From the IMG/VR virus record IMGVR_UViG_3300032212_000074, positions 1 through 37,501 of that record: 37,501 nucleotides of DNA; one strand, written 5' to 3'. This document shows positions 1-37,501 of this stretch, in pieces (within the stretch, counting starts at the first letter, position 1; every line of letters starts with the position of its first letter). The notes under the pieces were generated by a model. The model did not search any database and was not told the origin of the DNA. It saw only the letters and a program-made list of their open reading frames with translations. Made by a program: the position numbers and the translations under genes. Source of the stretch: a virus. Taxonomy: Duplodnaviria; Caudoviricetes.

Positions 1-110
1 CTTGCCTCTTTCTTGATTCAATCAATCAGGATCGAGGGGTTATTAAAACTTAAAAAGTAACCACAATACAAACCATATATACAAAAGCCATTTAATACCC
101 TCCAAATCAC

Positions 111-290
111 TCACAATTCACCCCTCCGCTTAACCTCTAAATAATAATCATAAATGGCCGAGAATTGCCCTGTATGGGGCTTATGTTCCTCTAGCCAGTC
201 ATAATCTACTGTTACTTCAACTAATCCCGTCTCGCGGCATGTGAGCTGGATACAGGATAGATCTTTGTTTGTGCTTAGTCTGTGGCTCAT
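111..290 (-). CDS. small hypothetical protein (59 aa, not in ORF track)
   Basis: Manual translation MSHRLSTNK...RRGEL*; ATGA overlap with the 287..604 stop. Confidence 0.6.
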   Translation of the reverse strand: MSHRLSTNKDLSCIQLTCRETGLVEVTVDYDWLEEHKPHTGQFSAIYDYYLEVKRRGEL

Positions 291-604
291 TCGTTTGCCT
301 CTGTATTGCTGCGCTGGTTGTATAATGCTTCAATAGCTTCATCAAGTTTATCTTTGATGATTTGCAGCGACTCTCTTGAGGATGACATTATTTGAAATAT
401 TACATCAGTGTCGGTAATTTGTTTGCCAGATACCTCTGGATAGGGTTTCCCTATAATGTTGTTATCAATGCTGGAAAATGCAACGCCACACAATCCATCG
501 TCATGCTCTACAATTCCGCTAATTAATACATCACCATTGCCAAGCATGATTGTGGGTATTTTCTTGCCTGTATCTTCATATTCAAAATAAATTATTTCAC
601 TCAT
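287..604 (-). CDS. hypothetical phage protein
   Basis: ORF track; GGAG RBS; tightly packed operon. Confidence 0.75.
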   Translation of the reverse strand: MSEIIYFEYEDTGKKIPTIMLGNGDVLISGIVEHDDGLCGVAFSSIDNNIIGKPYPEVSGKQITDTDVIFQIMSSSRESLQIIKDKLDEAIEALYNQRSNTEANE

Positions 605-605
605 A

Positions 606-881
606 TCACTCTCCCTCGCTCTGTGGTGTGGGTATTCCGTACATTACGCCCTCAATCTTACTGATAGCCTCGCGTTCTCTTGAGGCATAATTAGCAGCAC
701 CAACATAACAGATACCTTCCAAGCCCGCGTCAAATACATCTACCAGCTTTTCTTCTAAATACTCAATTCGACTTAGCATCGATTCTTTTGAATTACGCTT
801 ATCCATTCTTTTATCCGTTATCTGCTCTGGTGTGTTCACAATCAATCCTCTATCGTAGTAATCAGGCATTCCACCATCCAA
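606..881 (-). CDS. hypothetical phage protein (true start probably GTG ~839)
   Basis: ORF track; GAGG RBS upstream of GTG AAC ACA. Confidence 0.6.
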   Translation of the reverse strand: MDGGMPDYYDRGLIVNTPEQITDKRMDKRNSKESMLSRIEYLEEKLVDVFDAGLEGICYVGAANYASREREAISKIEGVMYGIPTPQSEGE

Positions 882-933
882 TTAATAAAATGGCTAAACA
901 TAATATAAATACTGGCCAACAATACCATTCCAT
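862..933 (-). CDS. 23-aa hydrophobic micropeptide MEWYCWPVFILCLAILLIGWWNA
   Basis: Manual translation; AAGGA upstream; fills the gap in the operon. Confidence 0.4.
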   Translation of the reverse strand: MEWYCWPVFILCLAILLIGWWNA

Positions 934-935
934 AA

Positions 936-1124
936 TCAATCCTTAATCCGTGGCAGATCACTGTCTGCGTTGCGCTCGTCATACCGCTTGATATATTCAG
1001 CAGCATGGTCTTTTACCTCAATAGGCAAGTGTTGATTGTCCAGCATGTCAGCATAGAACGATCTCATGTACTTGGCCGTTTCTGGTGTCTCTGATATGCA
1101 TATTACTATTTTAGGGCTACTCAT
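936..1124 (-). CDS. hypothetical phage protein
   Basis: ORF track; overlaps upstream gene end. Confidence 0.7.
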   Translation of the reverse strand: MSSPKIVICISETPETAKYMRSFYADMLDNQHLPIEVKDHAAEYIKRYDERNADSDLPRIKD

Positions 1125-1392
1125 TTTCCAGCTCCAATAAGTCTTTATTAACTAGCTTTGTTTTGATTCTTTCCCGCATATCATCAACTGAGTGAGCGGT
1201 TAGAATATCGTCGATATCGAAACCAAACGATTTAATATTCAATATCTCGACGTGTGGCTCAATCTCTGGATTTGATAATCCGTCAATGATTTCAGCAGGG
1301 CGATACTTTTGATATTCAATTTCTACCTTAACCGGCAATTCACCCTCTCCGATGTGGTCTATTATTGATATGGTCATTTGCTTTCTCCACAC
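1117..1392 (-). CDS. hypothetical phage protein (likely start MTISII at 1377)
   Basis: ORF track; GGAG RBS. Confidence 0.7.
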   Translation of the reverse strand: MWRKQMTISIIDHIGEGELPVKVEIEYQKYRPAEIIDGLSNPEIEPHVEILNIKSFGFDIDDILTAHSVDDMRERIKTKLVNKDLLELENE

Positions 1393-1595
1393 TTCCTGTT
1401 TTGGCGCATACGGTGCTTTTCTTCTCTAACAAGGTAATCATGCAAGCATTGAATCATGTCTTTGCATGGATGTACCACCTTGTAATTATAGAGCCGCGTT
1501 AATTGGTCTTTGGTAATACCTAAATCAGATTCGATCTGGCTATAACTAGCCGATGAGGTTTTAAGTAAATTCATTGTTTTTTGATAATCTGCCAT
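1374..1595 (-). CDS. small Cro/XRE-like helix-turn-helix protein
   Basis: SYSQIESDLGITKDQLTRL...P....IQ.LHDYL pattern typical of Cro-like HTH. Confidence 0.6.
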   Translation of the reverse strand: MADYQKTMNLLKTSSASYSQIESDLGITKDQLTRLYNYKVVHPCKDMIQCLHDYLVREEKHRMRQNRKCGESK

Positions 1596-1606
1596 TTTTC
1601 TACCTT

Positions 1607-1620
1607 GCCCCCGAAGGGGC
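1607..1620 (-). other. GC-rich C(UUCG)G hairpin
   Basis: Minus strand GCCCC-TTCG-GGGGC directly before the RBS of the HTH gene; the T-rich tail is on the + strand side. Confidence 0.6.
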
Positions 1621-1625
1621 TTTAA

Positions 1626-1826
1626 TTATTTTATAGTCTTTCTTATTTTTGCTTGTGTAGCGTGGTGATCATCTAGATAACATGAACCTAAAATACTTGA
1701 ACCTTTAGAATCAAGGAAACACTTAGCTGTTATTTTATGCCCAGATATAATTATCTCTTTTTCTGTTAAAGGCTTTGAGTTTCTAACTTCATCAAAAAAT
1801 GCTTTCATTTGCTGTAGATTTGTCAT
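1626..1826 (-). CDS. hypothetical early protein (first leftward gene)
   Basis: ORF track 1626..1868; GGAG RBS favours MTNLQQ start at 1826. Confidence 0.7.
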   Translation of the reverse strand: MTNLQQMKAFFDEVRNSKPLTEKEIIISGHKITAKCFLDSKGSSILGSCYLDDHHATQAKIRKTIK

Positions 1827-1859
1827 TGTCTTATCTCCGTTTCGTTTGTCTATGGTTCT

Positions 1860-1887
1860 AATATACACCTTCTACTGATAACTTCAA
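1860..1887 (-). promoter_or_regulatory. leftward sigma70-like early promoter
   Basis: TTGAAG-16 nt-TATATT on minus strand. Confidence 0.5.
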
Positions 1888-1953
1888 CCGCTTTGATTGA
1901 TTTATTGATTATTCCCGACAAACGGTCTATTTGAATTATCTTCAACAAGGTGG

Positions 1954-1982
1954 TTGACAGTAATTTAAAACAGGTCTAGTAT
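1954..1982 (+). promoter_or_regulatory. rightward sigma70-like early promoter
   Basis: TTGACA-17 nt-TAGTAT. Confidence 0.7.
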
Positions 1983-2009
1983 ATTAGTCATACCAACAAG
2001 GGGGATAAC

Positions 2010-2156
2010 ATGAAAGGACTCATAATATTACTAGCCATACTCTACATAATATTTAATTATGCTGAGTTTAAGACGGATTACGAAAGGCCGCGAGTATTAC
2101 CAGAGTGTAACGTGTGGCCTGAGTATGATTGCCATAAATCGAAATATAAAAATTAG
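2010..2156 (+). CDS. 48-aa protein with N-terminal hydrophobic/signal segment
   Basis: Manual translation MKGLIILLAILYIIFNYA...; AAGGGGG RBS. Confidence 0.6.
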   Translation: MKGLIILLAILYIIFNYAEFKTDYERPRVLPECNVWPEYDCHKSKYKN

Positions 2157-2168
2157 GGGGTTGGAATA

Positions 2169-2339
2169 ATGAAAAAATCACAAGCTTTATTGTCACTTAG
2201 TACAGCACTAATGCAGTCAATGCCGCCATACACATGCAGCGATATTAATAAATATTATGATGGTGGCACATTCAGAAAGTCAAAAATAAGAGCAAAGCGT
2301 AAAATGCAGAAAATTGCTAGAAGGAAATCAAGGAAATGA
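2169..2339 (+). CDS. 56-aa protein with Arg/Lys-rich C-terminus
   Basis: Manual translation ending KSKIRAKRKMQKIARRKSRK; RBS; ATGA overlap with next ORF. Confidence 0.6.
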   Translation: MKKSQALLSLSTALMQSMPPYTCSDINKYYDGGTFRKSKIRAKRKMQKIARRKSRK

Positions 2340-2494
2340 ACGACTACGACGATCAATTCTACATCGATGAAGAACCACAAGCCGGATCAGGTGATGAGGA
2401 TACGGACGAGGCCAGAGAGTACCAAGCTGAACAAGACCGAAAGCTTAGAAAGCGGATAGAGGAAAGTATTTTTTTAAGTAAGCAGGCTATGTGA
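2336..2494 (+). CDS. 52-aa acidic protein
   Basis: Manual translation MNDYDDQFYIDEE...; ATGA coupling. Confidence 0.55.
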   Translation: MNDYDDQFYIDEEPQAGSGDEDTDEAREYQAEQDRKLRKRIEESIFLSKQAM

Positions 2495-2554
2495 TTGACG
2501 AAAAACGCAATAAATGACTGGAATTGACAAAACAATCAAGAGGAGTAAGGGAAA

Positions 2555-2707
2555 ATGAGCGAGTTAAACTTGCCAGCAGGCAAAACATGTAAAGATTGTG
2601 TTCACTGCTATAGGTGCACAAGAATGTTTGGCGTGAAAGAAACGAATGTTGAATGTGATTTTTATCCGGTATTGTTTCAGGAGAAAGCAAATGAACCCAA
2701 TAAATAA
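2555..2707 (+). CDS. 50-aa Cys-rich metal-binding protein
   Basis: MSELNLPAGKTCKDCVHCYRC...CDFYP; purine-rich RBS. Confidence 0.65.
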   Translation: MSELNLPAGKTCKDCVHCYRCTRMFGVKETNVECDFYPVLFQEKANEPNK

Positions 2708-2885
2708 CATACAAGACCTAATAGCCTCGGCTAATCAGGCGCAATACAACATACTCAGAACCACGCCAACCAGCGCAGGCTGCTGCATGAGCCACGATGA
2801 TATAAAAGCCGTCATGAATCTATCAGATGGTGCAGCGGAAGGCTGTCGGGCGCAATTTGCGATTGAGATGGAGCGGATGCGATGA
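2691..2885 (+). CDS. hypothetical protein
   Basis: ORF track 2646..2885; AGGAG RBS favours MNPINN start at 2691. Confidence 0.65.
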   Translation: MNPINNIQDLIASANQAQYNILRTTPTSAGCCMSHDDIKAVMNLSDGAAEGCRAQFAIEMERMR

Positions 2886-3097
2886 AGCCAAGAGAAAAGA
2901 AACCGGATATTGTTTATCGCATCATTGATAAAGAGACAGGAAAGGCGTGCGGTTCTTACAGTAGAGCATACTGTGATGAATATGATTTTTCATCGGAAAA
3001 AGAGGCTAGAAACGCTAATTTTCACGGCATGTTTAAGGATGAAGACAAATATGGAATTGCTAAATATAAAGCAACGTATGAGCTATTAGAAGACTAG
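2882..3097 (+). CDS. hypothetical phage protein
   Basis: ORF track; ATGA overlap. Confidence 0.7.
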   Translation: MKPREKKPDIVYRIIDKETGKACGSYSRAYCDEYDFSSEKEARNANFHGMFKDEDKYGIAKYKATYELLED

Positions 3098-3129
3098 CTA
3101 AATAAACGCAGATAAACTAATATAACCAT

Positions 3130-3203
3130 GCGGCTAGGCTCATTACCGAACGATAGCAAACCTAACTATCTGCCGCCTCGATCTTAGGTGCTATATCTGA
3201 GGA
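3130..3203 (+). ncRNA. structured cis-regulatory leader upstream of the annealase
   Basis: GCGGC/GCCGC and GATAG/CTATC stems; loop ACCTAA complementary to downstream TTAGGT; CCTC complementary to RBS GAGG. Confidence 0.55.
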
Positions 3204-3206
3204 GAT

Positions 3207-3944
3207 ATGAAAATGACAGATAATAAAGAAAATTTAAAACTATGGGATTCTGTCGGGAAAACAGACCCAGCTTACACAAGATCATATAAAGGCGCTGGCG
3301 GCTTTTCTGGCACTGCTGTAAATCCGTTATACACTGTAAAGCGATTAACTGAGATGTTTGGTGCGCTGGGTGTTGGCTGGGGTTATGAGGTTTTAGAAGA
3401 TCGCTTCGATTGCGGGTCTACTGAATACGACAAAGAAACAAAAGAAAGCATCGGTATTAATTCCATTCACACCATTAAAATAGAGCTATGGCACATGGAA
3501 GGTGATAAAAAAGCATCTGCCACGCATTACGGTCATACGCCCTTTGTTTACCGTAACAAATGGGGGATGCAGACTGACTCAGAATTCGCTAAAAAGTCGC
3601 TCACAGACGCACTGAACAAAGCTGCTAGTATGTTTGGCTTTAATTCTGATATCTACCTTGGCAAGTTTGATGATATCAACTACGTTCAAGAGGTCGGAGA
3701 CGAATTTGCCATTCAGGAGGCAGATGATAAAGACGCTGAGTTGATCAGACAAAGGCAGGAATATGAGGCGCTATTGGCTGATAACCTAGATTTGATTAAA
3801 ACATCCGTTGCCATTAATGAGCTTGAGGTTATTTACAAGTCAATTATCCGCAAAGCAAAACGACGAGATGATAAGGCCGGTATTAAACAGCTAAATGACG
3901 CAGTGAAACTCAGAAAATCAGAATTAGAAGGCGATAAAAAATGA
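3207..3944 (+). CDS. Rad52/Sak-like single-strand annealing recombinase
   Basis: LW..V.KTDP.YT, TE.FG..G.GWGY and KKS.TDA..KA.S..GF..DIYLG motifs; adjacent to Gp157-like gene. Confidence 0.7.
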   Translation: MKMTDNKENLKLWDSVGKTDPAYTRSYKGAGGFSGTAVNPLYTVKRLTEMFGALGVGWGYEVLEDRFDCGSTEYDKETKESIGINSIHTIKIELWHMEGDKKASATHYGHTPFVYRNKWGMQTDSEFAKKSLTDALNKAASMFGFNSDIYLGKFDDINYVQEVGDEFAIQEADDKDAELIRQRQEYEALLADNLDLIKTSVAINELEVIYKSIIRKAKRRDDKAGIKQLNDAVKLRKSELEGDKK

Positions 3945-4438
3945 GCAAGCATTTATACGAATTAACCGAACAAGTGCGCGGCCTTCAACAGCTTGTCGAT
4001 GATGGCGAACTAAAACCACAAGACATTGCAGATACTATGGATGGCTTAGAGCTGGAAGTATCAGAGAAGGCCAATAGAATCCTCTACATGGTTAAAAACA
4101 TTGACGGGATGAATGATGCCATTGATTCCGAGATTAAACGCCTTACAGACAGAAAGAAGGTGTTTAACAATGCTAAGGAATCTATCAAGCAGTATCTTAA
4201 AATCAACATGGAAGCGACTTCAACAAGTAAAATCGAATGTGATCTATTCACAATCACATTAAGAAAGCCGTCGAAAGTTGTTATAATTGATGATGAAAGC
4301 CTAATACCTGATGAGCTGGTTACTGTTACGGTAACAGAAAAGCCAGATAAAAAAGCCATTGGTAAACTGTTAAAAGATGGCGAAAAGGTAGAAGGAGCGC
4401 ACCTTGGCGAAGGTAATAGCGCATTGATTATTAAATAG
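3941..4438 (+). CDS. Siphovirus Gp157-like protein
   Basis: LYELT start, coiled coil EIKRL..RKK, DE..IP.E, PDKKAI..LK.G..VEGA.L. Confidence 0.85.
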   Translation: MSKHLYELTEQVRGLQQLVDDGELKPQDIADTMDGLELEVSEKANRILYMVKNIDGMNDAIDSEIKRLTDRKKVFNNAKESIKQYLKINMEATSTSKIECDLFTITLRKPSKVVIIDDESLIPDELVTVTVTEKPDKKAIGKLLKDGEKVEGAHLGEGNSALIIK

Positions 4439-4492
4439 TTTTCCCTAGCCGTTAAATCGGCAACTCCTGCGAAAGCCTTCGGGCTTAGTGTT

Positions 4493-4521
4493 GCGGTCTC
4501 ATCTACTGAGGCCGCCTTTTT
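4493..4521 (+). terminator. intrinsic terminator, last of three tandem hairpins (4448-4521)
   Basis: GCGGTCTCA-TCTAC-TGAGGCCGC followed by CTTTTT. Confidence 0.7.
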
Positions 4522-4537
4522 AATTTAGAGGTGATGT

Positions 4538-4756
4538 ATGGAATATAAACACTATAAAGAGATATTAGGGATTTTATTTGATCAAAGCAGAATGGATTTG
4601 ATACAGCAATTAGCTGACACCAATGGGTATAACATGTCTTTGAGAATTAAACAGCTTGAAGGCTTTTTGAAAGAGCTAAAGAATATTTTACGAACCGCAA
4701 ATTACCGTGGCGATATAGTCGAAGAAATAACAGAATTATTAACCAATGACAAATAG
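4538..4756 (+). CDS. hypothetical protein
   Basis: ORF track; GAGGTG RBS. Confidence 0.7.
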   Translation: MEYKHYKEILGILFDQSRMDLIQQLADTNGYNMSLRIKQLEGFLKELKNILRTANYRGDIVEEITELLTNDK

Positions 4757-4925
4757 CCCACAAGACCGCCTAAGAGACTATAACCAGCTACGATACGCTA
4801 GACGGCTGGTTAAGGATAAAGAGCGCTATATGCCAGATTTCAAGCTTAGGGCGCGTCTTTATGGGGATTCGTGGAAAAATACTATCTGGAAGCTGTGCCA
4901 AGCTATTAAAAGGGGTGAGTTATAG
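4746..4925 (+). CDS. 59-aa hypothetical protein (not in ORF track)
   Basis: Manual translation MTNSPQDRL...IKRGEL*; fills the operon gap. Confidence 0.55.
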   Translation: MTNSPQDRLRDYNQLRYARRLVKDKERYMPDFKLRARLYGDSWKNTIWKLCQAIKRGEL

Positions 4926-5419
4926 ATATTTTACTAAAAAAAGCTAATGGCGCGTTATACCCTGCTGATGATGAGTCAGGCAAATATCTATTCCAATGTA
5001 AGGATGGCGTGATACTTAAGGCTAGTATATCAAAGCCGCGTAATATCCAATTCCATCGTAAGTATTTTGCTCTGATGAAATATGCTTTTGATTGCTGGGA
5101 ATTACCAGAAGTCACGTATCAGGGCAGGCCGATTGATAAGGAAAATGATATATATTATTTTAATGGTATGCCAGTAGAAAAGAACTATGAAACATTCAGG
5201 AAAAATATCCAAATATTAGCTGGTTTTGGTGATCCTGTTTTCACCTTAAAAGGCGAGTTGCGTTTTGAGAGCCGTTCTATCAGTTTTGGCAGTATGTCAG
5301 AGGATGAGTTCGAAAGTCTTTACAGCAGCGTTATAAACGTGATTCTAAAGCATGTATTAAAGAACCATAGCAGAGCCGATTTAGATCAAATCGTATCAGA
5401 GGTATTAAATTTTGCATAA
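4922..5419 (+). CDS. DUF1367-family (Nin-region) protein, probable ATA start
   Basis: PRN..FHRKYFAL and SISF..M.E.EF..LY motifs; family-like N-terminus DILLKK..GALYPAD lies upstream of the track's GTG at 5009. Confidence 0.75.
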   Translation: MDILLKKANGALYPADDESGKYLFQCKDGVILKASISKPRNIQFHRKYFALMKYAFDCWELPEVTYQGRPIDKENDIYYFNGMPVEKNYETFRKNIQILAGFGDPVFTLKGELRFESRSISFGSMSEDEFESLYSSVINVILKHVLKNHSRADLDQIVSEVLNFA

Positions 5420-5428
5420 GGAGTTATT

Positions 5429-5671
5429 ATGAGCGATGAAAGCAGGATATCTGGCGTAGCTGTTCTATATCAAAAAAATGACAATGGGAGGATACATAGT
5501 AAAGTTAGATGTATTCTTGTTGATACCAAAGATACAGATGACGAATTCGACTTGAAAGCAAAAGCAGAAAGATATATTGCAGGAAATGAAGAAATGAAGC
5601 AAGATTTTGAAGGCCATGATTTAGTTGCATGGTCAATCGCATCACAAGTAGATATATCTAAGAATGCTTAA
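5429..5671 (+). CDS. hypothetical protein
   Basis: ORF track; AAGGAG RBS. Confidence 0.7.
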   Translation: MSDESRISGVAVLYQKNDNGRIHSKVRCILVDTKDTDDEFDLKAKAERYIAGNEEMKQDFEGHDLVAWSIASQVDISKNA

Positions 5672-6218
5672 ACCACCAAAGCAGAAAAAGTGCAAAATCT
5701 GTAAGGATAAATTTACCCCCTTTTCGTCACTGGCTAAAGTATGTAGTGCCACTTGTGCAATTGAATTAACAAAGCAGGAAAATAAGAAAGAGTATAAGGC
5801 CACCACCAGAAAGATGCGCGCGAAGCTAAATGATAGCGATAGGCCGTATTGGGTTAAGCAAGCAGAAAAAGCCTGTCATGCGTACATCAGAGAGCGTGAC
5901 AAGGGCAAAGGGTGTATATCATGTGGAACTAATAAACCAGATATCCAATATGCAGCCGGTCATTATAAAACTAAGGGCGCACATCCAGAATTACGCTTTA
6001 ATGAATACAACATACACCTACAGTGCAATAAAAACTGTAATATGATGCTGTCAGGTAATATCAGTAACTACAGGCCGCGACTTATCGATAAGATAGGGCT
6101 ATCACATGTAGAATGGATTGAAGGCGCTCACAGCCAATATAAGCTAACCATAGACGACCTCAAAGAAACCACCCAATACTATAAAGACAGGCTAAAGGCC
6201 ATTACCTGTAGTATCTAA
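5664..6218 (+). CDS. ninG: NinG/Rap junction endonuclease
   Basis: KKCKIC..F.P, YIRERD..CISCG, AGHY, ELRF.E.NIH.QC...CN..LSGN...YR..LI.KIG. Confidence 0.9.
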   Translation: MLKPPKQKKCKICKDKFTPFSSLAKVCSATCAIELTKQENKKEYKATTRKMRAKLNDSDRPYWVKQAEKACHAYIRERDKGKGCISCGTNKPDIQYAAGHYKTKGAHPELRFNEYNIHLQCNKNCNMMLSGNISNYRPRLIDKIGLSHVEWIEGAHSQYKLTIDDLKETTQYYKDRLKAITCSI

Positions 6219-6232
6219 TGTGATACTAGCGG

Positions 6233-8284
6233 CTATTTTTCTTTAATTCTCAACACCCTGAAAACAACAGATACATCATTAGTTTGTGATACAGGGTCTA
6301 CGCTCATGGACAATCGCTGGCCTTTTGTGACGGGTATAGCCCCTTTAAATAATGGCGCAAAGCCCTTAATAGATGTTTTTGTTCCAGAGCTAAACCCAGC
6401 ATTATATTGCTCAACACCATCTATTAATGTTTTAGGATAAATAGTCGTTGTTATATTTACATCACTTGATATCTGACTAGCTACAATATAACCATCAAAA
6501 TCAGCGTCTATAAATCCCGCTATTGCCGCAACACCACTACCGCCCGGCAAAACAGATTGATAAGAATACAAATCCTCATTAACACCTAATGTGTCGTAGC
6601 TACCAAACTTATATAAATAAAAATTAGAGGTAGGATCAGCAGTCAGTACATTAGAAAATATATTATTTTCATAAACTGTATTGCCGCTGTCTGCATTATA
6701 AAACAGGTAAAAATTACCACCATTGACATCAAGCGATAATGTACCTGTAATGGCTATACTGTTTACTTTAATGTGTGATGAATACCCATATATACCATAT
6801 GTCTCTGTTGTTACGGCTGATGTAATTTCAGAGTTCGAGATAGTAAAATCATTGAATGTGTAAGTTGAGTTACCACCTGTCGCCAATACATAAGCAGTGC
6901 CGTTTGTATTTAACGTACAATCCTCTAATCTGAATTGATTAGATGTAAACCCTGTGCAGCCATCTAAAGACACTATGTTAGTGCCTGTTGTTACATTTAA
7001 CAATTCTGTCTGATGTATGCTTGATTCAGTCCAATATCTTAATGATAAAAATGGAACTCCAGCCGCTGTCTCAACTCCACCATAAAATAAACAATTATGG
7101 ATACTATTTGCCACTTGGCCAGAGCCACCACCGTTACTAAATACAGCCCTCCTAGAAGCCCATCCATACACCTTGTTTATCTTATTACCCCAGAATTGAT
7201 TTGACGTTAAAGATTCATCTTCTTCTGATATTAGTGCAGCCGGATACCCAGCATTAGACGCAAATATATTCTCGAATAAGTTATCCCATACGCCATCTGT
7301 TGATGTAGGGTCTTCACCTACTGTTGCATTTCTTATTTGAACAACTGCGGCATTAATATTGGTATACGGTTGATTATTGGTATAAGCGGCTCTAAAGTCA
7401 CCCAAACGAATGTTAGTTGTTGGTGATTTAACTGTAAATATAGGCGTGTTGTCAGTATTTTGGACTATCTTACAGCCGTTGAATGAATAATTCCTATGCT
7501 GCATTCCATTAACCGCATCAGCGCCAACCTCGTTCCTATTCGGGATGTCTATTGCAGATGATATTAATAATATATCATTATCGCCTGCTGTTAGCTTGCC
7601 AGTCACAAGCGCGTTTACAGCAGTTTGAACAGGAACGGTGTCATCGGTAACACCATCACCCGCAGCGCCATACCACGCCACTTGATACCCTAAGCCAACA
7701 TTATACCCGCCATCAACCCTAACCCAAGCCGCAGACCCATCGCCACCAGTAGGGATAAACTGAGTGCCGCAGTATGATCCGCCATTGTCTGAGTAGCCAG
7801 AGCCGCCTGTTACAGCTTTGAATAGGCCACCGTCTGTACCACCAACAAATAAAGTTTTGTTTGCTGTGGGGGTGATTAATACCGCTGCTGCCTTGTTTGC
7901 TACTGATTTGTGATTAAGCCCGTCTACTTCGCTATCAACATAGGTTATCTGTGATTTTTCAGACTCTAATTCAGCCAATGCCGCGTTTAACTCTGTTGCT
8001 GCTAGATCGCCACTGGCTGCGGTTGTGATTGTGTTACTAGCTGCAACTAAAGTTTTATTGGTTAATGCCTGTGCGTCAGACGTACCAACGATATCACCAG
8101 TAGTGCCGTGTGTGGCTGTATCTGCGGCATGATTAGTTAATCCGCTCGCGTTCGTATCAATATCAGTACCAGCATTACCTAGCTGTGTTTTAATCGCACT
8201 GAAATTATCACGGACATCTGATGTTAATGCCTCGCCAGAATTAGGTTTAGTTGCATCTATGCCGCTGGTATCAATACTGCTCAT
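6233..8284 (-). CDS. tailspike / beta-helix polysaccharide depolymerase
   Basis: N-terminal virion anchor, WYGAAGDGVTDDT.VQ.A motif opening a pectate-lyase-like beta-helix, N/T/G-rich body. Confidence 0.8.
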   Translation of the reverse strand: MSSIDTSGIDATKPNSGEALTSDVRDNFSAIKTQLGNAGTDIDTNASGLTNHAADTATHGTTGDIVGTSDAQALTNKTLVAASNTITTAASGDLAATELNAALAELESEKSQITYVDSEVDGLNHKSVANKAAAVLITPTANKTLFVGGTDGGLFKAVTGGSGYSDNGGSYCGTQFIPTGGDGSAAWVRVDGGYNVGLGYQVAWYGAAGDGVTDDTVPVQTAVNALVTGKLTAGDNDILLISSAIDIPNRNEVGADAVNGMQHRNYSFNGCKIVQNTDNTPIFTVKSPTTNIRLGDFRAAYTNNQPYTNINAAVVQIRNATVGEDPTSTDGVWDNLFENIFASNAGYPAALISEEDESLTSNQFWGNKINKVYGWASRRAVFSNGGGSGQVANSIHNCLFYGGVETAAGVPFLSLRYWTESSIHQTELLNVTTGTNIVSLDGCTGFTSNQFRLEDCTLNTNGTAYVLATGGNSTYTFNDFTISNSEITSAVTTETYGIYGYSSHIKVNSIAITGTLSLDVNGGNFYLFYNADSGNTVYENNIFSNVLTADPTSNFYLYKFGSYDTLGVNEDLYSYQSVLPGGSGVAAIAGFIDADFDGYIVASQISSDVNITTTIYPKTLIDGVEQYNAGFSSGTKTSIKGFAPLFKGAIPVTKGQRLSMSVDPVSQTNDVSVVFRVLRIKEK

Positions 8285-8469
8285 TATTGCTCCGTATAGG
8301 TTGGAGTTGTGCCTGTGCTTTCTGTATAGGTGACTGTTGTTTCATCCCAGTGAGTTGTCGCTGCGTTTCCAACAACATCCCAAGTGGTTAAGCCGCCATC
8401 CCATCGAGTCTCGCTGCTTAGTCTTTCGCTGTAAATGACATCATCTGTGGTTTGTTCAGTGTAAGCCAT
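8284..8469 (-). CDS. small Thr-rich protein with WD motifs, tailspike-associated
   Basis: ORF track; TAATG coupling to both neighbours. Confidence 0.7.
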   Translation of the reverse strand: MAYTEQTTDDVIYSERLSSETRWDGGLTTWDVVGNAATTHWDETTVTYTESTGTTPTYTEQ

Positions 8470-10385
8470 TATCGTGACATCTCACGCTGAGTCTGCGGCA
8501 CCACCTGTCCTGTTATAGAGCCAGAAATATGACCCCTGATTTTATTCAAGTCAGCTTTAGATATGCCATGCTTCATCAATGACTCAAGCTGCTTTTTAGG
8601 TATCTTGTGTACTGGCGTGGACATTAATCGGGTTATATCATCAATAACCACTTGTGGCACGACCTCAACATCTAAGACGCTTTTAACTGCGTTGCCCACT
8701 TTTGTTATCGCATCACTGCCTTCCATGTGAATAGCTTTACCGCCTTTTATAACATCAGCAAGGTCAGATTCGCCTTGTAATCGTGGCTGCGTTTGTGACC
8801 CGCCATATATTTTTTGATAGGTCTGTGCGAACTCATCCTCTATATCCAATCGATTAATAAATTGATTAAAAGATTGATCATCAGGGAAAGCGCCACGAAG
8901 CCTCTCTCTAACTAACTGAGAGGCTAACTTTGTTGCTGTATTTGATGATTCGCGCCCTACCATTAACTTATCTCGGATAGTCTTAACAGCTCCGCTTATA
9001 TAAGCCTCCTGTTCTGACTTTGATAGGCTAGCTAGGTTGTCCGATACAAAATCAGCATCTTCTTTTAAAATATTACGACCTGATTTTATCGCGTCATCCA
9101 AAGCGGATTCACCAGCCCATATTTTACGACCAGCCGCATAGTTAGGGTTTTTTGCAGATAGCTCATCAATGATAATTTTGTGCATCTTTTTGTAGGCGGC
9201 ACCTAGTTCGTTATCACCTGCCTTATATTTTGTATTTGAAGCGGCTCGTAGTTGTCTTTGTAAAGAGTGCAATTCTTTAATTGATGTCTTGAATACCTTA
9301 TGCTCACCTTTACCTTTGGTAAATTCCTTTAACATTCCTCTCGACGGGTTGTAATCGTCAACTACCGATTGAACCTTATTAAATACGCCTACCATATCAT
9401 CAGTAGACAATGACTCTTTTTTGGCTGCCTCATACAATGGGCTTGCTTCCTTGAATCGTCTATCGACTATTGCCTTCTGGTTCTTAAAGAAATTCTCATC
9501 ACCGCCTGATAAGCTACGGAGCGACTTCATAATCCGTTTTGTAGCCCCTTTCTGTCTTTCTGCAAATCCTTTCAAGGCCGCTGTTTTTTGTGAGCCACCT
9601 TTCTGAGCTACCGTCATTGCCAATGATTTTAGGTTTTGACCACCCACATCGGATAGCGTAGCCTCTGACCCCATTAACCGAGCCGCTTTAATCATTTGTT
9701 CAGGCGTGACCTCGTCTTGACCAGCATAATGACCGACTGTGCGACTAATAGTCGTTTGTGGCGCTTCTGGTTTTAACATTCTACCAACAGCACCCGCGCC
9801 CTTACTTAAAAGCTTGCCAGCATAGTAACCGGCAGGGGCTAAAGCAGCACCACCAGCAGCGCCAAGCCCAGCATAAGCCGGAACATCTTTCATTTCAGGC
9901 GCATAACCAGTACCCGATACAGCACCCCCAGCAGCGCCCAATCCAACAGCCGTTTTAACTGGGTTCATTTGCCCAAACCTAGATGCATAAGCAGCGCCAC
10001 CTGTTGGTAGTGCGGTTAATAAACCACCGGCAACATTAAGCCCTAGCGCAAGCCCTTGATTTTGTCTTTCAAACTCTTGCTGCTCACCGCTAAGACTTTT
10101 TTTAATATCTCTATACGATTCCTGCCAAGGGATATGCTTTGTCCGAGGGTCTGTTGTTGCTTTCATTGCGGCCATGAATGCGCCAATCTCATCAGCAAAA
10201 CCCATAGTCTGACCTTCAAGGAATGAACGAGTGCCGCCCAAAGCCTTCTCACCAGTCGTCAACTCTTTTGGAACATCAGTAACAGGCTTCGGCTTTTGTT
10301 TTTCGTACATCGATAAGACTTGTTCTTTTGTGTAGTCGTCCGGTACGCCTTCAATCAATGTTCCGTCTGGCATTGTTACATTCAT
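8469..10385 (-). CDS. internal virion/ejection protein (P22 gp16-like position)
   Basis: V.MPDGT..EGVPD N-terminus, QT.GFADEI motif, Gly/Ala-rich hydrophobic segments; synteny. Confidence 0.7.
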   Translation of the reverse strand: MNVTMPDGTLIEGVPDDYTKEQVLSMYEKQKPKPVTDVPKELTTGEKALGGTRSFLEGQTMGFADEIGAFMAAMKATTDPRTKHIPWQESYRDIKKSLSGEQQEFERQNQGLALGLNVAGGLLTALPTGGAAYASRFGQMNPVKTAVGLGAAGGAVSGTGYAPEMKDVPAYAGLGAAGGAALAPAGYYAGKLLSKGAGAVGRMLKPEAPQTTISRTVGHYAGQDEVTPEQMIKAARLMGSEATLSDVGGQNLKSLAMTVAQKGGSQKTAALKGFAERQKGATKRIMKSLRSLSGGDENFFKNQKAIVDRRFKEASPLYEAAKKESLSTDDMVGVFNKVQSVVDDYNPSRGMLKEFTKGKGEHKVFKTSIKELHSLQRQLRAASNTKYKAGDNELGAAYKKMHKIIIDELSAKNPNYAAGRKIWAGESALDDAIKSGRNILKEDADFVSDNLASLSKSEQEAYISGAVKTIRDKLMVGRESSNTATKLASQLVRERLRGAFPDDQSFNQFINRLDIEDEFAQTYQKIYGGSQTQPRLQGESDLADVIKGGKAIHMEGSDAITKVGNAVKSVLDVEVVPQVVIDDITRLMSTPVHKIPKKQLESLMKHGISKADLNKIRGHISGSITGQVVPQTQREMSR

Positions 10386-11524
10386 TTCAAGTCCTCAAAC
10401 TTCATCGTTTTAGGTTGATATATCAATCCTTTAGGTTTCGCGCCCGTCTTTGTGCCTACATCACTCATCAGTTTATCAAAGTCGATGGCATTACCCCATT
10501 GACCTGATTTAGCCGCTTTAGGGTTGATATATTTGGACGCATTATTAATGAACAACTGATAAGCCGACCATTTCTGATTGACCACCTCGTCACTATCCCA
10601 AGGTTTTGGCATGAATCGCTTACGAGTGTTATCAATCTCCGTTGCTGGCATTGCTGCACCGGTTTCTGCCCTTGTTATCGCCTGAATACCGTATTCCATG
10701 CCAGCGAATATCTTACCGGCCTCTGGTGAAGCTAACGCTGCTGCCGGTTCAAATTGACCAATAGCCCAAGCCTGCTTGATTAAGTCGCGATCAATTTTGC
10801 CGTTTTTGAAAATTAATGGCTGTATCGTTTTAATTCCTTGTCTAGCCGTATCTAACATAGCTAATTTTGAGGCGCTATCCGATGCCAAGTCTTTTTTGAG
10901 CGTCACGCCTAGCCCTTGCGCCTGCTCATACGTCAAACCAACGGGAGGGCGTGAGCCGTCAGGCATTCGCATTTTCATCAAGTCGGTTACAGGTATATTT
11001 TTACTACCCATATTTATCTGTGTTTGCGCTTTAGAAAGATAATCTTTCATGGCTTGCTGATATTCTGGCGTGCCTTCTTTATATCCGGCAGCCAATAGAT
11101 TTTGCATAACGCCAGTTGGCTTAATTCCGGTATCTCTAAACTTGGCTTGCCTACCTAATAAACCCTGTATCCCTTGTGCGCCAATCTGCTCATAGCCCGG
11201 AGTCGTTAATAATCCGCCATAGAGTTTGGTTTGTGCCATTTCTCTGGCGCGTGGGTCAACATCAGCTAATGAGCCTAGATAACCTGTACCGGCTTTCTTT
11301 AGCCCTTGCTGTTGTAATATCGGGTCTGATTCGTCAAATACCTCAACAGGCGCTAATGGGTCTGCGCTCATCTGTTCTTGCTGTGGTGTGGCAAGTTGAT
11401 AAGGTGCTGCTGCCTGACCAATCAAGCCTTTAACCGTACCTGCCGCCTCTTGTTGTCTAGCTAATTCTGCGGCCTGATCCTCTTGAGCCCAACCTCTTTT
11501 TATCCAGTCAGTTAATAATCCCAT
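10382..11524 (-). CDS. internal virion/ejection protein (gp20-like position)
   Basis: MGLL start, Q/A/G-rich, R.ETGAA....E motif; synteny. Confidence 0.65.
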   Translation of the reverse strand: MGLLTDWIKRGWAQEDQAAELARQQEAAGTVKGLIGQAAAPYQLATPQQEQMSADPLAPVEVFDESDPILQQQGLKKAGTGYLGSLADVDPRAREMAQTKLYGGLLTTPGYEQIGAQGIQGLLGRQAKFRDTGIKPTGVMQNLLAAGYKEGTPEYQQAMKDYLSKAQTQINMGSKNIPVTDLMKMRMPDGSRPPVGLTYEQAQGLGVTLKKDLASDSASKLAMLDTARQGIKTIQPLIFKNGKIDRDLIKQAWAIGQFEPAAALASPEAGKIFAGMEYGIQAITRAETGAAMPATEIDNTRKRFMPKPWDSDEVVNQKWSAYQLFINNASKYINPKAAKSGQWGNAIDFDKLMSDVGTKTGAKPKGLIYQPKTMKFEDLK

Positions 11525-11531
11525 GTCTCAC

Positions 11532-12206
11532 CTATATCTTAATTGAGAATGGTAGTGCAGATGTCGTACCGCCAGTACCACCACCGCCGCCTTGACTCAA
11601 GACAGTAGGCGCACCAATTAAACCTTGCTGTAACTGTAATTGCTGCCAAGGGGCTAGCTGCTCAGCTTGTCCGGCTTGCTGCATAATCTCAGCCGGAATC
11701 ATACCCAGATTCGCCACCGTTGGCGCTTGGCTGAGACCTTGAAGCATTCGCTCCTGACCACCTGTAAAGTCTTGATATGACATATCTGAGGCAATATCAC
11801 CGACCTGCTGTAAGTATTCACGCCCCGCAATACCTTCGGCTATACCTTGACGACTGCCACCTGTTTGACCGGCTTGTACAAACTCATCAGTAATACCACC
11901 TAAGACATCCTCTTGATACCTTTGAGTTAATGGTCTGATCGCTGAACTAATCGCCTTTTGTAAGTATGGGTTTTGCTGTGGGGTCATTGCTGTGCTTAAT
12001 ACAGCTTGTGACTGTTGTATTAAATTCTGTAGGGCGGGTGATTGTGCATAACCGACAGCCTGTTCACGCCCTTGAGTCGTTAGATCAGATTCTGGGGCTT
12101 GCTGGGCTAATAATTCAGCGCCTTGACCGTATAAGTCGGTTAAATAGCCGGATTGATCACCCCATACTTGGGCTGGCCTTGTGGGATTTGTCTTTGATTT
12201 GCTCAT
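11532..12206 (-). CDS. internal virion/ejection protein (gp7-like position)
   Basis: Q/G-rich, NPYL and GGSRQGIAEG motifs; synteny. Confidence 0.7.
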   Translation of the reverse strand: MSKSKTNPTRPAQVWGDQSGYLTDLYGQGAELLAQQAPESDLTTQGREQAVGYAQSPALQNLIQQSQAVLSTAMTPQQNPYLQKAISSAIRPLTQRYQEDVLGGITDEFVQAGQTGGSRQGIAEGIAGREYLQQVGDIASDMSYQDFTGGQERMLQGLSQAPTVANLGMIPAEIMQQAGQAEQLAPWQQLQLQQGLIGAPTVLSQGGGGGTGGTTSALPFSIKI

Positions 12207-12622
12207 TCGCTTATTTCTCTGTGTAATGTTGTATAGGCATATTCAAAACCGTATTTACTGAGTTTTTTCTCCCAGCCCTTACGACCATTTACCGATAATC
12301 TTACGCAGCCTTGATCTTTAGCGATTGGCACGATTTGATTATACCACTCATCTAGCCATGAATCACAATCTTTGCCACCGGCTGCAACAATATGACAAAC
12401 TTTGCCAGATTCTGTATCGACTAACTCACAAACTATCGACGCTAAAACAATCATATTATCCATAGCTACTAATAGTAATGATTCTTTAGCTTTCAATCGG
12501 TCTTTCAATGTTTCTATCGACAATTCGCCTTTTGCATGGTCTAAAGCAGATTTAATATGACCTTCGACCCTAGGCCATACCTGATCAATGAAGTGTGACT
12601 CTATCGCGATAATATTAACCAT
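12203..12622 (-). CDS. GNAT-fold virion assembly protein (P22 gp14-like position)
   Basis: AKDQGC......GRKGWEK.L..YGF motif; start MVNII at 12622 more likely than 12715. Confidence 0.65.
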   Translation of the reverse strand: MVNIIAIESHFIDQVWPRVEGHIKSALDHAKGELSIETLKDRLKAKESLLLVAMDNMIVLASIVCELVDTESGKVCHIVAAGGKDCDSWLDEWYNQIVPIAKDQGCVRLSVNGRKGWEKKLSKYGFEYAYTTLHREISE

Positions 12623-12761
12623 CGATAAAATACTTTTCTTCTTCACAAACAGGGATACGGTGATATTCGCCGTCGAAATAATCCTTATCTGTCTCAACTT
12701 CGCACTTCTGACCACATCCGATTAATAAAGCCGTGATAAATATAACGATTAGATAATTCAT
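12615..12761 (-). CDS. 48-aa putative lipoprotein (not in ORF track)
   Basis: MNYLIVIFITALLIG|CGQKCEV...; hydrophobic region + lipobox-like LIGC; AGGGG RBS. Confidence 0.65.
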   Translation of the reverse strand: MNYLIVIFITALLIGCGQKCEVETDKDYFDGEYHRIPVCEEEKYFIDG

Positions 12762-12769
12762 ATTAGCCC

Positions 12770-13567
12770 CTATGTATAAAAATCCGAATCACTATTCAGT
12801 GTGCCAATCCTATCCATCTGTACGTGTAAATCAAAGTTCAAGATAAAAGCATCTCCAGTAAATGTATCGTTAGCGTGCGCGGCGTCTCTAAATACCCTTG
12901 CCATAATAAGCGTGTCCGGCTCCCTTGAGTCTGCGGGTATCACATCAGCAGGGTCAAAATCTAAGTGATAATGCATATACGGTGTGCCGTTAGCCGCTTG
13001 TTCCACATATATCGTTGTTGATGCGGGGAATGCCTCTACACCAAACGATTTAGCAATGGTGTACTCCACTCCTAACCGGACAGTGCCAGTGTTTGTCGTG
13101 TTACCAGCCGCCCAATGTAAACTAGGCTCAATATCCGTACCGCGCTTGTATGAATGCGGGATATGTAGACAAACCCACGCTTCATTTAATGCCGAAGCAG
13201 AAAAAGCATAAGCATATATACCATCACGAAATACCGACCAATTAGGCTGTGCAGCCCCCGTTACCTTGGACGCATTTATCGAAGCTGTTACAGAAGCCCA
13301 AAATCCACTAGCGCCTAATAGAGCTATAAAATTCCACTGACCGGCAGAATATAAATACAGCCCCTCACCGCTTCCAGCATCCCAGTTTGTGCCATCGGCA
13401 TAATATAATTCGCCTTGTCGTGGTTTATCTGGCTCTACATTCCATATTTTGAATGCGGTGCTATCTACTTCAAGATTCTGCAAGCTATCCGCTAACTTAT
13501 GAAGCTCAGTATTAAGGTACTGGCCGATTATCGAGCCGTCATTTATGGGATTGGGTTGATAGCTCAA
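12770..13567 (-). CDS. tail-associated structural protein
   Basis: KPR.G...YADGTNW..GSGEG.Y N-terminal domain following the tail-tube gene, plus a C-terminal beta-rich extension. Confidence 0.6.
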   Translation of the reverse strand: MSYQPNPINDGSIIGQYLNTELHKLADSLQNLEVDSTAFKIWNVEPDKPRQGELYYADGTNWDAGSGEGLYLYSAGQWNFIALLGASGFWASVTASINASKVTGAAQPNWSVFRDGIYAYAFSASALNEAWVCLHIPHSYKRGTDIEPSLHWAAGNTTNTGTVRLGVEYTIAKSFGVEAFPASTTIYVEQAANGTPYMHYHLDFDPADVIPADSREPDTLIMARVFRDAAHANDTFTGDAFILNFDLHVQMDRIGTLNSDSDFYT

Positions 13568-15120
13568 AACCTGCCCTTCTCTGTGTATTCAAAGCCAATA
13601 TCGTGCGCCTTCCATGTGACATTAGTGCTTGATTCAATCCGGTAGCTGATTAATTTACCCGTTACATCACAATCGATACGATCATCACCCGATGAATAAG
13701 TGTATGCCTTCCACGTCACACTGTCCGTATGCACCATCTGAGAACCTACATAAACCGTAATATCGCCTGAACAATCAATACGAGGCCAAACACGGGTAAC
13801 ACGCTTAACAATGTCCGGAGAGCCAAAATCAAGCCCTTCACGCTCACAATAGGCCGTGATATTTGTACCGTCTGACTGTTCGGTATCGTCAGCCATGTAA
13901 AACTTAGTAGAGCCAGCCATGAGGTTTTTAATAACTGTCGGACTATAAGACAATTCACCCCATGAGCCTTGTGCCAAATCCCATGTTTCGGTTGTACTAG
14001 CCCATGTGTCTGCCTCGTTAGGATCAACCAGCCCATAGCCCATGTGCTTGACTGTAGGTATATTTTTAGTTGTCCATGTGTCATCTTTAAAATTCCAGAT
14101 GAAAGCCGTATCAGCAAAGCTTGAGCCGGTTTTAGGGAAGCATACCCACATCTCATTTTTCTGATAATTAGGGCTAACAAAAGTACGCTGATAGTTTGTT
14201 GCATCAATTAAAGCGAATAGCTCTTTTTTCTTACGATGATTGATAACAGAATCAAACGTATTGCCATCATGCACAATTACATCGCCGTTAGTCACGACAA
14301 AATGCTTGCCATAGAACGATTTAACACAGCGCCTTGTAAGGATGCCGGATTGCTCAAAGATGTCATAAAAACGGAATACAGCGCGGCCACCGATATGCTG
14401 CATACCCATTGTCTTGTTGTCTTTGTAAATGATAAAGGTATCGCGTAGTGGCAAACCATCGACAACCGAACCCCCGCCCTCCTCAAGATCATAAACGCCT
14501 GCATCTTTAGTAGTGTCTGTCTCATCCCATGTGCTTGGAACCGATCCGCTATCAGCAGGGTGTGACCATCTAATCCGCTGTCGATACTCAGTGCCTGATT
14601 CCGTAGTATGCATGGCGATTAGAAATTGCTTAAACGGACGTATAACGCGAGCTGTATTTGACTCACTTGACCACGTTGTACCTGATGACCATGTTAATGA
14701 CTGTAGTTTTGTACCAGTGCCAACAGGTGTCCACATCTGCGGATCATCAACACCGTTATTAACAATAGGAACCGACCCGATAATACCACCATTCCAGCCT
14801 ATATCCGCGTCTGCTGAGTAATTAACATCAACCGAGGCCGTCTGTCTGGTGATATTCGTGTTAGTCGTGCCATCTGTTACATAGCACTTGGTTAAGCTTG
14901 GGTATATCCAGTAATAAGCCGATGAGGTTTGAACAGGTAATAACCAGTAAGGGTCAACAGCAGGAGTCGTATAAACCTCTGACTCTCCTTTAGACTTCTC
15001 AACATTGTTATCAATAAACCGGATATTCTCGCCAGATGTGAAGGCATTTTCTGGTATTGATCGTGCGTCAGTATCAGATATTATACCGGCAGACCCTAAA
15101 TCTTTTATTAATTTAAACAT
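13564..15120 (-). CDS. tail nozzle / DNA stabilisation protein (P22 gp10 / tubular protein B-like)
   Basis: 518 aa, Trp-rich beta-propeller-like repeats (IRWS, NEMWVCFP); position after adaptor. Confidence 0.75.
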   Translation of the reverse strand: MFKLIKDLGSAGIISDTDARSIPENAFTSGENIRFIDNNVEKSKGESEVYTTPAVDPYWLLPVQTSSAYYWIYPSLTKCYVTDGTTNTNITRQTASVDVNYSADADIGWNGGIIGSVPIVNNGVDDPQMWTPVGTGTKLQSLTWSSGTTWSSESNTARVIRPFKQFLIAMHTTESGTEYRQRIRWSHPADSGSVPSTWDETDTTKDAGVYDLEEGGGSVVDGLPLRDTFIIYKDNKTMGMQHIGGRAVFRFYDIFEQSGILTRRCVKSFYGKHFVVTNGDVIVHDGNTFDSVINHRKKKELFALIDATNYQRTFVSPNYQKNEMWVCFPKTGSSFADTAFIWNFKDDTWTTKNIPTVKHMGYGLVDPNEADTWASTTETWDLAQGSWGELSYSPTVIKNLMAGSTKFYMADDTEQSDGTNITAYCEREGLDFGSPDIVKRVTRVWPRIDCSGDITVYVGSQMVHTDSVTWKAYTYSSGDDRIDCDVTGKLISYRIESSTNVTWKAHDIGFEYTEKGRF

Positions 15121-15890
15121 TAAACAGTACCATGCGCCACGACACGGTAATAGATAGTTCTTGTTATTGTGTCGGCATTATACATATTTAGTTTTAACGT
15201 TCCTGCTGCCGATGCTGTTGATATATTAATTATATTTGTTGCCGTTGAATCTACATAACCATTTTCATCTATAATTTCTAATATAAAGCTCTGAGCTACG
15301 CCGCCCGAACTCTTGCCTAGCATTGAGACTCCATATGCGGTCGATACATTAGAGAGCGTTAGCGTTATATCTCCGCTCCACGACTCCCCTGAAACTGAAG
15401 ATGAGCCAGTAAAAACATCTACAGGGAGATTGGCTATAGGCGCTATTGCGTTTGCATCAAGCTTTAATGCTTTATTTGCTGCATTAGGCGCATCACATAT
15501 ATTTAATTCCGCTGATGTTGCCGTAACTTCTGATAGTTTTGTCAGGTCTGCCGCTGTTACCGCATTACCGGCTAATTTATTTAATTCTGCCACCGTTGAC
15601 GTTAAAGCCGTACCACCAAATTCAAGCCCTGCACCATCATCAACAATATTTAATGTTTTGCCTGTAGCAATCGATACCTCGGAAGTCGTGGCGCTTATCG
15701 TTTCTTCAAAGTTCTCACACGCGCTTAAATCCTCATCAGATGCACTCACAACCCCGTTAATGTTAGGAAAGTCTGTTTTTAATGCCGTCTTGAGGTTACG
15801 GATATGATCATCGCCTTGCGTCAATCCGTCTGTGGCTGTCGGATTAGATACGTTAAGGTCTGATATGTGGGTGACTGTTTCTAAAGCCAT
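15120..15890 (-). CDS. short tail fibre / needle-like protein
   Basis: ALE...I.DL...NP...D....GDDH.R..K..LK..FPN anchor motif; AELN repeats. Confidence 0.65.
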   Translation of the reverse strand: MALETVTHISDLNVSNPTATDGLTQGDDHIRNLKTALKTDFPNINGVVSASDEDLSACENFEETISATTSEVSIATGKTLNIVDDGAGLEFGGTALTSTVAELNKLAGNAVTAADLTKLSEVTATSAELNICDAPNAANKALKLDANAIAPIANLPVDVFTGSSSVSGESWSGDITLTLSNVSTAYGVSMLGKSSGGVAQSFILEIIDENGYVDSTATNIINISTASAAGTLKLNMYNADTITRTIYYRVVAHGTV

Positions 15891-15903
15891 GTTATGCCCT
15901 CTC

Positions 15904-15916
15904 TGTCATCACGACA
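15904..15916 (-). repeat. TGTCGTGATGACA hairpin motif, copy 3
   Basis: Exact 13-mer directly before GAGAGGG RBS of 15120..15890. Confidence 0.9.
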
Positions 15917-15924
15917 GTGATTAA

Positions 15925-16575
15925 TTATGGTGTTGCTGTTGCCGGTCTTGCGGATAAATTAGCACCGTAGTTTCCGTCTCTCTCTGTTACGTTAATGCCG
16001 CTTGCTATCGATTTATACAGCATTGCCCATTTCTGCGTGTTAGGTTCATCTAAGTGAGCCGAACCTGCAATCATGGCTGCGTATAAATAAGCAAATGGAT
16101 GATTTGTTAATAGCCAATTAGTGTCTGAGTCAGCACTAAAAGCCGTGTATCTCGCTACATAGCTAATTTCTAACTCAAGGCTAGTGCTAGGTATGTGACT
16201 GAATTGAAACTCATCACCGTGGATTGTGTAAGCTTCTGGTGTGCCTGCCGGACTCGACGGGTATTTAGCCGTCATTACTTTAGGCGTTAAATAATCCAAT
16301 GACCGAACAGGGCTGAGATTAATCTGAATATCTTTGATAGTCATCATGTCTGTGGGAATATCAAGATACTGAGAGCTAATCGAAGTTGTTACACGTTTAT
16401 GCTGGTCTTTTGTCCTGATACCCTCAAGAGCGTCCATGCTGTTAGGCTCCGGATCACCCCCTATCACAGTTTCAGCGTACTGAATGAAATTAGGAATAAG
16501 ATCAGTTAAGTCAGTCCGATGCAACAAAGTAGCAAGCTCTGTTTTTAATTCGCCATAATTGGTTATTAGTGCCAT
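15925..16575 (-). CDS. head-tail adaptor (tubular protein A-like)
   Basis: ITNYGELK......L.R.DL...IP.FI..AE and TNWLL...P..YLY motifs. Confidence 0.75.
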   Translation of the reverse strand: MALITNYGELKTELATLLHRTDLTDLIPNFIQYAETVIGGDPEPNSMDALEGIRTKDQHKRVTTSISSQYLDIPTDMMTIKDIQINLSPVRSLDYLTPKVMTAKYPSSPAGTPEAYTIHGDEFQFSHIPSTSLELEISYVARYTAFSADSDTNWLLTNHPFAYLYAAMIAGSAHLDEPNTQKWAMLYKSIASGINVTERDGNYGANLSARPATATP

Positions 16576-16881
16576 TTATACCTTGCCTTTTCGGGTTAGA
16601 CAAAACTTGTTATCAGGGTCATTAAGAAATCGCTTTAATATTGAATCATCCATAGTAAATTCTCTATAGGTGATCCCCTTATTATCCAGCCATGACAATA
16701 ATATAACCATAGGGATAGAGGCTTTCTTGTTAAAAACCTCGCTCTTAAACTCCCTTGCGTCATTAAAGGCGCGTTTATTCGCCTCTAGTATCGGCTGGAC
16801 ATCCTGCACCGTTTCTATGTGCAGTTTATCCTCTTTCTCGTCATAGTGATATTTATCAGATATCGACACGGACAGCACCAA
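16576..16881 (-). CDS. conserved head-region protein
   Basis: QDVQPILE.NK, ASIP, LNDPDN motifs; start may lie slightly downstream of 16881. Confidence 0.65.
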   Translation of the reverse strand: MVLSVSISDKYHYDEKEDKLHIETVQDVQPILEANKRAFNDAREFKSEVFNKKASIPMVILLSWLDNKGITYREFTMDDSILKRFLNDPDNKFCLTRKGKV

Positions 16882-17146
16882 CTTTTTGCAGTTTACGCGC
16901 TACTTCTCGTGGCAAATCTACAAATACAGGCTCTGGCTCAATAATAGTCTTACCATTGTCTTTAGACGTTGGCTTGTTAGGGTAAACCATCGATGTTAGA
17001 CCTTCTTTAATAAAAGGAATGTTTCGACGCTTACAGCGCAATTCAGCTTCTTTTAAAGTCGCTTCATCTGCATCAATACCAATGCCACGCAATACTTCAC
17101 ATTTAAACATTTTAGGCTTTTTTGCTGGTTTCTTTTCATCTGCCAT
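16856..17146 (-). CDS. small head-region protein
   Basis: ORF track; downstream of capsid-region terminator. Confidence 0.7.
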   Translation of the reverse strand: MADEKKPAKKPKMFKCEVLRGIGIDADEATLKEAELRCKRRNIPFIKEGLTSMVYPNKPTSKDNGKTIIEPEPVFVDLPREVARKLQKVGAVRVDI

Positions 17147-17169
17147 TTTCTTTACTCATTTAAGTTAGT

Positions 17170-17194
17170 AAAAGGGCGCTATGGTAGCCGCCCT
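17170..17194 (-). terminator. intrinsic terminator after capsid transcript
   Basis: AGGGCG(G)CTA-CCA-TAGCGCCCT-TTT on minus strand. Confidence 0.7.
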
Positions 17195-17199
17195 ATGGG

Positions 17200-17349
17200 T
17201 TATTTTACTGCCTTTGCAAATCCAGCATCAATAGCCTTTTTTGCTTCCTTGTCTTCCAGATCAACAATAGTCTTTCCTTGTTGCGATCTTTTCTTGTTGA
17301 TCATATCGCCTTCTGTTGTTGCAAATGTTTTTAATACTTCGCATTTCAT
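17200..17349 (-). CDS. 49-aa protein after capsid gene (possible decoration; not in ORF track)
   Basis: MKCEVLKTF...VDLEDKEAKKAIDAGFAKAVK; AGGTG RBS. Confidence 0.7.
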   Translation of the reverse strand: MKCEVLKTFATTEGDMINKKRSQQGKTIVDLEDKEAKKAIDAGFAKAVK

Positions 17350-17361
17350 AGTATTCACCTA

Positions 17362-18324
17362 TTAACCGTTAGTGTCCGCAATCACGCAGTGGGCTGCCTC
17401 TGTACAGACCTCAAGCGTAGTCTCCCAGATGATTTCCTTACGCATTGAATCACCCGTTACCGCTAAGTCTTTAGTCGATACACCTCGAAGGTCTGCTAAA
17501 GAAAGGTACTCTGGATCAATACAGTAAACATTATCACCCACTAATTGACGGCATGGTACAACCTTCAATGTGTGGAAGTCGCCTTCATAAACGTCAATAG
17601 ATACATTTAATGAGCTTTCATCGGTTGAAACGTAGCGAGTAGCACCGCCTGCCGTGAAATCACCTACAACACCCTTATTCGTTGCTGATACTGCCAGCAT
17701 AGTAGGGTTAGCGCCATTGGTATAAGCTGTGGTCAGAGCTGTTGCTAAAATAGCCTCTGTCAGATCACGATCAGTACCAGTGGTCATTACGTCTGCCGAG
17801 TTACCAGTAGCCGCCGCACCTGTAGCGCCAACACTTACATTAGAAGTCAGGTAAGTTGCTAATGAACCCATTTCACGGGCTGTTGTGTTATCGCCTGCAA
17901 CTTTCGCATTACCAACACCGTTAGCTACACCGTTATCCAGTAGCGCATACTCAACATCTTTTTTCATTTCTTTAAGACGTTTAGCCACTTGGAAAGCCAT
18001 CTCAGACTTACGGCCTGCTTTGTCTACCGCTTCCTGTGAGCCAGAAACTACAGCATGTTTCTTGAAGATTTGCGTAAAATTCGACAGTAAAGTCGTAGCC
18101 GCTGGATCGGCTGGACTAGCATCATCGCCCTCAATGTGAGCGTTAGCCGCTGCGTCTGCCAGCGAATCTTCCTGCCATGTGTGATTCTTGCCCGTTGCTT
18201 TACCGCTTTTAATTGCCGATAGTACAGGGGTTTCGTATGGTGATACACTGAAAATCATATCACTTAAATCTTCACGATTACCGACTGCATCGTATGTTGC
18301 TACTATACCTGCTGCTTGTGCCAT
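17362..18324 (-). CDS. major capsid protein (DUF5309/SU10-like, HK97 fold)
   Basis: GNREDLSD.I..VSP.ETP, H.WQ.DSL, N.TQIF.K, ELK.D.E-like motifs. Confidence 0.9.
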   Translation of the reverse strand: MAQAAGIVATYDAVGNREDLSDMIFSVSPYETPVLSAIKSGKATGKNHTWQEDSLADAAANAHIEGDDASPADPAATTLLSNFTQIFKKHAVVSGSQEAVDKAGRKSEMAFQVAKRLKEMKKDVEYALLDNGVANGVGNAKVAGDNTTAREMGSLATYLTSNVSVGATGAAATGNSADVMTTGTDRDLTEAILATALTTAYTNGANPTMLAVSATNKGVVGDFTAGGATRYVSTDESSLNVSIDVYEGDFHTLKVVPCRQLVGDNVYCIDPEYLSLADLRGVSTKDLAVTGDSMRKEIIWETTLEVCTEAAHCVIADTNG

Positions 18325-18337
18325 TGTATTTCTCCTA

Positions 18338-18350
18338 TGTCATCACGACA
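18338..18350 (-). repeat. TGTCGTGATGACA hairpin motif, copy 2
   Basis: Exact 13-mer 1 nt before AGGAG RBS of the capsid gene. Confidence 0.9.
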
Positions 18351-18363
18351 TTAGTTAATTTGG

Positions 18364-19452
18364 TTACATTCTATCAAAGAGCATGTCTGCAACATCCTTA
18401 TTGGAATGCTTGCTTTTCTGCTTAAAGCGTTTCAGCTTGTCGTTCTGCTCTTTCTTAGCAATGATCTTCTTATCGACCGTTGCGCTTGGCTTAACAATTT
18501 TAGGTAGCTTTTTAACCCTTTTCTTAACAACGTCAATCTTGCCTATTTTGCCCTTGTTCTTCATGGCATCCAATGCAAGCTTAACTAATCGATGGTCTAC
18601 GACTTGGCCAACTTCGGTTTCCGAGAATCCATATTCAGTTAAAAAATTACTCATCTCTTTTGCTTGTGACTCCCTAACGGTATTATCTGCCCATTCTGGA
18701 ATCGATGAGATTAGTAATTCACTCTGGTTTGCTAAGTAGGCGTTTTGCTCCTCTTGATGTCTAGCCTGTAATTGCTGCTGTTGTTCGGATAGCTGTTGCT
18801 GTGACTGTGTTTTAATCGTTTCGATTTGCTGCGCTCTTTCGCCAAACTTCTGACGCTGAACCAGCCATTCTTCACGATCTTCAAGCTCTAAAGCATTCCA
18901 ATCAATAGACTGAAACTCTCCCATTAGTTGCTGCTCAAGGTTGGTCGTCATTGCTGCAGCTTCTTGTAATTGCTGCTCCAAATGACCTCTGGCTTGATTC
19001 ACTTCACTTTCAAAGGCTTTCCGGTTATCTGCAAGCTCTGTCGTCTTGCGTCTATAGTCTGCGTCACGCTGATTGCCGTTGCGAAGCTCTGCAAGGGTAA
19101 CTTCTTCTTCTACGCCATCGATTTTGCGAGTAATCTTGATATTTTCCAGAAATTCCTCTGGGGTTAATTCAAGTGCTTCCGCAATCTCATTGACGTTTTC
19201 ATAATGAAGTGTCTCGCCTTCTTCCGCGTCCGGTTCTTGTTCCTCAGACTCTTGTTCTAATTCATTACTTTCTTCATCTGATGTTTCAGTATCTTCTACC
19301 TCGTCATCAGGACTAATATTCTGTTCTTCTACTTCTTCAACAACCTCATCTTTGGTCTGCTCTGCTTCCGTCATTCTGCGCTCAATTTCTTGGGCTGCTG
19401 TTTCGACGTTTGTTACTTCTATTGGTTCAATGGCTGCGTCTGCTTGGCTCAT
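18364..19452 (-). CDS. capsid scaffolding protein
   Basis: Acidic N-terminus, K.DG.E.EVTL.EL..G.QR.ADY.RKT, coiled coil, basic C-terminus; precedes capsid. Confidence 0.85.
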   Translation of the reverse strand: MSQADAAIEPIEVTNVETAAQEIERRMTEAEQTKDEVVEEVEEQNISPDDEVEDTETSDEESNELEQESEEQEPDAEEGETLHYENVNEIAEALELTPEEFLENIKITRKIDGVEEEVTLAELRNGNQRDADYRRKTTELADNRKAFESEVNQARGHLEQQLQEAAAMTTNLEQQLMGEFQSIDWNALELEDREEWLVQRQKFGERAQQIETIKTQSQQQLSEQQQQLQARHQEEQNAYLANQSELLISSIPEWADNTVRESQAKEMSNFLTEYGFSETEVGQVVDHRLVKLALDAMKNKGKIGKIDVVKKRVKKLPKIVKPSATVDKKIIAKKEQNDKLKRFKQKSKHSNKDVADMLFDRM

Positions 19453-19477
19453 TGCGTGTCTCCGTCAAGGGATATTA

Positions 19478-19490
19478 TGTCATCACGACA
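19478..19490 (-). repeat. TGTCGTGATGACA hairpin motif, copy 1
   Basis: Exact 13-mer 25 nt upstream of the scaffold ATG. Confidence 0.9.
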
Positions 19491-19500
19491 AGAAAATCCG

Positions 19501-19821
19501 TTAGTGTTTTAAACCTACCACTTTCTGATTGTATTCTACTACTTTTTCATCATTAATACGATCTTCGATATATTCGATCATTTGATCAAGGATTTGCAGC
19601 CCCTGAGTGTAGCTCATCAGCTCAATATGATTCGATAAATCAGCATGTCTCGCTTGATTATTAAGCCCTTCTTCCATCCCCCTGAATATTTCCATCATTA
19701 AAGGATTAGCTACAATTTCCTTAGCTCTCATGGTGCGCTCTGATGCGTCCATATCATGATCAGCCCAGTGTAAAACCTTACGCTCTGGCTTTGCTTCTTT
19801 TTTCCAAAATTTCCAATTCAT
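19501..19821 (-). CDS. small protein between portal and scaffold
   Basis: ORF track 19501..19851; GGAG spacing favours MNWKFW start at 19821. Confidence 0.7.
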   Translation of the reverse strand: MNWKFWKKEAKPERKVLHWADHDMDASERTMRAKEIVANPLMMEIFRGMEEGLNNQARHADLSNHIELMSYTQGLQILDQMIEYIEDRINDEKVVEYNQKVVGLKH

Positions 19822-19825
19822 TCTC

Positions 19826-19847
19826 ATAGCTCCTATTGGTTGGCTAT
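19826..19847 (-). promoter_or_regulatory. RBS-occluding hairpin ATAGC-CAACC...GGA-GCTAT
   Basis: Second copy at 23756-23779. Confidence 0.65.
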
Positions 19848-22153
19848 TCAATCACCGGCTCAACGCCTATTGGCTCACCGTTATCATCGTATATGATTCG
19901 TCGTGGTCTGTTAGATTGCGCCACCAACGTACTTAATTGATCCTTAAACTGCTCATTAACGCCACTAAGCGCATCTAAATTATCGCTTCTCAGCGTAGCC
20001 ATTTCGCCCAATAACCCATTGATTACCTGATCAAGCTGGTTATCGCTCTGGGTTTGTTGACTGACTAAAGCTGTAGCCACTGATTCCTGCAAGCTTGCGC
20101 CTGTTTTGATCTGCTCAATAGCAATATCAGTTTGTGCTTGTGTATCGACCTTGTAGCGGTCTGATTCTATCTTAGCCGCTTCAATCTGTGGTCTCATACC
20201 CGCTTCATGCTCTCTCAGTGCCATTTCACGTTCTTTAAGATCAATCTCGCGTGATTCCATAGCCGTCTTATGCTCAAGCTCTTTGTTGTCCATCAAGACC
20301 TTATCTTGCTCGATCTTCAATTGTGCTTGAACTAGCATTTCATTAGGGTCTTGCTGTTTCTGTTGTGCTTGCTGCTGTGCGGCTTGCTGTGCTTCTGGGC
20401 TATCCGGATCAGTAAAGTAAGTAGCCGGACTCTTTAAGCCTGCACGTTCAATCAGTCTTGCATAGGTGTTATACAGGTTCTTGACCGTTACCAATGGACT
20501 GCCTTGCATGACGTGTGCTTCTTGTTTCTCTGCAATGGTGAATAACTGCTGCAATTCGGCATCTCGATTGCCAGTACCCAGACCAACCACTACCGTCATA
20601 TTGGCGCGGGTTTTCCACTCAGTAGGATTGATATCAACATACTTATTATTTAACATGATGCCGGTCTTTTCGTCATAGTGCTTAATGACTAGCTCATGAA
20701 CCATCATAAATAATTCTTTGATGCCGGTTTCTGCGAAGGTTCTAGCCAACATCTCTAAACGCTGGTTAGCTTGCTCCATAGCGCCCATAAACGCGCCTTT
20801 GGTGCTTTGTGCTAACGTATCGGCATCTAAACCCATGTTATTGCGGCCTACACCTGTTCTAAACTCACGCATACCGTCCAATAATTCTAACATCGGCATA
20901 CTTGCACCGGCTGTAAATGGTACTGTCAGAGGATTAATTGAACCCATCTGTTTTACACGTTTAACGCCACCGACACAAGATGTAAGTAAATCATCCATAT
21001 TGACCTTACCCTGTAATACTTCTTTTTCAGGGTTATTCGTCAAGTAAAGATTATCAAGCATCTGTCGTGTCAATACTGATCGTATGCGCTGAATATCCAT
21101 AACTAAATCAGCTTCACCTAAACCTAAGTGCTGATGCGGCATAAGAATAGGCGATAAAGCAGGGAATGGAATGAAATCACAAGGCTCCTTATCTAATACC
21201 ACCGTACCAGCCGTGATAACCTTCCATAACTGAGCGCGGCCACTTTCGTCCATGTCCATGCGGATATATGACTCATCAACAACGATTTCACGCATTGATT
21301 GGTCAGCAGGGTCAGACTGTGATGAATCTTCATCATTTAGCTGTTCACGCGCTATCTCAAGCTCACCGTCTTTCTCACCGTCATAACTCGGCAATGACTG
21401 AATAAGCTTTGCATCAAAGCCCATACCGATTAGCTCGGATTGTGTCATGGTGCGTGAATGGCAAACAAAGGGTGAGTCTTTCAGTGAAAGAGAATTAGTT
21501 GATCTGGCTATCCGCAGTTCTTCACTAGGAACAGAAGCAATATTAACTTTCTTTGTAGTGGTGGTGATTTCCAGCTTAATATCATGCAGCTCTACAGGTA
21601 CTTCCATTGGCTGCCCTGTCATCGGGTCGGGTTGTACTTGCATATCTATTCTGACATCATGTTCAAGCTCTTTTGCGCCATCCTGATCTAATACATATTC
21701 TAATTCGGCATCATTTAAGCCTTCATACGTCTCTGTTGTAATCTTTTCTTCTTCATCGATCCAAACCTTTACATAAGCATTTCTTTGCAACAGGGCTGAT
21801 TTAAACCAACTATAGAGAATTTCAAAGCCGTCATTCTCTTTGTTAAAGACGTAGTTTATATAATCGGTTTCTTGATTGGCTTGATCTTCATCCTCTTCAC
21901 CTGTCGGGTCAAACTGCGCTGTTCGCTCACCACTGGCAAATACACGCATCAATGATGGCATGATCCACTCGACAGTTTCTAACACGTCTCGCGTAACAAC
22001 ACTGGATAGGCCATCAACCTCATCACCGTAAGGCCGCCCGAAATAAGCATCCATTGCCTTAGCTTGCTCATTTTGTAGATCAGATGAATAGCCCCCGATA
22101 GAATTGGTGAGCTGTGTTTGTATAATCGATGCAAGCGTATTATCAGATATCAT
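19844..22153 (-). CDS. portal protein (P22/SU10-like) with C-terminal coiled-coil barrel
   Basis: S.VV..DV...VEW.MPSL.R.F, R..LDNLY..NNP motifs; follows TerL. Confidence 0.9.
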   Translation of the reverse strand: MISDNTLASIIQTQLTNSIGGYSSDLQNEQAKAMDAYFGRPYGDEVDGLSSVVTRDVLETVEWIMPSLMRVFASGERTAQFDPTGEEDEDQANQETDYINYVFNKENDGFEILYSWFKSALLQRNAYVKVWIDEEEKITTETYEGLNDAELEYVLDQDGAKELEHDVRIDMQVQPDPMTGQPMEVPVELHDIKLEITTTTKKVNIASVPSEELRIARSTNSLSLKDSPFVCHSRTMTQSELIGMGFDAKLIQSLPSYDGEKDGELEIAREQLNDEDSSQSDPADQSMREIVVDESYIRMDMDESGRAQLWKVITAGTVVLDKEPCDFIPFPALSPILMPHQHLGLGEADLVMDIQRIRSVLTRQMLDNLYLTNNPEKEVLQGKVNMDDLLTSCVGGVKRVKQMGSINPLTVPFTAGASMPMLELLDGMREFRTGVGRNNMGLDADTLAQSTKGAFMGAMEQANQRLEMLARTFAETGIKELFMMVHELVIKHYDEKTGIMLNNKYVDINPTEWKTRANMTVVVGLGTGNRDAELQQLFTIAEKQEAHVMQGSPLVTVKNLYNTYARLIERAGLKSPATYFTDPDSPEAQQAAQQQAQQKQQDPNEMLVQAQLKIEQDKVLMDNKELEHKTAMESREIDLKEREMALREHEAGMRPQIEAAKIESDRYKVDTQAQTDIAIEQIKTGASLQESVATALVSQQTQSDNQLDQVINGLLGEMATLRSDNLDALSGVNEQFKDQLSTLVAQSNRPRRIIYDDNGEPIGVEPVIE

Positions 22154-23490
22154 GCAATGCTGCCATTTTGGTAGTTTAGATCACTGCCCCAATCGTCATT
22201 TGATGACTTATCGGCTTGTGCAAATTGTAAGAATGCGTCAGAGCCATTACTAGCCCAATCGTGGTGTGGCTTACGTTGGAATACCTTGTCATCATCATTG
22301 TATTTATAGCGATAATTACACAAAGCTTCAAATCCCCTCTCGGCTCGTTTCGATCTAGTGTTTAACTCATCAGGCAACCATTCAAGATAGCCTTCACATT
22401 CGCTATCAGCGATTTTATCATCTTTACCCAAATGAAACCAACAATTAGGGAATACATCACGCCCCATCTGGATTGCTGCTGTTTTTTGGCTAATTACTGG
22501 CACTATTTCGATAGGCTTTACCCCGCCATCTTCAAACTGCTCACGGATATTTCTAACCATTCCGAGCCTGTCGTGGTCTGCATCATGTGGCATATAGTGT
22601 GTGCCGTAGTTATAACCAATATCTTTAATGAATTTAGTATAATATTCGACTTCTTCCAACCTACCCTCAAAGTAATCAATAAATCGATACTCAAGCCCTA
22701 CGCGCTGCATAAACCAGAAGGCCGTCTGATCATTCTTACCCAAGTCCGAAAAGGTATCTACTTCGCAGTTTTTCTGTATCGGTATATACGTGATACGGTG
22801 ATTCTTTTTAACATCAACAATCTGTTTGCCAAATATCGCACCCTGAGCAAGTTGTTTAAGCTGGCCTTCCCATACATTGAGGTATTTCTCATAATCCCTC
22901 TCTTTCATTGTTTCCATTTGCTTTTTAAGCACATCAGGAAAGAATTGATTGTCAGTATAGTTGATTAATTTAACCCATGAGTCAGGTGGTGGCTCATCTA
23001 TTACGAATTTCTTATGTAGATAATCAAACTTGAATCGCGTGTTATAAGTACACCAAATCTCTGATTTTTCTTTACGGATTGTAGGATCGATAATATCAAA
23101 GCTGCTCTCTGTAAGGTTCTCAGCCTCCTCTATCCAGCATATATCGATACCCTCTGTGGATTTAATCTCATGGCTATTCATCTTAACACCCATGAACATG
23201 AACTCAGTGCCGTTAATGCCTTTGATTGATGAGTCAGTCACCATATAGAAGTTTTGCAGTTGCATTGCGTCTATCTGATCTTTAAGCAGCTTGTGTACTG
23301 ATTGCTTGATAGATTTCTGTAGCTCACGAGTACAGAGAATGCGAATAGGTGATTGAACACCCTTTAGTAAAAGCTTTCTGGCTACCGTCCACGACTTACC
23401 AGAACCACGACCACCATACATAACTTTGTATCTGTGCGGCTCGTCCAGCTCTTTGAATATCTTAGGGAATACTATCTCGACTTCATTCAT
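22150..23490 (-). CDS. terL: terminase large subunit (PBSX/Terminase_3-like ATPase)
   Basis: Walker A YGGRGSGKS, Walker B ICWIEEA, nuclease DLG..D and P.HDWAS.G.DAF. Confidence 0.95.
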   Translation of the reverse strand: MNEVEIVFPKIFKELDEPHRYKVMYGGRGSGKSWTVARKLLLKGVQSPIRILCTRELQKSIKQSVHKLLKDQIDAMQLQNFYMVTDSSIKGINGTEFMFMGVKMNSHEIKSTEGIDICWIEEAENLTESSFDIIDPTIRKEKSEIWCTYNTRFKFDYLHKKFVIDEPPPDSWVKLINYTDNQFFPDVLKKQMETMKERDYEKYLNVWEGQLKQLAQGAIFGKQIVDVKKNHRITYIPIQKNCEVDTFSDLGKNDQTAFWFMQRVGLEYRFIDYFEGRLEEVEYYTKFIKDIGYNYGTHYMPHDADHDRLGMVRNIREQFEDGGVKPIEIVPVISQKTAAIQMGRDVFPNCWFHLGKDDKIADSECEGYLEWLPDELNTRSKRAERGFEALCNYRYKYNDDDKVFQRKPHHDWASNGSDAFLQFAQADKSSNDDWGSDLNYQNGSIA

Positions 23491-23746
23491 GCTTAACTAA
23501 GATAGCAGGGGGAATAAGCTTTTCGCCATCTTCACCAGTAAGCTCAACAGACTTAACATCTGGAAGCGTCTTTGCTAACAGCTTAAAATAGCCGTCTAGT
23601 TTTAACTTAGCTGCTGGCACATTAAGCGATTCATCATCAGTATCAAGTATTCTATGTACTTGCCTGATGTACTCTCGGCTCTGTAGCTCCTCTCTTAAAG
23701 CTTCGCGCCTTATTTTTTTATTTTGTTCTGCTCTTTTTGCTGCCAT
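23483..23746 (-). CDS. terS: terminase small subunit (putative)
   Basis: Directly upstream of TerL; LL.K.LPD.K.VELTGEDG C-terminus. Confidence 0.7.
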   Translation of the reverse strand: MAAKRAEQNKKIRREALREELQSREYIRQVHRILDTDDESLNVPAAKLKLDGYFKLLAKTLPDVKSVELTGEDGEKLIPPAILVKHE

Positions 23747-23755
23747 TTCAATGTA

Positions 23756-23779
23756 TTAGCTCCGTTAGGGGTTGGCTAA
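23756..23779 (-). promoter_or_regulatory. RBS-occluding hairpin TTAGC-CAACC...GGA-GCTAA
   Basis: Same architecture as 19826-19847; upstream of terS. Confidence 0.65.
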
Positions 23780-23786
23780 ATTATTG

Positions 23787-23840
23787 TTACTTACCGCGAC
23801 CTTTGCCGCCCTTAGTTTTCTTTGGTTTAAAGCATGCCAT
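23787..23840 (-). CDS. 17-aa basic micropeptide MACFKPKKTKGGKGRGK
   Basis: GAGGG RBS 7 nt before ATG; fills the gap before terS. Confidence 0.55.
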   Translation of the reverse strand: MACFKPKKTKGGKGRGK

Positions 23841-23843
23841 TGT

Positions 23844-24029
23844 CTAGCCCTCTGGTTTATCGTCTAACTCTGGTATTAGGTTAAACTCGTCTAGTTGTTG
23901 TTGGAAGTCATCATCAGCGAAGTTAGACATATAGTAAGCAAATCGCATAGCGTCTGCTGTGGCCTCATCTTCTTTGTTGTTGTTTAGCTTATATTCAAAT
24001 AAGTTAATTACGTTGTCTTTGGCTTCCAT
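23844..24029 (-). CDS. acidic hypothetical protein
   Basis: ORF track; AGGTG RBS. Confidence 0.65.
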   Translation of the reverse strand: MEAKDNVINLFEYKLNNNKEDEATADAMRFAYYMSNFADDDFQQQLDEFNLIPELDDKPEG

Positions 24030-24051
24030 AATTCACCTGCTAGGGTGTGGT

Positions 24052-24405
24052 TTAACTTAATAATAGCATTTCTATCGCTTTTCGTCTCTTTATTCGTTTC
24101 TTTCTGATTCTCTCGCTTTCTTGCAGCTCTGCGATTAATTCTCTATCAATACGCTCCGCTTCTAATGTGCTGTCAAAATCTGGCTGTGCTTTCTTAACTA
24201 TCCTTAGTTTAGGTCGCTTTATCTCCTCTATGACTTCCTCTATGAAATCATCTTCTTCCTTTTCCCAAGGCATGAAGCCTTTAGGCATGGGCTTGATTTT
24301 ACGCTTTACACCCCCTGCTAATACCGCTGCTGCCTCACCATCTAGTGAATAGGCATCACCATCAAACGCACTTGTGGAAAACGCAGTTGATGCAAAACTA
24401 GCCAC
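24052..24405 (-). CDS. hypothetical protein coupled to the large virion-like protein
   Basis: GTG start overlapping upstream gene end; AF-repeat N-terminus, charged C-terminus ending LLLS. Confidence 0.65.
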   Translation of the reverse strand: MASFASTAFSTSAFDGDAYSLDGEAAAVLAGGVKRKIKPMPKGFMPWEKEEDDFIEEVIEEIKRPKLRIVKKAQPDFDSTLEAERIDRELIAELQESERIRKKRIKRRKAIEMLLLS

Positions 24406-27400
24406 GCCACAAGTCGCTATCTATTCCGGAACCCAGCACCTCGCTATCGTTCATCGATTTAGTGTTACTGTCCACTTCACCAGTATTTGTGAAGGTAAGC
24501 TGATCTGTCTTTGTTTTGACATCATCAATATAAGGCGCTCTCGTAGTTGTATACCCTTGAGCCGTCAAAGCAGCCTGAACAGTTGCCTGATTAACCGCGT
24601 TGCCTGTCGACACTTCCACAACATAGACCTGTGACTTCCAGTTTACGTCCACGCCATAGCCCGATGTAGTCGGGTCTTTAACTGGGTAGGTATCATCATC
24701 ACGGTATATTCTGGCTGAGTCTGTCTGACGTTTTGATGCTGTTGTGGTGTTGTCAAAGTACAGATTTAGCGTAGCCGTTACTATCTTGTAGTTGCCTGTA
24801 TCAGCAGCGACCACGCCATCCCAGAACATCTCTATGCCGTCTGCTGTGGTTAATTGATAGCAGTAGAAAGAATACGCCTCTTTTGAGTGGAAATTCTCAT
24901 TTGCTGATAGGTCTATTTCGACATTGGTAAAATCTGCCGTGAATTTAGTTACTAATGAGCCGTCATCTGCATTCGTTGCATAAACTGCGTCTGCTGTTTC
25001 ATCACACGCCACACTGAATCCTGTGCTGGTTACGACTGCATTCTGTGCAAAGGTATTGAATGTTGTTGCCCCATTCAGCTCTGAGAACCTTATCCGCGCT
25101 GTATCACCGGCTGCAAACTCCTCTCCGGTTGTGTAATTAGAGCTGTAATTCGCTGTAGCAGGGTCTGCACTGTGGTATTGAACCGCTCGGCAAGTCCACG
25201 TTATATCGTTATCTACAGTCGTGTTTCCTGCTGTGGTATCCCATGTCGGTTCTGTGGTTGCATGGGTAGTGCCTGAGTTATTAGCAACAAAGAATAAACC
25301 TGTGTTGCTGTTCTCAGCGCCTACTCCGGTCGATCTTAGATAATAATCGCCTGCTGTAACGCTTTGACCGGTTGACCATGTTGTACCGGCTCTGCCTGTC
25401 TCGTTAGTGATTTGTAAACGAATATTAGCGCCCGCTGTCGGCATTCCTGTGACCGCTGCTGTCGCTGTAACGGGTACGGTGTAGTAAGTGCCATCATCGG
25501 CCATGTGCTTAATAAAATCAGCGTGTGACGTTGTTCCGTCATTCTTAACAACCCTGATGCCCTTTAGAGCTGCACCAGCCGAGCCAATTAAATCACCACG
25601 CTCTGTGGCATAATCATCCCCGCTTTCAACCACCATGTCAGGCCAGTTAAACGGATCACTGCCCTCAAAGGTCGCGTCTTGAGCTAGATTGTAGTTAATC
25701 CAGCGCATGATATCATCACCCGTATTACCGGCTGCTGAATCAGTAATTGTTATAGAGAAATCTTTACTATTCCACGTTGTTGGTGTTGCGCCGTGATCTG
25801 TAATAACCGGAGGGTTAGCTAAAGCCGGATCGCCTGTTGTGAAATCCGCTATTGCTGTTGGCTGTACCGCTACCACGTACAAAGCATCGGCTAATGTGCC
25901 GTAAGTATCCACAACATCCACTACGCCCTGCATATAGCCATTTTCTTGATACTTAATAACCATGTAACCTGTGTAATCAAAGTTGCCATGAGTCGCATCA
26001 CCGTAAACCTGTATTAACTCATCAACGTCACCTGTATTGGCTGCATTGGTAGGTGCTGCACCATCGACCTGCTGATACTCTGCGGTCATGGTATCGGTAT
26101 CACCAATACTTAAAATAGCCGCCCATGTTGCTGTCAGTGTATCTGTTGCATCCAGATAACGCATACCATCACGGGATAAAAACGCTATATCTGTTGCACT
26201 GCTGAACTCCCATCCGTTTTTCAATGTAAACGAGTCAGAGCCATTAGGTACAATCGGGAATTCGACATTCTTTAACGTGGCCTGCGCTATCCATTCCTCT
26301 ACCATGTGAGAGTAATAATTCTGCAAGGTAGAATCGGTGTTAAGCGTAAATATCTTTGTTCCGGCTGTGGCGCTGGTGTGGGTTGTGTACGTTAAACCAG
26401 AACTAGCAACATATGCACGATCCACCTCTTGATTCACTAATACTGTAGTTTGCGTGGCTCCGACTGTATAACCAGTAACACGAATCAAAATACGTCCTGC
26501 TAAGTAGATAGTGTAATCAATATCTTCTTCAACAGTTGCCGTATAAGTCTCTGATGTACCACTTGATGATGTTGTAAAACGCTCAGTCGTTGTACCAGTA
26601 GCAAAGACTTTAACTTGTGAGCCCGCCACTAAACCACTAAACACAATTCCCTTATCTGGTGCTACTACGGTAATCGTGCCGCCACCGGATGCATTAAGCT
26701 TACCTGCTGCTATTGATGTGCTGGCTGTGACTGTGAGTGTTCCGGTTCCAGTGTATTCAATGTAATAAGTATTATCTGAATCAAACGTGCATTCTGTTAC
26801 ATCAAGTGTGGTGCTGCCTGCTGTATCGACTCGTATAGCGGTTTGATTGCCTGAGAATGTAACATTAGTTAAATTGTTACCCGATGCAGGGTCAAGGTCT
26901 AACGCTACGCCCGTTGCGTTCTTAATTGTTGTACTGGTTAGCGTAGGGTCATTTGTGGTGATTGTTGCGCAAGTGTCGAATAAACACCCTGAGAAAGAAT
27001 GACTATCAACTACCGTCAACTCACCAGCGCCTTTAACTACGCACGATGTATAACTTACTGTTGCCGATGTGCTGCCGATTGAGTTCCAGTAAAAAGACGT
27101 GTCTGAAATCCAGTTACATAACTCAAAATCAATAACATCAGAGGCCGAGGCATTAACTTCAAACCCTAAGTCATTATCATTTATGTGTGCGCGACCCCAA
27201 AGCCCAGTAAAATCTACAGTCTCTGGAAACTCCCAGACTTTCAGCGTCTCTGAAAATTCTGTTGCTGTAGTTCCGTCACCAACACCCCAGCCAAAAAAAC
27301 ATAAATGCATGTTGCCTGTTGGTGAATCGTTTACACCAGTATCATTAGTATTGATGTTCGATGTTATATCAGCAAAATCACCTTTGTTTGCCGTTTCACC

Positions 27401-27982
27401 ATTTACAACTATAAAAGGATCAACATAACCAACCGAGTCAACGTATACCTTTCCGTATGTTTGAGCAAAACTAACAGCGAACCCTAAGTGGGTTATATCT
27501 GACGGATCAAATGTACCTGAATACAGATATGAGTCTGTACTGCGATTAAGATTAACAATAGCCGCCTCATACGCTGCATTCCAGTTATCAACACCGCGAA
27601 CAGAGAAAGCCGCTTCCTCAGTACCTGCACTACCAGAATTAGCCGCCAGCATAATGCCTTTAGAGGATGTCAGTGCTGATGTTTCGCTGCCTGAGTTTCT
27701 GTAATGAATAACAGCGAATCTATTAGCGACAGTAAAATCAGTTGCGGTAACTGCGTAAAGACCACCTAATACAGCCTCTGTGAATGTCGATGCACCTATT
27801 CCTATGCTGCCAGCGCCCGTTTCATTGATGCCAAATTCATAAGCCGCACTTCGTGTACCACTAGATGACAAGGAAGATGTGCCGGTTAATGATGAAGGTG
27901 CGAGAGGCGCGACACCAGTACCACCGCCCGTATCACAAGTATGAAGAACTGTTATACCGCCACTGACTGATGGTGCTGCCAT
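24398..27982 (-). CDS. large Thr/Gly-rich beta-structured virion-like protein (1194 aa)
   Basis: Beta-helix-like central region; W.....V.AGD...SGTT..TEPTW.T..G.T.VD..ITW module typical of phage fibres. Confidence 0.7.
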   Translation of the reverse strand: MAAPSVSGGITVLHTCDTGGGTGVAPLAPSSLTGTSSLSSSGTRSAAYEFGINETGAGSIGIGASTFTEAVLGGLYAVTATDFTVANRFAVIHYRNSGSETSALTSSKGIMLAANSGSAGTEEAAFSVRGVDNWNAAYEAAIVNLNRSTDSYLYSGTFDPSDITHLGFAVSFAQTYGKVYVDSVGYVDPFIVVNGETANKGDFADITSNINTNDTGVNDSPTGNMHLCFFGWGVGDGTTATEFSETLKVWEFPETVDFTGLWGRAHINDNDLGFEVNASASDVIDFELCNWISDTSFYWNSIGSTSATVSYTSCVVKGAGELTVVDSHSFSGCLFDTCATITTNDPTLTSTTIKNATGVALDLDPASGNNLTNVTFSGNQTAIRVDTAGSTTLDVTECTFDSDNTYYIEYTGTGTLTVTASTSIAAGKLNASGGGTITVVAPDKGIVFSGLVAGSQVKVFATGTTTERFTTSSSGTSETYTATVEEDIDYTIYLAGRILIRVTGYTVGATQTTVLVNQEVDRAYVASSGLTYTTHTSATAGTKIFTLNTDSTLQNYYSHMVEEWIAQATLKNVEFPIVPNGSDSFTLKNGWEFSSATDIAFLSRDGMRYLDATDTLTATWAAILSIGDTDTMTAEYQQVDGAAPTNAANTGDVDELIQVYGDATHGNFDYTGYMVIKYQENGYMQGVVDVVDTYGTLADALYVVAVQPTAIADFTTGDPALANPPVITDHGATPTTWNSKDFSITITDSAAGNTGDDIMRWINYNLAQDATFEGSDPFNWPDMVVESGDDYATERGDLIGSAGAALKGIRVVKNDGTTSHADFIKHMADDGTYYTVPVTATAAVTGMPTAGANIRLQITNETGRAGTTWSTGQSVTAGDYYLRSTGVGAENSNTGLFFVANNSGTTHATTEPTWDTTAGNTTVDNDITWTCRAVQYHSADPATANYSSNYTTGEEFAAGDTARIRFSELNGATTFNTFAQNAVVTSTGFSVACDETADAVYATNADDGSLVTKFTADFTNVEIDLSANENFHSKEAYSFYCYQLTTADGIEMFWDGVVAADTGNYKIVTATLNLYFDNTTTASKRQTDSARIYRDDDTYPVKDPTTSGYGVDVNWKSQVYVVEVSTGNAVNQATVQAALTAQGYTTTRAPYIDDVKTKTDQLTFTNTGEVDSNTKSMNDSEVLGSGIDSDLWRG

Positions 27983-28414
27983 TTATTGCTTATCCTGTTT
28001 TTTACCGATGCCAATGTGGTTACTTAGCATGTGCGCCCCGAAAAAGAAGCCTATGATTGCCAATGTGCCGCTGATCATTAATGTGCCGAATGCGATTGAT
28101 ATATAGAATTTAGCCAGCTCCATATCAAAAGGCGCTACAGCCATGACAATCAGCAACATAAATAATTGAACTCTTATCCATAGTACCGCCACTGATCTGC
28201 GGGTTTTGCTTCGCTCTGTGTTCTCGGATAGCGTCATTTTTACAAAGTCAGCCACACTATCAGCCATCTTTAAATTCATTTTAGCTTGTTCTTCTTCCGT
28301 GAATTGCATATTGCCAACCCATCCGCCTACCTGAGAAAGTAGACCGTTATCCTTATCCATGACGTTATCGACGGTTTTTGATGATGAGAATAAATTAGTA
28401 AACCAGCTCATCAC
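27983..28414 (-). CDS. holin-like membrane protein (two C-terminal TM helices)
   Basis: FT.EE motif, two hydrophobic segments, GFFFG; lysis context. Confidence 0.6.
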   Translation of the reverse strand: MMSWFTNLFSSSKTVDNVMDKDNGLLSQVGGWVGNMQFTEEEQAKMNLKMADSVADFVKMTLSENTERSKTRRSVAVLWIRVQLFMLLIVMAVAPFDMELAKFYISIAFGTLMISGTLAIIGFFFGAHMLSNHIGIGKKQDKQ

Positions 28415-28668
28415 TTAAGCTCTTTTTCGTGTAATTCTATATGTGACTCTCGCCACATCTCCAACTTTTTTATATCTTCGTCCTGATGCTCATTTGCTCT
28501 TTGTATGACTGCTATCTGTAATAACGCCTCTGCCATGTGGTCTTTCAATGCATTGATATTGAACCCCACCCATGACATCACCATAAGAACCAATGCCGTC
28601 AATATATTCGACAGCTTGACGTTAACCTCAGTAACCTTATCGACTACCTCTAAACCTTCCTTACCCAT
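28411..28668 (-). CDS. single-TM coiled-coil lysis-region protein
   Basis: GAGG RBS favours MGKEG start; one TM followed by coiled coil. Confidence 0.55.
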   Translation of the reverse strand: MGKEGLEVVDKVTEVNVKLSNILTALVLMVMSWVGFNINALKDHMAEALLQIAVIQRANEHQDEDIKKLEMWRESHIELHEKELK

Positions 28669-28702
28669 ATCTAGCCTCTTTTTTCTTTTTATGACTAATG
28701 GA

Positions 28703-28813
28703 TTAAGCGTAACGAGTGCGGCCATTGTGCTTAGCAGGCGGCTTTTTAGGTGTTTTCTTCTTTGGTGGTGACTTTGGAGCTGGTTTTTTACTCTTGGGCT
28801 GCTTTTTTGGCAT
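28703..28813 (-). CDS. 36-aa Lys/Pro-rich peptide (not in ORF track)
   Basis: MPKKQPKSKKPAPKSPPKKKTPKKPPAKHNGRTRYA; AAGGA RBS. Confidence 0.55.
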   Translation of the reverse strand: MPKKQPKSKKPAPKSPPKKKTPKKPPAKHNGRTRYA

Positions 28814-28885
28814 TTTCCTGTCCTTATTTCAGTTGAATACCGGAATGACTCACTGTTTCAGGTAGTTTATCACGCTTTATGCGAT

Positions 28886-29062
28886 TTATAAAAACATAGT
28901 CTCTTTTTCACGCTGTTGCCTTATTAGCTCCCTTCCCATTTTTATATTAAACCTTTCCTCTCTCTGGCTTTGCAGATACCAGTCATTGCCATGTACGCCA
29001 ATATGAACCGCCTCTTTTGCATTCGGGTCTACTGGCATTTTTACTATATCTTCTTCATTCAT
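28886..29062 (-). CDS. 58-aa hypothetical protein (not in ORF track)
   Basis: Manual translation MNEEDIVKMP...; GGAG RBS. Confidence 0.6.
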   Translation of the reverse strand: MNEEDIVKMPVDPNAKEAVHIGVHGNDWYLQSQREERFNIKMGRELIRQQREKETMFL

Positions 29063-29101
29063 AATGCTTCTCCATTGATACTACATTAAAAACTTAGATT
29101 T

Positions 29102-29284
29102 CTATACCTTTTTAAATTTTGCGTGAAACTCTCGCGCTGTTCTCGCCCACTTTAAACCGTCTGGATTTTCATCACTGCAGTATATTACCATTGGCTCTTC
29201 TGTTTCATGATTTACTGCCATGCACAATAACCTATAAATCTTTTTATTATTATAATGCCTGTACTTTTCGTAGTTATCAGCCAC
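29102..29284 (-). CDS. DUF1653-family protein
   Basis: KYRHY....Y.....A...ET.E.MV.Y......W.R...F..KF. Confidence 0.8.
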   Translation of the reverse strand: MADNYEKYRHYNNKKIYRLLCMAVNHETEEPMVIYCSDENPDGLKWARTAREFHAKFKKV

Positions 29285-29324
29285 CGCTACCAGCTCCTAT
29301 ATTAAAACCCTTCATAGCCTTCTC

Positions 29325-29801
29325 TCATAATGCCGCCTTTGCTGCGTATCGCTGCCAGTTTTCCATGAATTCATCGATAGTTCCAGCGCCATACACCGTA
29401 TTATATTTCAGCTTCCAATACTCGGCTAATCCTACAATATCATCTTTATCTGGCAGTGCTTCGGGTACTCGTAGGTAATGAACACGGCACATTATCGCAG
29501 CGTATTTAAGATTATAAACCAGTGTTTTGGGGTTATTAGATATGCACGACCTCAATACTTTTTCTTTTAATTCGTCTTGATAGGCTAGGTAATTCTCCCA
29601 TATATCGGCATGTGTCGCGCCTTCCATCTGAAAGACACCTTTAGCTATACCCGATGGCACTTGAGCTAAATACTTACCCATTGCTGACTCTTGAGCTGCC
29701 GTACCAAGCAATAAATTAACAGCCGCTTCACTGTATGCGTCGATTTCTTCCAGTGCTGGAATAATTACATAATCCCTGAGTTGTTTTGCGTCTATGCTCA
29801 T
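29325..29801 (-). CDS. endolysin, lysozyme/transglycosylase-like fold
   Basis: LLLGTAAQES (catalytic Glu-Ser), G.FQME..T, YWK..YNT..GAG. Confidence 0.75.
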   Translation of the reverse strand: MSIDAKQLRDYVIIPALEEIDAYSEAAVNLLLGTAAQESAMGKYLAQVPSGIAKGVFQMEGATHADIWENYLAYQDELKEKVLRSCISNNPKTLVYNLKYAAIMCRVHYLRVPEALPDKDDIVGLAEYWKLKYNTVYGAGTIDEFMENWQRYAAKAAL

Positions 29802-29820
29802 TATCTTTCTCTTTGTTAAT

Positions 29821-29939
29821 TGGTGGTCAGGCAGGCCGTTACCCCTGCTATGCCTTGAAAGGATGCTCTAGAGTTCTCGACCCTTAACCGGCTGATATGT
29901 CGATTCCTTATGCACGTCTACTTTCCGTGCTGCTGACCA
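29821..29939 (-). ncRNA. tRNA-like RNA with encoded 3' CCA, non-canonical
   Basis: Acceptor-like UGGUCAG/CUGACCA + CCA; D-like arm GCACG-GAAAGUAGA-CGUGC; T-like arm GCAGG-GGUAACGG-CCUGC; ~65-nt central domain. Confidence 0.7.
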
Positions 29940-29947
29940 TATAAATA

Positions 29948-30026
29948 AGCGCAAAACTATCTGCCTTCTACCACTTGTTTGGATGCTTTCGCAGATTCAA
30001 CAAGGAACTTTTGACAGTCTCACGCC
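29948..30026 (-). ncRNA. structured leader RNA with GAAA-capped extended hairpin
   Basis: 14-bp basal stem with 5 G-U pairs, CUUGUU/AACAAG stem, UGC-GAAA-GCA cap. Confidence 0.55.
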
Positions 30027-30033
30027 ATAGCCT

Positions 30034-30042
30034 ATTGTATCA
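30034..30042 (-). promoter_or_regulatory. extended -10 promoter, candidate late promoter
   Basis: TGATACAAT on minus strand, ~7 nt upstream of the structured RNA 5' end. Confidence 0.5.
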
Positions 30043-30056
30043 CGATTGATTAGTCG

Positions 30057-30194
30057 CTAAAAAAAATCAGTCAAAAACAACCACAAAGCAATAACCAGCC
30101 ATAAGCCAGATACGGGCTTATCATTTATCTCTAATATTGCAGCGCCAATGACAAGCGCAGAAAACGCAATAACATCTACTCTTATTCCTAACAT
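30057..30194 (-). CDS. 45-aa two-TM membrane peptide (not in ORF track)
   Basis: MLGIRVDVIAFSALVIGAAIL...GLWLVIALWLFLTDFF; GAGGTG RBS. Confidence 0.6.
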   Translation of the reverse strand: MLGIRVDVIAFSALVIGAAILEINDKPVSGLWLVIALWLFLTDFF

Positions 30195-30212
30195 TATTAA
30201 TCACCTCATTTG

Positions 30213-30416
30213 TTAAACGATCTTGTCTGTATCCAAAAACTCAATTCTTGGCTTTTCTTCTCGCTTGTCAGAATATTCTATCTGAACACGCAAAGTACCT
30301 ATGATTTTTCCAGCGCAATTTGTCATTTGAGCGGCTTTTTCTGGCTTAATATCACCTGATTTTAATTTATTAAATATATCAGCTAAATCGTCCCGCAATT
30401 CGACTACGTTTTTCAT
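30213..30416 (-). CDS. small helical phage protein
   Basis: ORF track; GGAG RBS; overlaps upstream Zn-finger gene. Confidence 0.75.
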   Translation of the reverse strand: MKNVVELRDDLADIFNKLKSGDIKPEKAAQMTNCAGKIIGTLRVQIEYSDKREEKPRIEFLDTDKIV

Positions 30417-30813
30417 GACCTAATTCTCCTATCAGTCTTGATATTTTTATCTGCAACCTCTTTGCTTCCACTAATTCAGCAGGCACATTGTCAGATTTCT
30501 TTAAGCACATACAAGCCAATATATAACCATCGGTTAGTTTATTCCTGCGCTTTTCATAAGCTATCCGTAAGTTATTCGTCTGTTTTTCTTTAAACGCTAT
30601 AACTTTGTCAGGATTGTCTTTTCTCCACTGTCTATCGTACTTACTCTTTCTTTCTTTTTGTAATGGGTCGGTGAATATTCTTTTTACTCCAGCTTTATTT
30701 GTGCATACCTTGCATTTGCCACGAAAATAATAAGAGCCGTTTCTTCCCTTGCACTTAGGGAAGTCGTTCAATTGTTTTTTCTTATCGCAACAAGAGCATA
30801 TTTTCATTTTCAA
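30379..30813 (-). CDS. basic Cys4 zinc-binding DNA-binding protein
   Basis: C..C...K....F.......G......CK.C N-terminus as seen in HNH-associated domains; no HNH catalytic motif. Confidence 0.65.
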   Translation of the reverse strand: MKMKICSCCDKKKQLNDFPKCKGRNGSYYFRGKCKVCTNKAGVKRIFTDPLQKERKSKYDRQWRKDNPDKVIAFKEKQTNNLRIAYEKRRNKLTDGYILACMCLKKSDNVPAELVEAKRLQIKISRLIGELGHEKRSRIAGRFS

Positions 30814-30832
30814 TCTCCTATTAGTTAATGCT

Positions 30833-30887
30833 AGAACCCAGCCGGCTCATCCAATTAAAGTATTAGTTTAATTACCGGCTAGGCTCT
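30833..30887 (-). other. long intergenic RNA hairpin after ssb
   Basis: 13-bp outer stem (2 G-U), 6-nt bulge, 8-bp AU stem, CUAAUAC loop. Confidence 0.65.
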
Positions 30888-30894
30888 GAACTCT

Positions 30895-31341
30895 TTAGCC
30901 ATGCTCTGATAATGGGGCAAATGGGATGTCATCGTCGAAGTCACCGCCACCCGATCCAGCCCCGCCATCCGTAGCAGTTTGTTGTGGCTGTTGTGTACTT
31001 GCTCCATTTACGCGAGGGTTATCTGATTTACCACCCACCATCTGCATTTTATCTGCGATAATCTTAGTTTTGTAGTTTGTCACACCGTCCTTATCCCATG
31101 ACTCTGTTTTCATGCGACCAGATATCATTACCTGAGACCCTTTATTCAGATACTGAGTGCAGATTTCAGCAAGCTTTCCAAAGGCCGTGATATTCACCCA
31201 CTCCGCACCCTCTTTGTCTTTAGACTTCCATCCGACAGCGATACTAAAATCGCATACTTCTGTTCCTGATGGCATAGCCTTTGACTCTGGGTCTCTGCCA
31301 AGCCTGCCTATAAATGTACACTGGTTTAAATCATTAGCCAT
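30895..31341 (-). CDS. ssb: single-stranded DNA-binding protein
   Basis: N...IGRLGRDPE, EW..I..FGKLAE...YL.KGS.V.I.GR, acidic tail DFDDDIPF; start MANDL. Confidence 0.95.
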   Translation of the reverse strand: MANDLNQCTFIGRLGRDPESKAMPSGTEVCDFSIAVGWKSKDKEGAEWVNITAFGKLAEICTQYLNKGSQVMISGRMKTESWDKDGVTNYKTKIIADKMQMVGGKSDNPRVNGASTQQPQQTATDGGAGSGGGDFDDDIPFAPLSEHG

Positions 31342-31594
31342 TGATGTATTCCTCACGAATAACTGTGATTGATATATCGCTTAATTCAACCTTCTTCCCG
31401 CCTACTTTTGCAGTAATGGAATCACCATCAAGAAACTCATTTGCTTCTTCACCGCTCCATACGCAAACATTCATGTCGCATAATGCCGCCATCACCTCAT
31501 CAAGCGTCATTGACTTACCGACTTCTGTATTGATTTTTTTCATTACTCTTTTCATTTCATATCCCCGCCATTTTTGATAGTTCGCGCTCCTCAT
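31334..31594 (-). CDS. hypothetical protein
   Basis: ORF track; start probably ~31555. Confidence 0.6.
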   Translation of the reverse strand: MRSANYQKWRGYEMKRVMKKINTEVGKSMTLDEVMAALCDMNVCVWSGEEANEFLDGDSITAKVGGKKVELSDISITVIREEYING

Positions 31595-31763
31595 CGGATA
31601 CGCTCTGAGTTTTAAAGCCGCTGTCTTGTGGACAGTGCTTTAGTCTTAATCTTAGTCTTTGCTGATGACTGCAATTGTGCTTGTTGCGAAGATGAGAATT
31701 TAAAACCATGTCCTCACGCGCAAATGTATCACCACAGCCTTTTATCGGACATTGCATTTCCAT
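31557..31763 (-). CDS. C2H2-type zinc-finger protein
   Basis: CPIKGC...F......L.SHLRNKH. Confidence 0.65.
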   Translation of the reverse strand: MEMQCPIKGCGDTFAREDMVLNSHLRNKHNCSHQQRLRLRLKHCPQDSGFKTQSVSDEERELSKMAGI

Positions 31764-32125
31764 TAAATCACCGGCCTGTAATTAAAGAAATCAAATAACT
31801 CATTGATTCGCTCATAGTTGCTTTTCTCGTTTCTGCGTAGTCTCTGGCGATACTGTCGCAAGCTTTCGCCAATATACGCGCCTGTTGCCTCCTCTTGTGT
31901 CCAGCCTGACCCACATGCCATCCGGTTACTGATCAATGACGGCTTTATCTTTCGTGTGGTTGGTGGCTCTGTCTTAACTTTGAATGTAACCCACCATGCC
32001 GAACTGCGCTTAAACGGTATACCTTCGATATAACCTAGCCATAGCTTTAGAGGTTTTAACCCGCCTGCGTTTTGTCTGTGGTCAATATCGAGTATGTTCT
32101 TTGCTATTTCTAGTTTCTTACCCAT
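31763..32125 (-). CDS. hypothetical protein
   Basis: ORF track; TAATG coupling. Confidence 0.65.
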   Translation of the reverse strand: MGKKLEIAKNILDIDHRQNAGGLKPLKLWLGYIEGIPFKRSSAWWVTFKVKTEPPTTRKIKPSLISNRMACGSGWTQEEATGAYIGESLRQYRQRLRRNEKSNYERINELFDFFNYRPVI

Positions 32126-32472
32126 TACTCACCCGCCTTATCCGCTATTCCCTTGAATTTAGAAATAGGATATCTGACACCATTATCATCAATCTTTAAG
32201 TTAGCGGCCTCAATTAAGTCAATTTCCAGTACATTTGCCAGATTAACCAGATAGATAAATACGTCTGCCATCTCAGTAGTGACCTGATTCTGCAATTTAA
32301 CATCGGTGAAAATCTCCGAGTTATTGCGCCATTGAGCCACACTTGCCAACTCCCCCGCCTCACCATTTATCGCCATAATCAGGTTTTTAGGTGAGTGGAA
32401 TTGCTCCCAGTCCCGATCATCTCTGAATTGCTCTAATCGGTGGCATAGTGTTTGTAAGCTGTCGTTATCCAT
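32125..32472 (-). CDS. MazG-like nucleotide pyrophosphohydrolase (RS21-C6/DCTPP1-like)
   Basis: RDWEQFHSPKNL.....GE.GEL...QW...E.ADVFIYL..LA...K...N..RYP. Confidence 0.9.
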   Translation of the reverse strand: MDNDSLQTLCHRLEQFRDDRDWEQFHSPKNLIMAINGEAGELASVAQWRNNSEIFTDVKLQNQVTTEMADVFIYLVNLANVLEIDLIEAANLKIDDNGVRYPISKFKGIADKAGE

Positions 32473-32483
32473 TGTTTAACCCT

Positions 32484-33485
32484 CTAAAATAAATCAATCT
32501 GATCTGGTTCAATTACTTCTACTGCGTCAATGTTCCTGATCGCCTGCTTGAAATAACTCGTTTTTAGCTCAATACCGATACCTTTTCTGCCTCGACTCAA
32601 TGCGCCATAAACCTCAGAACCAACACCCATAAACGGAGTCAATACGACCTCATTAGGGTTACTGTACAACTCCACAATTCGCTCAATAACATCTAGCTGC
32701 AATGGATGAACGTGCTTTTCGTCATCCTCCTCACGCGCTTCTCGGAACGGTAAAACATTATCAATTCTAATATCATCCCATACAGCACTCGCATATCGCT
32801 GCCAAATATAATGATTTAGCTTTGTGATTCCTGTGTCCTCATTAACTGAGTTTAGATGTTTCCACAAGCTATCCTCATCATGGTCTGTTTTATTAGCGTT
32901 GTTAAATGCTCTCAGAATATTAGGCAGAATCGGAATCTCACCAGCATAATGATTAATACCGAACTCGTGAGTAACTGGAATCTCATTTTCGCCTTTCTTT
33001 GTGAATATCAGCATGTAATCAGGCATAGCCGTGAAACACCGCGTCGAATCCTCAACAATAAACTTGTGCATTAACGATTGAACCATTGTTCTCATCCGCA
33101 CTTTAAGTGGCTCTTTCCAAATAGTAATACGGTTACGGTACTCAAATCCGTATTTTTCATGCAGCTTGATTATCTCGTGTGGAAAATCCCATAAGCGACA
33201 GGTATTGTCGAATACATCGGTACAGTGAACCGCGTTAATACGCCCTTTTTTAGTGACTCTCGCCATTTCTTTGATCAGATATTCATACTGTTCTAAAAAC
33301 TGTTCTTTACTGTCGCAATTACTCATATCGCGCGGATCTGAGCTGTAATTATACAACCCTGCAAACGGTGGCGAATAAACGGATAGATCAATCGTCTCGC
33401 TGTCTAGCTCTTTAATCACATTGAAGCAATCATCGTTATAGATTGCATATCTGTCTGTTATTTTTTGATCTTTTACGTCTGTCAT
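32484..33485 (-). CDS. beta-class amino (N4-C/N6-A) DNA methyltransferase
   Basis: Motif IV SPPF near N-terminus, motif I PFMGVGSE near C-terminus, H..PLQL. Confidence 0.9.
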   Translation of the reverse strand: MTDVKDQKITDRYAIYNDDCFNVIKELDSETIDLSVYSPPFAGLYNYSSDPRDMSNCDSKEQFLEQYEYLIKEMARVTKKGRINAVHCTDVFDNTCRLWDFPHEIIKLHEKYGFEYRNRITIWKEPLKVRMRTMVQSLMHKFIVEDSTRCFTAMPDYMLIFTKKGENEIPVTHEFGINHYAGEIPILPNILRAFNNANKTDHDEDSLWKHLNSVNEDTGITKLNHYIWQRYASAVWDDIRIDNVLPFREAREEDDEKHVHPLQLDVIERIVELYSNPNEVVLTPFMGVGSEVYGALSRGRKGIGIELKTSYFKQAIRNIDAVEVIEPDQIDLF

Positions 33486-33496
33486 TTTTCCAACTC

Positions 33497-34861
33497 CTAA
33501 AATGATGGCTTAATTATTTTTGTTAGTTCTTCATTGGTATCTAATGAGAAATCACTGTTTACATTATTAACTAAATTCTCATATAGCTTTTTAGCTTTTT
33601 CTGTTTTTTCTTCTAATGCCTGTATTACCCGCGATTGACCATCAGATATAACCATATCTACCGTTACATCACGTTTTTGACCAAAACGCCAAAACCTACG
33701 GATAGCCTGATAATATTGCTCATAGCTCCATGTAGGGAAAAATACAGAATGATTGCAGTGCTGCCAGTTTAGACCCATTCCAGTCATCTTTGCCTTTGTT
33801 ATAATCCGGTCAATGTCGCCACTAGCAAAGGCTTTTAATATTTCTTCCTTTTTCTCTATCGACTGACTACCGATAATCTCAACAGCATCTTTATCCATAT
33901 TTTTAAGATACGCACTTTCCGCGTTAGTATTACACCAATAAACCGATACTTTATCGCCTGCTATTTCTACTGCCTTTTCGCACCTTTCTTCCTGTGTTTG
34001 TTTCTGCTCGTGCCTAATCTCTGTCATTGTTTTAGCTTCTTTCTTGAACATGGCAACTTGTCCGTCATGCTCTAATAAGCTTTTATTCTGTACTGAATGT
34101 GTGTTTTTAATCAGCTCTGGCAAAATATAACGATCATCATTAAATCCGATATCACTGGGCTTTTTCACCATCATTGACCAAGTATTAACCCATTGAAAGA
34201 ATGCGTCCTCAGCATGTGTCTTTAGATAAAACTTTTCACCGATATTACGGTTATTTGAATCTACTGAGTTTTGATTCGATTTAAAGAACTTGCCTAGCAT
34301 ATCCATATAACCCATGTAGCCAAGCGCCTCGGAGCTTGTACCTAATTCAATAAAGTCATTAGGTGAAGGCGTGGCAGTGGTTAAGAATCGATATTTTATC
34401 TTTTTAACAAACGATGTTATCTGTGTTTTTATCGTTCCTTTAAAGTTTTTAAGTATACTGGACTCATCAAGAACAACGCCCTCAAAGTCCGCACTATCAA
34501 ACAAGTGTAGCCGTTCATAATTACATACAACTATCTTCTTTGTGTGATTTCCGTCCTTTGAATACTCAATATCATCAATACCGATCTTATTAGCCTCAGC
34601 AATGAATTGAAACGCCACAGCCAGAGGCGTAAGAATCAATACCCGTCCATTTGTTTTTAAAACGACATTCTGAGCGACTGACAAAGATATTAGCGTTTTA
34701 CCCAAGCCAGTATCAGCAAAGATACCCATACGACCCTTAATAACTGCCTTTTCGATAATATTCTGCTGAAAATCGAAAGCCATATCTGGGATGAATAACG
34801 GATCAAAGCCGAAATTACCGCTAAGATGTTTTTTTGAATCTATGAAATCTAAATATTCCAA
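33497..34861 (-). CDS. SNF2-like SF2 helicase/ATPase
   Basis: DTGLGKT, LDESS, TATP, G.G.N.Q, QAIRRFWRFGQ. Confidence 0.9.
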   Translation of the reverse strand: MEYLDFIDSKKHLSGNFGFDPLFIPDMAFDFQQNIIEKAVIKGRMGIFADTGLGKTLISLSVAQNVVLKTNGRVLILTPLAVAFQFIAEANKIGIDDIEYSKDGNHTKKIVVCNYERLHLFDSADFEGVVLDESSILKNFKGTIKTQITSFVKKIKYRFLTTATPSPNDFIELGTSSEALGYMGYMDMLGKFFKSNQNSVDSNNRNIGEKFYLKTHAEDAFFQWVNTWSMMVKKPSDIGFNDDRYILPELIKNTHSVQNKSLLEHDGQVAMFKKEAKTMTEIRHEQKQTQEERCEKAVEIAGDKVSVYWCNTNAESAYLKNMDKDAVEIIGSQSIEKKEEILKAFASGDIDRIITKAKMTGMGLNWQHCNHSVFFPTWSYEQYYQAIRRFWRFGQKRDVTVDMVISDGQSRVIQALEEKTEKAKKLYENLVNNVNSDFSLDTNEELTKIIKPSF

Positions 34862-34912
34862 CTCTCTCTCCCGTTTTTTATTATCTTATTGCTTAAATTT
34901 ACTTATTTGAAA

Positions 34913-35224
34913 TCAAAGTTTTTTATGGCGCATAAACCATTGTGATGCCATGCGGCCAGTAATCATGCACTTGACCATTTGACCCTTAACTAGCTTATTT
35001 GAGTCAGGAAGGCGTTTATGTAAGATTTCGTTCGGTATGCCCGTTAATGCTGATAACTCCCTGCATGTGTACCCTGAGTGCAATCTGACAGCATTTTCAG
35101 CGCGTCTTACATCTGCCATGCGCTTTCCTGATTGTGTAATGTGCTTATCGGCTAGGTAGCTGGTTATCGGGTCGCTGTTTCTGTGGCATGGTGTGTTAAT
35201 CATTTTGATTTCCTTAATAATCAC
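34913..35224 (-). CDS. winged-helix DNA-binding protein
   Basis: R.SDP.TS..A, T.RELS..TG......KRLP, C..TGR....W; likely start 35203. Confidence 0.65.
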   Translation of the reverse strand: MIIKEIKMINTPCHRNSDPITSYLADKHITQSGKRMADVRRAENAVRLHSGYTCRELSALTGIPNEILHKRLPDSNKLVKGQMVKCMITGRMASQWFMRHKKL

Positions 35225-35241
35225 ATCCTTGTGATGTTTAT

Positions 35242-36003
35242 TTAATCTACCGGATCAAGATTCGCCAGCGCCTTTTCAACATCTGACACCTTGTATTTAT
35301 TCTCACCAACAAGAATAACCGGCTCATCGTTTTTCATTACATCAATGCCAGTTACGCGCTTGAAAATATCAGCATTAAATTCCGGTAATGATTTTATATA
35401 AATTAACCCTTCTTCTGGCATATCTTTCCATGCCTCGTATGGATCATCAATATCATCGGCTATTCCAGTAATTTGACTTGCATCAACTTTTGACCAATCA
35501 TTACCAGCCTGAACATATAACTGGAATGCATTATTAAATGCTGGTGACCAATCGCCCATAGATCGCTTAATTCCACTCATTACCTCGTCGAATCTGGATT
35601 CTGTTACTTCCGAACCAAAGATTTTAAATGTTTCTTTTTTGTCTGCGCAGAATATCTCATTGCATACACCAGAGCTATTTATCACGCCATAGCTGGAACT
35701 AACGCCATTGCTGTAACTAACGCCATAGCTGGAACGAACGCCATTGCTGGAACTAACGCCATTGCTGTAACGAACGCCATTGCTGGAACTAACGCCATTG
35801 CTGGAACGAACGCCATTGCTGTAACTAACGCCATTGCTGGAACTAACGCCATTGCTGGAACGAACGCCATTGCTGTAACTAACGCCATAGCTGGAACGAA
35901 CGCCATTGCTGGAACTAACGCCATTGCTGGAACGAACGCCATTGCTGTAACTAACGCCATTGCTGGAACGAACGCCTTCTGAATCTTCAATATTTTTATT
36001 CAT
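35242..36003 (-). CDS. hexapeptide-repeat (beta-solenoid-like) protein
   Basis: 16 x GV(R/S)(S/Y)S(N/Y) plus C-terminal W..M......I.SLP.F.ADIF...TGI domain. Confidence 0.8.
   Translation of the reverse strand: MNKNIEDSEGVRSSNGVSYSNGVRSSNGVSSSNGVRSSYGVSYSNGVRSSNGVSSSNGVSYSNGVRSSNGVSSSNGVRYSNGVSSSNGVRSSYGVSYSNGVSSSYGVINSSGVCNEIFCADKKETFKIFGSEVTESRFDEVMSGIKRSMGDWSPAFNNAFQLYVQAGNDWSKVDASQITGIADDIDDPYEAWKDMPEEGLIYIKSLPEFNADIFKRVTGIDVMKNDEPVILVGENKYKVSDVEKALANLDPVD
35689..35976 (-). repeat. 18-bp tandem repeat, 16 units
   Basis: Coding unit GGC GTT (A/C)GT T(C/A)C AGC (A/T)AT. Confidence 0.95.
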
Positions 36004-36143
36004 TTTGTTTCCCTCATTAATCTAGCCTTATCGGTCTTTTTGTTACATTGTGCTGTTATGTAGGGTGGCATTGGCTTGGGATGCTCACGCTTAATCTTTT
36101 CGTTTACCTTTATCCGTAACAGCAAATGTTCAAATCTTGTCAT
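36000..36143 (-). CDS. 47-aa basic protein (not in ORF track)
   Basis: MTRFEHLLLR...; AGGAG upstream; ATGA overlap. Confidence 0.5.
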   Translation of the reverse strand: MTRFEHLLLRIKVNEKIKREHPKPMPPYITAQCNKKTDKARLMRETK

Positions 36144-36237
36144 CTTTCCCGCTCCTATTTATTTACCCTATGACTACTATCTTAATGATTAAAATGTATT
36201 AATCTAATTCAATGTTTTGATAGGGGTAAAGTTTTAT

Positions 36238-36456
36238 TTATACTGCTTTTACACTCATGCAAATATCACTGTATGCTTTACCGATCAGGCTTTCTGAGCT
36301 ATCAGCACCGGCTAATCTGCAAGCCTCAGCGCAGGCATGGCGCGTTATCTTGTCCTGCTCTCTAAGAGCATCAAGAATCACCCAATAACCAAGGCCGCAA
36401 GCTGATAAATCTAATTTATCACAAATATACTCCGCTCTTTCTTCTACTGTTTTCAT
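36238..36456 (-). CDS. hypothetical phage protein
   Basis: ORF track; AGGTG RBS. Confidence 0.7.
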   Translation of the reverse strand: MKTVEERAEYICDKLDLSACGLGYWVILDALREQDKITRHACAEACRLAGADSSESLIGKAYSDICMSVKAV

Positions 36457-36479
36457 ATGTCACCTGTTTTGGTTAGTGG

Positions 36480-36722
36480 TTAAACGCCTACAATTTTTGC
36501 TATTTCAAGAAGAGTATTTATTTTATCTCTCTGAGAGCAATCTTGATCTGTTGTTTTGCTTATAGAGAAGTTAGGCCGCTCATTAATCATTTCGATTAAA
36601 ATATCTTCTAAGCTATCCCATGAATATTGAGTCTCGATATTGTGTACATTTCTAGCCATTACACGGCTTAATACTCTGCCTAACATTTCGTTATCTAACA
36701 TTTTATTATCCATCTCTCTCAT
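36480..36722 (-). CDS. hypothetical phage protein
   Basis: ORF track. Confidence 0.65.
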   Translation of the reverse strand: MREMDNKMLDNEMLGRVLSRVMARNVHNIETQYSWDSLEDILIEMINERPNFSISKTTDQDCSQRDKINTLLEIAKIVGV

Positions 36723-36740
36723 CCTTTATCTGTTAAGGGG

Positions 36741-37361
36741 TTAGCTAACGCCTTTATTAAAATCTATAGCCATCTGTTTTGCATCTGCCATTGTTTTTGC
36801 TATCCATTCGCCTCTGCCGCATTTAATCTCATAGAAATCATCTCCAACTATGTCGATTTCTTCTGGCTGCTTTCCAAAACCTTCTCTATCAAGATAACTA
36901 TCAAGTTCCATTAAATCATTAACTACAGGTATTTTTACCGGATGTGGAAGTATTCTAATACCGCTTCTATCTGGCAATATCTGGCATTCAGCCCTTTTAA
37001 GCTCTGCACATTCTTCTGAAATATCCGCATAGAAGGCAGCATGGTCATCTATCAAATCCTCTGGTGTTTTTGGTACATAATGACAATGACCTTTTTCGCA
37101 CTCTGAACCAACCTCAAACCCATAGATAGCACGATGACTCCATCCATACCACTTGTTATCCTTTGGACTAAAGCCAACGCCATGTGTTAACTCATCTGTA
37201 ATCTCACGATCTGCTAGGTATTTAATATTATCTTCCATTCCAACATGAGTTATATAGCTGTCATCAAAATTGCTTTTATAAACTTCTGACATTTCGCCAT
37301 TGCCAATAATATCTATTGTGTCTATGTATGCGACCTTGTTTAAATAATCTTGTACTTTCAT
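36741..37361 (-). CDS. conserved hypothetical phage protein
   Basis: GFS....KWYGWSHRAIYGF motif; AAGGAG RBS. Confidence 0.75.
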   Translation of the reverse strand: MKVQDYLNKVAYIDTIDIIGNGEMSEVYKSNFDDSYITHVGMEDNIKYLADREITDELTHGVGFSPKDNKWYGWSHRAIYGFEVGSECEKGHCHYVPKTPEDLIDDHAAFYADISEECAELKRAECQILPDRSGIRILPHPVKIPVVNDLMELDSYLDREGFGKQPEEIDIVGDDFYEIKCGRGEWIAKTMADAKQMAIDFNKGVS

Positions 37362-37501
37362 CTCACTGTCTCCTTCATTTTCCTAATGGCCTCGTTAGCC
37401 GTGTTAGGGTTGCACTTGTGGGTTATTCCAGCTCTATTCTGTCTTTAATCTGCTGGCGTAATTTTACTCTGTTATCAAATGGCGTTTTCATGCCGTCTAT
37501 C

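Follow-up and report, generated by a model that had tools for sequence, protein, structure and literature searches.

What would be the role of a phage RNA that has the acceptor stem, the D-like and T-like arms, and the encoded CCA end of a tRNA, and carries other sequence in the place of the anticodon arm? This question is raised by a locus on the minus strand (29821..29939) of the window, that is, the entire stretch of 37,501 nucleotides analyzed here. The window is a 37.5-kb tailed-phage contig that encodes portal, terminase, and major head proteins, NinB/NinG, Gam, and SSB, as identified with PHROGs, and is estimated by CheckV to be 54% complete.

A tRNA-framed RNA element in a phage contig

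The element occurs in a single copy in the record and scores 85.7 bits with the family model R1, the training set of which includes the window. It starts with the 5' strand of an acceptor-like stem, U(-1) followed by GGUCAG (29933..29939), which shows covariation in columns 8-15 of alignment A1 and is kept in a sibling contig from DNA run X1, a run that may be the source of the window. A 2-nt linker, CA in the window and CG in the family (29931..29932), leads to the D-like arm GCACG-GAAAGUAGA-CGUGC (29912..29930). The anticodon and variable arms are replaced by a 63-nt insert, or 'cargo' (29849..29911). The T-like arm GCAGG-GGUAACGG-CCUGC (29831..29848) follows, and the remaining segment (29821..29830) consists of the acceptor 3' strand CUGACC, the discriminator A29824, and the encoded CCA (29823-29821). 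The loop bases U29920 and G29921 of the D-like arm are predicted to pair with A29839 and C29838, respectively, of the T-like loop. If RNase P cuts after U(-1), the predicted mature 5' end is G29938.

A sequence-only reading had placed these parts in tRNA order, and sequence and predicted fold agree. The UGGUCAG/CUGACCA acceptor-like stem (pair probabilities 0.73-1.0), the D-like hairpin (0.98-0.99), and the T-like hairpin (0.78), which abuts the acceptor 3' strand ahead of the CCA, are all present in both the minimum-energy and the centroid folds. The folding energy is modest (z -1.88, with 9 of 200 shuffles equally good), so that folding by itself is no proof of the element. A descriptor derived from the family matched the window once and none of 300 dinucleotide shuffles. 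Neither ARAGORN, as had been anticipated, nor Rfam called the window element. When the end of the element is read as 7 base pairs plus CCA, no discriminator base is left; the tRNA-like register is best read as a 6-bp acceptor (GGUCAG/CUGACC) followed by A73 and CCA, with U(-1) opposite A73. The branched inner domain that had been proposed within the insert (AAGGA/UCCUU enclosing UCGAC/GUCGA) did not hold up: the two helices are nested, have probabilities of 0.01 and 0.06, and require a fold 5.1 kcal/mol above the minimum-energy one. The insert of the window has no relative and no confident fold, and no homologous insert was found with which these inner helices could be compared. A BLAST search of the element against cultured phages yielded chance matches only, the best of these lying in a SegD gene without the element.

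A large family of phage-borne elements

A pattern joining both loop motifs matched 12 viral loci, at least two of which (L010 and L006) contain the whole frame. The T-arm pattern matched 75 viral loci; with the window added, an acceptor strand and a D-hairpin are found upstream in 60 of the 76 (about six of these frames look doubtful), compared to 10.7% of shuffles. Downstream of the 121 matches to the D-arm pattern, a T-arm and an acceptor 3' strand (score at least 13) are present in 106, compared to 7 of 1,210 shuffles. Another 12 and 23 loci came from two more D-arm scans and 11 from a metagenome scan, the last set including the window's own record, and the exact D-arm motif is estimated to occur in about 550 IMG/VR stretches. 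In bacterial genomes, only 5 of 120 T-arm loci carry the full frame, the remainder resembling chance matches in GC-rich DNA; the family thus appears to be mainly phage-borne. A plasmid search returned one record for one query and none for another, and the type represented by L015 was detected in 2 of 5,426 E. coli genomes, one of which was inspected and has it in a lambdoid pL region.

Unannotated members were identified in five cultured phages, Pseudomonas phages Persinger, PotUPM1, Orimi01, and D14H, and Ochrobactrum phage POI1126. In Orimi01, a hypothetical CDS (Orimi01_00061; L340:38907-39380, minus strand) runs from the first base of the element across it and is probably a misannotation. 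There is usually one element per record; one locus (L353:980-1304, plus strand) contains two in tandem, followed by a tRNA-like gene.

Rfam scans of the loci of this family and of a sister family described below matched none of the elements; the Rfam matches near members correspond to neighboring tRNA, tmRNA, Proteo-phage-1, and abiF. The insert of L038 contains a sub-threshold piece of DUF805b (17.4 vs 35.6 bits). In the 28.5 of 40.5 kb of phage BTP1 that were examined, neither the family nor the sister family was found (transcriptome paper PMC7067206, in the part available). No description of the family was found in a literature search that covered journals other than subscription ones, and the motif strings occurred in none of the papers searched. 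They were also absent from the searched supplements of PMC10690425; part of these supplements lies outside the search, so the family may be among the 10,006 unnamed IMG/VR candidates given in the accessible part of that work. The tRNA-framed elements form a real, conserved, and apparently uncatalogued family with kinship to tRNA mimics, a widespread group of phage RNAs overlooked by Rfam and ARAGORN as well as by the GenBank annotations that were inspected.

Covariation of the frame and an apparently rebuilt elbow

When 30 hand-picked members with short inserts were aligned by MAFFT on sequence alone, 98.7% of the cells paired and both-side changes were present in 16 of the 20 pairs, a result matched by none of 500 shuffles; in slid controls of the same alignment, 29-47% paired. 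The acceptor, D-like, and T-like stems all covary. The members were picked for having the frame, so stem pairing is partly selected, which does not apply to the loop-loop test. For that test, 157 matches found with the D-arm only were used; dropping 20 without a perfect T-arm with an 8-nt loop left 134 distinct elements. Position 6 of the D-loop and position 5 of the T-loop are C-G in 108 of these, U-A in 25, and U-G in one, with no mismatch (Fisher p 3e-26, uncorrected for kinship). The adjacent T-loop C is invariant (134/134) and faces a D-loop G that is fixed by the search pattern. Both the C-G and the U-A types are found inside two separate insert clusters, so the switch between them arose more than once.

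In tRNA, the elbow is formed by the contacts G18-U55 and G19-C56. In the family, this place is predicted to be occupied by a two-base-pair contact between the D-loop and the T-loop, of which the covariation would be the signature; with no mismatch among all these elements, the tRNA corner seems to be kept by new pairs. Furthermore, among 27 members, position 9 of the linker varies together with D-stem pair 3 (G with G-C in 19, A with A-U in 6, G with A-U in 2), a pattern that resembles the 9-12-23 triple of tRNA. The window element carries the A/A-U version of this covariation and the U-A version of the loop pair. Jointly, the loop pair and the 9-12-23-like covariation suggest that the frame folds into an L shape like that of tRNA. 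The tRNA elbow was apparently rebuilt with different base pairs, leaving an unusually clean case of tertiary covariation. The view that the element is a tRNA mimic that is conserved and lacks an anticodon arm, rather than a decayed tRNA, is supported by the covariation of three stems, the loop pair, and the placement of members among tRNA genes in large phages; collection of homologs and analysis of their covariation, as had been suggested, yielded a large phage family.

The rest of the frame departs from tRNA. The family T-loop is RGUARCGN (8 nt) and not UUCRA, in line with the sequence-only reading, and the D-loop is GAAAGYAGA, without GG18-19. The acceptor sequence varies freely, with pairing in 96%, 84%, and 65% of the members at positions 7, 8, and 9, respectively, and up to 25 bp in length. 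The CCA end, which had been taken for a defining trait of the element, proved not to be one in the family: among D-anchored members, 6 of 134 have it at the window's offset and 3 of 134 at the canonical one, numbers no higher than those for other offsets (2-6 of 134), which weakens the idea of a ligand for a synthetase or EF-Tu. One enterobacterial-type subfamily encodes 7 bp and ACCA.

The interpretation that we prefer, at roughly an even chance, is that the element is a trans-acting stable RNA in which the frame would set the ends and protect and display a lineage-specific cargo, in the manner of an engineered tRNA scaffold. The conserved outer frame, in its predicted tRNA-like L shape, would then be the carrier for a swappable insert.

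Hypervariable inserts

The 172 distinct inserts are 32-270 nt long and form 134 BLAST clusters, 125 of which, including that of the window, are singletons. The inserts representing the clusters are, on average, not better folded than shuffles (median z of -0.18, with 22% below -1), and no 8-10-mer is common to more than five clusters. Given the singletons and the lack of a widely shared word, many inserts could be tolerated filler. Conserved motifs in two subfamilies count against filler. An alignment of 14 members includes an invariant purine-rich insert motif with a small covarying hairpin and a RAACACAUC tail, across divergent acceptors. A 6-member subfamily from tRNA clusters has several invariant insert blocks; its insert helices show compensatory changes and, in some cases, broken pairs.

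The nearly invariant sequence of the frame across diverse phages, against inserts that vary, have that median z, and can be as short as 32 nt, and the presence of members among tRNA genes would also fit a frame that is active by itself, as a decoy or ligand whose elbow occupies a tRNA-binding protein of the host (RNase P, a tRNA nuclease or modifier, or the ribosomal E site), with the insert as filler. We consider this unlikely because invariant motifs and covarying helices are maintained in the inserts of the subfamilies and because the frame lacks UUCRA, has a pyrimidine at the G19-like position, and ends in a variable acceptor mostly without CCA. With loops and an acceptor end unlike those of host tRNA, the frame would be a poor mimic for enzymes that read those parts. 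Anticodon nucleases are specific for the anticodon loop, which the elements do not have.

An antisense role had been suggested as well. The C4 RNA is known to act through an antisense mechanism. In an RNA of the C4/CI type, RNase P would cut the frame out and the insert would pair with a short phage or host mRNA target; hypervariable inserts would suit private target tags, and C4 is a phage RNA reported to be a substrate of RNase P. This explanation is very unlikely given that the inserts show no excess of complementarity to their flanks: the longest complement is 6.9-7.1 nt within 300 nt (91 loci; 7.1 in GC-matched controls) and 8.2-8.5 nt within 1,500 nt (51 loci; 8.2-8.3 in controls), in a comparison that covers own flanks, not host targets, and has no power for split 7-nt targets. 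The best whole-genome matches of inserts in four genomes, 10-13 nt, are near chance, and there is no Rfam C4 match. For the window insert, antisense pairing with its own genome was rejected, the best match being a single 13-mer in a structural gene near 9578, also near chance.

Genomic context

In the window, the element heads a 24-kb same-strand block and is located 90 nt behind an extended -10 promoter-like motif, TGnTACAAT (30034..30042, minus strand), which was seen in the sequence and is absent from the list of the consensus scan; the predicted start is near 30027. A structured 5' leader (29948..30026, minus strand), with a 14-bp imperfect stem enclosing a smaller GAAA-loop hairpin (z -2.95), is common to the sibling contig. 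Beginning 20 nt past the element, at 29801, a 158-aa ORF (29325..29801, minus strand) is the first gene of the leftward lysis and structural block. It matches phrog_3108 (unknown function), whereas Pfam gave no match and a PDB sequence search nothing significant. Its predicted structure is lysozyme/SLT-like, with a TM score of 0.93 to a cluster named SLT and feature matches to SLT of only 0.84-0.85, so the ORF is a likely endolysin according to this model.

Just upstream of the promoter-like motif, an unlisted ORF (30057-30194, minus strand) encodes a 45-aa hydrophobic protein with two likely membrane segments, and an HNH-like ORF is located 440 nt upstream of the element. Elsewhere in the window, an ORF (36741-37361, minus strand) matches the Pfam family Tad6, which inhibits type I Thoeris (128.5 bits against a cut-off of 27), and accordingly is an anti-defense gene.

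The sibling contig matches the window at 29934-29998 and 29781-29831, that is, in the leader, both acceptor strands, the CCA, and the lysozyme start. Between these matches, it contains 165 other letters, compared to 102 in the window; this interior is known by its length only, and the membership of the sibling in the family is putative. Another run X1 contig matches 29991-30043, stopping exactly at the promoter-like motif. In run X1 records 3 and 6, the sibling contig, which has the promoter in common with the window as well, is more abundant and a different gene is found upstream of 30043.

Across the family, the neighborhoods are diverse. The neighbor scan covered 78 flanking ORFs, mostly of at least 100 aa, picked from 131 crude calls; the 40 with a PHROG match belong to every class (integrases, exonucleases, methylases, portal, terminase, capsid, and tail genes), with six HNH/homing endonucleases and only two lysis genes. 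Most of these named neighbors are co-oriented with the element. The suggestion that the window element is a processing signal for the endolysin message fits poorly with so few lysis genes and with a 49%-identical lysozyme relative that has no element upstream. The lysis linkage is incidental, with members located in tRNA clusters, in early operons, or behind their own promoter.

tRNA genes are present at 9 of the 60 loci scanned, and at five of these, the window not among them, the element is inside a tRNA cluster. In L237, L246, L266, and L209, it lies 1-5 nt from same-strand tRNA genes; in L237, for example, it is flanked by tRNA-Thr and tRNA-Gly at distances of 1-5 nt, and in L209, it starts about 7 nt past a TTGACA-17-TATATG promoter, with tRNA-Arg following 5 nt past its end. 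A -10 box 12-19 nt before the acceptor junction is six times more common than at positions further upstream (26/1,024 vs 64/15,185), and at 25 of 130 loci, its placement would let transcription start at the 5' end of the acceptor. The Persinger element is located after the integrase gene, with an extended -10 of its own and, downstream, a terminator and a gene in convergent orientation. Such arrangements are those of a free-standing RNA gene.

Some of these features would be expected of a cis element, either tRNA-like punctuation at which RNase P cuts to split or stabilize the message of an operon, or an RNA for put-like antitermination in the long late or pL operon: the co-orientation, the location of several members within pL early operons, the position of the window element behind the promoter-like motif at the head of the block, and the somewhat enriched occurrence of a Shine-Dalgarno sequence and start codon within 50 nt downstream (24/128 vs 36/398 background windows), which leaves room for cis effects. 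As an account of the family, however, this appears quite unlikely: in L237, L246, and L266, the element is among tRNA genes with no adjacent protein gene, the Persinger element is immediately followed by a terminator, with the next gene in convergent orientation, neighbors belong to every class, and a processing signal does not need inserts of 32-270 nt.

The homing endonucleases among the named neighbors (6/40), the HNH-like ORF in the window, and the heterogeneous contexts would be compatible with a selfish or decaying cassette of tRNA origin that is of no use to the phage and is spread through recombination or along with homing endonucleases. This is highly improbable: most records have one copy per genome, there is no MITE-like conservation of terminal sequences, and the tertiary pair without mismatches, together with the compensated stems, points to selection on RNA structure.

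Proteo-phage-1 RNA (Rfam) is located 150-210 nt upstream of a family element in L235 (1699-1779, plus strand) and of a sister element in L333 (3697-3776, plus strand), which suggests clustered RNA modules in pL leaders. In L010, a permuted tmRNA (2622-2895, minus strand) is about 1 kb from the family element.

Comparison with known tRNA-like RNAs

The closest functional analogy to the carrier reading is the tRNA scaffold engineered by Ponchon and Dardel for production of recombinant RNA in E. coli, which, as given in the accessible part of PMC3753655, keeps the acceptor stem, the D-arm, and the T-arm and accepts an arbitrary insert in place of the anticodon arm. Unlike this scaffold, the family is natural and phage-borne and has a 5-bp D stem, an 8-nt RGUARCGN T-like loop, a rewired elbow pair, a variable acceptor length, and mostly no encoded CCA, and its stabilizing role is putative.

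Class II tRNA (Leu/Ser; RF00005), which shares with the family the arm order, the 2-nt linker, a GAA..GYAGAC-like D-loop, a 9-12-23-like covariation, and the D/T loop contact (here deduced from covariation, with bases that differ from those of tRNA), is the likely ancestor. In contrast to class II tRNA, the elements lack the anticodon loop, U8, GG18-19, and UUCRA, and are not called by ARAGORN or Rfam; the anticodon stem-loop of RF00005, with its 7-nt loop, is replaced by the 63-nt insert in the window.

The T4 RNAs RnaC and RnaD (species 1 and 2 RNAs; NC_000866.4, 70908-71171) are likewise non-decoding phage RNAs, of about 120-140 nt, within a tRNA cluster. RnaC resembles the family in a CCGG T-stem and two internal AGUAGCGU stretches and differs from it in a canonical GGUUCGAAUCC T-loop and the lack of the family D-arm; model R1 finds neither RnaC nor RnaD. 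In the T4 rnaC gene (L387:1409-1547, minus strand), the two AGUAGCGU stretches, one of which caps a hairpin, are identical to a variant of the family T-like loop. The AGUAGCGU motif may be a general tertiary module of phage RNAs. The carrier reading bears on the old question of the role of non-decoding RNAs in phage tRNA clusters, RnaC and RnaD being examples.

C4 of P1/P7 (Rfam C4) and the P4 CI RNA are phage RNAs with a tRNA-like outline, C4 being reported as a substrate of RNase P in a work cited by PMC11143913. The family differs from these in having a hypervariable insert rather than two antisense loops, no local target, no tie to an antirepressor operon, and no Rfam match.

The bacterial YrlA Y RNAs (PMC4201824, accessible part) and tmRNA likewise combine, in a non-coding RNA, a mimic of the tRNA elbow with a second functional domain; the topology of the family is different, with no pseudouridine-type T-loop and no tag ORF. 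The Ro60 protein (PF25045) was found in none of five member records (two of them at least 90% complete; the positive control matched) nor in the PHROG and Pfam scans of the window, and there was no Rfam match to YrlA on the elements. tmRNA was rejected: there is no ARAGORN or Rfam call, the D-arm has a stem, unlike the stemless D-loop of tmRNA, and neither a tag reading frame nor G3-U70 is present. sRNA-Xcc1 (RF02221) presumably resembles the family; its model produced no match in the Rfam scans or in three whole records, nor in the control genomes. Its sequence is not given in the available parts of PMC2996969 and 10.1101/2020.03.17.996009.

A putative mode of action

The window element would be transcribed from the promoter-like motif near 30034-30042, and RNase P would free it from the 88-nt leader. 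RNase P reads the T-arm, a 12-bp ruler, U-1, and RCCA (PMC11143913, in the part available). The 6-bp acceptor, U(-1), and ACCA end of the window element would suit this enzyme; the acceptor and T stem together comprise 11 Watson-Crick pairs, compared to the usual 12, and the T-loop is non-canonical. In the family, acceptor pairing often extends beyond 7 bp and UUCRA is missing, so that cleavage by host RNase P may be inefficient or occur at other sites. Cutting or trimming at the CCA would produce the 3' end and would also separate the element from the lysozyme message. The tight elbow would then shield the insert from degradation, in the way of engineered tRNA scaffolds, and the insert would probably bind a host or phage protein in trans. 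Given that inserts change fast between phages and are conserved within lineages, the most likely partner would be a host RNA-binding defense or regulatory protein. Should the frame indeed be a carrier, the 'tRNA scaffold' would be a trick that evolved in phages, with every insert a candidate RNA effector.

A sister family

Phage PS-1 and locus L350 contain elements with the same layout as the family, in which the linker has 3 nt and the loops, GGCUGA(U) and AGAUCAGCA, are complementary over 5-6 bases, the D-loop being fixed by the search pattern. In PS-1 (L338:8905-9010, minus strand), the D and T loops are GCUGAU and AUCAGC; further loci are L395-L401 and L402-L522. This sister family is present in 189 cultured-phage records and an estimated 1,700 or so IMG/VR stretches, and its inserts are hypervariable as well, with 82 distinct inserts in 65 clusters. 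None of the sister elements has an Rfam match. They are found in the tRNA clusters of ZC03 and RCS47 and in the late leader of HK620, and in L350, a family element is directly followed by a sister element.

A broader, more speculative possibility, which we regard as somewhat doubtful, is that tailed phages of Proteobacteria use a natural modular chassis for RNA display, of at least two types (with 2-bp and 5-6-bp kissing elbows), whose hundreds of payloads are swapped by recombination via the conserved arms and would be hidden RNA effectors directed against host proteins, such as defense systems. If so, the payloads would be the RNA counterpart of small anti-defense proteins. Cultured carriers allow direct testing: Persinger, PotUPM1, and POI1126 for the family, and HK620, ZC03, and PS-1 for the sister family.

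Weak tmRNA-like pieces are located beside sister elements in IME11 (L401:92-240), UPM 2146 (L395:96-246), and HK620 (L397:196-324).
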